Positions 1 through 64,000 of a stretch of 64,000 bases of DNA are shown in pieces. The position numbers and the translations under genes are program-made. Source of the DNA: Polyangiales bacterium (GTDB lineage: Bacteria; Myxococcota_A; Polyangia; Polyangiales; Polyangiaceae); assembly GCA_038231275.1 (NCBI GenBank), contig JBBRLQ010000007.1:64001-128000 (forward strand). Reading direction: 5' to 3'. Position 1 is the stretch's first letter; the number at the start of each line of letters is the position of its first letter. The notes under the pieces were generated by a model. It ran no database searches, had not been told where the DNA came from, and saw only the letters and a list, made by a program, of their open reading frames with translations.

Positions 1-654
1 CGGAGCGGCTTCGACAAGGCGTGCGAGTGGATGCCGGACTGCATCGTGTGCAACGTATCGCTGCCGGACATCGACGGGTTCTGGGTCGCGCGGCGCGTGC
101 GCACCGAGACGAGCGCGGTTGCGACCACGCCGTTCCTGTTCGTGACCAGCGACGCCGAGCGCGACTCGCGCATCCAGGCGCTGCACGTCGGCGCCGACGC
201 GTACATGACGCGCCCCTTCACGAACGACGAGGCGGTGGCGCAGGTCGAGGCGCTGATCGAAATGGCGCGGCGCCTCCGTGTGCGGCGCGACTCCTTCGTG
301 AGCGAGGCGCCGACGAATGGGCGCGGCGCGGCGTTCCGCGGAGACATCGCGCAGATGGCGCTGTCGACGGTGCTCATGGTGCTCGGCATGGAGCGTCGCA
401 GCGGGCGCCTGAAGATCACCTCGGAGTCGCAGACCGCCGAGCTCCTCATCGCGGCGGATAGCTTCGCCGCCGGCGAGATGAACGGCGAGCAGATGCCGCC
501 GCTCGAAGTCTTGCGGGTCGCCCTGAAATGGAAGAAGGGGGCGTTCTACTTTCGCCCGACCAGCGACACTGCGCCCGACATGCGAGGGTCGATCAGCGCG
601 CTGCTCCTCGAGGCGATGCAGCTCGAGGACGAGGCCGCAGCCGCCAAGCGGTGA
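1..654 (+). CDS. Response-regulator-like protein (atypical receiver + DUF4388 domain), 5' partial
   Basis: Frame is open from base 1 (RSGFDKACEWMPDCIVCNVSLPDIDG...LHVGADAYMTRPF). C-terminal FRGDIAQMALSTVLMVLGMERRSGRL...ALKWKKGAFYF...LLLEAM is DUF4388-like. Confidence 0.8.
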   Translation, partial: RSGFDKACEWMPDCIVCNVSLPDIDGFWVARRVRTETSAVATTPFLFVTSDAERDSRIQALHVGADAYMTRPFTNDEAVAQVEALIEMARRLRVRRDSFVSEAPTNGRGAAFRGDIAQMALSTVLMVLGMERRSGRLKITSESQTAELLIAADSFAAGEMNGEQMPPLEVLRVALKWKKGAFYFRPTSDTAPDMRGSISALLLEAMQLEDEAAAAKR

Positions 655-679
655 CCTCGCCAGAAACCGTGGCGTGCGC

Positions 680-1750
680 TTACGTCCCCGTCGGGAGGGT
701 CCGCTCGCCGATCACGAGCGCGTTGGCGAACGGCGTTCCCTCGTCGCAGGCTGCCACACGCACCGCGAGCCCCCGCTTCTCGAGCGCCGCCGTCAGCTCC
801 GCGACGGTCCTGGCGTGGGGAGCGGCGCGCGTTCGCTCGGCGAGCCGCGTCAGGGCGCTCCAAAGGCCGGGTCTTCGATCGATCTCGCGCACGACGACGC
901 GTCTCCTCGCCGCCCTCGATGCGCGCTCGAGCAGAGCGTCTTGATCGCTCGGCGTCATGTAGTGCAGCACGTCGATGAGCAGCACCGTATCGCACGCCGC
1001 GATCTCGGCGGTGCGCGCGTCCTCCGCGTCGAACTTCGCGGGTAGCCCTGCGCCTGCGAGCCGCGCGAGGGCGATGCGATCGGCGTCTGCGTCGAGCCCC
1101 ACGACGGCAGTGGCCTGCCCCGTCGTCAGCACGAGGAGTGACAGATACCCGGCGCCGCACCCGACGTCGCACACCTCGCCAAGCGGACCGAGCTCGGTGA
1201 CGGCGCGGCTCACCGGATCGGTCGCCAGCTTCGCGCGCGCCTGCACGCGGGACGAGCGGGAGGCATACCTTCGCGCGACCTCTTCGATCGCGCGGCCCAG
1301 CGCCGTCTTGCGCGGCGCCGCGGCGACCACGAACCACGTGAGCGCGCCGAGCGCGGCTGCCGACAGCGGCGCGAGCACCAGCGTGCCCACCGCGAGATCG
1401 CCCGCGAACGTCATCAGCCCGTGCGCGTGCAAGGTCGCGCGATCGATCGGGAGCGTCGCCCCCGTGCGCGCGAGGGCGCCGAGCTGGACCTCCGCGAGCG
1501 TGATGAACGGCGCGAAGAAGGGGAGCGACACGTTCGCCGCGACGTAGGCGATGCGCGCGTCGAGGCGGAGCGGAAGGCAGACCGCCAAGACCAGGAGAAA
1601 GTGAGCGCCGTAGAGCGGCGTTACGCCGATCGCGACGCCCACCGCGACGCTCGCCGCCGCGCGCCACGCCGTGACCTCGCCGCCGCGAAGCCGCGACCAC
1701 GCCGCGCGAAGCGCGCCACGCAGGCCTCCTGCTCCCGCGCGCGCCGTCAC
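680..1750 (-). CDS. DUF2062 membrane domain fused to class I SAM-dependent methyltransferase
   Basis: N-terminal AASVAVGVAIGVTPLYGAH...ANVSLPFFAPFI. C-terminal DVGCGAGY motif I and LIDVLHY. GTG start at 1750 overlaps the upstream TGA (GTGA). Confidence 0.8.
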   Translation of the reverse strand: MTARAGAGGLRGALRAAWSRLRGGEVTAWRAAASVAVGVAIGVTPLYGAHFLLVLAVCLPLRLDARIAYVAANVSLPFFAPFITLAEVQLGALARTGATLPIDRATLHAHGLMTFAGDLAVGTLVLAPLSAAALGALTWFVVAAAPRKTALGRAIEEVARRYASRSSRVQARAKLATDPVSRAVTELGPLGEVCDVGCGAGYLSLLVLTTGQATAVVGLDADADRIALARLAGAGLPAKFDAEDARTAEIAACDTVLLIDVLHYMTPSDQDALLERASRAARRRVVVREIDRRPGLWSALTRLAERTRAAPHARTVAELTAALEKRGLAVRVAACDEGTPFANALVIGERTLPTGT

Positions 1751-2469
1751 CCCGTCGGCGGCGACGACCGGCTGGTCGCGAGCATCCGCAGGTACATCTT
1801 CGCGCGCGAGTTGTCGGGCTCGAGCCTCTCGACCTTGTGCCACGTCTCTTCGGCCCCTTTCGGATCGCCCATCGCGAGGAGCGTGACCCCGAGCTGCAGG
1901 AGGGCCGGAACGAAATTCGGACGCGCGGCGAGCGCGGCCTCGTAGTGCTCCTTCGCGCGCGGCAGGTTATTTACCTCGCGCAGGAGGCCGCCCAGCTTCG
2001 TCTGGAGATCGGCGAACTGCGGGCACAGGTTGACGGCCTTCTCGAGCTCGCCGATCGCTACGTGGGCGAGCGCCGCGTCGGCGTAGGCCTGCGCGAGGTC
2101 GGCGTGCATGTTCGCGAGCTTGCCGCGCGCGAACGGGTCGAGCCCCTGCAGGCTGCCGGTGGGGCTCCCCTTGATGCGCTTGTAAACGAGCTTCGCGGCT
2201 TCGTACTTCCCGCGATCGTTGTACGTGACCGCGAGGTTCAGCGCCGCCTCGGTGTACGCGGGGTTCAGCTCCAGCGCCCGCTCGAAATGCCTCTCGGCCT
2301 GGATGAAGTTGCCACGCGAGTGACAGATCACGCCGAGCATGTCGTGGACGTCGGCGAAGCGATCGTCGTGCTCGAGCACTTGACGGAGCAATTCCTCCGC
2401 CTTCTCGAAGTCACGATTCGCGTAGTGCTCCCGCCCGACCAGCAGGAGCTGCTTCACGGCCTCATCCAT
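1747..2469 (-). CDS. Tetratricopeptide repeat protein
   Basis: Multiple TPR units, e.g. AERHFERALELNPAYTEAALNLAVTY and LEKAVNLCPQFADLQTKLG. Confidence 0.9.
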   Translation of the reverse strand: MDEAVKQLLLVGREHYANRDFEKAEELLRQVLEHDDRFADVHDMLGVICHSRGNFIQAERHFERALELNPAYTEAALNLAVTYNDRGKYEAAKLVYKRIKGSPTGSLQGLDPFARGKLANMHADLAQAYADAALAHVAIGELEKAVNLCPQFADLQTKLGGLLREVNNLPRAKEHYEAALAARPNFVPALLQLGVTLLAMGDPKGAEETWHKVERLEPDNSRAKMYLRMLATSRSSPPTG

Positions 2470-2574
2470 GGAGGGCAGGCTACCAGCACGAGTGGCGGCC
2501 CGTCACGCGCGAGATCGCTCGAAAATTCGGCCCGGATTGCACCTCCGCCCGGCCCCGGCTATGCCCCCCCGGTC

Positions 2575-4137
2575 GTGCCGGAGCCGGAGTTCCTTCCCCA
2601 AGACGGCCTCGAGCCGACCACGCCGTCGCTCGCGCCGACGAGCGACGCGCCGCCCCCACCGCCGCCGCCCTCGCGCCGCGTGCCGCGTGCCGTCAAAATC
2701 GGCGCGTCGTTCATGTGCGGCGCCGCCGCCGCGGTCCTCATCGTCTACACGGTGGAGGCGCGGGACAAGCGGTCGCAGGAGCTCGCTGCGCAAGCCGCGC
2801 CGTCCGAGGTGACCGCCCCCGCCGTGGTCCTCACCGGCGCCGACGCATCCCTCGACGACGGAGGGGACGGAGGCAACCTCAGCGTCGACGCGGCGCCCGC
2901 CCCGATCGTCCCGGTGTGGCGCGTCGCGGAGATGAAGGGAGAGACCAAGGGGGACGGGAACGTCGATTTGGTCGAGGGCGTCGTCGGCAAGCGACCCTTC
3001 TCCACCGCCCTCATCGTCACCGGCGTCGCGCGCGCGGAGATGCAGCGCATCGTGAAGGCGTTCCAGGACGTCCGATCCTTCGATCGCGTCGGCCCCAAGG
3101 ACACGTTCGTCGTCGCGAAGGAGAAGAAGACCGGGCACGTCGTCGCGTTCGAGTTCGCGTCGTCGCCGGGCGACGTGTGGCAGGCGCGCGAGTCGAGCCC
3201 GGGCGTCCTCGAGGGCAAGAAGCTCGATCTGGTCGTCGAGCGCGTGCGGGTTGCGGTCGGCGTCGTGGTCGAGGGGGACCTTCGCGCGAGCGTCGTGAAG
3301 GCGGGGCTCGACGACGATCTGCTCGACCAGCTCGACGACGCGCTCGAAGGCCACGCCGAGCTCGCCGACCTCCGCCCCGGCGCGCGACTCCGCGTCGTCG
3401 CGACCGAAGAGCACGTGCAGGCGAAGTTCACGCGCTACGTGGAAATCGACGCGGTCGAATACACGCCGGCGAGCGGTGCGCCTCCCGTTCGCGTCTACCA
3501 CCAGGGCACCGGCAAGGCGCCCGGCTTCTACGACGCGAAGGCGCAGCGCCCGTTCCGCGGTGGCTGGCGGACGCCGGTGCCGCTCGCGCGAATCAGCTCG
3601 CGCTACAACCCGAAGCGCATGCACCCCGTTCTTCACGTGGTGATGCCGCACAACGGGATCGATTTCGCGGCGTCGCCAGGCACGCCGGTGTACGCGTCGG
3701 CGGCGGGGAGCGTGCAGTCGGTCGGCGACGGAGGGCCGTGCGGCAACATGGTGCAGGTGAAGCACACCAACGGCCTGACCACTGCGTACTGCCATCTTCA
3801 GCGGTTCGCGCCGGGGCTTCACCCGGGGATGCACGTCGAGCAGCGTCAGCTCGTCGGCTTCGTCGGCCAGACCGGCCGCGCCACCGGACCGCACCTGCAC
3901 TTCGCCGTGAAGCGCGGCGACATCTTCATGGATCCGCTCGGCTTGAAGCTCGACGGCGTGCGCGTCCTGCCCGCCGAGGATCGCGACGACTTCACCAAGA
4001 CCCGCATCGAGCTCGACGGCGTGCTCGACGCGATCGCAATGGGCGGCGGCACCCTCGACGCCGGGGCGCAGCCTATCCCCGCCGCGCCCGCGACGGACGC
4101 GGGCCCCGAGGACACGGTGCTCGACGAGGCGCCGTGA
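2575..4137 (+). CDS. Membrane-anchored M23 family metallopeptidase (MepM-like)
   Basis: HNGIDF (HxxxD), YCHL and TGPHLHF (HxH) motifs, plus an N-terminal TM helix. Start moved to GTG 2575 because the longer ORF overlaps the TPR gene. Confidence 0.9.
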   Translation: MPEPEFLPQDGLEPTTPSLAPTSDAPPPPPPPSRRVPRAVKIGASFMCGAAAAVLIVYTVEARDKRSQELAAQAAPSEVTAPAVVLTGADASLDDGGDGGNLSVDAAPAPIVPVWRVAEMKGETKGDGNVDLVEGVVGKRPFSTALIVTGVARAEMQRIVKAFQDVRSFDRVGPKDTFVVAKEKKTGHVVAFEFASSPGDVWQARESSPGVLEGKKLDLVVERVRVAVGVVVEGDLRASVVKAGLDDDLLDQLDDALEGHAELADLRPGARLRVVATEEHVQAKFTRYVEIDAVEYTPASGAPPVRVYHQGTGKAPGFYDAKAQRPFRGGWRTPVPLARISSRYNPKRMHPVLHVVMPHNGIDFAASPGTPVYASAAGSVQSVGDGGPCGNMVQVKHTNGLTTAYCHLQRFAPGLHPGMHVEQRQLVGFVGQTGRATGPHLHFAVKRGDIFMDPLGLKLDGVRVLPAEDRDDFTKTRIELDGVLDAIAMGGGTLDAGAQPIPAAPATDAGPEDTVLDEAP

Positions 4138-4201
4138 GTTTTATTTGGGGCAGGGTTCCCAATCCTGCGGGCTGGCGAGTTAACCCTCCGAGACCCGCCA
4201 C

Positions 4202-5956
4202 ATGACCTCCTTCACCAAGTCCGCAGCGTCCGTCGTCCTCGGGGGGACCCTCTCGCTCGCGCCGGGCGCCGCACGCGCCGAACCGCTGCCCACGTCGGCC
4301 GCGCCGCATCCGCACGCCTACGGAATCATCGTCGGCAGCAACGCCGGCGGGGCCGGGCAGCAGACGCTCCGGTACGCCGAGGACGACGCCGCGCGGGTCG
4401 CCGCCGTCCTGCGCGATCTCGGGCGGTTTGGCACGAGTGATCTGCGGGTGCTGGCGCATCCGGACGGCGCGAAGATCCTCGCGACGCTCGACGAGCTCGC
4501 GCCAAAGCTGAAAGAGCACGCCGATCGCGGCGAACAGGCGACGTTCTTCTTTTATTACTCGGGCCACGCCAAGGCGAGCGCGCTCACGTTGGGCGACGGG
4601 GAGCTGCCGCTTGCGGTGCTGCGCGATCGCCTGCGTCAGCTCCCTGCGACGCTCACGCTCGTCGTCCTCGATGCATGTCAGTCGGGCGCGTTTGCGCGCA
4701 CAAAAGGCGCCGAGCCGGCCGCGGATTTTTCGTTCAACTCGGTGGCGCGCCTGACGACGAAGGGGATCGCCGTCATGGCGTCGTCGACGGGCCAGGAGCT
4801 GAGCCAGGAGTCCGACGCGCTGAAATCGTCGTATTTTACGCATCATCTGGTGGTCGCGCTGCGCGGCGCGGGGGACCAGGATGGCGACGGCAAGGTGAGC
4901 CTCGACGAGGCGTACCGCTACGCGTACCGGCGCACGCTCGCCGCGACGGCGCGCACTCGTGTCGGCATGCAGCACGCGACGCTCGAGACCGATCTTTCGG
5001 GGCAGGGCGACGTTCCGGTAACGTATCCCGCCGAGGCCGGCGCGCGCCTCGAGCTGCCGGGTCCACTCGACGCGCGCGTCCTCGTGCAGCATCACGCGAG
5101 CGGCAGCGTCGTCGCCGAGCTCGTGAAGGCTCCCGGCCCGCCGCTCCGCCTCGCGCTTCCCGCCGGTACGTACGATGCCACCGTGCGCGCGCAGGGTCAG
5201 ATCCTGGCGTGCTCCCTCACGCTGAGCGACGGTCAGCTCACCGCCCTCGAGCTCGGCACGTGCCAGATCGCTGCCGCCAACGGGCTCGCGAAGGGCTTCG
5301 AGGACGACGCCGAGACGCCTCCTTCGCCCGACGTGCCCGAGGGCACGCCGCCGCTCGGTCTCCGGGAGATCGATCGCTGGGCCATCGAGGGAAGCCTCGG
5401 CATCATGACGCGCACGACCGACGACGCGTACGTGCGCACGCTGTCGACGTTCGATTACGAAGAAAAATCGCCGACGCTGCGACCCGCCGGGCGCGCGGCG
5501 CTCGGCGTCACTCGATTCCTCGCGCCACACCTCACGCTGCTCGTCCAAGGGCAGACGCTCACCGGCGACGTCTACACCCGCAGCGTGAGCGGCGACTCCG
5601 ATGAGCTCACGTTCCAGGGCTTCGGCGCCGGCGCGTACCTCCGCGCGCACACCGACGTCGCGCCGCGCCTCCTCCAGATCTACGGACAGGCCGGCGGCGG
5701 CGCCTCGATGGCGACGACCACGCTCACCACCAGCGCCGACAAAAACCCGCACAAGACGAGCGACGTCGCGTGGGGGTACCTCTTGGGCGGCGCGGTCGGC
5801 GTCGCGGTCGTCGCGGATTCACGCGTCGGAGCGTTTGCGCAGGCCTCCTACGAGCGCGCGCCGGCGATGGTGAACGCGTTCGGCGAACGGCACGACGTGG
5901 GCGGCTTCGCGGTGTCGCTCGGAGTGCGCCTCAACTTCGGACGGGGGACGCGATGA
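4202..5956 (+). CDS. Secreted caspase-family (peptidase C14) protein with C-terminal beta-barrel-like domain
   Basis: Signal peptide ending AARA, LRYAEDDA, catalytic YYSGHA and VLDACQSG. C-terminal amphipathic strands end GFAVSLGVRLNF. Confidence 0.9.
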   Translation: MTSFTKSAASVVLGGTLSLAPGAARAEPLPTSAAPHPHAYGIIVGSNAGGAGQQTLRYAEDDAARVAAVLRDLGRFGTSDLRVLAHPDGAKILATLDELAPKLKEHADRGEQATFFFYYSGHAKASALTLGDGELPLAVLRDRLRQLPATLTLVVLDACQSGAFARTKGAEPAADFSFNSVARLTTKGIAVMASSTGQELSQESDALKSSYFTHHLVVALRGAGDQDGDGKVSLDEAYRYAYRRTLAATARTRVGMQHATLETDLSGQGDVPVTYPAEAGARLELPGPLDARVLVQHHASGSVVAELVKAPGPPLRLALPAGTYDATVRAQGQILACSLTLSDGQLTALELGTCQIAAANGLAKGFEDDAETPPSPDVPEGTPPLGLREIDRWAIEGSLGIMTRTTDDAYVRTLSTFDYEEKSPTLRPAGRAALGVTRFLAPHLTLLVQGQTLTGDVYTRSVSGDSDELTFQGFGAGAYLRAHTDVAPRLLQIYGQAGGGASMATTTLTTSADKNPHKTSDVAWGYLLGGAVGVAVVADSRVGAFAQASYERAPAMVNAFGERHDVGGFAVSLGVRLNFGRGTR

Positions 5957-6822
5957 GCTGGAAGACACTCGCGGCGAAGGTCACGCTCGTCGGCTGCGCC
6001 GTGGCGTGCATGGCGCCCGGCTGCAATGGCGACGTCTTGAACGACTCGACGTTCCGCCTCTGGTGCGGCGACTCTCTGTGCGCCTGGAACCTCGACGCGG
6101 GGCACGTCAAGCAGACGAGCACGTGGCACGCCGACGACTACGGCGTCGAGCTGCTCGACACGCCCACGCAAATCTCCCAAGACACCCGCGAGGCCTCCGA
6201 CTGCATGGAGTTCTCGGCAGTGGCCGACGTGGACGCCGCCGCGGGGACGCGCGTCCAGGTCGACTTCAACCTCGACGGCGTCCCCGACTTCGACGAGGCG
6301 ATCGCCGAGACCCACTGGGGACGCGCCCGCCTGCTCATCCACGCGCCCGACCATTTCAACGACTACGGCGACCGCGTCCGCGTCATCCTCCGCAAGAACG
6401 GCGTCGGGCGCGCGGTGCTCGCAGAGATCCGGCTCCAGCGCGTCGAGACGTGCACTGGCGGGCGGACCACGCTCCGGCACGTCGCCGTCGGCGAGAGCTG
6501 CGTCTCCCCGGCCGAATGCGAGAGCAGCGTGTGCTGCGGATCGATCTGCTCGACCTGCTGCGCGACCGGACCGAATGCCTGCACCGGCGGCGACGCGTGT
6601 GGCAGGCCCAGGGTCGTCGCGCCCACACCTTCGCCAGGCGGCGAGTTGGCAGCCGTGCCTTCGCTATGCGGGCCCGGTTTGTCCCACGGCGCCGCCGGAG
6701 CACCGTGCATCAATGCAAACGACTGCGCGTCGAACGCGTGCGAAGGCGCGACGCCGGAGTCCGAGTGCTTCGGCGACGCGGGCTGCTTCGTCACCAAGGT
6801 GCACCCCGGCAAATGCCGGTAG
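5953..6822 (+). CDS. Cys-rich putative lipoprotein
   Basis: ATGA overlap with caspase stop, hydrophobic leader with Cys (MAPGC), CBM-like middle region, C-terminal Cys repeats (CVSPAECESSVCC, CINANDCASNAC). Confidence 0.75.
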   Translation: MSWKTLAAKVTLVGCAVACMAPGCNGDVLNDSTFRLWCGDSLCAWNLDAGHVKQTSTWHADDYGVELLDTPTQISQDTREASDCMEFSAVADVDAAAGTRVQVDFNLDGVPDFDEAIAETHWGRARLLIHAPDHFNDYGDRVRVILRKNGVGRAVLAEIRLQRVETCTGGRTTLRHVAVGESCVSPAECESSVCCGSICSTCCATGPNACTGGDACGRPRVVAPTPSPGGELAAVPSLCGPGLSHGAAGAPCINANDCASNACEGATPESECFGDAGCFVTKVHPGKCR

Positions 6823-6834
6823 CGTGAGTGAGGG

Positions 6835-7317
6835 ATGGAGGCCTACGCGCGCTACGGGCGCGCTCTCGTTCGAAAGGCGGAGCGCATGCTCAGAAGCAAG
6901 GAGGACGCGCGCGACGTCGTGCACGCGCTCTTCGTCGATTTGCTGGAGGAACGAGCCATGCCCGCGGACCTGCCGTATTTGTACCGCGCCGTCACCAACC
7001 GCTGCCTCCGCGTGCTGCGCGACGAGAAGAACCGCGCACGCCTCCTCGCCGTCCACGATGAGTCGCTGGCCCCCGTTCGCACGCGCCTCGACGAGGCCGC
7101 GCTGTCGCTCGATCTGCTCGTGAAGCTCGTCGCGGCGCTCGACGACGGCGAGGCCGAGGTGCTCGCGTACCGCTACCTCGACGACATGACCCAGGAGGAA
7201 ATTGCGGAGATGACGGGTCTGAGCCGCAAGACGATCGGCAAACGGCTCGACGCCATTCGGGATGCGGCGACGCGCCTCGCGGGCGCGCCAAGCGGCGGAG
7301 AGGCGGGCGTGTCGTGA
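6835..7317 (+). CDS. ECF RNA polymerase sigma-70 factor
   Basis: Region 2 (EDARDVVHALF, YLYRAVTNRCL) and region 4 (YLDDMTQEEIAEMTGLSRKTIGKRL). Confidence 0.9.
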   Translation: MEAYARYGRALVRKAERMLRSKEDARDVVHALFVDLLEERAMPADLPYLYRAVTNRCLRVLRDEKNRARLLAVHDESLAPVRTRLDEAALSLDLLVKLVAALDDGEAEVLAYRYLDDMTQEEIAEMTGLSRKTIGKRLDAIRDAATRLAGAPSGGEAGVS

Positions 7318-7985
7318 GCGCCACGTGCGTGTCCGAGCCGATCTCTTGGCTGCGCCTCGAGCGGTACGCCCTCGGAGAGGCGCTCGACGCCGTCGAGATC
7401 GCGCGCCACCTCGCGGAGTGCGAGGCATGCCGCGCGTGCTACGGACGCGTCGAGGTCGAGTCCGACGTTCCGCTTCGGCCGCTGCACGAGTCGCCCCCGC
7501 GCGTGCGTTCACCGTGGCGTCGAGCGGCCGTCGCGACAGGCTCTGCGCTCGCGCTGGCGGCGGCCGTCGTGCTCGTCGCGGGTCGGCGCGGCGGCGACCC
7601 CGTCGATCCGAACCGCATCAAGGGCTCCGAGATCTCGTTCACCCTCGTGCGTGACGACGACACCGTCTTCGCGGAGGCCGGCGGCTCCTTTCGCGACGGC
7701 GACCGCTTCAAAGCGCTCGTCACGTGCGCGCCCGGCACGCGCTCGCGCTTCGATCTGGTCGTCTACGACGACGAGGGCGCGACCTTCCCCGTCGACGTCC
7801 CGCCCGACTTCGCGTGCGGCAACGCGGCGCCACTGCCCGGCGCCTTCAAGCTGAGAGGCGCCGCGCCGATGCACGTCTGCTTGGTCTGGGGCGACGGTCC
7901 GCCCGATCGCCACGAGCTCTCGAAAGGCGGCTTCGATCCCGACCGTCCTCGGGTCACGTGCAAGCGGCTCGTCGCGGCGCCTTGA
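7314..7985 (+). CDS. Zinc-finger (zf-HC2) transmembrane anti-sigma factor with DUF4384-like periplasmic domain
   Basis: HLAECEAC (HxxxCxxC), TM helix, then RIKG...FRDGDRF. GTGA overlap with the sigma stop. Confidence 0.8.
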   Translation: MSATCVSEPISWLRLERYALGEALDAVEIARHLAECEACRACYGRVEVESDVPLRPLHESPPRVRSPWRRAAVATGSALALAAAVVLVAGRRGGDPVDPNRIKGSEISFTLVRDDDTVFAEAGGSFRDGDRFKALVTCAPGTRSRFDLVVYDDEGATFPVDVPPDFACGNAAPLPGAFKLRGAAPMHVCLVWGDGPPDRHELSKGGFDPDRPRVTCKRLVAAP

Positions 7986-8132
7986 ATTTCGAAGCGACGC
8001 GTGCTCGAGCGCGAAAGTATCGTGCGCAGTTTGTTTCGCCGAATCCGACGGTTGAACGTGTCATACCGAAAGGTGGTTGAATGTGGTTTGGCCTGCGCTA
8101 GACGGTCGCTCCCAACCGGAGCCGAACCCACC

Positions 8133-8819
8133 ATGAAGACCTCGATCGTCGCCCTTGCAGCCCTCGTCCTCCCCCTCGTCGCCTGTGGCGGCGCCGCGTC
8201 CTCGGCCGACCCGACGGCCGGCGAGAGCGACGAGCTCAAAAGGGACGCGTGCACGAAGCCCGCGCTCGCCGCGGCGGAGGCCGAGTACGGCAACGCGCCG
8301 GACGGGACCAAGGTGAAGGTCCTCACGAAGAGCAAGAAGTACCGGGTGACCGTCGGCATCGGCAACCCCGAGGACGGCGCGCACGACTACTACGTCGAGT
8401 TCCCGGCGGGCTGCTCCTCCACGCCGAAGGTGACCGAGGTGCCGTTCCTCCCGCACCCGCTGCGCGACGCCGCGCACGCCGCGTACGACACGATCCTCTG
8501 GGGCCACGGCGACACCCTCGCATCGGCGAGCGAGACCGGCGCGAGCGGGTTGCCTAAGGCCGCGAAGCAGCAATTCGATTCCTGGACGCGCGCCGGCAAC
8601 TCGAATTGCTCGGCTGTGAAGGCCTACGAGGTGAAGGTCCACGGCGCGTCCACGTTCGCCGTCGCGTGCGACGTCGTCGGCGATTCGATCAAGCTCTCGT
8701 TCGGAATCTGGGACGACAAAGGCTCGTCCGTCGATCAAGCTTCGGTCTATGGCCTGTCGTCCGGCGTCGGCGACAAGGGAGTCTCCTGGCAGAACGAGAC
8801 GTTCCAAGTCCAGGACTGA
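8133..8819 (+). CDS. Hypothetical lipoprotein
   Basis: MKTSIVALAALVLPLVAC lipobox, GGAG upstream, high-GC3 codon usage. Confidence 0.75.
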   Translation: MKTSIVALAALVLPLVACGGAASSADPTAGESDELKRDACTKPALAAAEAEYGNAPDGTKVKVLTKSKKYRVTVGIGNPEDGAHDYYVEFPAGCSSTPKVTEVPFLPHPLRDAAHAAYDTILWGHGDTLASASETGASGLPKAAKQQFDSWTRAGNSNCSAVKAYEVKVHGASTFAVACDVVGDSIKLSFGIWDDKGSSVDQASVYGLSSGVGDKGVSWQNETFQVQD

Positions 8820-8974
8820 GCGATCACGACGCGGCAAGAGCTCCGTTCATCGTGCTCGTGAACGGTCGCGCTCTCGACGACGGTCCTCGGCGGCCTCTGG
8901 CGGGTCCTCGTTGGCCATTGAGGGAATCGCCCGTGCGAGTGGACGTGCGGCCCTGAATGCTTACGCTACAGGGG

Positions 8975-9415
8975 ATGTCCGACGCCGCCCCGCCGCCGGC
9001 CCCCGAGCCCGCGGCTTCTCCTGCGCCCGCTCCCGTCTCTTCGTCGCCGCCGGTGCTCTGCCGCGACAAGGCACGCGGGCTGGTCCACAAATACGCCGCG
9101 GGCGGGGTCGCCTGGGCCATGCTCCCGCTCCCGCTCCCCACGAGCCCGGTCTTGACCGCGCTCGAGGCGCACATGATTTACTGGATCGCGCGCACGTACG
9201 GCGAAGCGCCGAGCCACACCGACACGATCATGCTCGCCGCCGGCCTCGAGGTCGGCTCTACGGGCCTCAAGTACGCGGCGACGTACCTCGTCGGCTTCGT
9301 CCCCGTGATCGGCTGGGGCATCAAGGGTGCCATCGCCGGCGTCGCGATCGAGACGATGGGCCGGCTGATCATCCAGCACTACGAGTCGAAGTACCCCGGC
9401 AAGGTTGCGGCATAA
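8975..9415 (+). CDS. DUF697/YcjF-like small membrane protein
   Basis: VHKYAAGGVAWAMLPLP...MIYWIARTYG...FVPVIGWGIKGAIAG. Confidence 0.65.
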   Translation: MSDAAPPPAPEPAASPAPAPVSSSPPVLCRDKARGLVHKYAAGGVAWAMLPLPLPTSPVLTALEAHMIYWIARTYGEAPSHTDTIMLAAGLEVGSTGLKYAATYLVGFVPVIGWGIKGAIAGVAIETMGRLIIQHYESKYPGKVAA

Positions 9416-9450
9416 GCCCGTGCGTTTTCTGGTAGCGTAGCCCCGCACGA

Positions 9451-10929
9451 ATGGCGAAGGCGACCCAGGCGGCCAAGGTGGGCCTGTTCTTCGTGGCCAC
9501 CGCGGTTGCCGTGTTCGTCATCTACCGCACCGTCAGCAAAGAGGTCGGCGGCGGAAACGGCTACGTGGTGCACGCGTACATCAAGGACGCGACCGGCATC
9601 GCCAACCACTCGCGCGTCGCGATCGCCGGCATCCCGGTCGGCTCGATCGAGAAGATCTCCCTCGAGCAAGGCCGCGCGCGCGTCGACGTGCGCGTGTCGA
9701 AGGACACCGTCCTCTACGCGAACTCGCGCCTCGGCGTTAAGAGCGCGTCTCTCCTCGGCGAGAACATCATCGTTCTCACCGCCGGCACCGACGAGCCGAA
9801 GAAGAAGGACGGCGACGAGATCGAGACGATGGCGGAGGCGCGCAGCGTCGAGGACTTGAAGGAGCAGGTAGGTCGCATCGCCGACTTGATCCAGGCGGTC
9901 GTACAGCAACTCGCCGCGTCGGTCGGCACCGACAAGGGCGGGCAGAACATGCGCGCCATCCTCGATAACCTCGCGCAGGCCACCGAGGCGATCAACATGA
10001 CGGTGCGCGAGAACCGCACCTACATCAACGAGACGCTCAAGAACGTCAACACGATCACCGCGCACAGCCAGCCGCAGATCGACAAGATCCTCGAGAACGT
10101 CCGCGTCATCACCGAGGAGGTGCGCGTCCTCGTCGCGCAGAACTCCGGCGATCCGAAGTCGGGCGGCGGCGAGATCCGCGACACGGTCACGCGCCTCAAC
10201 AAGGCCAGCAAGAGCCTCGAGAGCGCGCTCGATCACATCGACCACATCTCCGATCGCATCGACAAGGGGGAGGGGACGATCGGCCGCCTCACCAAGGACG
10301 AGGCGCTCATCAACGAGGTGCAGGGCGTCGCCGAGGGTGTGAACGATTACGTCGGCAACATCTCGCGTCTGCAGACGATCGTGGGTCTGCGCAGCGACTA
10401 CAATTTTCTCGCCAACACCGTGAAGAGCTACGTCGAGGTGCGCCTTCAGCCGCGCGAGGACAAGTACTACCTGATCGAGCTCGTCAACGATCCGCGCGGC
10501 AAGACGAGCTTCACGCAGACCGACACCGACACGACCGATCCGCGCGCGCCCTCGCACTACCGCACCGTCACCACGACGACGACCGACGCATTCCGGTTCT
10601 CGCTCATGTTCGCGCGCCGCCTCGGTCCGTTTACCGGCCGATTCGGCATCAAGGAGTCGACGGGCGGCCTCGGCCTCGACGTGCACCTTCTCCAGAACCG
10701 CTTCGAGGTCTCGAACGATCTGTTCGGCTTCGGCGAGGAGATCCAGCCGCGCTTCCGCGTGTGGGTCGGCTACGAGTTCATCCACCGCCTGTGGCTCCTC
10801 GGCGGCGTGGATCACCTGTTCTTGCCGAACCGCCGCGACTACTTCCTCGGCTTGCAGCTCCGCTTCACCGACGAGGATCTCAAGACCATCCTGCCGTTCA
10901 GCGGCTCGGCGGGCGCGGTCACCAAGTAG
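9451..10929 (+). CDS. MCE/MlaD family protein
   Basis: N-terminal TM, DATGIANHSRVAIAGIPVGSI MCE signature, SLLGENII, long helical region with GEGTIGRL. Confidence 0.9.
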   Translation: MAKATQAAKVGLFFVATAVAVFVIYRTVSKEVGGGNGYVVHAYIKDATGIANHSRVAIAGIPVGSIEKISLEQGRARVDVRVSKDTVLYANSRLGVKSASLLGENIIVLTAGTDEPKKKDGDEIETMAEARSVEDLKEQVGRIADLIQAVVQQLAASVGTDKGGQNMRAILDNLAQATEAINMTVRENRTYINETLKNVNTITAHSQPQIDKILENVRVITEEVRVLVAQNSGDPKSGGGEIRDTVTRLNKASKSLESALDHIDHISDRIDKGEGTIGRLTKDEALINEVQGVAEGVNDYVGNISRLQTIVGLRSDYNFLANTVKSYVEVRLQPREDKYYLIELVNDPRGKTSFTQTDTDTTDPRAPSHYRTVTTTTTDAFRFSLMFARRLGPFTGRFGIKESTGGLGLDVHLLQNRFEVSNDLFGFGEEIQPRFRVWVGYEFIHRLWLLGGVDHLFLPNRRDYFLGLQLRFTDEDLKTILPFSGSAGAVTK

Positions 10930-10938
10930 GGCGCGGCG

Positions 10939-13053
10939 TCAGGGCTTGCCGGCACCCTTCGCCCAGGCGAGCGCGCCGGCCGCGAGGAGCACTTCGAGCG
11001 CGCGCAAGGCGTCTCCTGCCGAGGACGCGCCGGTCCGCGTGGTCGCCTTCAGCACGTCGCGCAGCGACTTTGGCGACGTGACGATCGACAGCAGTCGCTG
11101 CACCGGCGGCGGCCAGGTCACGTCGCCGAACGCGGACTTCACCGGGGTGAGGACGTCGTCGAGCCGATCGCGGTAGCGATCGAGCGGGCTCTCCGCCGGC
11201 ATCGCCGACTCGAGGCCCGCCAGCATCAGCGTCGGCAGGTCGAGATCGAGCGGGAACTCGACGTGCTTCGCCGAGCCGCCGCGGTAGAACGTGAGCGTCC
11301 CGCCGCGCCAGAGGAAGAGATCGGCGACGCGATCGCGCCCCTGATCGCGGATCGCGCGGAAGATGTCGACCGAACCGACGAGCCCGAGCGAGATGAGCGT
11401 GTCGCCCATGCGGCCGTTGTGGCGGGGCAGGACCGCGAGCGCGAGATCGAGCTCTTCGCGCGCGAGCTTGCCGCGCCGCACGAGGTACTCGCCGAGCAGC
11501 TCGGTCGCGTCGCTCGATGCGACGTGGTTCAGCTTGCCGTCGATGAAGTAGAGCTCCTTGCGCGCGCCGGGCCCTTCTTCGCCGGCGGGGCGCTCCGCGA
11601 AGAGCACGCCGGTGAGGTGCCCCTCGAGGACCTTGAGGAGCGCGTCGAGCAGCGTCGCTGGCGAGAGATCCTCGATGAAATCCGGCTTTCCAGGCCCCGC
11701 GAGCTTGTTCGTCGTCGCCGACGCGGGCGGGAGGAAGCGCGCGAGCTCCTCGATCTCCTCGAGGCGCACGAGGCCGCGGCCCATGAAGTCGACCTTGTCT
11801 CCAGGACCGATCTGTCCGGTGACGCACGCCTCGATCAGGCGCGCGAACGTCCACGGTCCGTGACGCGTGCCGACCGACGTCTCCACGAACGACGGGAGCT
11901 GGCCGTACTCGCCGGTCTTTCGCTCGAAGGGCGAGTTCTCGTCCTCGACCTCCTCGAGATCGCTGTCGTCGCCGAGGTCGAGCACCAGCTCCTCGACCGC
12001 GTGGCGAGGCGATGCCGGCTTGACGGTCTGCCCCTCGTCCGCCACCGCCGCCGCCGCGCGGATCGCCCGGATGCTCTCGCGAACGGCCGCCATCGCGTCG
12101 GTCGACGGGTTCGAGACGACCCACCCGACGCGCGCCGCCAGCTCTGCGCGCACCGCGCTCTCGTCCGGCTCGAAGCGCTCGAGCGCCGCGGCGAGCGCCG
12201 TCGCCGTCTGGTACCGGTGCCCCGGATCGCGCGCGAGCGCCTTCTCGAGCACTTCGTAGAGACCCGGCGGCAAGCTCGCGCGCATCTCGGTGAGGGCGTC
12301 GATGCGGCAATCGCGGATCGCGAGGAGCACCGCGAGCTGGCCGCTGCCCGGGAAAAGAGGCTTTCCCAGGAGCGACTCCGCGAGCACCGTCGCGAGGCTG
12401 AAGAGATCGGCGCGATGATCGAACGCCTCGCCGGCGACCTGCTCGGGCGCGAGGTAGCCGAACTTTCCCTTGAGCACCGCGCTCTGCTCGCTGCGCAGCG
12501 TGGAGCGCGTCGTCGAGCGCGCGATGCCGAAGTCGCCGAGCTTCACGGTGCCTTCGCGCGAAAGGTAGAGGTTCGACGGTGTCACGTCGCGGTGGATGAT
12601 TCCGAGCGGTACGCCTTTCTTGTCGAGCGCGCCGTGAACGCTCTCGAGCCCCCGCAGCGCCTCACACGCGATGAAGACGCTGAGCTTTATGGGGAGGTTC
12701 TGGCCTTCCTGCTTGGTCCGCCGGAGGAGACGGTAGAGGTCGCAGCCCTCGACGTACTCCATCGCGAGGTACGGCTCGCCGTCCTCTGTAGTCCCGGCGC
12801 CGAAGACCGTCACCACGTTCTCGTGCTCGACGGCCTGATGCAGGTGCGCCTCGCGCTCGAACATCGTCCGCCCCTCGGGCTCGGTCGCGAAGTTCGGCAA
12901 GAGGCGCTTCACGACGAGGCGCTGCGGCTCGGCCCGTGGATCGGTCGGGTGGGCGAGGTAGACTTCTGCCGTACCCCCTACCGCAATACGCGTATCGAGC
13001 ACATACGGTCCGAACCGTATGCCGCTGCTGATGCCGCGGGGGGGATCCTTCAT
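10939..13053 (-). CDS. Cytoplasmic Ser/Thr protein kinase with C-terminal DUF4388 domain
   Basis: VVKR, HRDVTPSN, DFG and APE motifs. C-terminal LTGVLFAE...KELYFIDG...LLGEYLVRRG. ATG 13053 is preceded by TACTCT. Confidence 0.9.
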   Translation of the reverse strand: MKDPPRGISSGIRFGPYVLDTRIAVGGTAEVYLAHPTDPRAEPQRLVVKRLLPNFATEPEGRTMFEREAHLHQAVEHENVVTVFGAGTTEDGEPYLAMEYVEGCDLYRLLRRTKQEGQNLPIKLSVFIACEALRGLESVHGALDKKGVPLGIIHRDVTPSNLYLSREGTVKLGDFGIARSTTRSTLRSEQSAVLKGKFGYLAPEQVAGEAFDHRADLFSLATVLAESLLGKPLFPGSGQLAVLLAIRDCRIDALTEMRASLPPGLYEVLEKALARDPGHRYQTATALAAALERFEPDESAVRAELAARVGWVVSNPSTDAMAAVRESIRAIRAAAAVADEGQTVKPASPRHAVEELVLDLGDDSDLEEVEDENSPFERKTGEYGQLPSFVETSVGTRHGPWTFARLIEACVTGQIGPGDKVDFMGRGLVRLEEIEELARFLPPASATTNKLAGPGKPDFIEDLSPATLLDALLKVLEGHLTGVLFAERPAGEEGPGARKELYFIDGKLNHVASSDATELLGEYLVRRGKLAREELDLALAVLPRHNGRMGDTLISLGLVGSVDIFRAIRDQGRDRVADLFLWRGGTLTFYRGGSAKHVEFPLDLDLPTLMLAGLESAMPAESPLDRYRDRLDDVLTPVKSAFGDVTWPPPVQRLLSIVTSPKSLRDVLKATTRTGASSAGDALRALEVLLAAGALAWAKGAGKP

Positions 13054-13118
13054 CTCAGCCAAGAGTACCTGTCGAACGCCGCCTTACAAATGCAGTAGAT
13101 GCGGTAGATAGGGACTTC

Positions 13119-14726
13119 ATGATGCCGCTCGCCTCGCGCATCCTTTTCTCTTTGGCCGCCCTTGGTCTGTCGGTGGGTGCCGCGTCTTGCAGCGGGTGCC
13201 GCACGACGCCCTCGGCAAAGGGGCCGGACGCCGCGGGCCCCCCGACCGTTCGCCTCTACCTGGTGAGCGATCTGGCGGGGGCCATCGAGCCGTGCGGGTG
13301 CTCGAAAGACCAGCTCGGAGGGCTCGATCACGCGGGGGCGTGGATCGCGAGCGAGCGCGCGAAGGCTCCCGCGTCCGCGCTCGTCACCGCCGGGCCGCTC
13401 TTCTTCATGGACCCGACGTTGAAGCCCGAGAAGATCGGGCAGGACACGCAGAAGGCCGAGACGCTCGCGGCCGTCCTGAAGCAGCTCGATTTCGCGGCGT
13501 TCGCGCCGGCGAAGAACGAGTGGGCGGCGGGGCCCGACGTGCTCGGCAAGCTCCGAGAAGCCAGCGGCGCGGCGATGGTCTTCGGAAACGGCGCGGCGCC
13601 CGGTGCGGCCGCATTCGTCGTGCGCGAGATCGGCGGCGTGAAGGTCGGCTTCCTCGGCGTCGCCACACCGGAGGTGCCGGGCGTGGAGACAAAGGCGCCC
13701 GCCGAAGCGATCAAGGCGGCCGCGCACGCCGCGAAGGGGCAGGGGGCCAAGATCCTCATCGCGCTGGCGTCCGTGGGACGCGGCGAGGCGAAGCGAATCG
13801 CCGACGTCGTGCCGGAGCTCACGGCGATCCTCGTCGGATCGACCGGCGGCGTCGGCGACGCGAACACGCAAGCCCCGCCGCCCGAGCGCATCGGCAACGT
13901 GCTCGTCGCCGAGACCGGCAACCATCTTCAGACCGTCGCCGTCCTCGATCTCTACGTCCGCGACGGCGCGACCACCTTCGCCGACGCCACCGGCCTCGAG
14001 CTCGGTCGAAAGCGGCAAGAGCTGCAGGGCCGCGCCGCCGAGCTCCACGTCAAGATCGCCAACTGGGAGCGTGATGAGAAGGACGGCAAGGTCTCGAAGG
14101 CCGACCTCGACGCCCGCCGCGCCGATCTCGCGAAGCTCGAGGCCGAGAAGGCCGAGCTCGACGTCGCCAAGCCTCCCGAGACCGGCAGCTACTTCCGCTA
14201 CACGGTGAAGGAGATCCGCGACTCGCTCGGCAAGGACGCCAAGCTCGAAGAGCAATTGCGTGCATATTACAAGCGTGTCAACGACGCGAACAAGCTCGCG
14301 TTCGCCGATCGCAAGCCGCGCCCGCACGACGGCAAGGAGCCGGTCTACGTCGGCGTCGCGGTCTGCGCGTCGTGCCACGACGAGGCGAAGGCGGTCTGGG
14401 ACAAAACGCAGCACGCGCGCGCCTACGCCACGCTCTCGACGCAGTTCAAAGAGTTCAATTTGGACTGCGTCAGCTGCCACGTCACCGGCTACGACATGCC
14501 GGGCGGCAGCACCGTCACACACGTCGATCGCCTCAAGGACGTGCAGTGCGAGCAGTGCCACGGCCCCGGCTCACGCCACGCGATGGCGCCCGAAAAAATC
14601 GCGATCCCCATCGCGAAGCCGACGGCCGACTCGTGTCTCTCGTGCCATCACCCGCCGCACGTCGAGGGTTTCGACGCGAAGGTCAAGATGGAGGCCGTGC
14701 TCGGCCCCGGCCACGGGAGAAAGTGA
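13119..14726 (+). CDS. Lipoprotein with degenerate 5'-nucleotidase (UshA)-like domain and C-terminal tetraheme cytochrome c (c554-like)
   Basis: Four CxxCH motifs (CASCH, CVSCH, CEQCH, CLSCH), N-terminal GAIEPCGC...GGL, signal peptide with Cys. Confidence 0.85.
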   Translation: MMPLASRILFSLAALGLSVGAASCSGCRTTPSAKGPDAAGPPTVRLYLVSDLAGAIEPCGCSKDQLGGLDHAGAWIASERAKAPASALVTAGPLFFMDPTLKPEKIGQDTQKAETLAAVLKQLDFAAFAPAKNEWAAGPDVLGKLREASGAAMVFGNGAAPGAAAFVVREIGGVKVGFLGVATPEVPGVETKAPAEAIKAAAHAAKGQGAKILIALASVGRGEAKRIADVVPELTAILVGSTGGVGDANTQAPPPERIGNVLVAETGNHLQTVAVLDLYVRDGATTFADATGLELGRKRQELQGRAAELHVKIANWERDEKDGKVSKADLDARRADLAKLEAEKAELDVAKPPETGSYFRYTVKEIRDSLGKDAKLEEQLRAYYKRVNDANKLAFADRKPRPHDGKEPVYVGVAVCASCHDEAKAVWDKTQHARAYATLSTQFKEFNLDCVSCHVTGYDMPGGSTVTHVDRLKDVQCEQCHGPGSRHAMAPEKIAIPIAKPTADSCLSCHHPPHVEGFDAKVKMEAVLGPGHGRK

Positions 14727-14834
14727 CGGTCCCGGTGCGGCACGGCGCTCATTTGGCCGTGGCCCGCCGCGTGCGCCATCGAATGCCAGCGCCAGACGGC
14801 TGCGGCGTTCCCCCGCGCGGCGCCGCGTCAGCAA

Positions 14835-14864
14835 AAGTTGTATTACCAATTTGTATTACAACTT
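14835..14864. promoter_or_regulatory. AT-rich palindromic operator-like element
   Basis: AAGTTGTA-N14-TACAACTT inverted repeat containing two TTGTATTAC(C/A)A boxes. Confidence 0.5.
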
Positions 14865-15598
14865 AGGGCGCGGGGGAGGACCTCGCCGGCCTTGCCGAGG
14901 CGGCACTCGTCGAACGCGCTCGCGTTGTCGGGGCGTTCGGGACCGACGTAGATCGTCCTCGCGCCGGCCGCGCGTGCGGCGCGAGCGAACCCCGCGGCGG
15001 GGTACACCGCGCCGGAGCTGCCGACGGTCATGAAGATCGAGCTCTCCGCGAGGGCCTCGCCGATCTCCTCGAGCTCGAATGGGATTTCTCCGAACCAGAC
15101 GATGTGCGGCCGAATCCGCGCGCCGCAGCGGCAACGAGGGATCGCGCCGGCGTCGCGGTACTCGCCCGCGTCCTCGAACGGCGCGGTCTCGCACGCGTCG
15201 TCCTCGCAGCGGCTCTTGAGAAGCTCGCCGTGCATGTGGAGCGCGCGCGTGGACCCGGCGTGCTCGTGAAGTGGGTCCACGTTCTGCGTGCACAAGAAGA
15301 GGCGGGTCCCGAGCGTCGCTTCGAGCGTCGCGAGCGCGCGGTGGGCGGCGTTCGGCGCGCACGCCTTCGCCTGCGCGCGGCGGTCCGAGTAGAAGCGCCA
15401 AACCAGCTCCGCGTCCTTCGCCCATCCCTCCGGCGAGGCGACGTCCTCGACGCGGAATTGCTCCCAGAGGCCGTTCGCGTCGCGGAACGTCTGGATGCCG
15501 CTTTCGGCGCTGATTCCGGCGCCGGTCAGGATGAAGAGGCGGTCTTCGGGTCCCAGGACGAGGGGCTCGAACTCGGTGTGCGGCGCGACCTTGGTCAT
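14843..15598 (-). CDS. cobB: NAD-dependent protein deacylase (sirtuin, class III)
   Basis: TGAGISAESGIQTFRD, FYSDRR (Tyr/Arg desuccinylase pair), TQNVD, HMHG, zinc cysteines, RPHIVWFGE, VGSSGAVYPAA. Confidence 0.95.
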   Translation of the reverse strand: MTKVAPHTEFEPLVLGPEDRLFILTGAGISAESGIQTFRDANGLWEQFRVEDVASPEGWAKDAELVWRFYSDRRAQAKACAPNAAHRALATLEATLGTRLFLCTQNVDPLHEHAGSTRALHMHGELLKSRCEDDACETAPFEDAGEYRDAGAIPRCRCGARIRPHIVWFGEIPFELEEIGEALAESSIFMTVGSSGAVYPAAGFARAARAAGARTIYVGPERPDNASAFDECRLGKAGEVLPRALSCNTNW

Positions 15599-15693
15599 CG
15601 GGATTCCACGATAATGTCTGCCATTCGCCCCGAGGCGACGCGAAATGTGTCGGGAAAGGGGAGATTCTTCCCCCCGGGGCGTAGACGTCCGCG

Positions 15694-16737
15694 ATGTCGG
15701 GGAACCATGCGGTGCGGACCTGGGTCGGGACGAACCTCGGAGGGCGTTACACCCTCGAGGAGCTCGTCGAGGAGACGTCCACGACGCTTACGTTCCACGC
15801 CGTGGACACCCGCGTCGGGCGGCAGGTGGCCGTGCGCCTACTTCGTGCGGGCCTCGGCGCGGCGTCCGCTGCGGGGCGACGCCTCGAGCGCGAGGCGCGC
15901 ATGTCGGCGGCGATCGGTCACCCCAATGTGCGCGAGGCGTCGGACATGGGCGCGCTCGAGGACGGCACGCCGTACGTCGTCTCCGAGCTGCTCTCGGGCG
16001 ATACGCTCGACGAGGACATCCACGTCACCGGCGCGCGCCCCATCGGCGCCGCGCTCGAGATCACCTTGCAGATCCTCTCGGGCCTGTCCGCCGCGCACGC
16101 TCGCGGGCTCGTCCACGGTGCGCTGCGACCCGAGTTCGTGTTCCTCGTGCGCCGCCTCGGCTGCGCGCCGCTCGTGAAGCTCTGCGGCTTCGGAGAAGAT
16201 CTCACGACGCCGCTGCCCGATCGCACGGGTCCCGGCGCGCACTACCTTGCGCCCGAGCAGATTCGCGGCGGCAACCGCCCCACCGACGCGCGCACCGACG
16301 TCTACGTCACGGGCGTCATCCTGTACGAGCTGCTCACGGGGATGCGCCCCTTCACGGCGCCCGACGCCGCCGCGCTCTTCGAGGAGATCTTGGGCGCACC
16401 GCTCCGCGATCCGCGGGCGCTCCGTCCCGATCTGGCGCCGACGCTGTCGATGCTCGTCTACCGCGCGATGAAGCGCGATCCGCGCGATCGTTTCCAGACC
16501 GCCGAGGACATGCAGCGTGCGATCCGGTCGGCGCAGGCCGAGGCCGAGAGCGACGGCGCGTATTCGCTACGCACGGTGCTCACGACCGGCGAGCACGTCG
16601 CTGTGGCCCCGTCGCGGATGCGCACGTCGCACAAGACCATCGAGAGCTGGGACGACGTCACCGACGTCGCCGGCACCGACCACGCGCCGCTGTCGTCCGC
16701 GGGCGAGCAGACGGTGACGATCGTCCGACCTCGCTGA
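15694..16737 (+). CDS. Ser/Thr kinase-fold pseudokinase
   Basis: Kinase fold (YLAPEQ, DARTDVY) but VAVR, HGALRPEF and CGFG replace VAVK, HRDLKPEN and DFG. Confidence 0.85.
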   Translation: MSGNHAVRTWVGTNLGGRYTLEELVEETSTTLTFHAVDTRVGRQVAVRLLRAGLGAASAAGRRLEREARMSAAIGHPNVREASDMGALEDGTPYVVSELLSGDTLDEDIHVTGARPIGAALEITLQILSGLSAAHARGLVHGALRPEFVFLVRRLGCAPLVKLCGFGEDLTTPLPDRTGPGAHYLAPEQIRGGNRPTDARTDVYVTGVILYELLTGMRPFTAPDAAALFEEILGAPLRDPRALRPDLAPTLSMLVYRAMKRDPRDRFQTAEDMQRAIRSAQAEAESDGAYSLRTVLTTGEHVAVAPSRMRTSHKTIESWDDVTDVAGTDHAPLSSAGEQTVTIVRPR

Positions 16738-16935
16738 CGAACCGTACGCAGCCCGTCGCGACACTGCGCAGCCTTTCGCGAGGTCCGTTTCCACGTGCGG
16801 GCCGCCGCCTGGCGAAGTTGAAGCCCGCGCGACGGAGCCGCTGCCGCCCGCTCATGCGCTACGTTCCCAATTTCTACGTGCTTTTGGGGTCTCCCCGAGA
16901 TCAGCTCGGGGTCTTGTGAGTCAACGCGTGCGCGT

Positions 16936-16952
16936 CTGGCCTAGAACGTGCG
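16936..16952 (+). promoter_or_regulatory. Possible sigma-54 promoter
   Basis: CTGGCCTAGAACGTGCG has GG-N10-GC spacing but only a partial consensus match. Confidence 0.35.
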
Positions 16953-16964
16953 TACTGCGCCCCC

Positions 16965-17777
16965 ATGCGAGGAGCCTTCATCGTCGGCGCACTCCTTCTG
17001 TTCGGCTGTCGAACGGCGGAGCACGACACGACCCTCGGCGCCATCGCCTCCACAACTCGTGTCACTCTGACCGCGTATGAGAGCGAGCTCGTCGTCGAGC
17101 TCGTGCCGTCGAACGGTAGCTGCCCCACCGTGCACGCGACCGCCGCGCTCGGAGACGCTCCGATGAAGGTGGTCGAGCAGGGCCACTCGGATACTCACAC
17201 TGGAACGAGCGTCGGCGAGATCCTGACCAGCTGCATCTATCCGCGCTTCACGGTGGGGCTGCCAGCCGCCGGTACGCAGGCTCTCACGCAGCCGGACCTC
17301 ACCATCACGGACTCATCGACCACGTTTCGAATCCGCCTCGCCGACGGCTTGACGGCGCGTGCCATCCACGTGGCGAGCTCGTCGGACGGACAGCTTCACG
17401 CTGGCAAATCTGCGACCGTGGCCCTCGCGATGGGCGCGTCGACTCTCGACATAACCCCCTCCTCCCGAGACACCACGACGCTGACGATCGTCGATTCCCA
17501 CGATGCCCTGTTTTACCTATCGGGCCAGGACTTCGGTGGACGGAAGCCCAAGCTTGCCATGGATGCGAGCGGTACCTTCACGTTCGACGTACCTTCCGAC
17601 CTCCAGCCAGGTCCGGCGCGGCTTGGCTTGACATGGCATGCCGTTCTCACCGTGGCTGCGTGCGAGGGTCCTGTCGCTTGCGATGCGCGCGAGGAGCATC
17701 GCGGCGCTCTGGAAGGCCAGAATGCATCGAGGCCCGATCGCTACGAAGGCGACGGCACATTGGTCGTCAGCCCCTGA
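16965..17777 (+). CDS. Hypothetical lipoprotein
   Basis: MRGAFIVGALLLFGC lipobox. More A/T-ending codons than neighbouring genes. Confidence 0.65.
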   Translation: MRGAFIVGALLLFGCRTAEHDTTLGAIASTTRVTLTAYESELVVELVPSNGSCPTVHATAALGDAPMKVVEQGHSDTHTGTSVGEILTSCIYPRFTVGLPAAGTQALTQPDLTITDSSTTFRIRLADGLTARAIHVASSSDGQLHAGKSATVALAMGASTLDITPSSRDTTTLTIVDSHDALFYLSGQDFGGRKPKLAMDASGTFTFDVPSDLQPGPARLGLTWHAVLTVAACEGPVACDAREEHRGALEGQNASRPDRYEGDGTLVVSP

Positions 17778-17787
17778 GCGCCCCTCG

Positions 17788-19239
17788 TCAGGACGGCGGC
17801 GCCCCGATCGTGTGGACGGCCGCGCGCTGCCATCCCTTCCTCGCGTACACCACCGCGTAGACGATCGCGCTCGCGATGTTGGTCGCCGCCACGCAGCGGA
17901 AGAGCACCTCCATCGGCACGTGAAAGAGCGCCACGGCGAGGATCGAGATCGGGAACTGAAAGCCCAGGATCACGGCGACATCGATCACGAAAGTCGTGCG
18001 CGTCGCGCCGGCGCCGGCCATTGCGTTGCCGAGCACCACGCCGACGCCGAGGCCGAGGTAGCTCGGCGCGACGATCTGGAGATAGACGAGCGCGATCTTG
18101 ACGGGCCCAGTGTCATCGTCGAAGACGCGCAGGAGCGACTCGCCGTACGCGAAGACGAGCGCCGCGATGAGCACGCTGGTGACGGCGTCGTAGCCGGCCG
18201 TGATCCATCCGCTGCGTGCCGCGCGCGCGAGCTTCTGCGCCCCCATGTTTTGCCCCACGAACGTCTGCGCCGCGCTCCCCCAACCCATCGCCACGAAGAG
18301 CGCCATCGTGTCGAGCCGGAAGACGAGGCCCATCGCCGTCGTCGCGGTCTGGTCCCCCTCCGTCGTGAACGCGCGCGCGACGATCGAGTTGACGAGGAGC
18401 ATCGCGAGGATCCGCAGCACGAACTGCGCGCTCGTCGGCCACGCGAGCGCGAGCAGGCGTCGCAGCTCGGGGCCGTCGGGCCCGCGCGATCCGGCGGGCG
18501 GCCACACGATCCCGTGCCTCCGCATCAGCACGACGACCGTGGGCACCAGTACGAGCCCGCGCGCGAAGATCGTTGCCCACGCCGCGCCGAGCATGCCCAT
18601 GCGCGGGATCCCCAGGGCGCGCGCGATCGGCGCGCCCCACGAGAGCATCGCCGGCGCCGGCCCGGGCCCGTAGATGAGGACGATCGCGAGCGCGACGTTG
18701 AGCACGTTGCCGCCGACGAGCAGCGACACCGGCGTCTTGCTCGAGCCGAGCGCGCGCTGGATCGTGGTGAGCTGCAGGAGAAAGAAGATCGTGAAGCTCC
18801 CGCCGACCATCACGCGCAGGTAGCGCTCGGCGATCGCCGCGACCTCGCCCTTCGCACCGACGACGTCGCGCACGATCGGTCCCGCGAGGCCGATGCCGAG
18901 CACACCGAAGACGACGGAGAGCGCGAGGACCACGAGGATCGACTGCCACGCCGTCTTCTGGATCGCGCTCTCTTGTCCTGCTCCCTTGTGCTGCGCGAGG
19001 AGCGACGCGGCCGCCGTCGACACGCCGTAGCTGAGGATCGTCCCTAGCGCTGCGATCTGATCGCAGATGCCGAGCGCGCCGATCGCGGGCCCGACCTCGG
19101 CGGGCGGGAGCTGCGCGACGAGGTACGCGTCGACGAGGTTGAACGTCGTCTGCAGCGCCATCCCCAGCGCGAGCGGCGCCCCGAAGCGAGCGACCTCGCG
19201 CGCGAGGGGGCCCTCCAGAATGCGTCGGCTCTGGGGCAT
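17788..19239 (-). CDS. MATE family efflux transporter
   Basis: QTTFNLVDAYLV, RALGSSKTP, NVLNVAL, GAAWAT, VGQNMGA; about 12 TM helices. Confidence 0.92.
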   Translation of the reverse strand: MPQSRRILEGPLAREVARFGAPLALGMALQTTFNLVDAYLVAQLPPAEVGPAIGALGICDQIAALGTILSYGVSTAAASLLAQHKGAGQESAIQKTAWQSILVVLALSVVFGVLGIGLAGPIVRDVVGAKGEVAAIAERYLRVMVGGSFTIFFLLQLTTIQRALGSSKTPVSLLVGGNVLNVALAIVLIYGPGPAPAMLSWGAPIARALGIPRMGMLGAAWATIFARGLVLVPTVVVLMRRHGIVWPPAGSRGPDGPELRRLLALAWPTSAQFVLRILAMLLVNSIVARAFTTEGDQTATTAMGLVFRLDTMALFVAMGWGSAAQTFVGQNMGAQKLARAARSGWITAGYDAVTSVLIAALVFAYGESLLRVFDDDTGPVKIALVYLQIVAPSYLGLGVGVVLGNAMAGAGATRTTFVIDVAVILGFQFPISILAVALFHVPMEVLFRCVAATNIASAIVYAVVYARKGWQRAAVHTIGAPPS

Positions 19240-19353
19240 GCGGGAGAGATCTACGCGTGGGGGCGGGCGAAATGTCCAATGGTCCCGGCAGGGGCTTGCA
19301 AATAATGCGTGCCGGAGTTGCCGTCGGGGGCCTCACAGGGGTAAAAATCCCTT

Positions 19354-20358
19354 GTGACTTCGCCGACCGAGAAGCCTTCGCGTCGCGAGATGCTGACCCG
19401 CCTGGGGGCCGCAACGGGCGTCCTCGCGGGCGCCGGCGTCCTCGGTCGTGCCGTTTGGGACAAGGGCGGCTTCGGGGCGACCGAGCTCACCGCGGCGCGC
19501 CAGGTCCGGGACTATCGCGTGCCTCTCGCGGGCAAAGATCTCCCCGAGCTCGTCGTCGCCAAGGGCATGCCCAAGGACGGCCTCCCCGCGGCCACCGCGG
19601 AGCAGCTCGTGAAGCGCGCCGTCGACGCGCTCGGCGGGATGGGAAAATTCATCAGCCGCGGCGACATCGTCGTCGTCAAGCCCAACATCGGTTGGGATCG
19701 CATGCCGATCCACGCCGCGAACACGAACCCCGACGTCGTCGGCGCGGTCATCCAGCTCGCCTTCGACGCCGGCGCGAAGAAGGTCATCGTCGCGGACGGC
19801 TCTTGCAACGATCCGAACCGCTGCTTCCAGCGCTCGGGCATCTGGCGCAAGGCGTACGGTCTCGGCGCCGAGGTCATCCTCCCCGCGGAGCACCGTTACC
19901 GCACGACGCGCATGAAGGGCGAGGTCCTCGACGAGTGGCCGATTTTCACCACGCTCGTCGACGCCGACAAGGTCATCAACGTCCCCGTCGCGAAGCACCA
20001 CAACCTCGCGAAGTACACGGCGGCGATGAAGAACTGGTACGGCGTCCTCGGCGGCCGTCGTAACCGCTTGCACCAGAACATCGACGTGTCGATCGCGGAT
20101 CTCGCGACGTTCATGCGCCCGTCGCTCGTCGTCATCGACGCGATGCGCGTGCTCGTACGAAACGGCCCGCAAGGCGGCAACATCGACGACACGAAGGTGA
20201 TGGGCACCATCATCGCCACCACCGATCAGGTCGCCGCCGACGCCTACGGCTGCACGCTCATCGGACAGCACCGCGACAACCTCCCGTACCTCAAGATGGG
20301 CCACGAACGCGGGCTCGGGACGATGTACTGGGAGAACCTCCGCCTGAAGGAGGTGTGA
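19354..20358 (+). CDS. Tat-exported DUF362 domain protein
   Basis: SRREML twin-arginine leader, VVVKPNIGW, NTNPDVV, INVPVAKHH, AMKNWYG, DQVAADA. Confidence 0.9.
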   Translation: MTSPTEKPSRREMLTRLGAATGVLAGAGVLGRAVWDKGGFGATELTAARQVRDYRVPLAGKDLPELVVAKGMPKDGLPAATAEQLVKRAVDALGGMGKFISRGDIVVVKPNIGWDRMPIHAANTNPDVVGAVIQLAFDAGAKKVIVADGSCNDPNRCFQRSGIWRKAYGLGAEVILPAEHRYRTTRMKGEVLDEWPIFTTLVDADKVINVPVAKHHNLAKYTAAMKNWYGVLGGRRNRLHQNIDVSIADLATFMRPSLVVIDAMRVLVRNGPQGGNIDDTKVMGTIIATTDQVAADAYGCTLIGQHRDNLPYLKMGHERGLGTMYWENLRLKEV

Positions 20359-20360
20359 GG

Positions 20361-22358
20361 ATGGCCGCACAGCCCAAGGCCCACGCGAGCGCGTTGCTCG
20401 ATCGCGAGAAGATCGAGAGCGCCCCGGAAGAGCACGCGCACGTCGCGCCGATCCCGTGGAAGGGCGTCATCGGGGTGGTGCCCGCGCTCGATGCGGCGAA
20501 CGCGACCACGACCCCGACCACGACCACGACCGCGACCGCGACCGATCGTGCGACCGCGACCTCGGCGACGACTGCGACCGCGTCCACGACGGTGGCGACG
20601 CCGTCTCTCTGGGAGCGCTTCCGTAAGCGCTTCCCGAAGAAGAAGCGGGCCGGCTCCGGCATCCCCGCCCGCACCAGCATTCGCACGCTCGTCTGGGTGC
20701 GGCGCGCGTCGCAGGTGATCTTCTTCGCGGTCTTCATGTACTTCCTCTTCCAGACCGGCTTCCGCGGCTCGTTCGCCGCGAAGGCGGACACGGCCGTGCG
20801 GCTGCCGCTGCCGGTGGAGGCGTTTCTCCTCGCCGATCCGTTCGTCGCCGCGATGACGGTACTCTCGACGCACACGGTCTACCGCGGCCTCCTCTGGAGC
20901 GTTGGTCTCCTCGCCCTCACGCTCGTGTTCGGGCGCGTGTTCTGCGGGTGGATTTGCCCGTTTGGCACCTTGCACCACTTCTTCGGGTGGATCCTCCCGT
21001 CGCCGAAGGGGCGCGGTGGCCATCGTGTCGAGGCGAACAAGACGCACACCTATCAGCGCGTGAAGTACTACCTGATGTACGCGTTCATCCTCGCCGGCGT
21101 GGCGGGGAGCGCGATCGGCGGGCTCTTCGATCCGATCTGCATCGCCGTGCGGTCGATCGGCCTCGGCGTCATCCCGGCGGCGCAGTACCTCACCGGCCGC
21201 GGCCTCGGCGCCGTGCAGGACGTCCATTCGCGTCCGCTCCAGACCGCCGCCGATCACACGCAGGACTACCTCGCGCAGACGGTCTGGCAGAGTCACCAGT
21301 TCTACTTCCACCAAACGTGGTTCATCGTCTTCCTGCTCGTCGCGGTCCTGTTCGCGAACCGCTTCATCCCGCGCTTCTGGTGCCGCGTGCTCTGCCCGCT
21401 CGGCGCGTTCCTGGGGATTTTCTCGCGGTTCGCGATCTTCGGCATGGAGAAAGACCATGCAAAGTGCACCGATTGCAATCTGTGCCTCGTCAACTGCCAG
21501 GGGGCCGACTCGCCGCAAGGTGGCGTGAAGTGGCGCCAGGACGAGTGCCACATGTGCATGAACTGCGAGACCGCGTGCCCGGAGGACGTGATCAAGTTCC
21601 GTTTCCTCCCGAACCGCAAGAGCGCGGTCACGGTCCCCGACACGCAGCGCCGCACGCTCCTCGCCACCGCCGCCGCCGGCGCCGCGTTCATCCCCGCCGC
21701 GCGCATCGCCGACTCGCTCGACGTCAACTACCACCCGAAGGTCATTCGCCCGCCGGGCGCCGTCGAAGAGCGCGCGTTCCTCGAGCGCTGCATCCGCTGC
21801 GCCGAGTGCATGAAGGTGTGCCCGAACAACGCGCTCCACCCCGCCTTCCTCGAGGCCGGCATCGAGGGCATCTGGACGCCCATCCTCATCGCGCGCATCG
21901 GCTACTGCGAGAACTCGTGCGTCCTCTGCGGCCAGGTCTGCCCGACCGGCGCGATCCAGAAGATCACCGAGAAGGAGAAGCTCGGTCAGGGCGTCCCGCC
22001 GGTGAAGATCGGCACCGCCTTCTACGATCACGGCCGCTGCCTCCCGTGGAGCATGCAGACGCCGTGCATCGTCTGTGAAGAGTTCTGCCCGACGTCGCCG
22101 AAAGCGATCTGGGTCGAAGAAGTCGACGCCGAGGTCCGCGACGACAAGCCCGGCCCCAACGGCGAGCAGCCGGCGATGAAGAAGGTGCACCTCCAGCGCC
22201 CGCACGTCGACCCGAACCTCTGCATCGGCTGCGGCGCGTGCGAGAAGGTGTGCCCGGTGCAAGACCAGCCGGCGGTCTACATCACGAGCGTGGGTGAGAC
22301 GCGCAGCAAGACGAACGTCATTTTGCTGGAGAACACGAGCTACAACCAGAAGAGCTGA
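20361..22358 (+). CDS. Membrane 4Fe-4S polyferredoxin (NapH/MauN-like fused to NapG/MauM-like)
   Basis: FCGWICPFG and FWCRVLCPLG CxxxCP motifs, several CxxCxxCxxxCP clusters, IRPPGA. Confidence 0.9.
   Translation: MAAQPKAHASALLDREKIESAPEEHAHVAPIPWKGVIGVVPALDAANATTTPTTTTTATATDRATATSATTATASTTVATPSLWERFRKRFPKKKRAGSGIPARTSIRTLVWVRRASQVIFFAVFMYFLFQTGFRGSFAAKADTAVRLPLPVEAFLLADPFVAAMTVLSTHTVYRGLLWSVGLLALTLVFGRVFCGWICPFGTLHHFFGWILPSPKGRGGHRVEANKTHTYQRVKYYLMYAFILAGVAGSAIGGLFDPICIAVRSIGLGVIPAAQYLTGRGLGAVQDVHSRPLQTAADHTQDYLAQTVWQSHQFYFHQTWFIVFLLVAVLFANRFIPRFWCRVLCPLGAFLGIFSRFAIFGMEKDHAKCTDCNLCLVNCQGADSPQGGVKWRQDECHMCMNCETACPEDVIKFRFLPNRKSAVTVPDTQRRTLLATAAAGAAFIPAARIADSLDVNYHPKVIRPPGAVEERAFLERCIRCAECMKVCPNNALHPAFLEAGIEGIWTPILIARIGYCENSCVLCGQVCPTGAIQKITEKEKLGQGVPPVKIGTAFYDHGRCLPWSMQTPCIVCEEFCPTSPKAIWVEEVDAEVRDDKPGPNGEQPAMKKVHLQRPHVDPNLCIGCGACEKVCPVQDQPAVYITSVGETRSKTNVILLENTSYNQKS
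20503..20600 (+). repeat. Degenerate hexamer repeat (ACCNCG-like) encoding a Thr/Ala-rich tract
   Basis: gcgaccacgaccccgaccacgaccacgaccgcgaccgcgacc... Boundaries approximate. Confidence 0.6.
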
Positions 22359-22521
22359 CGGTCGCGCTCCGATCCGGTGATCAAATGCTGGTGACGCTGC
22401 TCGGCCAGCGCCTCGAGAAGAAGGCTTCTTCCAAGTCATCGTCGTTGACTCGGGCGCCATCGACGACGCGAAGACGTTTTGCCCACCACTTCTTCCTGTC
22501 GGAGGGGGCTGCGTCGGGACC

Positions 22522-22549
22522 TTGCCCAACCCGCCGGCGTGGCTAACTT
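22522..22549 (+). promoter_or_regulatory. Sigma-70-type promoter, probably leaderless
   Basis: TTGCCC-N16-TAACTT, 6 nt upstream of GTG 22556. Confidence 0.5.
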
Positions 22550-22555
22550 TCCTCT

Positions 22556-22801
22556 GTGACCACCGATCTCCTGCTGTTCGTCGTGCTGCTCGCCATCTCG
22601 GCGATGTCCACGCTCGCGGGGTTGCTCGTGGCCCGCGCGCGGTTGCGCAGAGCTCTGCTCCTCGCGGAGGCACCGTTCGACGGTTCCGCGATCGCGCTCC
22701 CCGCCAGCGCGGAGCCAGTGCGCGGTGGCGGGCTCCGCCGTCGACGCGCGCATCTCCGTCACGAGTACGACCTGATGATCGGGCGCACGTTCTTTCACTG
22801 A
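22556..22801 (+). CDS. Small hypothetical membrane protein
   Basis: 81 aa with an N-terminal hydrophobic helix and a promoter-like element directly upstream. Confidence 0.55.
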   Translation: MTTDLLLFVVLLAISAMSTLAGLLVARARLRRALLLAEAPFDGSAIALPASAEPVRGGGLRRRRAHLRHEYDLMIGRTFFH

Positions 22802-23181
22802 CGCGATCGTCGAGGCCCCCCCGCGTCCATCGGGTCCAAAAAAATCGCCGCGCGTCCGCCGCCGCGGCGATGTTCTCGTGCGGTGCCTCCTAGGTCGTCT
22901 CCGACTGGACGCTCGTTTATGTGCGGCGTGACTGGTCGTCCGGCGTCGTCACGGACGATCCGCGGCTCGTCGGAACTCTGCGCACCGTCGAACGCGTCGT
23001 CGCGATCACGCGCGGGGTCGGACAGAAGAGTGCAGCCTCGAATCCTCGGCGTCCAAGGACAGGCCCTTCAACGTCCCGGGACACCCTTCCTGATTCGCAA
23101 GCCGCTGTATTCGCGCCTCACGCCGATGGCGCGCAGTTTGCGGATGGCATCGCATGCGGCTGAACGAAGAGCCCGACGAAG

Positions 23182-23363
23182 AGCATCACGCGCTTCATCG
23201 AGGCCAAATTCAAGCTCCCGCGCTCACTGCGCGTGACGCGAACGCGGATCCGATGCTGGACCTCTTCGATTTCACCCAGGCGCCCGCGCCGCCGCCGACG
23301 ATCGCCGCGCCGGTGGTGGAGCCGAACGAGCTCGGGTACTGCAAGGCGCAGCTCTCGAAGTGA
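23182..23363 (+). pseudogene. C-terminal remnant of phosphoesterase/phospholipase C family gene, frameshifted
   Basis: SITRFIEAKFKL in one frame continues as PALTARDANADPMLDLFDF after a 1-nt loss in ctcccgcg near 23216-23220. No N-terminal part found. Confidence 0.7.
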
Positions 23364-23406
23364 ACGGGCGTGCGCGCCCCGAGACCGCTCTCGCGGCCGA
23401 GGCGAG

Positions 23407-24483
23407 CTAGAAATCTGCGGTGAGGAAGCGCGCCGCGTCGGTGGTGCTCGGCGTGCCGCGAAAGTACTGGCCGGAGAGGAGGCCTGCGCTCGGCGAGACG
23501 CTCCGTCGATCGAGCACCATCCCGAGCGCGGCGCCGCGTCGCTCGACCGGCGCGGACCCGTTCGCCAGCGCGTCTTTCGTGCGGGTTCGGATCGACTTGT
23601 ACATGAGCGTCGGATCCCAGCCGTTCAAGCGCACGTGCGGCTCGGCCGGCGTTGCCCACGGACGCCCGAGCGTCAAGAGGCGCGTCACGGGGACTTTGTT
23701 TCCAGGGTTGCTCGCGCCGCCGATGAGCGTCATCGGGATCAGCACGTCGAACTTCCACTCCGCGTTCATGTACGGCTCGACGAGGTTGGCGAGCTTCATG
23801 AACGACAGCGTGAACGCCGAGCAGCCGGCGCCCTCTTGGAACGACGGACGGACGAAGCCGTAGTTCTTCTCGACGTCGCGCGCGTCGTAGTCCTTCACGT
23901 AGTCGAGCAGGCCGCGGCACACGTCGCTCGAGATGCCGATGCGCAGGAACGCGACGCGACCGTCGTCGGCGTAGCGGCTGTCGAGCGTGCTCTGGAGGAC
24001 CTCCTCCTTCTCGAGCTCGCCGGCGACGGTGCGAAGGAGGACGCCGAGGCCCGCCTGCTCCTTGATCACCATGTCGCGGAACTCGTTGCCGGTGTCGGTC
24101 ATCGAGCCCTGGAAGTGGGCGGCGGGCTTGTCGGCGGTCGCGCCGCAGTCCACGCGAACGGCGGCGTGTCCGATCCCGCGCGAAAGGCCGAGGCCTTCGT
24201 TGAAGAGCGTGCCGCGCGCGAGGCTGCCTGGCGTCGCCCAGCTGAGCCCCGTGAGCTTCGGCGCCGGTATGGCGAACATCGTCAGCTCGTGATCGAACGC
24301 GCGCGTCTCCTGCGATGCGCGCGCGAGCTCGTCTTGTGTGGAGTCGAGCGGCGCGAGGCTCTCGCCATCGGTGGCGGTCTGCGCCTCGGGCGCGGTGTTG
24401 TCGTCGGTCGGCCCTGCGCCGCCGCCACAGGCGAGCAAGGAGGACGGGACGAGGACGAGGAGGATCGCGGTGGTTCTACGCAT
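23407..24483 (-). CDS. Hypothetical lipoprotein, possible His/Cys papain-like catalytic pair
   Basis: LLAC lipobox, IGHAAV and EGAGCSAF segments. Confidence 0.75.
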   Translation of the reverse strand: MRRTTAILLVLVPSSLLACGGGAGPTDDNTAPEAQTATDGESLAPLDSTQDELARASQETRAFDHELTMFAIPAPKLTGLSWATPGSLARGTLFNEGLGLSRGIGHAAVRVDCGATADKPAAHFQGSMTDTGNEFRDMVIKEQAGLGVLLRTVAGELEKEEVLQSTLDSRYADDGRVAFLRIGISSDVCRGLLDYVKDYDARDVEKNYGFVRPSFQEGAGCSAFTLSFMKLANLVEPYMNAEWKFDVLIPMTLIGGASNPGNKVPVTRLLTLGRPWATPAEPHVRLNGWDPTLMYKSIRTRTKDALANGSAPVERRGAALGMVLDRRSVSPSAGLLSGQYFRGTPSTTDAARFLTADF

Positions 24484-24495
24484 GGCGCATCATGG

Positions 24496-24512
24496 TGCAC
24501 ATTGTCTGCCAA
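24496..24512 (-). promoter_or_regulatory. Sigma-54 promoter (-24/-12)
   Basis: TTGGCAGACAATGTGCA on the minus strand, GG-N10-GC, directly upstream of ATG 24483. Confidence 0.55.
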
Positions 24513-24654
24513 CGTGTGGAAAGATACGACAGTAGCATAACGCTGTATATGTTCGGGATCTCAGGTGAAAATCTATCGGGTAGGGGCGGTGGCCATGGAT
24601 CGGATGGACCTCCTGCGATCCGGGAACGTGCGCCGTGCTATCTCGCGGCGGACG

Positions 24655-26040
24655 ATGTCCGGCATCTCCCACGACCGCGCCGACGCGCGCCCTCTCGCGG
24701 TGCTCGTCTCGATTCAGCTCCCGGAGACCGACGACGTCCAGCACGCGGCCGATCTCGCCGAGCTCGGTCGCCTCGTGAGCACGCTCGGTTACGACGTCGT
24801 CGGCACCGTCTCGCAAAGACGCGAAGCGCTCGCCGCCGCGGCGGTGCTCGGCGAGGGCAAGCTCAAGGACCTCGCGGTGTTCACCGGCGGCAAGGGGATC
24901 GTCCCGTCGGCGGCGAAGGAAGTGAAGACGAAGGCGCGGGCGCGATGGAAGGCCGAGGCCGGCACCGGCGCCGACTCCGACTCCGACTCCGACTCCGACT
25001 CCGATCCCGAAGCGAAGCCGGGGCTCGCGACGGTGGTCGTCGTCGATCACGAGATCTCACCGAGCCAGGCACGCAACCTCGAGAAGGCGACCGGCGCGCA
25101 GGTGCTCGATCGCACGGGCGTCATCGTCGACATCTTCCATCGCCACGCCAAGAGCCGCGAGGCGCGCCTGCAGGTCGAGATCGCGCGCCTCACGTATGTC
25201 GCGCCGAGGTTGCGCGAGTCGCCGGGTGGCAAGGAGCGGCAGCGCGGCAAGGGCTCCGGCGAGGCGGCGATCGAGCTCGATCGCCGGAAGATCCGCGACC
25301 GCATCGCGGAGCTCCGCGAAGAGCTCGCCGCGATTCAGAAGCAGCAAGACAACCGGCGCTACGCGCGACGGGATCAGCTCCGCGTCGCGCTGGTGGGTTA
25401 CACGAACGCCGGAAAATCCAGCCTCATGCGCGGCCTCACCGGGAGTGAGGTCCTCGTCGCCGACAAGCTGTTCGCGACGCTCGACACCACCGTGCGCGCG
25501 CTTCATCCGGAGACGAAGCCGCGCCTCCTCGTCAGCGACACCGTCGGCTTCATCCAGAAGCTCCCGCACGATCTCGTCGCGTCTTTTCGCTCGACGCTCG
25601 ACGAGGCGCTCGAGGCGTCGCTCCTCTTGTACGTCGTCGACGCGTCCGATCCGACGCACGCGCAGGAGCTCCAGGTCACGCGTGACGTCTTGAAGGAGAT
25701 CGGCGCCGACGTGGTGCCGAGCCTGCTCCTCCTCAACAAGATCGATCGCGTGAGCGCCGACGAGCGCGCCGTGCTCGCCGTCCAACATCCGGACGCCGTC
25801 CAGCTCTCGGCGCACGATCCGACCGACGTTGCGCGCCTACGCCAAATCGTGATCGATCACTTCGATGCCGCGATGACCGACGACGAGCTCACCGTTCCCT
25901 ACGCGAAGCAGGCGCTCCTCGGCACCGTGTACGAGAGCGCGCGCGTCCTCGGCGAGCGCTACGACGAGGCGGGAACGCACCTCCGGGTGCGCGCGCTCCC
26001 TGCCGCGATCGCGCGGCTGCGACGGGCGTTCGCGTCCTGA
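24655..26040 (+). CDS. hflX: Ribosome-splitting GTPase HflX
   Basis: GEGKL, QARNLEK, LDRTGVIVDIF, GYTNAGKSS (G1), DKLFATLDTT (G2), DTVGF (G3), NKID (G4). Confidence 0.97.
   Translation: MSGISHDRADARPLAVLVSIQLPETDDVQHAADLAELGRLVSTLGYDVVGTVSQRREALAAAAVLGEGKLKDLAVFTGGKGIVPSAAKEVKTKARARWKAEAGTGADSDSDSDSDSDPEAKPGLATVVVVDHEISPSQARNLEKATGAQVLDRTGVIVDIFHRHAKSREARLQVEIARLTYVAPRLRESPGGKERQRGKGSGEAAIELDRRKIRDRIAELREELAAIQKQQDNRRYARRDQLRVALVGYTNAGKSSLMRGLTGSEVLVADKLFATLDTTVRALHPETKPRLLVSDTVGFIQKLPHDLVASFRSTLDEALEASLLLYVVDASDPTHAQELQVTRDVLKEIGADVVPSLLLLNKIDRVSADERAVLAVQHPDAVQLSAHDPTDVARLRQIVIDHFDAAMTDDELTVPYAKQALLGTVYESARVLGERYDEAGTHLRVRALPAAIARLRRAFAS
24971..25000 (+). repeat. (CCGACT)5 in-frame microsatellite in hflX (Asp-Ser tract)
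   Basis: Five perfect copies followed by CCGATC. Confidence 0.9.
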
Positions 26041-26114
26041 CGTCCATCGCAGGCTCGGTGCGCCGTGCGCGTCGCAGGTGTCCAGGGCCGGGAGAATCTG
26101 CGATGCTGCGCGCC

Positions 26115-26552
26115 ATGGGCGAGGGGAAAGTGGACGTGGTCGCTTCGATTCGCGCGCCGATCGCGCGGGTATTCGAGCAGCTCTCCGATCACGAGGGGAT
26201 GTCGAGGTGGCCGGGCATCGGCGACTCGCGGCTCGTCAAGGAGGGGACGGAGGCGAAGAACGGCCTCGGCGCGGTTCGCCGTGTCAAGGTGGGCGGCCTT
26301 ACGCTGGACGAGGAGGTGGTCCTCTTCGAGCCGCCGCGCGCGTTCGACTACGCGATCATCCGCGGGCTGCCGATCGATCATCACCTCGGATCGGTGCGGC
26401 TCACCGAGGCGGATGGCGCCGTGGAGGTGCGGTGGTCGATCCGCATCCGCAGCAAGTGGCCGCTCCTCGCGCAGCTCACGGCGCTCGCGCTGCGTCGAGG
26501 CCTTCCGAAGGCGCTCGGTTACTTGAGGGGCGAGCTCGAGGCGGCGCCGTAA
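26115..26552 (+). CDS. SRPBCC (polyketide cyclase/START-like) family protein
   Basis: IRAPIARVFEQLSDHEGMSRW, GLGAVRRV, EEVVLFEPPRAFDY. Confidence 0.85.
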   Translation: MGEGKVDVVASIRAPIARVFEQLSDHEGMSRWPGIGDSRLVKEGTEAKNGLGAVRRVKVGGLTLDEEVVLFEPPRAFDYAIIRGLPIDHHLGSVRLTEADGAVEVRWSIRIRSKWPLLAQLTALALRRGLPKALGYLRGELEAAP

Positions 26553-28063
26553 GGGTTCGGCGCGGCGAGATCGCGGGGTGCCGGCGCGCGAATTGGACGC
26601 GGTCGTGCACGCTCGACGCGCACGGCGGGGCGCGGCGGCGGAGGTGCCGGGAGGAGATCGGGGAGCGAGACCTCGGGCAGGACGCCGCCCATCTCCGCCG
26701 CCTGCGCGCTTCGGAGCGGGGCGAGCGCACGCCGCGAGTGGCCGATCGAGCCATCGGGTCCACCCGCAAAGAGGATCGTGAGCGTCGCCATCGCGATGAC
26801 GAGCGTGAACGCGCCGGCCACGACGCGCGGCACGCGGAAGAGATCGACGAACGCCGCGAGCGCCGCGTCCGGTGCCCTGCGCGTCCGCGCCGTCGTGCGC
26901 CACCGCTCGGAGGTCGTCGACGGCGTCGGGGTCAGCATCGACAGCGGCGTGTGGGCGAGGCCCGACGGCATCGAGTCGACGTCGTTCGCCGGGCCGCGCG
27001 GGATGCTCGCCGTGACGCGCACGCCCGACGCCTCCTCCAGCGGCTCGTCCGCGATGGGAAGATTTCCCCGTAGGACGCGGTGGCGGAGATCGAGCACGTG
27101 TCCGACGCAGCGCCAGACGTGCTCGCCGACCTGGGTGTGCGTCGCCGGGGCGAGGCCGCCTTCCCGGGCCGCGGCCTCGAGCGCATCCGCGAAGGCGCGC
27201 GCGGACGGCCAGCGATCCTCGGCGTCCTTCTCGAGCGCCTTCAGGATTACTCCGTCGATCGACGGCGGTAGCCCGGGGCGGAGCGTGCTCGGCGACTCCG
27301 GCGTCATGCCGATCACGCGCTGGAGAGTCGCGACCTCGCTCTGCGCGCGGAAGAGGCGCCGCTCGGTAAAGGCTTCCCACGCGACGACGCCGAGCGCGAA
27401 GACGTCGCTGCGCGCGTCGACCCTGCCGCGCCGCACGCACTCCGGCGCCATGTACGCGATCTTGCCCTTCAGATCGCGCCCATCGGTCGCGCCGGCGGTG
27501 GCGCGGAGGATCTTGGCGACGCCGAAGTCGGAGATGCGCGCGACGCCGTCGGTGCCGACGAGCACGTTCTCGGGGGACACGTCGCGGTGCACGACCCCGA
27601 GCGGTCGCCCCCGCTCGTCGACGAGCCTGTGCGCGGCCTCGAGGCCCGCGGCGGCGTCGAGGAGCACGCGCAGCGCGATCTCGGGATCGAGCGGATGTTT
27701 GCGCGTCGCCGACAGGAGAGACGAGAGCGCGCCGCCTTGCACGTAGTCCATCACGAGGATCAGCTCGTCATCGAGCTCCTCGATGTCGTGCACTGCGACG
27801 ACGTTCGGGTGATGCACGCGCGACGCGACGCGCGCCTCCGCGCGAAACATCTTCGCGAAGTTCTCGTCGCGCACCAGGTGCTCGTGCGCGCGCTTCAGGG
27901 CGACGAGGCGCTGGAACCCTGCGGGACCGCGGAGGCGTCCGAGGTACACCGTCCCCATGCCCCCCGACGCGATGCGTGCGAGCAGCTCGTAGCGCGAGCC
28001 GGGGGCGAGCCTGTCCCGTGAGGACAGATCTTTCTCCGGGTGGGCCAGGGGTAGGGCGCTCAC
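26519..28063 (-). CDS. Transmembrane Ser/Thr protein kinase
   Basis: GGMGTVY, VALK, HRDVSPEN, DFG, YMAPE, TM helix and Pro-rich tail ending NPYG. GTGA overlap with upstream stop. Confidence 0.9.
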   Translation of the reverse strand: MSALPLAHPEKDLSSRDRLAPGSRYELLARIASGGMGTVYLGRLRGPAGFQRLVALKRAHEHLVRDENFAKMFRAEARVASRVHHPNVVAVHDIEELDDELILVMDYVQGGALSSLLSATRKHPLDPEIALRVLLDAAAGLEAAHRLVDERGRPLGVVHRDVSPENVLVGTDGVARISDFGVAKILRATAGATDGRDLKGKIAYMAPECVRRGRVDARSDVFALGVVAWEAFTERRLFRAQSEVATLQRVIGMTPESPSTLRPGLPPSIDGVILKALEKDAEDRWPSARAFADALEAAAREGGLAPATHTQVGEHVWRCVGHVLDLRHRVLRGNLPIADEPLEEASGVRVTASIPRGPANDVDSMPSGLAHTPLSMLTPTPSTTSERWRTTARTRRAPDAALAAFVDLFRVPRVVAGAFTLVIAMATLTILFAGGPDGSIGHSRRALAPLRSAQAAEMGGVLPEVSLPDLLPAPPPPRPAVRVERARPRPIRAPAPRDLAAPNPYGAASSSPLK

Positions 28064-28991
28064 TGCCGCAAGGTCAGTGCAAGCCCGGGACCATACGGAT
28101 GCAGGTGCACGGCGGCGCTGCTCTTTTTGCCGTCGCCCCACCTCACCGCGAAGATCCCGAGGGCCGTCGTCGCGAGCGCGAGGGCCCCGGTGACGCCAAA
28201 AAGCACGTTGGTTCGGAGCTGTGCGGACTGTCCATCGTGTTGTGCGGTGGATGTAGGATGTCCTGCAAAAACCTCATGTTGGTGGAGGGTGTCGACCCCC
28301 GACGCGACGCTGGATCCGAGCCCGATGGTGGTGAGGCCGATCCCCACCCAGAACCATGCGGGGGAGATGCCTCCGCCGTCAGCGGAATTTTCCGGGGTCG
28401 GACTCAGCGTCGGATCCGGCGTCGGATTCAGCGTCGGATTCGGCATCGAGGTCGGAGTCGGTGACGCGTTCGGCGGCGCGGTGACGTCGAGGGACTGGCC
28501 CGCCGCGACGGTGACGGAGCCCCGGCCCGAGGGCTCCCACTCGATCGCGTGCGGTCCCGGAGTGACCCACGTGATCGTCTTCGCGGGCTCGCCGTCGATG
28601 CGCGCGCGGCACGGTGGGTCGGGGCACACGAGCGCGATGCGGCCGACCTTGCGCGCGAAGCGATCGCGCGCCTCGCGAATGAGTGGGCCGAGATCGGCGC
28701 CCTCTTGCGTCGCGCGCTCGACGAGGCGCATGCCGATCACGGGATCGTCGATCTTGAGCGCCGCTTGAATCGCGAACTTCAGCGCCACCGGGCTCGGCGC
28801 CAGCTCGTCGGCGACCGTGAACTCGCGCGCGGCGAGCGCGTACTTGCCGGCGTCGTACGCGTGCGCGCCGCGATCGTAGGCCGCGCGCGCGAGGGCCACC
28901 GCGTCGGGATCGGCGGCGCCCGCACATGGAGCCGCGAGCGCGAGCGTCAGCGCCGTCGTCGCGGACAGGAGGAGCCGCCGCGCGCGGGGCG

Positions 28992-28995
<4 letters not shown>
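28060..28995 (-). CDS. Secreted TPR + PEGA-like protein with C-terminal membrane segments
   Basis: Signal peptide, ARAAYDRGAHAYDAGKYALAAREF TPR, RIDG...VTPGPHAI PEGA-like, hydrophobic C-terminus. GTGA overlap. Confidence 0.8.
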
Positions 28996-30314
<1,319 letters not shown>

Positions 30315-30369
30315 CCTCGGGGATCTTACCTCAGAGAGCGAAGGTTCCGCTCTCTTCCGAGGCCATGCC

Positions 30370-30930
30370 TCACTTGCAGGCGTCGGGGAAGCAGCCGCAC
30401 TGGCTGCCCTGGCACGTGCAGGTCGCATTTTCGCCGCACGCCGACGGATCGCCGACCTGGCACGTGTTCGTGCAGAAGTGCGCGTTGGGGTCGCCGAGCG
30501 TGGCGCAGAGGATCGCTTTGGAGTTGCCGAGGCAGTCGCCGAAGCCGTTGCAGTACTTGCCGACGCCGATCGAGTTGCCTTTGTCGCCGGGCTTGCCGCA
30601 GCCCTTGAATCCGGCCGCGTCGACCGAGTAGCCCGCGTCGACCGCGCCGGAGCTCGATCCGCCGCTCGACGAGCTGGCGCCCGAGCTGCCGCTGCTGCTG
30701 GAGGAGCCACCCGAGCTCGAGCCACCGCTGCTCGACGAGCTGCCGCCGGAGCTGCCGCTGCTGGAGCCGCCGGAGCTCCCCGCCGCGGTCCCCGAGCTCG
30801 AGCCCGGCGTCTTCGTCTCGCCTTCGGTGGACGAACCGGTGCCGTCACCGCCGCCGCACGCCGCCACGGCGAGCGCCGCCGCGAACGAGATCACGCCGAA
30901 CACGATGCTCTTCTTGTGGGCCTTCTTCAT
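30370..30930 (-). CDS. Lipoprotein with Gly/Ser linker and small Cys-rich domain
   Basis: MKKAHKK...VAAC lipobox, SSGGSS repeats, Cys-rich C-terminus, AGGAGG SD upstream. Confidence 0.8.
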   Translation of the reverse strand: MKKAHKKSIVFGVISFAAALAVAACGGGDGTGSSTEGETKTPGSSSGTAAGSSGGSSSGSSGGSSSSSGGSSSGGSSSSSGSSGASSSSGGSSSGAVDAGYSVDAAGFKGCGKPGDKGNSIGVGKYCNGFGDCLGNSKAILCATLGDPNAHFCTNTCQVGDPSACGENATCTCQGSQCGCFPDACK

Positions 30931-30986
30931 GACGCTCGTCCTCCTGGTGTCGCTGCCGTTGCCGTTGCCGTTGCCGCTCGCCGCTC

Positions 30987-31943
30987 TCAAAACGTCCCCC
31001 AGTGCCCGCCGTCGCAGGCGACGTTGCCGAGCCCCGCCCCGTCGACCGTCTGGCCGAACGCGACGCACATCTCGAGGCCGAACGGCAGATCGTGATCGGT
31101 GGTGTTGTTCCACGCGCACTTCACGTGAATCTCGTCGCCGGCCTTGAGCTCGTAGGGCGACGACGGATCGCGCCGCATCTCCGGCGGGTGGAAGACGAAC
31201 GCCGGATCCCAATCGACGTCGATGACGCGATCGACGGCGCCGTCGCGGATGCGGTCGATCGAGATGTGCTCGCCCCACGCGTGCATGTGCGGCTGGAGCA
31301 TCCAGAGCGAGACGTTCTGCTGCATCGTGCAGCGCACGTCGTAGGTCGAGTGCCCGGGCGTCGCGCGCATCTGCGTGTCGAGCCAGGTCGCGGCGCTCGT
31401 GCGGGTCACCTTCGCGCCGGGATCGGCGAAGTGGACGTTGACCGCGGACTGCGCATCGACCGTGGCGACGCCAGCGTTCAGGTAGTGATGATTCGCCACG
31501 ATTTGCGCCCCTTTGGGCACGCGCGCGACGAGGTTGCCGGGGAGCTTGGCGCTTCCCCCTTCGCCGCCGCCGCTCACGAAGCGGAACGACGCCATGTCGT
31601 CGTTGGTGCACTGGCGCGTCGTCCCCGCCGGCTCCTGGCGCTCGGTGTAGAAGAGGACGACGTGGTGGCCGGTTTTCGACTGGAACGTGTCGACCTCCTG
31701 CACGTCGAGATCGCGATCGGCGACGTGATCGGTCCACGTGCACCACTCCTCGCTCGCCTGCGGCGCGATGCCTTTGACGATCGGGAGGACGACTTGGAAT
31801 CCGTTCGCGGGCGGGGCGTCGACCTTGGTGCCGCCGAGGATCGTCATGCCGGCAGGCGTGACGGGCTCGTCGTGGGCGGCGGGCGTCGCGGACGATCCGC
31901 AGGCCGCGAGAGCGAGGAGCGTCGGGAAGAGGGGGCTTCGCAT
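30987..31943 (-). CDS. Copper type II ascorbate-dependent monooxygenase-like (PHM/DBH fold) lipoprotein
   Basis: LAAC lipobox, CuH-type HH (GHHVVLF) and HHYLN, CuM-type PHMHAWG and EMC, SD AAGGAG. Confidence 0.8.
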   Translation of the reverse strand: MRSPLFPTLLALAACGSSATPAAHDEPVTPAGMTILGGTKVDAPPANGFQVVLPIVKGIAPQASEEWCTWTDHVADRDLDVQEVDTFQSKTGHHVVLFYTERQEPAGTTRQCTNDDMASFRFVSGGGEGGSAKLPGNLVARVPKGAQIVANHHYLNAGVATVDAQSAVNVHFADPGAKVTRTSAATWLDTQMRATPGHSTYDVRCTMQQNVSLWMLQPHMHAWGEHISIDRIRDGAVDRVIDVDWDPAFVFHPPEMRRDPSSPYELKAGDEIHVKCAWNNTTDHDLPFGLEMCVAFGQTVDGAGLGNVACDGGHWGTF

Positions 31944-31972
31944 CGTCGTGTCTCCTTGTTGAAGAGACACAT

Positions 31973-31988
31973 CGCAACTGCCGTACCG
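31973..31988 (-). promoter_or_regulatory. Sigma-54 promoter (-24/-12)
   Basis: CGGTACGGCAGTTGCG on the minus strand versus consensus TGGCACG-N4-TTGC. Confidence 0.65.
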
Positions 31989-32086
31989 CGCTGCGCCGCG
32001 CGCGCTTTCGCGGAGTTGCCGCGTGCGCGAGGCCGAAAGAGCGGCCTATTGTCCGCTATGCATCGGACTTCTGTCTGGCGCTGGCT

Positions 32087-32773
32087 TCACGGACACGTGA
32101 GGAGCGCGCCGCCGGCGACCGTCGTGCACGCGCACCCCATCAGGTCGCAGCCCGTGCACGACGGGTTCGCGCACGCGGGGCACGCGTTGACGCACGTGTA
32201 GCTCGTTTCGCCGCCGCTCGTCCGCGTCGTGCAAAACTCGCCGCACGACGGCACCGCTGTGACGCAGTAGATCGTCCCGCAGCGGTAGCGAAAGCCAGGC
32301 GGCGTGCAGTTGGCGGCGGTCGACAAGTCCTGTCCACGCCCGTTGGCGGAGCACTCGTCGGCGTCGACGGTTCCGTCGCACGCGCACACGTAGGGCGCGG
32401 CGCTGCACCCGGTCCGCTGCGCGCGGCAGTGCCCCGGCTGGCCGTTGCCGCAGAGGTGGTCGGAGAAGTGGCAATAAAAGCCGGCCGTGCATTCGGTGCT
32501 CGCGTGGCACGTCGGACCCGCGTCGACGGGCGGCCCCCCGTCGCCGCTCGAGCCGCTGGAGCCGCTGGTTCCGCTGCCTCCGCTGGTTCCGCTCGACCCG
32601 CTGGTTCCGCTCGAGCCGCCGGACGCTCCACTCGACGCGCCGTCCCCTCCACCATCGCGCGGGCCCGCCGGGTCGGACTGGAACCCCCAATCGAGCGCGC
32701 AGCCGGCGAGGGCGGTCGCAGCGAGGACGACGCCCCACCGCCCGCCGGGTGTCCCGAGGCGCCGATCGCGCAT
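32087..32773 (-). CDS. Cys-rich lipoprotein with Gly/Ser linker (Kazal-like segment)
   Basis: LAGC lipobox, GSSGTS 9-bp repeats, YVCACDGTVDADECSA. Confidence 0.75.
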   Translation of the reverse strand: MRDRRLGTPGGRWGVVLAATALAGCALDWGFQSDPAGPRDGGGDGASSGASGGSSGTSGSSGTSGGSGTSGSSGSSGDGGPPVDAGPTCHASTECTAGFYCHFSDHLCGNGQPGHCRAQRTGCSAAPYVCACDGTVDADECSANGRGQDLSTAANCTPPGFRYRCGTIYCVTAVPSCGEFCTTRTSGGETSYTCVNACPACANPSCTGCDLMGCACTTVAGGALLTCP

Positions 32774-32817
32774 GCTCCCATGATACGCGGCCGGTGGTAC
32801 ATTGTCCCGACCCCCCC

Positions 32818-33834
32818 ATGAACGACCGCTTTCTTCGAGCCCTGCGCCGCGAAAAGACCGACGTGACTCCCGTCTGGTTCATGCGCCAGGCCGGCCGCTA
32901 CATGCCCGAGTACAGAGCCCTCCGCCAGAAGCACACGCTCCTCGAGCTTTGCAAGACGCCGGAGCTCGCGACCCAAGTTACCCTGCAGCCCCTACGCCTC
33001 GGCGTCGACGCGGCGATCCTCTTCGCGGACATCTTGCTGCCGCTGGAGCCGATGGGGGCGTCGTTCGAGTTCGCGAAAGGGGAGGGGCCCGTCATTCACG
33101 AGCCCATCTCGAACCGCGCGCAGATCGACAAGCTACGCGTCATCGATCCCGAGGAGGGGCTTGGGTACGTGCTCGACGCCATCAAGAGCATCAAGAAGGA
33201 GCTGACCGGAAAGCTTCCGCTCATCGGCTTCGCAGGGGCGCCGTTCACGCTCGCGAGCTACCTCATCGAAGGCGGAAAGTCGGCGCACTTCGCCAAGACC
33301 AAGCGCCTCATGTACGCCGAGCCCGACGCCTGGAACGCGCTCATGGGGAAGCTCGCCGAAGTCGTGCGCAAATACCTGCGCGCGCAGATCGTCGCCGGCG
33401 CCGACTGCGTGCAGCTTTTCGACTCCTGGGTCGGGCAGCTCTCGCCGGAGGACTACAAGGAGTACGTGCAGCCGCACGTCGCGCACATCCTGAAGGACGT
33501 CGAGAAGGCCGGCGTGCCGGTCATCCACTTCGGCACCGGCACGCAGGCGCTCCTCGAGCTTCAACGCGACGCAGGCGGCACCGCCATCGGCCTCGACTGG
33601 CGCACACCTTTCGCCGAAGGATGGAAGCGGATCGGACACGATCGCGCGGTGCAAGGGAACATGGACCCGACCGTGCTCTTCGCGCCGGTCGAGATCGCGC
33701 TGAAGCATGCCAAGCGCGTCCTCGACGCGGCGGGCAAGCGGCCGGGGCACGTCTTCAACCTGGGGCACGGCATCCTCCCGGAGACGCCCGTCGAGACGGT
33801 GCAGGCCGTCATCGACTTCGTTCACGCGCAATGA
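32818..33834 (+). CDS. hemE: Uroporphyrinogen decarboxylase
   Basis: PVWFMRQAGRYMPEY, DAAILFADIL, IGFAGAPFTLASY, QLFDSW, FNLGHGI. Confidence 0.98.
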   Translation: MNDRFLRALRREKTDVTPVWFMRQAGRYMPEYRALRQKHTLLELCKTPELATQVTLQPLRLGVDAAILFADILLPLEPMGASFEFAKGEGPVIHEPISNRAQIDKLRVIDPEEGLGYVLDAIKSIKKELTGKLPLIGFAGAPFTLASYLIEGGKSAHFAKTKRLMYAEPDAWNALMGKLAEVVRKYLRAQIVAGADCVQLFDSWVGQLSPEDYKEYVQPHVAHILKDVEKAGVPVIHFGTGTQALLELQRDAGGTAIGLDWRTPFAEGWKRIGHDRAVQGNMDPTVLFAPVEIALKHAKRVLDAAGKRPGHVFNLGHGILPETPVETVQAVIDFVHAQ

Positions 33835-34775
33835 CCGCGAAGACGAGCACCGCCGTCGTCCTCATCGCCCACGGCACCGTCGAGCGGCTCGACGATCTCC
33901 CCGAGTTTCTCGCCAACATCCGGCGCGGGCAGCCGGCCGGCGCCGAGCTCGTCGCCGAGGTGCGCCGGCGCTACGAAGCGATCGGCGGCAAATCGCCGCT
34001 CCTCGGCATCACCAAGAGCGTGGCCACGAAGGTCGAGCGCGCGCTATCGGTTCCGACGCGCGTAGCGATGCGGCTGTGGCACCCGTACCCGAAGGACGTG
34101 CTCGCGTCGCTCGGCGCCGAGGGCGTGCGAAAGGTCGCGGTCGTGCCGCTCGCCCAGCACTCGGCGGCGATCTACGGCGCGGCGATGAAGGAGGCGGCGG
34201 CGGCGCTCGCGAAGGAAGGGGGACCCGCGATCGAGGTCGTCGCCGCAGGCAACTGGGGCCGCAAGGGGACGCTGCTCGACGCGTACACGGCGAACATCCA
34301 TCGCGCCGTCTCCAAGATCCCGGAGCCCGAGCGCGCACGCACGCGCATCGTGATGACCGCGCACAGCCTGCCGACGTTCATCATCAAACAAGGCGATCCC
34401 TACGAGGACGAGGTCCGCGCGAGCGCGATGATGATCGCACTGCGCCTCGGCCCCAACGCGCCCGACTACGTCGTCGCGTTCCAGAGTCAGGGGATGAGCG
34501 GCCCAGGCCCCGGCGGAAAGCCGGTCGAGTGGCTCGGCCCCGATCTGCGCGCCGCGATCGACGCCGCCGCGCACGACGGCATGCGCCACCTCGTCGTCGC
34601 GCCGATCGGCTTCCTCGCGGACCACGTAGAGATCCTCTACGACATCGACATCGAGGCGAAGGCGTGGGCGCAGGAGCGCAAGATCGTGCTTCACCGCAGC
34701 GAGTCGCTCAACGACGGCGACGGCCTCGTGCGCGCCGTCGTCGAGGTCGCGCGCCCGCTCGTCGGAGGCCCGTGA
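33831..34775 (+). CDS. hemH: Ferrochelatase (Firmicute/CpfC-like)
   Basis: HGT...IRRG...RYEAIGGKSPL, TAHSLP, FQSQG, WLGP, GFLADHVEILYDIDIE. ATGA overlap. Confidence 0.95.
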   Translation: MTAKTSTAVVLIAHGTVERLDDLPEFLANIRRGQPAGAELVAEVRRRYEAIGGKSPLLGITKSVATKVERALSVPTRVAMRLWHPYPKDVLASLGAEGVRKVAVVPLAQHSAAIYGAAMKEAAAALAKEGGPAIEVVAAGNWGRKGTLLDAYTANIHRAVSKIPEPERARTRIVMTAHSLPTFIIKQGDPYEDEVRASAMMIALRLGPNAPDYVVAFQSQGMSGPGPGGKPVEWLGPDLRAAIDAAAHDGMRHLVVAPIGFLADHVEILYDIDIEAKAWAQERKIVLHRSESLNDGDGLVRAVVEVARPLVGGP

Positions 34776-36160
34776 GGAAGCGGCGGGTCGTCGTCGTCGG
34801 CGGCGGCATCTCGGGGCTGGCGACCGCGCACGCGCTGACCGCGGCGTGCGACGTAACGCTGATCGAAGCCTCGCCGCACCTCGGCGGCAACATCGTCACC
34901 GTGGACACCGCCGGCTTCACGCTCGACGGCGGCCCCGACTCGTGGGTCAACGCAAAGCCCGCCGCGGGCGAGCTCGTGCGCTCGCTTGGTCTGTCGGCAG
35001 AGATGATCGAGACCGAGGAGGCGAGCCGCAAGGTCTACGTTTCGCAGCGCGGCGAGCTCTTGCCGATGCCAGACGGCCTCGTCCTCGGCATCCCCACGAA
35101 GCTCGCGCCGATGGTGCTGACGCCGCTCTTCACGTGGGATGGCAAGCTGCGGATGGCGCTCGAGCCGTTCATCCCGGCGCGTCAGGCCGACACCGACGAG
35201 TCGATCGGCGAGTTCTTCTCGCGGCGCCTGGGCGACGAAGTGACCGACAAGCTCATCGCACCGATGCTCGGCGGCATCTTCGCGGGCGACGCGTGGCAGC
35301 TGTCGATCCAGGCGACGTTTCCTCAGTTCCCGGAGTCGGAGCGCAAATATGGATCGCTGGTCCGCGGAATGCGGGCTGCTCGCCACGCCGCGTCCCCGGA
35401 CGGGAAGCCGAAGAGCGCGTTCACCTCGCTGCGCGGCGGCATGGTCACGCTGGTCGAGGCGCTCGCAGCGCGGCTCGAGCCGGTCGCGACGCTGCGCCTT
35501 GGCTGCCGCGTCGACGCGATCGCCCGCCGCGAGGACGGCGCGTGGACGGTCGTTCCAGAGGCGGGCGAGCGAGTGGTCGCCGACGACGTCGTCTTCGCAG
35601 GACCGGCACACGCCCTCGGTCACGCCGCCCGCGACCTCTCCACGCCGCTCTCGTCCGCGCTCGGCGAGATCGCGTACACCTCGACGGCGACCGTCTTCTT
35701 CGCCTTGCGCCGCGAGGACGTCTCGCACCCTCTCGACGGCGTCGGGTACATCGTCCCCCGTTCGGAGCGTCGGTCGACGATGGCGGCGACGTGGGTCTCG
35801 AGCAAGTGGGCCGGGCGCGCGCCGGACCAACACGTCCTCATCCGCTGCTTCTTCGGCGGCGCCGGGCGCGAGGAGATCCTCGATCTCGACGACAAGGAGC
35901 TCGTCCTCCTCGCGTCGCGCGAGCTGGAGGAGATGATGCGCATTCGCGTGCGTCCGGTGTTCACACACGTCTTCCGTTTCCGCCGCGCCAGCCCTCAGCC
36001 CACGCTCGGCCACCTCGGCCGCGTGCGCCGCGTCCGCGACGAGCTCGCGCGCTGGCCGGGCCTTCACGCGAACGGCAGCGGCTTCGCGATCGGAATCCCC
36101 GACTGCATCAAGCTCGCCCACGAAACGGCCGCGGCCGTCGTCGCGCGCGATCTCGGCTGA
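34772..36160 (+). CDS. hemY: HemY-type proto/coproporphyrinogen oxidase
   Basis: VVGGGISGLA FAD motif, GPDSW, DESIGEFFSRRLG, GIFAGD, GIPDCI. GTGA overlap. Confidence 0.93.
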   Translation: MRKRRVVVVGGGISGLATAHALTAACDVTLIEASPHLGGNIVTVDTAGFTLDGGPDSWVNAKPAAGELVRSLGLSAEMIETEEASRKVYVSQRGELLPMPDGLVLGIPTKLAPMVLTPLFTWDGKLRMALEPFIPARQADTDESIGEFFSRRLGDEVTDKLIAPMLGGIFAGDAWQLSIQATFPQFPESERKYGSLVRGMRAARHAASPDGKPKSAFTSLRGGMVTLVEALAARLEPVATLRLGCRVDAIARREDGAWTVVPEAGERVVADDVVFAGPAHALGHAARDLSTPLSSALGEIAYTSTATVFFALRREDVSHPLDGVGYIVPRSERRSTMAATWVSSKWAGRAPDQHVLIRCFFGGAGREEILDLDDKELVLLASRELEEMMRIRVRPVFTHVFRFRRASPQPTLGHLGRVRRVRDELARWPGLHANGSGFAIGIPDCIKLAHETAAAVVARDLG

Positions 36161-36163
36161 CCA

Positions 36164-37453
36164 TCAAAATCCAGGGTTTCGCGCGATGCCGTGAGGCCCC
36201 GTCGTCGCCGGCTCGGGCTCGGGCGCAGACGCCGAAGGTGCAGGCTGAGCAGGCACGCGCCGCGGCGCGCTCGCGGAGGGGGAGAGGGCGGAGATCGGAG
36301 TCGGAGTCGGCGTCGCGGTCGGAGTCGGCGTCGCGGTCGGAGTCGGAGTCGGAGTCGCGGTCGGAGTCGGAGTCGGAGTCGTGGTCGGCGTCGCGGTCGG
36401 CGTCGCGGTCGCGGTGAGGCGCGAGCGGGTCACAAGGGCGGCGGTCGTGAGGGTCGCCGCGACGAGGAGAAGCCCGAGCGCCCGTCGTGCCGGGGACGTG
36501 GAGGACGCCGCAGCGGTGGGAGTCTCGACGCCGTCGTCGGTGCGGTTGTCGAACCGCTGCGCCGAGGACTGCGGCGCGGGAGGTGGTGCGCGGAGGAGCT
36601 TCGTGAGGGACGTCTCGCTGTGCTCGACCGCCGCCGCGAGGGCGTTCGCCATCTCGCGTGCGGTCGCGTGCCGCTCGCTCGGGCGCTTCGAGAGCGCCCG
36701 CTGAATCTCCAGCCACAGCTTCGGAGGAATGTGCGGATCGGGATCGACCTCGGTCTCGAGCACCGCCGCGAGGCGCGCGGAGGGCGCGGGGGCGTCGAAT
36801 GGCGGCGATCCGGTGAGCATCTCGTAGAGGACGACGCCCATCGAGAAGAGATCGCTGCGCCCGTCCATCTCCTTGCCGTCGGCGCGGATCTGCTCGGGCG
36901 ACATGTACCCCGGCGTCCCGAGCACGTCGCCGTCGAGCGTCGCGAAGCCCTCGTCGACCGGGCCACCCCCCTTCGCGATCCCGAAATCGAGGAGCTTGGG
37001 GATCGTCTCGCCGTCCGGCTCGAGCGACAGGTAGATGTTCGAAGGCTTCAAGTCGCGGTGGAGCACGCCCTGCGTGTGCGCGTGGTCGAGCGCCGAGAGG
37101 ATCGGCACCGCGATCGCGACGGCTTCCTCCGGCGACAGCACCCCGACCTCCCGCAAGCGCGCCTCCAGCGTCTTGCCGCGAAGCAGCTCCATCACGAGGA
37201 CGAGCCCCTCCTCGGTTTCGACGAGATCGAACACGCGCGTGATGCTCCGGTGACCGAGCTTCGAGCCGACGCGCGCCTCATGACGAAACCGGCGCGCGGC
37301 GTCGCCCGTCTCGGCGCCCTCCGCGCGGAGAACCTTGAGGGCGACCTTCCCGTCGACCAGCGTGTTGCGCGCGACCCAGACGGATCCCATGCCGCCCCGG
37401 CCTATCGGGCGAACCAGCACGTATTTTCCGCCGATCGTGTCGCCAGCCTTCAC
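36164..37453 (-). CDS. Transmembrane Ser/Thr protein kinase
   Basis: GRGGMGSVW, VALK, HRDLKPSN, DFG, GTPGYMSPE, TM helix, PT/AT repeat tail ending RNPGF. Confidence 0.92.
   Translation of the reverse strand: MKAGDTIGGKYVLVRPIGRGGMGSVWVARNTLVDGKVALKVLRAEGAETGDAARRFRHEARVGSKLGHRSITRVFDLVETEEGLVLVMELLRGKTLEARLREVGVLSPEEAVAIAVPILSALDHAHTQGVLHRDLKPSNIYLSLEPDGETIPKLLDFGIAKGGGPVDEGFATLDGDVLGTPGYMSPEQIRADGKEMDGRSDLFSMGVVLYEMLTGSPPFDAPAPSARLAAVLETEVDPDPHIPPKLWLEIQRALSKRPSERHATAREMANALAAAVEHSETSLTKLLRAPPPAPQSSAQRFDNRTDDGVETPTAAASSTSPARRALGLLLVAATLTTAALVTRSRLTATATPTATPTTTPTPTPTATPTPTPTATPTPTATPTPTPISALSPSASAPRRVPAQPAPSASAPEPEPATTGPHGIARNPGF
36295..36415 (-). repeat. Hexamer tandem repeat (CCGACT and variants) encoding a Pro-Thr/Ala-Thr linker
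   Basis: About 20 degenerate hexamer units (agtcgg, cgtcgg, ggtcgc on the + strand). Confidence 0.85.
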
Positions 37454-37478
37454 GGGACTAGCAAGCGTATCAAGCGCC

Positions 37479-37865
37479 TCAGGCGGCGACGAGCGAGCGG
37501 AGAGGGCGCAGCGCTTCTGGACCCGCAAGTCCCCGCAAATGCACAAAAAGTGCTCGCTCGGTGCGCGGGTGCATTCCGTAGAATTCGATGCCCAAAGACA
37601 CCCCGAGGTCGTCTCCCGGCCGGCGCCCGTGGAGCACGCGGGTGACGACACCGAGCGCGTCGAACCATACGTTCGACCGCGGCGCCTGGAACGCGACGAC
37701 GACCTCTTCTCCCGTCAGCACACGCGTCTTCGCGCGCACGAGCATCCCCTTGATAGAGAGATCGAGCGCCAGATCGCCGATGAGCGTGAAGTCGTGCTCA
37801 CGGACGACCTCGCACGGCAGGCGAACGTAGCGGCGGAAGGTGCTTCGCACGGGGAGCTTCGGCAT
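37479..37865 (-). CDS. PilZ domain protein
   Basis: RxxxR (RRYVR) and DLSIKG (DxSxxG). Confidence 0.85.
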   Translation of the reverse strand: MPKLPVRSTFRRYVRLPCEVVREHDFTLIGDLALDLSIKGMLVRAKTRVLTGEEVVVAFQAPRSNVWFDALGVVTRVLHGRRPGDDLGVSLGIEFYGMHPRTERALFVHLRGLAGPEALRPLRSLVAA

Positions 37866-37916
37866 GGCGGTGTCCTCGAGACGAAGCGTACCGAGGCGCT
37901 CCGAAGAGGGCCAAGA

Positions 37917-39671
37917 TCAGAACTCCGCAGGGTCGGTGTACGTGCCGTACACGCCGCGCAGCACGTCGCAGATCTCCTGCTGGGTGCAGTAGGCCTTCGC
38001 GGCCAGGATGATCGGCGGCATCAAGTTCTCCTTCGAGGCCGCCGCCACGCGCACCGCTTCGAGGCACGCCTTCGCCTTCGCGGCGTCGCGCGTCTCCTTC
38101 ACGCGCTTCAGGTTGTCGACCTGCTGCTTCTGCACCGCGTCGTCGATCTTGAGGAGCGGGATTTTCGGATCGTTGTCGGTGGCGTACCGGTTCACGCCGA
38201 CCATCACGCGCTCGCCGGCCTCGAGCTGACGCTGGAAGCGATAGGCGCTCGCGGCGATCTCGCGCTGCGGGTAGCCCTTCTCGATCGCCTCGACCATGCC
38301 GCCCATGTCATCGATGCGCTTGATGTACGCCAGCGCCTCGGCCTCGATGCGGTTCGTGAGGTCTTCGATGAACCATGAGCCGCCGAGCGGATCGATCGTG
38401 CCGGCAACGCCGGTCTCCTCGGCGATGATCTGCTGCGTGCGAAGCGCGATCGTGACGCTGTCCTCGGTCGGCAGCGCGTACGTCTCGTCGAGCGAGTTGG
38501 TGTGGAGCGACTGCGTGCCGCCGAGCACCGCGGCGAGCGCTTGGAGCGCGACGCGGACGACGTTGTTGTACGGCTGCTGCGCGGTGAGGCTGACGCCTGC
38601 GGTCTGCGCGTGCGTGCGGAGCTTCATGCTCTCGGCCTTCTTGGCGCCGAAGCGGTCCTTCATCAAGCGCGCCCACATCCGCCGGGCGGCGCGAAATTTG
38701 GCGATTTCTTCGAAGAAATCGTTGTGCACGTCCCAGAAGAACGACAGGCGCGGCGCAAAATCGTCGACCGGGAGGCCGCGCTCGATGCACGACTCCACGT
38801 AGCCGATGCCGTCGGCGATCGTGAACGCCAGCTCCTGCGCCGCCGTCGCTCCGGCCTCGCGAATGTGGTAGCCGCTGATGCTGACCGTGTTCCAGCGAGG
38901 CACTTCCTTGCTGCAGAACTCGATCATGTCGGTGACGATGCGCATCGCGGGCCGCGGCGGCACGAGCCACGCGTGCTGCGCGATGAACTCCTTCAGGCAG
39001 TCGTTCTGCACGGTGCCGCCGATGGTGCTGCGCGGGATGCCGCGGTTGTCGGCGAGCGCGATGTAGAAGCAGAGGAGAACGATCGCCGGACCGTTGATCG
39101 TCATCGACGTCGTCACCTTGTCGAGCGGGATCCCGTCGAACAGGACCTCCATGTCGCGCAACGTGTCGACGGCGACGCCGCACATGCCGACCTCGCCGAG
39201 CGAGCGCGGGCTGTCGGAGTCGTAGCCCATGAGCGTCGGGAAATCGAAGGCGGTCGACAGCCCCGTCTGCCCTTGCGCGAGGAGGTACTTGAACCGCGCG
39301 TTGGTCTGCTCGGGCGCGCCGAAGCCGGCGAACATGCGCATCGTCCAGAGGCGGCTCCGGTACATCGTCGGCTGCACGCCGCGGGTGAACGGGTACTCGC
39401 CCGGGAGGCCGAGATCTTTCATGTAGTCTGCACGGACGTCGGCGGGCGTCAGGACGTCGGGCATGTCCATGTCGCTCCACGTCGCGAAGCGGCTCGCGCG
39501 CGAGGGCATCTTCGCTTCGCTCTTGGCGACCGGTCCGGCGCGCCACGCGGCGGTGGCGGCACGGAGGGCAGCGAGATCGCCGGGGGCCTCGCCGTCGGCG
39601 GACACGTCGTCCGCGTCTTTGCCGTGCGTGATCGAGGGTTTCCGCGAACCCGGGAAGCTGTCGAGCGACAT
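37917..39671 (-). CDS. AdoCbl-dependent acyl-CoA mutase large subunit with isobutyryl-CoA-mutase-type residues
   Basis: [65 protein letters not shown]. No B12-binding domain. Confidence 0.93.
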
Positions 39672-39690
39672 GCCTCGGAATGTAGCGCAG

Positions 39691-41214
39691 TCAGGGGACG
39701 CGGGCGACGTCCGCTTCCGAGAGCCCGAGCACGGCGCGGACAGCGGCGACGAGGTCCCCGAACGCGAAGGGCTTCTGGAGGAAGGGCGCGCCGTTGGCGA
39801 CGGATCCGTGCCGCACGAGATCGGCCTGCGTGTGGCCCGAGATGTAGAGGACACGGAGCCCGACGCGCGTTGCGCGGAGGTTCTCGTAGAGCGCGCGGCC
39901 GCCGCTCGCGGGGATGTTCACGTCGGTGAGGAGCAGATCAAGGGGGCCCTCGACGCTCGACGCGACGCGGAGCGCCTCCTCTTCGGTCGCGGCCTCCAGG
40001 ACATCGAAGCCGATCGCGGCGAGGGAGCGGCGGCACGCGCGACGGACCGGCGCGGTGTCCTCGACGAGGAGAACGCGCCTCACGCGCCGCACCACGCCTT
40101 CGCCGGCGTCGGACGGCGCGATCGCTTGATCCTCGATCGGGCGTGCCCGCGCCAAGCGCACACGGACGGTCGTGCCACGCCCGACTTCGCTCTCGAGCGC
40201 GACGCTACCGCCGGACCGCTGCGCCACGCCGTAGACGATCGACAGACCGAGCCCCGTCCCCCGCGAGGGGGCTTTGGTGGTGAAGAACGGATCGAACGCG
40301 CGCTCGCGGGTGGCCGCGTCCATGCCCACGCCGGTGTCGGTCACCGCGAGCTCGACGAACTCTCCGGCGTTCGCGAGCCCGAGCTCGGCGGCCATGTTCG
40401 CGTCGGCCTCGAGGTTGGCGGCGGCGATCGTGAGCACACCTCCGTCGGGCATCGCGTCGCGCGCGTTCAGGGCCAAATTCAAGACCAGCTGCTCCATCTG
40501 CATCGCGTCCGCGGCGACCGGGTGAAGATCGCCGGCGATCTCCAATCGGAGCGCGATCGGGTCGGGAATAAGGCGCCGCAGCATCGGTTCGAGACCCCGC
40601 GCGGTCTCTCCGAGATCGACGCTCCCCCGCGGCGCCACCTGCTCTTTGCTCAGGGAGAGGAGCTGGCGCAAGAGCGACGCCGCGTGCGCGCCGGCCTGAC
40701 GGATCTCGTCGACCTCGCGGAGGTGCGGGCTGTCAGGGCCGAGCGCGTCGGCGAGCACCGCGCCGGCCCCCTCGATCGCGGCGACGACGTTGTTGAAGTC
40801 GTGGGCCAGCCCGGCGGCGAGCTGGCCGAGCGCGTCCATCTTCTGCGCGCGGCGGAGCTGATCTTGGAGGCGCGCGCGATGCGTGACGTCCTCTGTGTAG
40901 ATCATCACGGTGTCGGGCGGGTGCGGGACGTAGGTGATCGTGAAGCGCCGCGTCTCGCCGGTCGTGCCGGGCGTGAAGTCGACGTCACGTCGCGTGAAGG
41001 GGCCGTCCTCGAGGCTCCGTGCGAGGTCATCCTCGAGCGCTCGTCCGCGCGCGCCGTAGATCTGCTGCGCGGTCTTGCCGACGAGCCCGGGGATGCGACC
41101 CTGGGTGATCACCGTCGCCGCTTGGTTGTGCTCACGGAGGACGAAGCCGCCGTCCGCGCCGCGCCTCCACGTGTACGCCGGCAGAGGCGCGCGATCGAGG
41201 GGCGAGTCGCGCAC
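39691..41214 (-). CDS. Hybrid sensor histidine kinase (PAS-HisKA-HATPase-REC)
   Basis: AHDFNN H-box, [28 protein letters not shown], receiver LLLTD...LQKPF. Confidence 0.92.
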
Positions 41215-41227
41215 GGACGCGAGACTC

Positions 41228-41962
41228 TCAGTCTTTCGCGCTGGCCGGCTTGGCGGCGGCGCTCTCGGCCGCAGCGCGATCCGCCTCGCGGTACGCCTTC
41301 AGCGCACGGAGCCGGCTCCGGATGAACCACACCGCGGCCAGCACGATGACGATCCCGATGACGAGATCGAACTTGTGCATGAAGGCTTTGAGCGGGCTCG
41401 ACTCCTTCGTGAGCTCGACGCCGAGGTACTGCCCGACGTAGCCGAGCCCGTAGCACCAGGGCAGGGAGCCCGCGAACGTGTAGACGTGGAACTTGGTGCG
41501 GTTCATCCGCGCGACGCCAGCCGGGAACGCGATGAACGTGCGGACGACGGGCAGAAGACGCGCGATGAAGATGATCGCCTCGCCGCGCTTCTCGAACCAT
41601 TTGTCCGCGATGGCGAGCTCGTGCTTGCTCATCAGGATGTAGCGGCCGTACTTCTCGATGGCTTTGCGCCCGCCCTTCGCGCCGACCCAGTAGGCGACCT
41701 CGCTGCCGAGGTTGCACCCGATGGCGCCGGCGAAGGCGGCCCAGAAGAGCGAGAACTGCGGCAGCGCGATGTGGAACTGCGCGGCGAGCTCGGCGTTCGT
41801 CTTCGGATCGGTCATCGCGCCGGCGTACGGCATGATGAGCTCGCTCGGCAGCGGGATGCAGGCGCTCTCGATCCCCATGAGGAGCGCGATGCCCGCATAG
41901 CCGAGGGTCCCCATGACGAGGACGCAGAAGCCGCCGAGCACCGCGAAGATGGCTTTGACCAT
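41228..41962 (-). CDS. DedA family membrane protein
   Basis: IESACIPLPSELIMPYAG, ARLLPVVRTFIAFPAG. Confidence 0.92.
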   Translation of the reverse strand: MVKAIFAVLGGFCVLVMGTLGYAGIALLMGIESACIPLPSELIMPYAGAMTDPKTNAELAAQFHIALPQFSLFWAAFAGAIGCNLGSEVAYWVGAKGGRKAIEKYGRYILMSKHELAIADKWFEKRGEAIIFIARLLPVVRTFIAFPAGVARMNRTKFHVYTFAGSLPWCYGLGYVGQYLGVELTKESSPLKAFMHKFDLVIGIVIVLAAVWFIRSRLRALKAYREADRAAAESAAAKPASAKD

Positions 41963-42026
41963 GGGGGCGCCTTCTTACCGCGCGGCGCGCCGCCGTGCAA
42001 AGCTCTCGTTGCGCGGGTCTAGCGGG

Positions 42027-42965
42027 CTACCGTCGCGGAATGACACCCGGGGCGGTGGGCTCTTCTGCGAAGCCCAGCGCACCGTCGTCGTCGTCGCTCG
42101 CGTTTGCTTTGTCGCCCTTGCCGCCCTTGGCAGCCACGGCAGGCTTCGGCGGGCTCGAGACCGGCTTGTCGTTCTTCGGATCGTCGGTAGCGCCCTCGGG
42201 GGCCTCCTCGATCTTGATGAGGACGACGGTAGCGTTGTCCTCGCCGCCCGACTCGTTCGCCTTCTGGATCAGCTTCTTGCAGGCGTCGCGGATGTCGGCC
42301 GCGGTGGTGATGATCTTCTGGATCTCTTCGTCCGAGACCATGCCGGACAGGCCGTCCGAGCAGAGGATGTACACGTCCCCGAGGACGGGCTCGTCGTGCT
42401 GGAGGTCGACGACGACCTGGTCCTGCATGCCGAGGGCGCGCGTGATGACGTTCTTGGGCAGCTCGCTCCGCTGCTCTTCCGTGAGGTCCGGCATCGCGAG
42501 GAGGTAGTCGTTGATGAGCGAGTGGTCGCGCGTGAGCAGCTGGATGACGCCGCTACGAACGCGGTAGCACCGCGAGTCGCCGACGTGGCCGATGTACATC
42601 CGCTTCTTGCGCGGGCTGAACATGGCGCCGACCACGGTGGTCCCCATGCCGTGGTACTCGCGCGAGCGCGTGCTTCTCTCGAAGATCTGCCGATTTGCGA
42701 CGCGGATGCCGGTGAGGAGGCGGTTCTCTTCTTCCGACAGGTTGGTGTCGAAGTGGAACGGCCAGGTCACGTCGTCGTTCGCCGTCGACTTGAAGAACTC
42801 GCTGATGGTCTCGGTGGCGAGCTTGCTCGCGACATCGCCCGCGCGGTGCCCTCCCATACCGTCGGCGACGACGTACAGGTCGTACTCCTTGAGCACGATG
42901 AACGAGTCTTCGTTGTGCTCTCGTTGGAGCCCTACGTCGCTCAGCCCCGCTGCGATGGCCCGCAT
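42027..42965 (-). CDS. PP2C-type Ser/Thr phosphatase (Stp1 family)
   Basis: DVGLQREHNED, VADGMGGH, MGTT, HVGDSR, LTRDHS, LCSDGL, GGEDN. Confidence 0.95.
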   Translation of the reverse strand: MRAIAAGLSDVGLQREHNEDSFIVLKEYDLYVVADGMGGHRAGDVASKLATETISEFFKSTANDDVTWPFHFDTNLSEEENRLLTGIRVANRQIFERSTRSREYHGMGTTVVGAMFSPRKKRMYIGHVGDSRCYRVRSGVIQLLTRDHSLINDYLLAMPDLTEEQRSELPKNVITRALGMQDQVVVDLQHDEPVLGDVYILCSDGLSGMVSDEEIQKIITTAADIRDACKKLIQKANESGGEDNATVVLIKIEEAPEGATDDPKNDKPVSSPPKPAVAAKGGKGDKANASDDDDGALGFAEEPTAPGVIPRR

Positions 42966-42995
42966 GAACGAACTTGCTCCTCCGGAGAAAGCAAA

Positions 42996-43024
42996 AGGAT
43001 TTCATCCCCCACCAAGGGTGTCAA
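42996..43024 (-). promoter_or_regulatory. Sigma-70-type promoter of the PP2C gene
   Basis: TTGACA-N17-AATCCT (weak -10), followed by SD GGAGGAG. Confidence 0.5.
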
Positions 43025-43102
43025 GGTGTGGGACACCGAGAGCGGAAATTGACGCGGGTGGTGACAGGCCCCGACGGGAGCTCTGACGCGCCTCCCGCCC
43101 GC

Positions 43103-43660
43103 TCAGACTTCGAGAATGTCCTTCTCTTTGTGGGCGATCATCTGGTCGACCGACTTGCCACCGTCGGCGACGAGCTCCTCTGCTTTTTTCTTCGCGCGGT
43201 CGACCTCATCGGCGCTCGCGCCGCCTTCGGAGTCGATGGAGCTCAGCATGTCGAGCGCGTCGTGGCGCGCTTTGCGGATGGTGACCTTGCACTCCTCGCC
43301 GTATTTCTTGGCGATCTTCACGAACTCTTTGCGGCGCTCTTCCGTCAGCGGCGGGAGGGGGATGCGGATGAGATCGCCGTCGAGCTGCGGGTTGAAGCCG
43401 AGGTCGCTCTCGCGGAGGGCCTTTTCGACGGACTTCGCCGCGCTCTTGTCCCACGGCTTCACCGTGAGCAGGCGCGGCTCGGGGACGTTGATGTTCGCCA
43501 TCTGCGAGAGCGGCGTCAGCGTGCCGTAGTAGTCGACCTTCACGCCGTCGAGCAGGTTCGGGTTGGCGCGCCCGGCGCGGAGCTTGGTGAGCTCGCGCTT
43601 CAGCACATCGTGGGCCTTCACGATCGCTCCCTGCAGCTCTTTGTGAACGTCGTCCAGCAT
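43103..43660 (-). CDS. frr: Ribosome recycling factor
   Basis: LRAGRANP, VDYYG, PEPRLLTVKPWD, IPLPPLTEERRKE; 185 aa from ATG 43660. Confidence 0.97.
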   Translation of the reverse strand: MLDDVHKELQGAIVKAHDVLKRELTKLRAGRANPNLLDGVKVDYYGTLTPLSQMANINVPEPRLLTVKPWDKSAAKSVEKALRESDLGFNPQLDGDLIRIPLPPLTEERRKEFVKIAKKYGEECKVTIRKARHDALDMLSSIDSEGGASADEVDRAKKKAEELVADGGKSVDQMIAHKEKDILEV

Positions 43661-43842
43661 CGCCGTGTTCTCCCTTCGGGCGTGCGGAACCTTACAACCG
43701 ATCGCCCGCGAGCTGCCAGCGGGATGGTCCGGGGGCATGAAAATGCAGGAAAATGCGAAAAAAAAGCGGAAATTGGGAAGAATCGGCGGGGCCGCTGGAA
43801 CGTCCATCCCGAGGGGCGTAGGGTTTCGCACCCCGGGGAGCG

Positions 43843-44826
43843 ATGAGCGCGACGGTGTCGTGGAGAGGGCGGTCGTGGAGAGGGCGGCTTCTTGCGGCGT
43901 CGGTGGCGACGGCAGGCGGTCTTTGCCTCGCCGCGGGCGGCGCGCGGCCGGGTGATCTGAAGCCCCCGGTGCTCGATGACGTCGAGCAGATGTGCGCGCT
44001 CTTCGCGTCGTGCGAGGGGGTGCCGATTCCGGCGGGGATGATCCCACAGGATTTCCCGAAGTGCGTGCGCGCGATGAGCGAAGAGCTGGCGAAGCCGAGC
44101 GCTGTCGGCTTCTCGCTGACGATCCGCGAATGCGGTCTGCGCGCCAATACGTGCGCGCAGCTCCGGACGTGCGCGCTCCGCGGGGCCAAGCCGGACGCGT
44201 GCGTAGGGCGAGGGGGTCAGGGGGTCGCGGGGTTCTGCGACGCCGACGGGCGCGCGCTGTCGTGCTCCAAGGACAAGGTGCTCGCGGTGCGCGACTGCCC
44301 GCGCGGTGGCGAGCAATGCGCGGTGAGGAGCGGCGAAGCCTACTGCGCGCTGGGGCCGTGCCCCGCCGAGATCCAAGAAGGCGCGGCGCCGGTGTGCTCG
44401 GGCTCCGGCACGCGAATCCTGCGCTGCGAGAAGGGGAAGCTCGTCAGCCTCGACTGCGCGGCGTTCGGCCTGAAGTGCGTCCACGCGGACGGCGCGGCAG
44501 CCTGCGCGCCCGACACCACCGTGTGTACGAACGGCGCAGCGAGCTGTGACGGAGAGGTCGCCATTGGGTGTCACCACGGCCACCAGGTCCGAATCGACTG
44601 CGCGGCCGGCGGCCTCGTGTGCGGCGGCGCGGCGAGCGTCCCAGTCGGCGCGTGCGCGATGCCGGCGCCCGAGAAGGGGGAGAAATGCGATCCCGCCGCC
44701 CCCGCGCGGTGCGAAGGCTCCACCCTCAAGTACTGCGCGGCCGGCCGCCCGCGCAGCTACCCGTGCAAGGCGGTGGGCTTCAACCGCTGCGTGAGCGACG
44801 CCAAGGGAGCGCGCTGCGCGGGGTAA
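43843..44826 (+). CDS. Secreted Cys-rich repeat protein
   Basis: Hydrophobic leader and many C-x-G...DC...C units. Start uncertain. Confidence 0.7.
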   Translation: MSATVSWRGRSWRGRLLAASVATAGGLCLAAGGARPGDLKPPVLDDVEQMCALFASCEGVPIPAGMIPQDFPKCVRAMSEELAKPSAVGFSLTIRECGLRANTCAQLRTCALRGAKPDACVGRGGQGVAGFCDADGRALSCSKDKVLAVRDCPRGGEQCAVRSGEAYCALGPCPAEIQEGAAPVCSGSGTRILRCEKGKLVSLDCAAFGLKCVHADGAAACAPDTTVCTNGAASCDGEVAIGCHHGHQVRIDCAAGGLVCGGAASVPVGACAMPAPEKGEKCDPAAPARCEGSTLKYCAAGRPRSYPCKAVGFNRCVSDAKGARCAG

Positions 44827-44849
44827 GCGGGTCGTGGTAAGACCACGCG

Positions 44850-46532
44850 GTGGCGCGGTCCCTCGGTCGTCTCCTGGTAGTGGTGGGTTTGCTCGCAGCG
44901 ACGGTCGCGACGGCGCCTGGCTGCACGTGCAACAAGAGCGAGGTGTCGGTGGACGACGCGGCGGCGTTCGGCGGCGTCGTCGTGGAGGCGCCGGTGGCTG
45001 CGCCCGATGGGCTCCTCGCGGACGTCTTCGTCGCGACGCCGAACGCGAGCTGGCAGCGCGTGCAGCGTGGCGTCGGCGGGACGCTGGGAATTCTCCCGTC
45101 GACGCTCGGCAGCTTGACGTGCGCGCTCGCGGGCCTCGATCCCAGCCTCGGCGCGGAAATCGACGGTGCCGCGCTCGCGACCGGCGCGATCGCCGACGAT
45201 CCGAAGGATCTGGCGTGGGCCCTCGCGATGAAGATCGCAGAGCCGCGTCGCGCGCGGGACGTGCTCTTCGAGAGCGAGACGGCGCGCTATTCCCCGCGCC
45301 CGATCGCGGGCGGAGGGATGCTGCTCCTCGCGCCCAAGGGAGGTGGTCGCCTGTCCCTCGCCGTGGCGCTGGCCCCTGGCGGATATCTGGTGATCGCGCG
45401 AAATGAAGACGATCTGAGCCGCCTCGGACCCTACGCGTACCGGACGGTGCCGACCAAGCCGGTGCCGGAAGGCGGCGCGCTCGTCCTCGACGCGCCCACC
45501 ACGGCGCTCAAGGGTCCGCTGCGCGCGCGCGTGTCGTCGCTGTGGGACGCGGCGCGCGGCGATCTCGCCAAGAAGGACGACGCCGCGCGCGCCGCGCATG
45601 GTGGCCGCGCGCCCGACTACGGCGATCCGCGCGCCGTCCTCGCGCTCCTCGACGGCGCGATGCAGAGCCGGCTCGCCATGCTCGGCGATCTCTCCCGCGC
45701 GCGCGTCGTCGTCGACGTCCGCGAGACGAGCCTGCGCGCCGATCTCGTGGTCACGCCGGGCGCCGCCGACGGCCCTTCGAGCGCCGCGTTCTCGAGCATG
45801 CACCCCGGCGACGCGGCGCCGCTCCTCGAGGCGAACGACTCGCCGCTCGCGGTGCTCTTCCGCGACGACGCAGGCGGACGCGCCCAGACGGCGGCGGACG
45901 TGGAGGACGCTGTGAAGAAGGCGCTCGGCGAGCGGCTCGCGGAGCCCGAGGCCAAGCGCCTCCACGGGGCGATCGACGGCTGGACGAAGGCGCGCGGCGA
46001 CTGGACGACTCTGGGCCTCATCGGCACCGACGGCCTCTTCGTCCGTACGCCGGCGACGAACGGCGACGCCGCCGATCACGCGATCCGCGAGTTTCTTTCG
46101 CTCGTCAGCGTCGCACCGCTCAAGCAAGGCCTTCGGATCCACGACGTCACCGTCGGCGCCGGAACCGCGCAAGTCGTCTACGGCGATCCGCCGGCGAAGG
46201 GTGCGCAGCCCAAGAAGGCGAACGTCGCATGGGGCGCCAAGGGCGGGGAGATCGGGGTCACCGTGACGACGCTGACGCCGCCGACGTCCGCCACGCCGCA
46301 GACGAAGAAGATCGGAGAGGACCCCGTCATCGCGTCCCTCGTGCGTGCCCTCGACGCGACGGTGACGTTCGCGGCGGTGGTCCAGCCCCTCAAGCTCGAT
46401 CCGGCGCGCGCCAACGCCGCGGCGGCGCCGGCGATCGTCGCGTGGGGCAAGAGGGCGAAGGGCGCGTACCTCCGCGTCGAGGCGAGCGACGTGCTCGCGC
46501 GTGAGCTCCTCAAGATGCGCTCGGGGTTCTGA
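44850..46532 (+). CDS. Hypothetical lipoprotein
   Basis: Signal ending APGC, 560-aa ORF with strong GC3 bias. Confidence 0.7.
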   Translation: MARSLGRLLVVVGLLAATVATAPGCTCNKSEVSVDDAAAFGGVVVEAPVAAPDGLLADVFVATPNASWQRVQRGVGGTLGILPSTLGSLTCALAGLDPSLGAEIDGAALATGAIADDPKDLAWALAMKIAEPRRARDVLFESETARYSPRPIAGGGMLLLAPKGGGRLSLAVALAPGGYLVIARNEDDLSRLGPYAYRTVPTKPVPEGGALVLDAPTTALKGPLRARVSSLWDAARGDLAKKDDAARAAHGGRAPDYGDPRAVLALLDGAMQSRLAMLGDLSRARVVVDVRETSLRADLVVTPGAADGPSSAAFSSMHPGDAAPLLEANDSPLAVLFRDDAGGRAQTAADVEDAVKKALGERLAEPEAKRLHGAIDGWTKARGDWTTLGLIGTDGLFVRTPATNGDAADHAIREFLSLVSVAPLKQGLRIHDVTVGAGTAQVVYGDPPAKGAQPKKANVAWGAKGGEIGVTVTTLTPPTSATPQTKKIGEDPVIASLVRALDATVTFAAVVQPLKLDPARANAAAAPAIVAWGKRAKGAYLRVEASDVLARELLKMRSGF

Positions 46533-46534
46533 CG

Positions 46535-47347
46535 ATGGATCTGGCGTTCCTCGCCATCCCGCTCTTCCAGCGCGCGCTCGCAGCGGGCAGTGTGCTCGCG
46601 GCGCTGCTCGCGCTTCTCGGCGTCCTCGTCACCGCCCGCGGTCTCGCGTATTTGGGGGATGGGCTGTCGCACGCGGCGTTCGGCGGGATCGCGCTCGGCA
46701 TGTTCATGGGGCTGGCGTCGCCGCTCGTCGTCGCGATCCCGTTCACGGCGCTTGCGGCGATCGGGATCGGCGCGCTGCGGCGCAAAGGGGGCATGCGCTC
46801 CGACGTCGCGATGGCGACGCTCTTCGCGGTCTGCTTCGCGTTCGGCGCCGTGCTCCTGCGCCGCGCGACGCGCACCGAGCAGACGTTCGATCCCGAGCAG
46901 CTCCTGTTCGGCAACATCGTCCTCGTCGGCTCCGACGAACTCTACCTGGTGCTCGGCATCGCCGCCGTTACGCTCGTCTTCTTCGTGCTCGCGTGGACGC
47001 GCATCGCGTATGCGACGTTCGACGAGGAGCTCGCGCGTCTCTCCGGCATCGAGGTCGGGTGGCTCGAGAGCGCGCTCCTGGCGCTGCTCGCGGCGGTCGT
47101 TGTCGCGGCGATTCGCCTGGCGGGGGTCGTGCTCGTCAGCGCGTTCCTCGTCATCCCCGCCGCGACGGGGCGCGTGATGGGACGGACGCTGGCGAGCGTC
47201 GTCGCGTGGGCGATGGGCTTCGGCGTCATCGGCGTGCTCCTCGGCTTCGTCGTCGCGCGAAGGCTCGACTGGCCGGAGGGCGCCACCATCGTCCTCGTCC
47301 TCGCGGCGCAGCTGTCGATCGTCGGCCTCGCGCGGCGACGGCATTGA
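46535..47347 (+). CDS. Metal (Zn/Mn) ABC transporter permease, ZnuB-like
   Basis: FQRAL, YLGDGLSHAAFGGIA, LLFGNI, TFDEELA, LVIPAA. Confidence 0.9.
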   Translation: MDLAFLAIPLFQRALAAGSVLAALLALLGVLVTARGLAYLGDGLSHAAFGGIALGMFMGLASPLVVAIPFTALAAIGIGALRRKGGMRSDVAMATLFAVCFAFGAVLLRRATRTEQTFDPEQLLFGNIVLVGSDELYLVLGIAAVTLVFFVLAWTRIAYATFDEELARLSGIEVGWLESALLALLAAVVVAAIRLAGVVLVSAFLVIPAATGRVMGRTLASVVAWAMGFGVIGVLLGFVVARRLDWPEGATIVLVLAAQLSIVGLARRRH

Positions 47348-47414
47348 GCCGGGGCCCGGTGCCCGCGTCGTTTGCCGGTTCCGATCGGACGACTTCTGCT
47401 CTACACCGGTCCCG

Positions 47415-48533
47415 ATGCCTCGCGCCGGCTACGACGACGTCGTCCTCCTGACGGGGTACCCCTCCTTCAGCGCGCGCAAGATGTGCGAGGAGCTGCTGCG
47501 CGGACCGGAGCGCACGCTCGTTCACGCGGTGGTGCGGGCGAAGTTCGCGGCCGAGGCCCAGAGCGCGAAGGACGAGCTCCCCTTGGATGCACGGCAGCGT
47601 GTGAATCTGATCGACGGCGACGCGGCGTCGATGGACCTCGGCCTCAGCGGCGCCGAGTTTCGGGCGATGGCGCGGGAGGTGGATCGCATCCACCACGTCG
47701 CGCACGTCTCGTACATGGGCGTCGACCGCGCGACCGCCGAGCACGTCAACGTCGGCGGCACGCGCGAGATCCTCGAGCTCGGCGCGGCGTGCGCGTCGCT
47801 CAAGTGCCTCGTGATGCACTCGACGTCGCACGTCGCCGGCGATCGCGAGGGCGTCGTACGGGAGGACGAGCTCGCCGCCGGCCAAGCCTTCCGCAACGTC
47901 GTGGAGGAGACGAAGGCCCGCGCCGAGAAGCTCGTCCGCGCCAAGATGAGCAAAATGCCCATCTGCGTCCTCCGCCCCACGATGGTCGTCGGCGACTCGC
48001 GCACCGGGGAGGTCGATCGCTTCGACGGCCCCTACCTCCTCATCCTCCTCATCGTCACGTCGCCCGCCGATTTTGCCTTCCCGCTTCTCGGCCGCGGCGA
48101 CGCGCTCCTGCACCTCGTCCCGATCGACTTCGTCGTCCAGGCGGCCCGCGTTCTCGGCAGGCACCCGAAGGCCCCCGGTCGCACGTTCCACATCGCAGAT
48201 CCGACGGCGCTCACGGTGCGGCGCTGCTTCGAGCTCGTCGCCAAGGCCGGTGGGCGTCGCATGCCGCGCGGCTTCATTCCGGCCAACCTGACCAAGGCGC
48301 TCCTCCGCACGCCGGGCATCGATCGCTTCGCCAAGAGCCCTCGCGCGCTCCTCGATGCCATCGCCACGCCCGTTCGCTACGCGACCCACAACGCCGACGA
48401 GCTCCTCGCGGACTCCGGCGTCGTGTGCCCTCCGTTCGAAGAGTATGTCGATCGCCTCGTTGAGTACGTTCAAGTCCGCCTTCGCGAGAAGCGCGCGCGA
48501 CGCGACGCCGATGTCGCCGATCCGTTGAGTTGA
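47415..48533 (+). CDS. Extended SDR / thioester-reductase-like (NAD_binding_4) protein with atypical motifs
   Basis: LLTGYPSF, HHVAH, NVGGT, STSHVAG, EETKARAE, RPTMVVGDS, LVPIDFV. Confidence 0.8.
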   Translation: MPRAGYDDVVLLTGYPSFSARKMCEELLRGPERTLVHAVVRAKFAAEAQSAKDELPLDARQRVNLIDGDAASMDLGLSGAEFRAMAREVDRIHHVAHVSYMGVDRATAEHVNVGGTREILELGAACASLKCLVMHSTSHVAGDREGVVREDELAAGQAFRNVVEETKARAEKLVRAKMSKMPICVLRPTMVVGDSRTGEVDRFDGPYLLILLIVTSPADFAFPLLGRGDALLHLVPIDFVVQAARVLGRHPKAPGRTFHIADPTALTVRRCFELVAKAGGRRMPRGFIPANLTKALLRTPGIDRFAKSPRALLDAIATPVRYATHNADELLADSGVVCPPFEEYVDRLVEYVQVRLREKRARRDADVADPLS

Positions 48534-48539
48534 GCCGCG

Positions 48540-48782
48540 ATGACGAAGAAGAGCGTCCCACCCTGCATCGGTCCCGGGATGATCACACGCCGCGTGATCG
48601 TGAGGAGCCCAGACGTGGTCTTCTTGAAAGGGATCGTCGAGGCGAGCGAAGGCCTCGCGCAGGTCTTCGCCGAGCGGGGAGGCGAGCTCACCCTGGCATC
48701 TCCGGAGGGGCGCGCGGCGGAGCTCGACGCGCTCATCGACGATCTATGCCGCGAGCTCGGCGCGATGCGGCAGGATGACTGA
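48540..48782 (+). CDS. Small DUF4911-like protein
   Basis: DVVFLKGIVEASEGLA resembles DUF4911. Start uncertain (48540 or 48579). Confidence 0.6.
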   Translation: MTKKSVPPCIGPGMITRRVIVRSPDVVFLKGIVEASEGLAQVFAERGGELTLASPEGRAAELDALIDDLCRELGAMRQDD

Positions 48783-48879
48783 CCGCCCGAGAAAAAACTT
48801 GGTCACACGCGCGCCCGACGCGCGTTCTCCCTCACGAAACGACGGCGGCTACGTGCCGTCCCCACCCAGGAGACTCCCC

Positions 48880-49446
48880 ATGCGCGCTCTCGTCCTCGCC
48901 TCCGCCCTCGGCGTCCTGACCGCTGCCGCCTCTGCACTCGCTGCGTGCGCGAGCGCCTCGCCCAGTGACGCGTCCGCCGTCGCGGCCACGAACAGCTCGA
49001 AGGAGACGGCGGCGCCGGTTCTCCAAGGTCGCTATCCGTTCGTATTCGAAGAGTCGGAGGTCTTCGCAGGGATGAAGACGAAGTGCGCCGCCGACGCGAG
49101 CGGAGACGCGGCGAAGGCCGACGCGTGCCTCGCCGAGATCCGCGCGGAGGCGGCCAAAGAGGGCCTCCGTTTCGACACGGACGCCCAGGGCAAAGTCACG
49201 TGGAGCTCGTACGGCGACGACCACGGCGCCGAGGTCACCTTCCACCAGGTGGCCATCGCGGTGACCAGCGACGGCCCCAAGCTCGTGACCGCGCGTACGC
49301 TCGCCGCGGCGACCGGCGCCCTCGCGGCCAAGCGTCCCATCCCCGAGGGGACCGTGATGCGCATCGAGCTCGTCGACGATCGCACCATCGCGATGCAGGA
49401 CCCCAAGAAGGGGCGCCTCGTGTTTCGCCGCGCCGCGAGCAAGTGA
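48880..49446 (+). CDS. Hypothetical lipoprotein
   Basis: AGGAG SD, LAAC lipobox. Confidence 0.7.
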   Translation: MRALVLASALGVLTAAASALAACASASPSDASAVAATNSSKETAAPVLQGRYPFVFEESEVFAGMKTKCAADASGDAAKADACLAEIRAEAAKEGLRFDTDAQGKVTWSSYGDDHGAEVTFHQVAIAVTSDGPKLVTARTLAAATGALAAKRPIPEGTVMRIELVDDRTIAMQDPKKGRLVFRRAASK

Positions 49447-49458
49447 TACGTTGAGGGG

Positions 49459-50070
49459 ATGGCGGCGGGAGTAGTGGCGGCGACTGCGGCGGTCGTGGCG
49501 ATGCAGGCCGCGCGCGCCGTGCAGGAGCAGAACGTCCGCATGGCCGGCGACGTTTGGGCCGCGTTCGCCGCGACGCTCGGCTTCTCACCGCCCGGCACGA
49601 CCGCGAGCGCGCTCCCGTTCCTCGCGGGCGTGCTCGACGGCGTTCGCTTCCGCCTCCGCGTCGTGCGCGACGAGCAAGGCTGGGCGCATACGCAGGCCTT
49701 CGCCGACGCCATGGTCCCGATCAGCTGCGAGGTCGGCGTCTACTCGAGCCCGGCGGGGTTTCTCGACTGGGTGAAGGCGCACTTCGAGGAGGACATCGAG
49801 ATCGGCGACGCTCCGTTCGATCGCGCGTTCGTCATTCGCGCGCGTCCGCGCGAGGCCGCGGCGTCGCTGCTCCAGCCCGAGGTCCGCGCGCTCACGACGG
49901 CGTTCCTCGGCCACGCGCTCGCTGGCCTCACGTACAAGGAGGGCGTCATCGCGCTCCAGTGGCGCGGCGTCGAACGCGATCCTGCGGTGCTCGAGCACGC
50001 GCTCCGCTTGGTCTCCCTCGTCGGGAGGTGGGCACCCTCCGAGGGCGGCTACAGGACGATGAGTTTCTAG
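49459..50070 (+). CDS. Hypothetical protein
   Basis: 203-aa ORF with EDIEIGDAPFDRAFVIR segment, preceded by TGATACGTT. Confidence 0.65.
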   Translation: MAAGVVAATAAVVAMQAARAVQEQNVRMAGDVWAAFAATLGFSPPGTTASALPFLAGVLDGVRFRLRVVRDEQGWAHTQAFADAMVPISCEVGVYSSPAGFLDWVKAHFEEDIEIGDAPFDRAFVIRARPREAAASLLQPEVRALTTAFLGHALAGLTYKEGVIALQWRGVERDPAVLEHALRLVSLVGRWAPSEGGYRTMSF

Positions 50071-52127
50071 GTCAGGTTGGAGCCGCTGTCGTCGTCGTCG
50101 CTCGTCATCTGCGGGCGGACGGTGAGGCCGCCCGGCTCGATCGACAGCGCGCTGCCTTGCTCGGGCTGCGAGTCGGGCGGCGGCGGGAAGCTCGACGTGC
50201 TCGTGCCGAGCGCGTTCTTGTGATCGAGGAAGCGCAGCGTGCCGGGGCCGCTCGTGCGCTCCAGCACCCCGCGGAGATCGCCAGGGAGAGGAGCTTCCAC
50301 GATCAGGCGGTGGCCGTGCCCCGGGTGATCGATCTCGATGCGCACGCAGTGGAGGAAGGCGCGGTCGAGGCCGTTCTTCTCTTCGAAGAAGCGGTTGGTC
50401 GGGCCGTGGCCGTACCGATCGTCGCCCAACACCGGGTGGCCGATCGCGGCGAGGTGGCGGCGGACCTGATGGGTCCTACCTTGCTCGGGGATGACGCGCA
50501 GCACGCTGTGACCGCTCGCGACCGCGAGGCGCCGGTAGCGCGTGCGCGCGGGGAACAGCTTCCCCTCCTCGCGCAGCTCGCGGGTGATGGCGCCCTTCGA
50601 CGGCGTGACGCCGCGCGCGGCGGCGACGTAGATCCTGCGCGAGGCGGCGGAGGCGAGCGCAGCGGCCCATTTGGCGACGAGCTCGGGCTGCCGCGCGAAG
50701 ATCACGAGCCCGCTCGTTCCGATGTCGATGCGGTGGATGGGGACCGCATCGGCGGCCCCGGGGAGACGCCGCACGCGCGACTGGAGAGAGCTCGCGTACT
50801 CCGCCTGCGGCGCCGTCGGTTCGTGCGGGCCCTTCTCGACGATCAAGATCTCTTCGTCCTCGAAGGCGACGCGCGGCGTGGGGATCGAGCCGCGCCGGAG
50901 GATGGCGACCGTCTCCACCTCGTCGGTGAGCGGGATCATGTCGAGCGGCCGCAGCGACGCCGTGGAGTACCCGAGGCGCGAGAGGTGATCGAGATCGCGC
51001 GCGAGCGTGTCGGGATCGCAGGAGACGTACGCGAGCGCGGTGAGCTCGAAGCGCGCGATCCACTCGCGCGCCAGCGCGCTCATTCCGCGGCGTGGTGGGT
51101 TCACGACGGCGGCGTCGAACTTCTCGCCGCGCTCGAGCATTGCGCGCAGCGCCGTCGCCGCGTCGGCGTGATCGGCGGTGAGCCGGACGTCTTGCGATCG
51201 GGCTGCGGCGCGCGCCTGCTCGACCGCCGGACCGAACGACTCGACGAGGTGCACGTCGGCCCCGGCCGCGCCCAGCGCCAACGCGATCGCGCCGCTCCCG
51301 CCGTACAGATCGAGGACGCGCACGCGCTTGCCGTGCAGGACCGCCTTCGCCACGCCCGTGAGCTCGATCAGCATCTGGTGGATGCGCTCGGCCTGCCCGC
51401 GGTGGGCTTGCACGAAGGAGCCGAACGTCGCGAGGTGAATCGACGCGCCGAGCTTGTCGGGGAGCGACGCCTCGCCGAAGAGATGAGACGTCTCGCTGCC
51501 GAGGATCTGCGGCGCCTCGCCGTCGTGGAAGTTGACCGCCACGCCCGCGATCTCCGGCATCTCGCCGATGAGCGCCTGCGCGGCGGCTTTCAGCGCCGCC
51601 AAATCTGGGACGCGCGCGCGGTGGACGACGAGCGTGACGAGCACGCGCGCGCCGTCGTCGCCTCGGACCTCACGAAGGTCCACGGCACGCAGCGCGCCGC
51701 CCCCGCTCGGATCGAACGGCGCGAGCAGTCCATCGCCCGCCGTCGTCGTCCGCGCGCGGAGCGACTCGGCGACGCGCGCGAGGACGGGGGAGAGGACCCG
51801 GCACGTCGGAATGTCGACGACCTGATGACCGCCGCCCTTCGCGAAGAGCCCGACCCTCGGTCCCGACGCGACGATGAGCTTCGCGCGCGTGCGGTAGCCG
51901 ACGATTGGCGACGCGGCCGCGACGGGCTCGGTGTACACGAGCTCGAGGGACGAGTAGCGCGCGACGGATTGAACGACGCGACCGCGCTTGAGCGCGAGCT
52001 GCTCTCCGTACGGGAGCGCGATGATCGGACATCCACCGCAGCGGTCGGCGTGCGAACACTCGACACGCTGGGTGTCCAGTGGCGCAGGCGGACCGAGCTC
52101 GGGCGCGGGGACCATCGGTAGGCTCAT
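50067..52127 (-). CDS. Fusion of RlmC/RlmD-family RNA (uracil-5)-methyltransferase and RluA-family pseudouridine synthase
   Basis: CSHADRCGGC...C Fe-S ligands, SFVQ, DLYGGSG, VNPPRRG, YVSCDPDTLARD, then FEDEEILIVEK, HRIDIGTSG, GRTHQVRRH, GHPVLGDDRYG, FLHC. Start could be 52115. Confidence 0.92.
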   Translation of the reverse strand: MSLPMVPAPELGPPAPLDTQRVECSHADRCGGCPIIALPYGEQLALKRGRVVQSVARYSSLELVYTEPVAAASPIVGYRTRAKLIVASGPRVGLFAKGGGHQVVDIPTCRVLSPVLARVAESLRARTTTAGDGLLAPFDPSGGGALRAVDLREVRGDDGARVLVTLVVHRARVPDLAALKAAAQALIGEMPEIAGVAVNFHDGEAPQILGSETSHLFGEASLPDKLGASIHLATFGSFVQAHRGQAERIHQMLIELTGVAKAVLHGKRVRVLDLYGGSGAIALALGAAGADVHLVESFGPAVEQARAAARSQDVRLTADHADAATALRAMLERGEKFDAAVVNPPRRGMSALAREWIARFELTALAYVSCDPDTLARDLDHLSRLGYSTASLRPLDMIPLTDEVETVAILRRGSIPTPRVAFEDEEILIVEKGPHEPTAPQAEYASSLQSRVRRLPGAADAVPIHRIDIGTSGLVIFARQPELVAKWAAALASAASRRIYVAAARGVTPSKGAITRELREEGKLFPARTRYRRLAVASGHSVLRVIPEQGRTHQVRRHLAAIGHPVLGDDRYGHGPTNRFFEEKNGLDRAFLHCVRIEIDHPGHGHRLIVEAPLPGDLRGVLERTSGPGTLRFLDHKNALGTSTSSFPPPPDSQPEQGSALSIEPGGLTVRPQMTSDDDDSGSNLT

Positions 52128-52234
52128 CGTATACCTTCGTCGCCTCGGACGAAGAAAGCGTACGCGCATCCCCACACGAACCTACCCGACGAACGTGTTT
52201 GGCGAGGATGGCGCGCGGGCGATACTCTGAAGCA

Positions 52235-53710
52235 GTGTCGGAGGCCGTGCCCAGAATCGGACTCCCGTCTCCGGGAGACGTGATCGACGAGAAATACCGG
52301 ATCATCCGGTCGATCGGCGAGGGCGGCATGGGGCACGTGTTCGAGGCCGCGCACCTGCGGATGGGACAACGCGTCGCCATCAAGGTCCTGAAGCCCGCCG
52401 CCAGCCAGGCTCCCGAGGTCCTCTCGCGGTTCGATCGCGAGGCCCGCGCGGCGGGGCGCCTTCGCGGGGCTCACAGCGCGCGCGTCATCGACGTCGACAT
52501 CACGCCCGATCACCTGCCGTACATGGTCATGGAATACCTCGACGGGCACGATCTCCAGACGGAGCTCGAGCAGCGTCAGGTGTTCCCGGTCCTCGAGGCG
52601 ATCGACTACGTGCTGCAGGCGTGCGCCGGAATGGCCGAGGCCCACGACATCGGCATTGTGCACCGCGACCTCAAGCCGTCGAACCTCTTTTTGTGCGACG
52701 ACGGGGACCGGCGCATCGTCAAGATCCTCGATTTCGGGATCTCCAAGATCCTCGACGAGGCCTCGAAGCTCACCTCGACCGAGCTGACCGTCGGGACGCC
52801 GCTCTACATGTCGCCCGAGCAGGTTCGGTCGGCGCGCACCGTCGACGCGCGGACCGACATCTGGGCCCTCAGCATCATCCTGTTCGAGCTCTTGACGGGC
52901 AGGCCGCCCTGGGTCGGCAGCGGGCCGTCGGTGGCCGCCGCGATCGTGACCGATCCTCCTCCGCCGCTCTCCGAGTTTCGAGGAGACATTCCGCCAGGGC
53001 TCGAAGCCGTGCTCGTGAAGGCGCTCGCCAAGTCCGCCGGTGAGCGGTACCTCGACGTGTGCTCGTTCGCCGACGCGCTCCTGCCGTACTGCGCGAGCCC
53101 CACCAGCCTCGGCCGCGCGTCGCTGGAGAGCGCGCGTCGCGCCGCGCAGAGCGGGGTGTCGCTGATCAGGATCGGCAACCGATCGCCGGAGCTCGCGAAC
53201 GCTCCGACCGTGCTGAGCATGCCGAACGGCGGGGTCGCGGAGGTGTCTTCGGTGCCCGCGAGCGTTTCCGAGCGGAAAGCGGCCGTCACGACCGCCGGAT
53301 GGACGACGGGTTCTGGGCGGCGCTCGGCCCAGCGCACGCGCCTCCTCTTCGGCACCGCGCTCCTCGTCGCGGTCTCCGCCGTGGCCGTCGCGGTCTCCGT
53401 TGTCGTGCTCGCTCGGAAAGCTCCGCGGCTCTCGGCGACGGCGGAAGCTTCGAGCCTCGCGGCCGTACTGCCGCCGCCGCAGCCGATCGCCGAGCCGCCG
53501 CCGCTCGCGTCGTCCTCGCTGCCCATCGCGCTCGCGTTGCCCGCGCCCGTGCCGTCGGGTCCATCGTCCGCGAAGCCTGGTGTGGGAACGACGCGGCCGG
53601 TTCGACCCCCGCCCACGCGCGCGCCGACAGGGATCGCGTCGAGCCCTCCTCCGGTCCTGTATCCGCCCCCGTCGACGTCGCAGAAGCCCCCTCCGCTCTA
53701 CATGCCGTGA
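52235..53710 (+). CDS. Transmembrane Ser/Thr protein kinase
   Basis: GEGGMG, VAIK, HRDLKPSN, DFG, GTPLYMSPE, TM helix, Pro-rich tail. GTG start after TACTCT. Confidence 0.92.
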   Translation: MSEAVPRIGLPSPGDVIDEKYRIIRSIGEGGMGHVFEAAHLRMGQRVAIKVLKPAASQAPEVLSRFDREARAAGRLRGAHSARVIDVDITPDHLPYMVMEYLDGHDLQTELEQRQVFPVLEAIDYVLQACAGMAEAHDIGIVHRDLKPSNLFLCDDGDRRIVKILDFGISKILDEASKLTSTELTVGTPLYMSPEQVRSARTVDARTDIWALSIILFELLTGRPPWVGSGPSVAAAIVTDPPPPLSEFRGDIPPGLEAVLVKALAKSAGERYLDVCSFADALLPYCASPTSLGRASLESARRAAQSGVSLIRIGNRSPELANAPTVLSMPNGGVAEVSSVPASVSERKAAVTTAGWTTGSGRRSAQRTRLLFGTALLVAVSAVAVAVSVVVLARKAPRLSATAEASSLAAVLPPPQPIAEPPPLASSSLPIALALPAPVPSGPSSAKPGVGTTRPVRPPPTRAPTGIASSPPPVLYPPPSTSQKPPPLYMP

Positions 53711-53724
53711 TACGATCCGCGGGG

Positions 53725-54660
53725 ATGCGTTGGCTCCCTGCGCGCGCGGCGCTCTTCCTCTGTCTGGTAGGCCTATGTCTCCTCGCGAGCCCCGGCCCGG
53801 CGGCCGCCCAGGAGCGCACCGCCGTCGAGCTGAAGAAGAGCGGCAACGAGAAGATGGACGCCTCCGATTTCGTCGGCGCCCTCGAGGACTACACCGCCGC
53901 GCTCAAGCAGACGCCCGACGACGCGTCGCTCTACTTCAACATCGGCCGCGCCCACGGCTTGCTCGGCCACAATGTCGAGGCCCTCGGCGCGCTCGAGGAG
54001 TTCGGCAAGCGCGCGACGCCGGAGGTCCGCGCGCGCGCGCAGTTCGAGCAGCTCCAGACGCAGGCGCGCGCGAAGGTCTCGTACCTGACGGTCACGTGCG
54101 CAGTCGCCGGCGCGCGGGTCCTCGTTGGGCAGAAGGTCATCGGTGATGTCCCCCTCACGCGCGCGCCGGTCGACGCCGCGACGGAGCCGGTCCGAGTCCG
54201 CATCGAGGCCGACGGATACCGGGAGGACGTGCGCACGCTCGCTCTCCCCGGCACGCAGGAGTCTCGCCTCGAGTGTCGCCTCCTGACGAAGGCGACCTCC
54301 GGCACACTCGTCGTCACGACCGAGCCGCCTGGCTCGACGATCGCCGTCGATGGCCGCGAGCTCGGCAACCCGCCCCTCGAGGTTCCGCTCCCCGCCGGCG
54401 CGCACACAGTCCTCGCGCGTCGCGACGGCTACGAGGACGCACAGGTCCCGGTCGTCGTGAACGCGGGCGACGCCAAACGCACAGTGGACATCAAGCTCAC
54501 CAAGAACGCCCCGCTCACCTCGAAGTGGTGGTTCTGGACGACGATCGGCGTGGCGGTCGTCGGCGGCGTCGTCGTGACGGCGGCGCTCCTCACCGAGAAG
54601 CCGGCCGACAAGGGCAGCATCCCGCCCGGTCAGCTCTCCGCGCCGCTCGTTCGCTTTTAG
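53725..54660 (+). CDS. Secreted TPR + two PEGA domain protein
   Basis: Signal peptide, TPR (GALEDYTAAL...LYFNIGRAH), VTTEPPGSTIAVDG...LPAGAHTV PEGA, KWWFW + TM. Confidence 0.88.
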   Translation: MRWLPARAALFLCLVGLCLLASPGPAAAQERTAVELKKSGNEKMDASDFVGALEDYTAALKQTPDDASLYFNIGRAHGLLGHNVEALGALEEFGKRATPEVRARAQFEQLQTQARAKVSYLTVTCAVAGARVLVGQKVIGDVPLTRAPVDAATEPVRVRIEADGYREDVRTLALPGTQESRLECRLLTKATSGTLVVTTEPPGSTIAVDGRELGNPPLEVPLPAGAHTVLARRDGYEDAQVPVVVNAGDAKRTVDIKLTKNAPLTSKWWFWTTIGVAVVGGVVVTAALLTEKPADKGSIPPGQLSAPLVRF

Positions 54661-54700
54661 TCTCTCTCCCTAGTCTCTCTTTCGCGCGTCGACGCTCGCT

Positions 54701-55339
54701 CTAGAACTCGACGCGCGACGCGAGGAAGGTGCCCCACATGCGCGGGGTCGTGAGCTGCTGCGGCTCGTGCACCTCACGGTAGAGCACGGTGAGATCGGTC
54801 TCGAGCGCGAGCTCCCAGCCGCGCATCATGTGGACCTCCACGCCGGCGCCAAACTGCCCAGCGAGCTCGACGTTGCGCGGGAGGTGCGGGATGATGTCCG
54901 TGTCGACGCGCCACTGACCGAGGCCGAGCTGTCCGAACGGAACGATGCGCCCCTCGCCGAGGCGGATGCGCGTCATGACCATGCGCGACGAGCGGCTGAC
55001 GCGGATGGCGTCGGTGACGGCGATGGGCCCGCCTGCCAGGCTTCGCGCGCCGCCCCAATCACGCGCAACGAAGGAGACATGCGGCGCCACGCCGAACGAC
55101 GCGCTGCCAAGCTCGCTCGAGGGCGACGTGCTGGGGCTCGTCTCCGTCGCGCGCGGCTGACCTTCGCGGCCACGCTCCGACTGCGACGCGAGCCACGTCA
55201 TTCCCTTGCCGAGCGCCTCTCCCCAGTCGACCGTCATCCTCGGAGAAATCCCACCGGACTCCGCGCGAGCATCCAAACCGACCACCATGATGGCGAGAGC
55301 ACATCCCGTCGCGAGCAACCGACAACCGACTCCGGGCAT
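54701..55339 (-). CDS. Hypothetical secreted/outer-membrane beta-strand protein
   Basis: AGGAGG SD, signal ending ARA, amphipathic strands, C-terminal Phe. Confidence 0.65.
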   Translation of the reverse strand: MPGVGCRLLATGCALAIMVVGLDARAESGGISPRMTVDWGEALGKGMTWLASQSERGREGQPRATETSPSTSPSSELGSASFGVAPHVSFVARDWGGARSLAGGPIAVTDAIRVSRSSRMVMTRIRLGEGRIVPFGQLGLGQWRVDTDIIPHLPRNVELAGQFGAGVEVHMMRGWELALETDLTVLYREVHEPQQLTTPRMWGTFLASRVEF

Positions 55340-55395
55340 CCGACCTCCTAGAGCGCCAATCGAAAGAGTGTCGACTGGACCTGGTTGGATCAATG

Positions 55396-55411
55396 AGCAA
55401 GGCGCGTGCCC
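55396..55411 (-). promoter_or_regulatory. Sigma-54 promoter (-24/-12)
   Basis: GGGCACGCGCCTTGCT on the minus strand, near-consensus. Confidence 0.7.
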
Positions 55412-55670
55412 TTGCGGATTGCTCGCCCAATGTGCGGAGAAAGCCGCAGCTTTTGTGACAATGACGGGTCTTTTGCCGTGTGGCGAAGATGCACGTCGTG
55501 TGCGCATACGACTCGGCCGCGTTCACAGATGAGGCCGCTCGCCCTCAGACATGGATCCGGTGGGGATCAGGTCGGCGTTCACACCCGGTCCGCTGCAGCA
55601 GCTCGACGTCACTGGAAAAATCGCGCAGATTAGCGCGCGCGTGAGGGCTGGCTCGGCCGCGCGCGAAGCC

Positions 55671-56771
55671 ATGAAGCTCGCTTGCGTCCTTTTCGTCTCA
55701 TGCAGCGCGCTGGCGCCACTCGCCGGCTGCGGAGCGATCCTCGGCGCCGACTTCGATCGCGGCGCGGCCGTGGACGGCGACAGCGACGGCGGTCTCGGAT
55801 CGAGTGACGGCGCTGCCAGCGACGGCGCGACGACGGCCGACGGGCATGGGGGTTGCTGCGGCGCCGATGGAAGCGTCGACGACGGGAGCGGCGGTACGGA
55901 TGGTCCCTTCGTCGGGCCCGACGGCGCCGTGATCGCGCCGCGCGTCGTGCTGTTCGGCGGCTGGAACGGCTCGCAGGATTACGACGACACGTGGGAGCTC
56001 GACGGCGCGCGCTGGACCAAGAAGGTTGGCCTCGCGCCGTCTCCGCCCGCGCGTTCGAACCACGCGATGGCGACGCTCGCGGGCAAGGTCGTCCTCTTCG
56101 GTGGCTTCGATCTCGCGAAGACTCCGTTCGGCGACACGTGGGAATACGACGGCGCCGCGTGGACGAGCCGCAGCGTCTCGGGGCCGCCGGCGCGCTCCGG
56201 CCACGCGATGACGACGCTCGGAAACAAGGTCGTCCTCTTCGGCGGCGTCGGGGCGGCGGGGACCCCGCTAGGTGACACCTGGGTGTGGGACGGCGCGTCG
56301 TGGACGAAGGCAAGCGACGTCGGCCCGTCACCACGCAACGCACCGTCGATGGCGCCGCTCGAAAACAAGGCGGTGTTGGTGGGCGGCACCGACGCCGCGA
56401 AGAACGATCTCAACGACACGTGGCTCTGGGACGGCGCGACGTGGAGGTCCACCGGCGCCGTAGGACCGCCGCTCGCGACGCACGCGGGAATGGCGTCGCT
56501 CGCCGGCCACACGTTCCACTTCGGCGGCGCGGCGCTCGTCGCCGAGACGTGGGCGTGGGACGGCAGCGGCTGGACGCTCGTCAGCCAGACCGGCCCCGGA
56601 ATCCGCTACAGCCACACGATGGCCGCGCTGGGGAGCGTCATCTTCCTCTTCGGCGGCACCAACGGCGCGCCGCAAGGGGACACGTGGACGCTCGACGGAT
56701 CGACGTGGACCAAGCAGAGCTACCTCGGCCCCGCCGCGCGCCAAAACCACGCCGCCGTCACGTTCCCGTGA
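55671..56771 (+). CDS. Kelch-repeat beta-propeller lipoprotein
   Basis: LAGC lipobox, six VVLFGG...DTWxWDGxxW repeats. Confidence 0.88.
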   Translation: MKLACVLFVSCSALAPLAGCGAILGADFDRGAAVDGDSDGGLGSSDGAASDGATTADGHGGCCGADGSVDDGSGGTDGPFVGPDGAVIAPRVVLFGGWNGSQDYDDTWELDGARWTKKVGLAPSPPARSNHAMATLAGKVVLFGGFDLAKTPFGDTWEYDGAAWTSRSVSGPPARSGHAMTTLGNKVVLFGGVGAAGTPLGDTWVWDGASWTKASDVGPSPRNAPSMAPLENKAVLVGGTDAAKNDLNDTWLWDGATWRSTGAVGPPLATHAGMASLAGHTFHFGGAALVAETWAWDGSGWTLVSQTGPGIRYSHTMAALGSVIFLFGGTNGAPQGDTWTLDGSTWTKQSYLGPAARQNHAAVTFP

Positions 56772-58166
56772 TCACCGCACGCGGACGATGACCGGCCAGT
56801 CGTGGGAGTCGGTGGGCTCGAGCACCGACCGAACCACGAAATGAAAGTCTCCGCGCACCGCGTTGGCGGGCGCAGACACGGTCATGGTGAGCGCGTTTCC
56901 GTTGTGCGCCTCGGTGCGCGAGAGATCGGCGGTGATCCCATTGGCGATCGGGCCGACGTCGGTGGGATCGCCGGTCCCCTTGTCGCGGCCCGCGAACACA
57001 CGCGCGTCGTGGGGCAGCGCCGCGGTGCTGAAGAAATCGAGATCCGCGGTCACCGATCCGCCCGGCGCGACGACGAGGTAGCCGAGCACCTCGCGGCCGT
57101 TGCCCTTGATCTTCGGCGTGCGCACGGCGGCGCCGTAGTAGATGGGGCTGGCGAGCGGTGGCTGCGGCTCGCACGGCTCCTTGCTGGCGGCAGCGGCGGC
57201 GTTCGACCAGATCGGCTGCACTTTGTATCCGCTCTCGTCGTAGTCCGGCGCGAAGATGCAGACGTCGCCGTTCTCGTTGCCGGCCGTGCCGCCGCCGAGG
57301 AGCGGGATCCAGGCGTCGTTCGTGATGAGGCGGTAGGTGCCGTTCGTCAGCGGGAGAGGATCGCTCGCCGCCTCCGCGAACTCGTGGCTGGCCGTCACGG
57401 TGAGGCGATCCTTCGTCGCGGTCTTCGTCGCCGCGGGGCACCGCGGCATGACCGCGTACGAGACCTGCGATTGCTTTCCTTGGAACGTGACCGTCGCCTC
57501 GTCGTGGTAGCCGAGGAAGTCCGTGCACGCCGACGCGTTGCCGCTACTGATCTGCGTCGAGGTCGGGAAGTAGATCGCGTAGAGGATCTGATCTTGAGGA
57601 GGGGGGAGGTCGCCGCTGGCGATGCCGTCGGCGAGGAGTGTCTGGATGTCGCCGTCGGTGAGCGATTTCCCGGCGACCTTGGCGTCGTCGAGCTCCGCAT
57701 AGAGACCGCCGGTGCCGGCGCTCACGCGGTAGCCGGCCATCGTCTGGCTCCACCAGCTGCTCTTCGAAGACACGATGTAGTCGTCGAACGTCCGAAGCGA
57801 GTCGCGCCACTCGTCGGGGACGCGTCCGCTGCCGCCGTCGCCTGCGCCTCCCTCTCCGCCGCCGTCGCCCGCGCCGCCGTCGCCGACCGGCACGGCGTGG
57901 AAAAAGGTGACCGTGGCGAGCTTCATGTGATCGAGGACGGGGCCGCCTTGATCGTCGAGCTGCGGAATGGGCTGGTGCTGCGAGGGGTAGACGTCGGGTG
58001 GCTGCTCGCGGTCGGAACCGGCATCGACGGCGGGTGTCGTGTCGTCGATCGCGTCGGCGCCTGCGTCGGCGGGGGCCGCGGGAGAGTCGCCGCCGGTGCA
58101 TGCAAAGACGACGACGGGGAGCGCCAGCGCCGCGACGACGGCGAGGCTCGGAAGGATGCGGCTCAC
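56772..58166 (-). CDS. Lipoprotein with Phi-1/EXORDIUM-like domain and HE motif
   Basis: VFAC lipobox, GGPVL, YAIYFP, FLGYH, SHEFAEAASDP, ENGDVC, VQPIWSN; SD GAGGAG. Confidence 0.7.
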   Translation of the reverse strand: MSRILPSLAVVAALALPVVVFACTGGDSPAAPADAGADAIDDTTPAVDAGSDREQPPDVYPSQHQPIPQLDDQGGPVLDHMKLATVTFFHAVPVGDGGAGDGGGEGGAGDGGSGRVPDEWRDSLRTFDDYIVSSKSSWWSQTMAGYRVSAGTGGLYAELDDAKVAGKSLTDGDIQTLLADGIASGDLPPPQDQILYAIYFPTSTQISSGNASACTDFLGYHDEATVTFQGKQSQVSYAVMPRCPAATKTATKDRLTVTASHEFAEAASDPLPLTNGTYRLITNDAWIPLLGGGTAGNENGDVCIFAPDYDESGYKVQPIWSNAAAAASKEPCEPQPPLASPIYYGAAVRTPKIKGNGREVLGYLVVAPGGSVTADLDFFSTAALPHDARVFAGRDKGTGDPTDVGPIANGITADLSRTEAHNGNALTMTVSAPANAVRGDFHFVVRSVLEPTDSHDWPVIVRVR

Positions 58167-58605
58167 ATTCTCTCCTCTTCCAATCATTTCGCGATCACCG
58201 CTGCCGGCCAGAAACGGGTGCACGAGCTGCTCCCCTTGGGTGAGCAGTAGCCGGCGCGGACCGCGTCCCCGCGGGAAGCGGGGCGAGCGCGATCATGGAA
58301 GCCGGCGCGAAGCGAAGGACCGCGAGCATGAGAGGAATACGGTTTCATAGCCGCTCCCCCTCATGCCGTCCCGTCTCACCGACGCCGTCTCTGGGAAAAA
58401 AGCAGCCCCGCGTGCTCTCCACCAGGGTTTTCCGAGTTGGCACGCCTGGTGGGACATGTGCGCGCCGACCGGGATCGGAGGCTGCCGCGAAACCCGAGAC
58501 GCGCCACTGCGTACGAGGGTCATGGACGCCGCGCTTCCGATCTGGTCGGTGATCGGCTGCGCGCCGTCGCCGCAGGTACGCGTGTTCCATGGTAGAAGCG
58601 CGGGC

Positions 58606-59178
58606 GTGGAAGAGGGCGACGGTGGCCGCGAGACGGCGCGCGTGGATGGCGCCATGGAGCGGTACGCGGCGGGTGACGAGTCCGCGTTCGCCGAGCTCTA
58701 CGATCTCCTGGCGCCGCGGCTCTTCGGCTACCTGATGCGCCAGACCCGCGAGCGCGCGCGCGCCGAAGATCTCCTCCAGCAGACGCTCCTCCAGATGCAC
58801 GCCGCGCGCGGGCGGTTCATCCCCGGCGCGCAGGTCACGCCGTGGGCCTTCGCGATCGCGCGGCGCCTCATGATCGACGGGCTGCGCCGCGGCAAGCGTG
58901 AGGTGCTCCGCGCGGAGGGCGAAGGCGGGGAGGGGAGCGAGCCGGTGGCCGACGCTCCCGCCGCGGACGATCTCGTGCAAGCGCAGCAGCTCGCCGGGCG
59001 CATCCAGAAGGAGCTCGCGCGCCTCCCCGAGAACCAGCGCGTCGCGTTCGAGCTGATCAAGCAAGAGGGGCTCAGCGTCGCGCAGGCCGCGCAGGTCCTC
59101 GGCACGACCGTCACCGCCGTGAAGCTCCGCGCGCATCGCGCGTACGAGGCGCTCCGCGGTATTCTGGGGGATACATGA
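58606..59178 (+). CDS. ECF RNA polymerase sigma factor
   Basis: GDESAFAELY, AEDLLQQT, WAFAIARR, LPENQR...GLSVAQAAQVLG...VKLRAHRA. Start uncertain (58606-58654). Confidence 0.9.
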   Translation: MEEGDGGRETARVDGAMERYAAGDESAFAELYDLLAPRLFGYLMRQTRERARAEDLLQQTLLQMHAARGRFIPGAQVTPWAFAIARRLMIDGLRRGKREVLRAEGEGGEGSEPVADAPAADDLVQAQQLAGRIQKELARLPENQRVAFELIKQEGLSVAQAAQVLGTTVTAVKLRAHRAYEALRGILGDT

Positions 59179-59825
59179 AGACCGAGCTGCCTGCCGATCT
59201 TCGCGCGCGCGTCCTGTCGGCGGCGCAGGCGAGCCCGGCTCCGGCGCGCGCCGCGGTTCAGCGCGGCACGCTCGTCACGCTCCTCGTTGGGGTCGCGGCG
59301 CTCCTGGTCGTGTTCATCGCCGGCGGCGCGGACTTGAAGACGCGGCCTCCAGCCTTCGTCGCGATGACGGCCGGCGGATGGGCGCTGATCGCGGCGGCGG
59401 CGACGTGGGCAGGAGCGGCGCGCGGCGGAAAGATGCTCGGACGGAGCGCGCCGATCCTCGTCGTTGCCACCCTCGTCATCGGGCCGAGCTTCATGGCGTG
59501 GATGTTCCTCGGGACGACCATGTGGCCGGGCACCCTAGGCTACGACGCGCCGCTCCGCGCGCATCTCGTCTGCCTCGCGTTCGTCTGCGCGATGGCGATC
59601 GGGCCGTTCTTTGCGCTCGCCGTGATCCGTCGCGCGAGCGACCCGGTGCACCCGCGCGCGACCGGCGCGGCGCTCGGCGCGATCGCGGGCGCGTGGGCAG
59701 GGGTCATGGGCGATCTGCATTGCCCGGTCTCCGAGGCGATGCACGTCGGGATAGGTCACGTGTTGCCTGTCGTCTTGTTCGCGATCGTGGGCGCGCTCGT
59801 GGGGCGTCGCGTGCTCGGGATCTGA
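59175..59825 (+). CDS. NrsF/DUF1109-like membrane anti-sigma factor
   Basis: ATGA overlap with the sigma gene, six TM helices, HLVC...PVHPRATGA...DLHCP...HV. Confidence 0.8.
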   Translation: MKTELPADLRARVLSAAQASPAPARAAVQRGTLVTLLVGVAALLVVFIAGGADLKTRPPAFVAMTAGGWALIAAAATWAGAARGGKMLGRSAPILVVATLVIGPSFMAWMFLGTTMWPGTLGYDAPLRAHLVCLAFVCAMAIGPFFALAVIRRASDPVHPRATGAALGAIAGAWAGVMGDLHCPVSEAMHVGIGHVLPVVLFAIVGALVGRRVLGI

Positions 59826-59841
59826 GGACCGACGAACGGGA

Positions 59842-61338
59842 ATGGCCGAACCTCCGCTGCGCATCGTCATGGTCTCGGCCGAGATGGAGTCGCTCGCACG
59901 CACGGGCGGGCTCGGGGACGTCGTTCAGGCGGTGAGCGCTCACGTCGCGCGCCTCGGCGATCACGTCCTCGTCGTCACGCCGCTCTACGCGGTCACCAAG
60001 GTCCCGCCGGGCTGCACGCGTTGGCCGGATACCGTCCCCGTTCGCGTCGGGTGGGGACCGAGCGACGTGCGCGAGGTCGGCGTCCTCGAGCTTCCTCGCG
60101 CCGAGGCGGGTAGGCTGCGCGTCTGCCTCCTCGACGATCCGGCGCTCTTCGCGCGCGCGGGCCTGTACGGCGACGGGCAGGGTCCGTTCGGCGACAACGA
60201 TCTCCGCTTCGCCACCCTCTCGCGCGGCGCGCTCGGGATCGCGGCGCGCGCCTGGGGCACGGAGCCCGACATCGTGCACGCGCACGACTGGCACGCCGCG
60301 CTCGCGGTCATCTACGCGCGTCTGACGATGGGCGAAGCGTGGTCGCGCGTGAAGAGCGTCGTGACCATCCACAACCTCGGCTTCCAAGGCGCGCTCGGCG
60401 AGGACGCGCTCGACAGGCTCTCCATTCCGCGCGAGGCGTTCACCTCGGGCGCGCTCGATCATTTCGGCGCCGTGAACCTGATGAAGGGCGCGATCGCGTA
60501 CGCCGATTGCGTCACCGCCGTGAGCCCGACGTACGCGCGGGAGATCCAGACGGTAGAGGGTGGCTTCGGCCTCGACGGGTTCTTGCGGGATCACGCGACC
60601 AAGCTCGTCGGCATCCTGAACGGCATCGACGCCGAGCGCTTCGATCCGGCGACCGACTCCGCCCTCGCCGAACGCTACGATGCGGCGAGCCTCGAGCACG
60701 GCCGCGCGACCTGCAAGCGCGCGCTCTCGTTGGAGCTCGGCCTGAACGGCGGCGTGGGCGATCCGCTCTTCTCCACGGTGACGCGCCTGACCTGGCAGAA
60801 GGGGATCGATCTCTTTCTCGACGTCGTCCCGCTGCTCGTCGAACGCGGCGCGCGCGTCGTCATCGTGGGTCAGGGCGATCCCGACCTCGAAGGGCGCGTC
60901 CTCGCGATCGCCGCGCGTCATCCAGGCCGCGTCGCCGCGCGCATCGCCTTCGATCCCGCGCTCGCACGAAGGACGTACGCGGGCAGCGACTTTTTCGTCG
61001 TTCCTTCCCGCTACGAGCCGTGCGGCCTCACGCAGCTGTACGCGATGCGCTACGGGGCAGTGCCGCTGGTGACCGCGGTGGGGGGGCTCAAAGACACGGT
61101 CGTGCCGGTGCGCGCCGCGCAAAGCGAGGGGACGGGCATCGTCGCGTCGCACGCGTCCTCGACCGAGCTCGTGTTCGCAGTCGAGGACGCGCTCACGCTG
61201 TACGGCGATCCGCTGGCGATGCGCGAGCTGCGGCGTCGCGCGATGGCGCGTGACAGCTCGTGGACGACGTCCGCCGCCGCCTACGTCGCCCTCTACCGCG
61301 ACGTCGTCGATCGCTCTACGCCGCGCGCGTCGACTTGA
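59842..61338 (+). CDS. glgA: Glycogen/starch synthase (GT5)
   Basis: RTGGLGDV, HAHDWH, TIHNLGFQG, VSPTYAREI, GILNGID, RLTWQKG, PSRYEPCGLTQ. Confidence 0.95.
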   Translation: MAEPPLRIVMVSAEMESLARTGGLGDVVQAVSAHVARLGDHVLVVTPLYAVTKVPPGCTRWPDTVPVRVGWGPSDVREVGVLELPRAEAGRLRVCLLDDPALFARAGLYGDGQGPFGDNDLRFATLSRGALGIAARAWGTEPDIVHAHDWHAALAVIYARLTMGEAWSRVKSVVTIHNLGFQGALGEDALDRLSIPREAFTSGALDHFGAVNLMKGAIAYADCVTAVSPTYAREIQTVEGGFGLDGFLRDHATKLVGILNGIDAERFDPATDSALAERYDAASLEHGRATCKRALSLELGLNGGVGDPLFSTVTRLTWQKGIDLFLDVVPLLVERGARVVIVGQGDPDLEGRVLAIAARHPGRVAARIAFDPALARRTYAGSDFFVVPSRYEPCGLTQLYAMRYGAVPLVTAVGGLKDTVVPVRAAQSEGTGIVASHASSTELVFAVEDALTLYGDPLAMRELRRRAMARDSSWTTSAAAYVALYRDVVDRSTPRAST

Positions 61339-62437
61339 TCGAGTCGACGCGAATGACGATGACGGTCACGTTGTCGAGTCCGCCGTTGGCGTTGGCCGCG
61401 GCGATGAGCAACTCGACTGCTTTTTTGGGCGGATTGTCGCGAAGGACCGCGCCGACGCTCTCGTCGGAGACCATCTTCGAGAGCCCGTCCGAGCAGAGGA
61501 GGTACGTGTCCCCAGGGAGCGGCTTGCCGAGCACGACGTCGATCGATACGCGCGGCCAGACCCCCACGGCGCGGCTCAGATGCGTCGCCGACGCGCCGCC
61601 GACGCCGAGGTCCTTCATCGTGTGATCGGCGGTCATCTGCCTGAGCATCCCGCCGCGCAAACGATAAACGCGGCTGTCGCCGACGTGCGCCAGGTAGAGG
61701 CGCTGCTTGTTGGGGGAGAAGCGCGCCGCGCACACCGTCGTTCCCATCCCGGACAGCGCGCGGTCCTGCTGCGCGTGACGGTAGATGTTCTCGTTCGCCA
61801 GCTGAACGGCGCGCGCGAGCTCGCGGGCGCGCTTCGGGATCTCGCCGGCATCCTTCTCCGTGAAGGTGTGCTCTTGGAACGCCTTCGCGATCGTCTCCAC
61901 GGCGAGCTTGCTCGCGACGGCGCCGCCGGTGTAGCCGCCCATACCGTCGGCGACGACGAAGAGGTTCGCGTCCTCGAGGACCAGCAAGCTGTCCTCGTTG
62001 CGCTTGCGGCGCCGGCCCGCATCCGTCTGCCCCGTCGCGCTGACCAGGATGAGCGCGCCCGCCTGCGTGGGCTCCTCGGGCTCGGCGTCCGTGTCGTAAA
62101 CGATCTTCGTCGTCGTCGCCGAGGCTCCTGGCGGCAGCCGTGCGCCTTCGCCGACGACCGTGCCGTCGGCCTCGGCGTCCTCGTCGTATTCGATGCGCGG
62201 CAGGCCCGGACCGGTGAGCGCGCGGATGTCCGACTTCAGCGGCACCTCGCCCTCCGAATCCGATGGCTCCGGCGCCACGCTGCGCGCGTCCCGCGGATTT
62301 GCCGGCGCAACGGGGAGGCCGGGCCTCGAGGGGGAACCATCGCGGCTTGCGCTCGAAAATAGACGAGCCACGACGAGGAGCGCCAAGAGGGCACCCACTA
62401 CGATCGCGACCAGCGTTTCAAACGGCACAGCGCTCAT
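61316..62437 (-). CDS. Membrane-anchored PP2C-type Ser/Thr phosphatase
   Basis: N-terminal TM, DAGRRRKRNED, VADGMGG, MGTT, HVGDSR, LCSDGL, GGLDN. Confidence 0.92.
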   Translation of the reverse strand: MSAVPFETLVAIVVGALLALLVVARLFSSASRDGSPSRPGLPVAPANPRDARSVAPEPSDSEGEVPLKSDIRALTGPGLPRIEYDEDAEADGTVVGEGARLPPGASATTTKIVYDTDAEPEEPTQAGALILVSATGQTDAGRRRKRNEDSLLVLEDANLFVVADGMGGYTGGAVASKLAVETIAKAFQEHTFTEKDAGEIPKRARELARAVQLANENIYRHAQQDRALSGMGTTVCAARFSPNKQRLYLAHVGDSRVYRLRGGMLRQMTADHTMKDLGVGGASATHLSRAVGVWPRVSIDVVLGKPLPGDTYLLCSDGLSKMVSDESVGAVLRDNPPKKAVELLIAAANANGGLDNVTVIVIRVDSIKSTRAA

Positions 62438-62522
62438 TCCGACCAAGAGCTCATGAGTGGCAACAACCAAAAGCACGCACCTGTGGACGGGGCCGCCACA
62501 AGCGTCTCAATCGGCTCAACGA

Positions 62523-62538
62523 AGCAACCCTCGTGCCT
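62523..62538 (-). promoter_or_regulatory. Sigma-54 promoter (-24/-12)
   Basis: AGGCACGAGGGTTGCT on the minus strand, near-consensus, about 85 nt upstream of the PP2C start. Confidence 0.7.
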
Positions 62539-62754
62539 CGCTGAGGTTTCGGTGGGTTGGGTTGCAAAAACCGTTGCGTGGGGTGCGACACAGGGATCGC
62601 CGGTCCACACGTGCGAGGCGCCGCGTTCGGTCGGACCTCGGCGACGTGGCTCCCCCGCACCGCTCGAGACCAAGCATCGCCGCAGAACCTACGGGCTTTC
62701 TTGGTGGTCGCCAAGAATTTCACGTACCCTGAGGTGGGGTTTGCGCTGCCGCTC

Positions 62755-63426
62755 ATGGCCGACGAAGAAGAGAAGGAAGACGGAGCGATCTACAAGGTCG
62801 ACACCGTCCCCCCGCCGCCCGGGGAGGACGACGCTTACAGCGCTCCCACCCGCGTCGGTGAGATGCCGCCGGAGGTGCTCGAAGCCATGCGCGGGGCCGG
62901 GCTCGTCCCGGGCAAAGACGCGTCGACGTCGAAGGTGCCATCGGCGCTGAGGCCGCCTCGCCCGCCGTCGTTCGAGATCGCCGCGGACGCGGTCAGCACG
63001 CCGGCCGCGAACGACAAGGCGCTGGACGCGCCGCCGGCGCCGTCGTCGGCCAAGGTGAAGGCCGTCGCCCCGAGCCCACTCAAGGTCCCGAGCACTCCAC
63101 CCACGGGGGAGACGGATCCATCCTCTGACGACGTTCCCGCGCGTCCGTCGCCGCTCCCTGACCTGTCGCAGCTGCAGCGCGAGGACCACGAGGCGGCCCA
63201 AGAGTTGGGGGACTCGTCCATCGAGGAGATCGAGCGGCCCTATGCGCGCGACGACGACGCCGACGATGCACCCACCCAAATGCATCCGTCCGCCAAACCG
63301 CTGCCTCCGGCCTTGGGGGCGGGGAGCATTCCCGGCGCTCGCCCGCCGATTCCACGCGAGGCGCTGCTCGTTCTCGCGCTCGTCGTCGCGCTCATCACAC
63401 TCGCGCTCGCGCTCGGCATGAAGTAG
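62755..63426 (+). CDS. Hypothetical Pro/acidic low-complexity protein with C-terminal TM anchor
   Basis: YKVDTVPPP...DAYSAPTRVG, C-terminal hydrophobic helix. Confidence 0.6.
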   Translation: MADEEEKEDGAIYKVDTVPPPPGEDDAYSAPTRVGEMPPEVLEAMRGAGLVPGKDASTSKVPSALRPPRPPSFEIAADAVSTPAANDKALDAPPAPSSAKVKAVAPSPLKVPSTPPTGETDPSSDDVPARPSPLPDLSQLQREDHEAAQELGDSSIEEIERPYARDDDADDAPTQMHPSAKPLPPALGAGSIPGARPPIPREALLVLALVVALITLALALGMK

Positions 63427-63458
63427 CGGCCGAGCGTTTCCTCGCTGCGCTTCGCTGC

Positions 63459-64000
63459 TCAGAGCTCGTGCTTGCGAATCAGCCGGTAGATGTACGTGCG
63501 ATCGATGCCCGCCTTCTTCGCGGCGGCCGACACGTTGCGGTTGTGACGCATGAGGAGCTGCCGGACGTACTCTTTTTCGCCGGCGTCGATCCACGACTCC
63601 CGGAAGTCCTTGTAGGCGAGCTCGAACATGTGCGGATCGTCGATGGCGAGCGACGAGCCCGTCGCCTGCGGAAGCGGCGGAGGGATCGACGCCGAGGGCT
63701 GCGGTGGGCTCATCGACGGAGGCGGGCCCCCGTCACGAAGCGCAGCCGCCTCGCGTGCGGTGCCCGCCATCGCGAGCGCCTCGGCGGCCCCGAGGGCCCT
63801 CAGGCGATCGATGAAGTTTCGAAGCTCGCGAACGTTGCCGCGCCACGGGCGCGCGACGAGCTCGCGGATCACGTCGGAGCTGAGGTGGCTGCTCCCCGCG
63901 GTCTGTCGCAAGAAGTGGTTCGCGAGCAGCTCGATGTCCTCGCGACGCTCGCGGAGAGGCGGCACCGACACCGGGAGCACCGAGATGCGGAAGTAGAGGT
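63459..64000 (-). CDS. Sigma-54-dependent enhancer-binding protein, C-terminal part (5' partial)
   Basis: LYFRISVLPVSVPPLRERREDI, WRGNVREL, HTH NVSAAAKKAGIDRTYIYRLIRK. Confidence 0.92.
   Translation of the reverse strand, partial: LYFRISVLPVSVPPLRERREDIELLANHFLRQTAGSSHLSSDVIRELVARPWRGNVRELRNFIDRLRALGAAEALAMAGTAREAAALRDGGPPPSMSPPQPSASIPPPLPQATGSSLAIDDPHMFELAYKDFRESWIDAGEKEYVRQLLMRHNRNVSAAAKKAGIDRTYIYRLIRKHEL

Follow-up and report, generated by a model that had tools for sequence, protein, structure and literature searches.

A conserved fusion of a RumA/RlmC-class uridine methyltransferase and a TruC-like pseudouridine synthase domain in a Polyangiaceae-type myxobacterium, with a putative RNA-docking role for the synthase

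In the window, which here means the whole analyzed stretch of 64,000 nucleotides of Polyangiales DNA, we identified a single gene joining 2 RNA-modification domains, and comparison with its relatives confirmed that the predicted product, from a myxobacterium of the Polyangiaceae/Labilithrix type, is a real and conserved RNA-modification enzyme with two domains. Motif and profile comparison identified the N-terminal part as a predicted SAM-dependent uridine-C5 methyltransferase of the RumA/RlmC/RlmCD class, with four cysteines of the Fe-S type and no TRAM domain, and the C-terminal part as a predicted S4-less RluA-family pseudouridine synthase whose nearest relatives are TruC-like, not RluA. 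By alignment, neither half of the fusion protein lacks any of its catalytic motifs, and the same applies to its close relatives. We give somewhat better than even chances to a joint reading in which the synthase domain would act as a docking or specificity module of the methyltransferase, pseudouridine formation would be accessory, and the target, by elimination, would be hairpin 35 of 23S rRNA.

The gene lies in a single open frame at 50067..52175 on the minus strand, 702 aa from a GTG at 52175 (ORF listing). The ATG at 52127, with GAAGG 7-11 nt on its 5' side, gives a product of 686 aa (Table 1), and the gene call in the database begins at 52115, four codons downstream of this ATG, for 682 aa. 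The preliminary description had reported one uninterrupted ORF with both catalytic sets intact and a junction near 50890; the ORF listing and the alignments to the E. coli enzymes bear this out, with the linker found at that position. A long C-terminal helix (residues 616-636) forms the end of the synthase domain, and an acidic tail similar to the predicted disordered one of the fusion is present in close relatives. The gene is flanked by one convergent and one divergent gene, and its neighbors are unrelated (an NAD_binding_4 reductase, a DUF4911 protein, a Ser/Thr kinase, and 2 proteins without a Pfam match). A promoter scan limited to the sigma-70-like type found none for the fusion gene.

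Table 1. Position in the window of the fusion gene and of the predicted parts of its product
Feature	Coordinates	Strand	Residues, location, and basis
Fusion CDS including stop	50067..52127	minus	686 aa; stop at 50069-50067
Predicted RumA/RlmC-type methyltransferase, N-terminal and central domain	51363..52070	minus	residues 20-255; alignment with E. coli RlmC and RlmD
Methyltransferase cysteines	C24 at 52056-52058, C30, C33, C109 at 51801-51803	minus	within residues 20-255
Predicted SAM-dependent uridine-C5 methyltransferase catalytic domain	50892..51362	minus	residues 256-412; PF05958, alignment, fold match
DLYGGSG	51291-51311	minus	residues 273-279
VNPPRRG	51084-51104	minus	residues 342-348
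YVSC, with predicted nucleophile Cys370	51018-51029	minus	methyltransferase catalytic domain
Predicted general base Glu405	50913-50915	minus	methyltransferase catalytic domain
Linker GSIPTPR (7 residues)	50871..50891	minus	residues 413-419, between both domains
Predicted S4-less RluA-family (TruC-like) pseudouridine synthase domain	50220..50870	minus	residues 420-636; PF00849, alignment, trees, AF2, fold
HRID, with predicted catalytic Asp468	50724-50735	minus	synthase domain
RRIY (Tyr500)	50628-50639	minus	synthase domain
GRTHQVR	50460-50480	minus	residues 550-556, synthase domain
LH	50349-50354	minus	residues 592-593, synthase domain
Acidic low-complexity C-terminal tail, predicted disordered	50070..50201	minus	residues 643-686; AF2 pLDDT <50

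The relatives search scored 8000 candidates and returned 1254 proteins at E<=1e-3. The best 120 of these 1254 matches were all 673-736 aa long with 96-100% query coverage, and in their precomputed Pfam annotations PF00849 was present in 120/120 and PF05958 in 115/120. The form with a full-length tail was identified in 26 of the 301 sampled genomes of the phylum, and single-ORF forms also occurred in independent genomes, some of them complete or near-complete. In the set of close relatives (n = 121, window protein included), the Asp motif was kept in 120 (HRID in 82, HRLD in 14, QRLD in 19, and five other variants), G-x-x-H-Q-[IV]-R in 117, VNPPRRG in 118, and CX5CX2C in all 121. Further, Asp468, Arg530, and His558 were among the invariant columns of an alignment of 34 sequences with identities as low as 34%, which, with the Asp motif in 120/121, indicates purifying selection on the synthase active site in this subclade. 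Within the fusion's own subclade, the synthase site is clearly constrained, and the tail there is more than a docking module.

The m5U methyltransferase family PF05958, of the COG2265 class, matched residues 258-411 with 30.8 bits (gathering cut-off, 23), and no TRAM domain was matched in the fusion protein by Pfam at E<=0.01. Only 23 residues precede the first cysteine, and residues 1-13 are disordered in the AF2 model, in which the N-terminal and central domain (residues 20-255) has a pLDDT of ~90. In the alignment, C24, C30, C33, and C109 fall on the Fe-S cysteines of RlmC and RlmD from E. coli, and all four were invariant in 34 relatives; this agreement is consistent with a [4Fe-4S]-type site holding a putative cluster. 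Cys370, Glu405, DLYGGSG, VNPPRRG, and F238/Q240 of the uracil-binding F-x-Q were invariant columns in the comparison with E. coli RlmC, RlmD, and TrmA. The motifs that the preliminary description had given for the E. coli enzymes were correct for K-12 by alignment (VNPPRRG in RlmC, LDPARAG in RlmD, VDPPRSG in TrmA), as was its account of a TRAM-less methyltransferase with VNPPRRG.

E. coli RlmC (RumB) is the 23S rRNA m5U747 methyltransferase. Like it, the fusion is TRAM-less, begins at the cysteine cluster, and has four cysteines, VNPPRRG, an SC nucleophile, and a Glu base; unlike the fusion, RlmC has no C-terminal synthase domain, and the identity between the two is only 23%. The best NCBIfam model for the fusion was an RlmC model aligning end to end over residues 23-412, at a score far under its cut-off, and all RlmC models stayed below their equivalog cut-offs (NF002910, 167.4 vs 558; NF002909, 142.2 vs 553; TIGR02085, 79.3 vs 429.5; NF002913, 55.9 vs 537). 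The RlmD model TIGR00479 scored 151.4 against a cut-off of 183.55, with an alignment that starts at model position 55 and lacks the TRAM part. With E. coli RlmC as the query, the fusion was the top match in the genome, weakly so (61 vs 59 bits), making a weak reciprocal best match; the genome also encodes a separate TRAM-bearing RlmD-like paralogue (contig C2) and TrmFO.

Of the description of the methyltransferase as RlmC-like, the architecture and the NPPRRG motif stood, but membership of the RlmC clade was unstable. E. coli RlmC joined the tail-bearing, TRAM-less group in a 71-row tree built with a mixture model (SH-aLRT 81) but shifted to the TRAM-bearing side in a 34-row tree, where the AU test (LG+G4) gave p 0.416 for its placement elsewhere. 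This placement hangs on one long-branched reference, since the RlmC relatives recovered were only Enterobacteriaceae sequences at >=83% identity, and such sequences cannot divide the long branch of RlmC. NPPR[RK]G was also present in TRAM-bearing paralogues and is therefore not diagnostic of RlmC. Among solved structures, Streptococcus pneumoniae RlmCD (PDB 5XJ1, 5ZQ0; m5U747/m5U1939) was the best relative by sequence (107.8 bits over residues 29-412) and also the closest by fold (5ZQ0, TMt 0.78); unlike the fusion, it has an N-terminal TRAM and no synthase domain. According to PMC6235398, the residues with which RlmCD recognizes U747 are not conserved even in RlmC.

In the C-terminal half, PF00849 (pseudouridine synthase) matched residues 427-561 with 70.6 bits (gathering cut-off, 26.8), and HRID with Asp468, Tyr500, and GRTHQVR were located by alignment with E. 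coli RluA, TruC, RluC, and RluD. No S4 domain was matched by Pfam at E<=0.01 in the fusion protein, in agreement with the earlier account of an S4-less synthase. The match to TIGR00005 (RluA subfamily) spanned only model positions 73-295 and, at 119, did not reach the cut-off of 192.7. E. coli RluA, which makes tRNA Psi32 and 23S Psi746, shares with the fusion synthase the lack of S4, a common fold (PDB 2I82, TMt 0.80), HRxD, the Tyr, and GRxHQxR. The assignment of the domain to RluA itself was not supported: on the RluA model NF007543, it scored 47.5 bits against a cut-off of 286, at the bottom of the genome's 8 RluA-family paralogues (the others, 54-90), in tblastn with E. coli RluA it ranked 7th of the 8, and its loop after 'RGVTP' is ~14 residues shorter than that of RluA in the alignment. 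In the tree, the domain instead clustered (SH-aLRT 93) with TruC of E. coli and with a TruC-like paralogue from the genome itself, encoded on contig C37, and in the AU test RluA as the sister had p 0.077 and TruC p 0.43; a sister position to RluA thus appears disfavored, though not formally rejected.

TruC makes tRNA Psi65. Like E. coli TruC and the C37 paralogue, to which it is 42% identical over residues 450-626, the fusion tail is an S4-less RluA-family catalytic domain. Unlike the stand-alone E. coli TruC, it sits behind a methyltransferase, has a shorter loop after RGVTP, and reached 78 bits against a cut-off of 328 on the TruC model NF008321; a tree of the C-half alone did not resolve the TruC affinity.

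The AF2 model of the fusion had a pLDDT of 87.4 and a pTM of 0.85, and this pTM alone supports a predicted single rigid body made up of both halves. No PDB entry spanning both halves was found in the fold search (best TMq 0.52). The model of a form retaining only half of the tail had a pLDDT of 91.2 and a pTM of 0.90, with the half-tail folding against the methyltransferase.

Across the wider family, the methyltransferase site was always retained, whereas the synthase site was often mutated or the N-terminal half of its domain deleted. From clusters at 50% identity, the 150 representatives closest to the methyltransferase half were sorted by tail type. Only 38 combined a complete tail with canonical xRxD; in 14, the Asp was retained and the Arg gone, 27 had a full tail with the motif lost, and 38 had the C-terminal half of the tail only. 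A further 5 had the N-half only (fragments), and 28, mostly fragments, had no detectable tail. In the HMM alignment, R..D was present in 59 of 110 rows, and on a methyltransferase-only FastTree the motif state changed at least 30 times among 155 tail-bearing rows, a count of independent losses that depends on this tree and on how motifs were called and could be an overestimate. Even within the host family, the Asp was missing from two proteins (L025, HAMG; L030, FDLA). In a tree of the shared C-half, full tails grouped together with 8 half tails (SH-aLRT 88), which points to a common origin of both. Half-tails escape Pfam detection, so the current annotation of the proteins that carry them names nothing beyond a RumA-like methyltransferase.

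Of the 26 genomes carrying full-tail forms, 23 had a TrmFO match; among the 16 genomes that carry the main half-tail clade there was 1, and family f15, home of the 2 distant half-tail forms examined, gave 0 of 26. A role of the half-tail form as a TrmA substitute was considered and rejected: the absence of TrmFO tracks the half-tail, but in family f21 no TrmFO was found in any of the 10 sampled genomes, of which only 2 carry the half-tail form, and the association is therefore clade-level and not convincing.

The retention of the methyltransferase site alongside the frequent loss of the synthase site suggests that the conserved role of the tail is probably RNA docking, and putative pseudouridine formation appears to be an additional function that this lineage has retained. 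In stand-alone enzymes, RNA-docking modules are TRAM on RumA and S4 on RluC and RluD. The synthase domain would occupy the place of such modules and dock RNA for the methyltransferase, so that a single binding event would present the RNA to the Cys370 site for m5U and, in this lineage, would also offer a nearby uridine to the Asp468 site for Psi. Docking would then be the long-term job of the tail, with pseudouridine formation as an accessory retained here. As reported in PMC5449589, an RluC/RluD chimera modifies rRNA unspecifically, and appended domains set the specificity of pseudouridine synthases. A more catalytic version, which we hold tentatively and at clearly less than even chances, is that the synthase was recruited in place of TRAM and is still catalytic here, with m5U and Psi placed through one binding event on neighboring uridines of a single RNA loop, such as Psi746/m5U747 of 23S hairpin 35, and has become a dead or half-deleted docking module in most other lineages; if true, the family would form a natural series from a bifunctional enzyme to a pseudoenzyme-guided methyltransferase.

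The weakest step of the docking-module reading is the target. The hairpin 35 loop of 23S rRNA (U747, possibly with U746) would be the leading candidate by elimination, because other m5U and Psi sites already have candidate enzymes in the genome: TrmFO for U54 (518 bits, above cut-off), the RlmD-like paralogue for U1939, and the TruC-like paralogue for Psi65 (196 bits). No paralogue in the genome reached the cut-off of the NCBIfam RlmC or RluA models, and RlmCD, the best relative of solved structure, methylates U747 and U1939. The loop GUUGAAAA (G745 U746 U747 G748) was identified in the 23S rRNA of four fusion-bearing relatives, the check covering relatives only, as the window's genome has no assembled 23S rRNA. 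It was also present in one relative without an intact synthase domain, and the loop is therefore permissive, not discriminating. Further, m5U methyltransferases readily shift targets, which makes the elimination argument weak; a RumA-like archaeal enzyme is described as acting on tRNA U54 (PMC2528175), and the report on YfjO/RlmS and m5U620 indicates that new lineage-specific m5U sites are still turning up (bioRxiv 10.64898/2026.04.17.719261). The main rival target would be the tRNA T-arm, and as TruC acts on tRNA, the predicted kinship of the synthase to it argues against rRNA; a new lineage-specific site may be a further candidate.

The preliminary description had proposed coupled modification of adjacent hairpin-35 nucleotides, with m5U747 made by an RlmC orthologue and Psi746 by an equivalent of RluA, which we consider unlikely as a whole. 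The proposal draws on the RlmC-like TRAM-less form with VNPPRRG, the RlmC model as the top NCBIfam match with its weak reciprocal best match, the genome's want of another RlmC-like or RluA-like candidate above cut-off, the enzymes already at hand for U54, U1939, and Psi65, the loop conserved in the four relatives, and the RluA sister position that escaped formal rejection. It conflicts with the lowest score of the 8 on the RluA model, the shortened loop, the trees favoring TruC, and the unstable position of E. coli RlmC. The synthase is dead in many relatives while the methyltransferase persists, so coupling of the modifications cannot be the family's conserved rationale, and adjacent flipped bases cannot occupy both sites at once unless the sites act in sequence.

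We rate as similarly unlikely a T-arm enzyme in which the TruC-derived domain docks the T-stem, the methyltransferase makes m5U54 or acts on tmRNA, and intact forms add a T-arm Psi. Such an enzyme would fit the grouping of the tail with TruC and the TruC-like paralogue, the occurrence of half-tail forms almost only where TrmFO was not found, and the activity on tRNA U54 described for RumA-type enzymes (PMC2528175). The genome, however, has both TrmFO above cut-off and a separate TruC-like gene, so both T-arm functions would be redundant, and TrmFO accompanies most full-tail forms. Phylogeny confounds the TrmFO association, which covers few clades and breaks down in f21, and the TruC affinity is not resolved on the C-half alone; in addition, delta-Proteobacteria are described in PMC7912444 as using TrmFO for U54.

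An enzyme active only in its methyltransferase, in which the synthase serves purely for structure, RNA binding, or chaperoning and its motifs have simply yet to decay, appears very improbable. In its favor, many relatives have lost the catalytic motif, the two host-family members among them, and a truncated tail still folds against the methyltransferase in the model, but the Asp and G-x-x-H-Q-[IV]-R motifs of the close relatives and the invariant Asp468, Arg530, and His558 speak against it. We give virtually no credence to an assembly or gene-calling artefact joining two adjacent genes, for which no evidence was found, a case that the preliminary description had named as refuting its own reading and that is itself refuted by hundreds of independent full-length relatives from different sources and one-ORF forms in complete or near-complete genomes, alongside a 7-residue linker without a stop or frameshift and an AF2 model that is a confident single body.

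Both enzyme classes, m5U methyltransferases and pseudouridine synthases, are textbook. The preliminary description knew of no characterized enzyme of this architecture, and full-text literature searching likewise found no paper describing a methyltransferase-pseudouridine synthase polypeptide; databases name the fusion proteins after one half or the other. E. coli RlmKL (YcbY), a 23S rRNA methyltransferase described in PMC3367195, is a precedent in carrying two rRNA-modifying activities in one polypeptide of ~700 aa; it joins two methyltransferases, whereas the present fusion joins a methyltransferase and a pseudouridine synthase, with the second activity decaying in many relatives. A second fusion in the genome (contig C8), conserved in Polyangiaceae-type genomes, has an RluA-family S4-less synthase followed by an RlmI-type (PF10672) methyltransferase, with the domain order reversed relative to the window fusion and an unrelated methyltransferase family.

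What is new here is the family-wide retention of the methyltransferase site against the frequent loss of the synthase site. The series of intact, point-inactivated, and half-deleted synthases is a natural experiment on how an enzyme domain loses catalysis and becomes an RNA-recognition module. Should the two sites act on the same RNA, the fusion would offer a compact system for studying the order and substrate sharing of two base-flipping enzymes. If hairpin 35 at the exit tunnel is the target, the modification may, speculatively, bear on macrolide and ketolide binding in these antibiotic-producing soil bacteria.

The fusion gene lies in a minus-strand open reading frame without interruption in the ORF listing of the window. 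The ATG at 52127, with GAAGG 7-11 nt upstream, gives 686 residues, and the public gene call on the same DNA starts four codons downstream (682 aa). The Pfam search identified an m5U methyltransferase and a pseudouridine synthase domain, with neither TRAM nor S4 matched in the fusion protein. Each half was aligned with E. coli K-12 enzymes from NC_000913: C24, C30, C33, and C109 fall on the cysteine columns of E. coli RlmC and RlmD, the methyltransferase half contains DLYGGSG, VNPPRRG, Cys370 as the YVSC nucleophile, and Glu405, and the synthase half contains HRID (Asp468), RRIY, GRTHQVR, and LH. The preliminary description of a single ORF with both catalytic sets, lacking TRAM and S4 and joined near 50890, was thus borne out by the ORF listing, Pfam, the alignments, and the position of the linker, and the motifs it gave are right for E. 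coli (RlmC VNPPRRG, RlmD LDPARAG, TrmA VDPPRSG).

Structure prediction with 34 aligned relatives gave a pLDDT of 87.4 and a pTM of 0.85 for the full fusion protein, which is modeled as a single rigid body with predicted disorder at residues 1-13 and 643-686 only. Ends similar to the latter segment occur in close relatives (proteins P0003, P0019, P0034, and others). A fold search found no PDB entry spanning both halves. The adjoining genes, a kinase and a DUF4911 protein, are unrelated to the fusion gene, whose layout is monocistronic, and nothing evident ties these ordinary neighbors to RNA modification.

Coordinates of the fusion gene, its parts and neighbors, and a second fusion of the same genome (window positions unless a contig is named)
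Feature	Position	Strand	Remarks
Open reading frame of the fusion gene	50067-52175	-	
PF05958 m5U methyltransferase	residues 258-411 of fusion protein	-	Pfam, over gathering score
PF00849 pseudouridine synthase	residues 427-561 of fusion protein	-	Pfam, over gathering score
Linker GSIPTPR	50871-50891	-	between methyltransferase and synthase halves
C-terminal end of fusion protein	50070-50201 (residues 643-686)	-	acidic, Ser/Pro-rich, ends ...TSDDDDSGSNLT
Ser/Thr protein kinase	52211-53707	+	PF00069, divergent from fusion gene
Small DUF4911 protein	48540-48779	+	downstream of fusion gene
Second fusion, contig C8	253049-254989 (L007:280-2016:-)	-	outside window; RluA-family synthase, then RlmI-type methyltransferase
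C8 fusion, synthase	residues 21-172	-	PF00849, S4-less, QRLD motif
C8 fusion, SAM methyltransferase	residues 326-531	-	PF10672, RlmI-type

The methyltransferase-synthase architecture is real, conserved, and uncharacterized. A word-indexed search matched 1254 proteins at E<=1e-3 among 8000 scored candidates. The best 120 of these were 673-736 aa long with 96-100% query coverage, carried precomputed Pfam matches to PF00849 (120/120) and PF05958 (115/120), and came from assemblies of NCBI, JGI, ENA, and Logan; the few named ones are labeled Polyangiaceae, Labilithrix, or Deltaproteobacteria MAGs. Annotations among these 120 named a single half ("pseudouridine synthase," "methyltransferase," or "23S rRNA (uracil1939-C5)-methyltransferase"), with both activities named in only two JGI annotations. 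In a phylum sample of 301 genomes, the window's genome included, 26 (loci L019-L044, one cut by a contig end) encoded the methyltransferase with a full-length tail behind it in a single open frame. Full-length relatives from many sources and these one-frame forms rule out an assembly artifact. In genome G238, an intact fusion (L035) occurs alongside a paralogue without TRAM or tail (L076, a 417-aa open frame), so such tail-less forms exist beside the fusion and do not take its place.

Many seemingly stand-alone methyltransferase matches of other families had a tail of 130-200 aa, invisible to Pfam, that matches the synthase domain's C-terminal half in alignments, lacks HRxD and GRxHQ, and keeps a family-specific T-x-RFF-x-EK-x-GL-x-RPF-x-H stretch. 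Such half-tail RumA-like loci in other genomes of the phylum include L045, L048, L051-L057, L060, L062-L065, L068, L081, and L085, and structure prediction for one half-tail form (pLDDT 91.2, pTM 0.90) gave a confidently folded truncated tail (approximately residues 380-497). Among the full-length tails of the phylum sample, HR[IL]D was present in 15 and QRID in L022, five had the Asp without the His or Arg, the Asp was lost in L025 (HAMG) and L030 (FDLA), both of the host family, and three (L042-L044) were degenerate. With the methyltransferase half as query, exhaustive searching of 1.84 billion cluster representatives yielded 473 matches at E<=1e-30, and the best 150 were classified as full tails with canonical xRxD (38), with Asp present and Arg lost (14), or with the motif lost (27); tails reduced to the C-terminal half (38) or, in fragments, to the N-terminal half (5); and no detectable tail (28, mostly fragments, with two TRAM forms at the bottom). 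R..D was present in 59/110 rows of the HMM alignment, and the motif state required at least 30 changes among 155 tail-bearing rows in a FastTree phylogeny of methyltransferase columns only, a count that tree error may inflate. The methyltransferase motifs SC and NP[PA]R-x-G persist throughout the relatives. On the C-half that they share, full tails and eight half tails group together (SH-aLRT 88), which fits a single ancestral fusion with repeated later decay of the synthase. Unlike in the wider family, the synthase site is conserved within the fusion protein's own subclade, with the Asp motif in 120/121 close relatives and Asp468 invariant in a 34-sequence alignment at identities down to 34%.

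We searched the window's own genome (9.28 Mb, 94% complete) for other modification genes. PF05958 had exactly two matches, the fusion gene and a TRAM-bearing, RlmD-like gene of 425 aa on contig C2, and TrmFO was identified above its curated cut-off. Nine genes carried PF00849, eight of them of the RluA family, including a TruC-like gene on contig C37 (TruC model score 196 bits, 43% identity to E. coli TruC) as well as RluD-like and other S4-bearing genes. The second fusion, on contig C8, is also widely conserved: of 8000 candidates, 1339 matched at E<=1e-20, with both Pfam domains present in the best 120/120; its best NCBIfam models, all far under cut-off, were m5C2499, RlmK/L, and m5C1962 methyltransferases.

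The synthase half had been likened to RluA, a position that the comparisons disfavor. Its score on the RluA equivalog model (47.5 bits) was the lowest of the eight RluA-family paralogues (others 54-90), and it ranked 7th of 8 in the genome with E. coli RluA as query. The paralogue nearest to it is the TruC-like protein of C37 (42% identity), and in a 34-row tree 23 fusion tails grouped with E. coli TruC, C37, and the C18 paralogue (SH-aLRT 93), with RluA on the opposite side. AU tests of the sister position of the fusion tails gave p 0.43 for TruC/C37, 0.097 for RluC, and 0.077 for RluA (log-likelihood 10.8 lower), short of formal rejection. In the fusion, the loop after RGVTP has approximately 14 residues fewer than its counterparts in RluA, TruC, RluC, and RluD.

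For the methyltransferase half, the proposed identity with RlmC found mixed evidence. This half is TRAM-less and shares motif IV exactly with E. coli RlmC, and the top NCBIfam model was one for RlmC, aligned end to end, although the 167 bits scored fall far short of its cut-off (558); the C2 paralogue matches RlmC models in its C-terminal domain only. In tblastn searches of the genome, E. coli RlmC found the fusion gene best (61 versus 59 bits) and E. coli RlmD found C2 (121 bits). Identities to the E. coli enzymes were 23% (RlmC), 26% (RlmD), and 22% (TrmA), and NPPR[RK]G was also found in TRAM-bearing paralogues of the phylum. E. coli RlmC shifted between trees: on a long branch, it joined the tail-bearing and TRAM-less group in a 71-row tree (SH-aLRT 81) and fell on the TRAM-bearing side in a 34-row LG+G4 tree (82), and its placement with TrmA, RlmD, and C2 was not rejected (AU p 0.416). 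The best solved relative, by sequence and by fold, is S. pneumoniae RlmCD (TMt 0.78 to 5ZQ0, the U747-loop complex), whose residues reaching U747 are described as not conserved in RlmC (PMC6235398). Together with reports of tRNA U54 methylation by an archaeal RumA-like enzyme (PMC2528175) and of species-specific m5U620 formation by B. subtilis YfjO (bioRxiv 10.64898/2026.04.17.719261), this indicates that targets shift within the m5U methyltransferase family, a warning for target assignment.

The best-supported account is a methyltransferase with a TruC-like synthase domain as a built-in docking module. The tail would be an RNA-docking module appended at a place comparable, in spirit, to TRAM on RumA and S4 on RluC/RluD; the reported loss of specificity in an RluC/RluD domain chimera (PMC5449589) indicates that appended modules matter. 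As the module would still be catalytic in this lineage, the fusion protein is, from its sequence, probably bifunctional on one RNA. By elimination, the leading candidate target is 23S hairpin 35 (U747, perhaps U746), because U54 can be served by TrmFO, U1939 by the RlmD-like gene, and Psi65 by the TruC-like gene, and because none of the genome's genes scores above the RlmC or RluA cut-off. No 23S rRNA is assembled in the window's own genome. The hairpin-35 loop GUUGAAAA (G745 U746 U747 G748) is conserved in the 23S of four fusion-bearing relatives and equally in one with a truncated tail, and is therefore permissive only. In one fusion-bearing relative (L094, G275:C2:1593581-1600638), the 23S match, lower in score, spans 4058 nt (1595081-1599138) versus approximately 2960 nt in the other relatives, pointing to a large insertion, or an intervening sequence, in its 23S gene.

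A tRNA T-arm target is kept alive by the kinship of the tail to TruC and by the occurrence of TrmFO in 23/26 full-tail genomes and only 1/16 with the main half-tail clade. However, this association is at clade level and may be purely phylogenetic, in family f21 of the sample TrmFO was found in 0/10 genomes and the half-tail form in only 2/10, and published work describes delta-Proteobacteria as using TrmFO (PMC7912444). Hairpin 35 stays the leading candidate, and the proposed coupling of Psi746 and m5U747 is possible, with the synthase half unsupported as RluA and the methyltransferase half only partly resembling RlmC. Of greater interest is the natural series running from a probably bifunctional enzyme to a methyltransferase whose synthase tail is dead or half-deleted.
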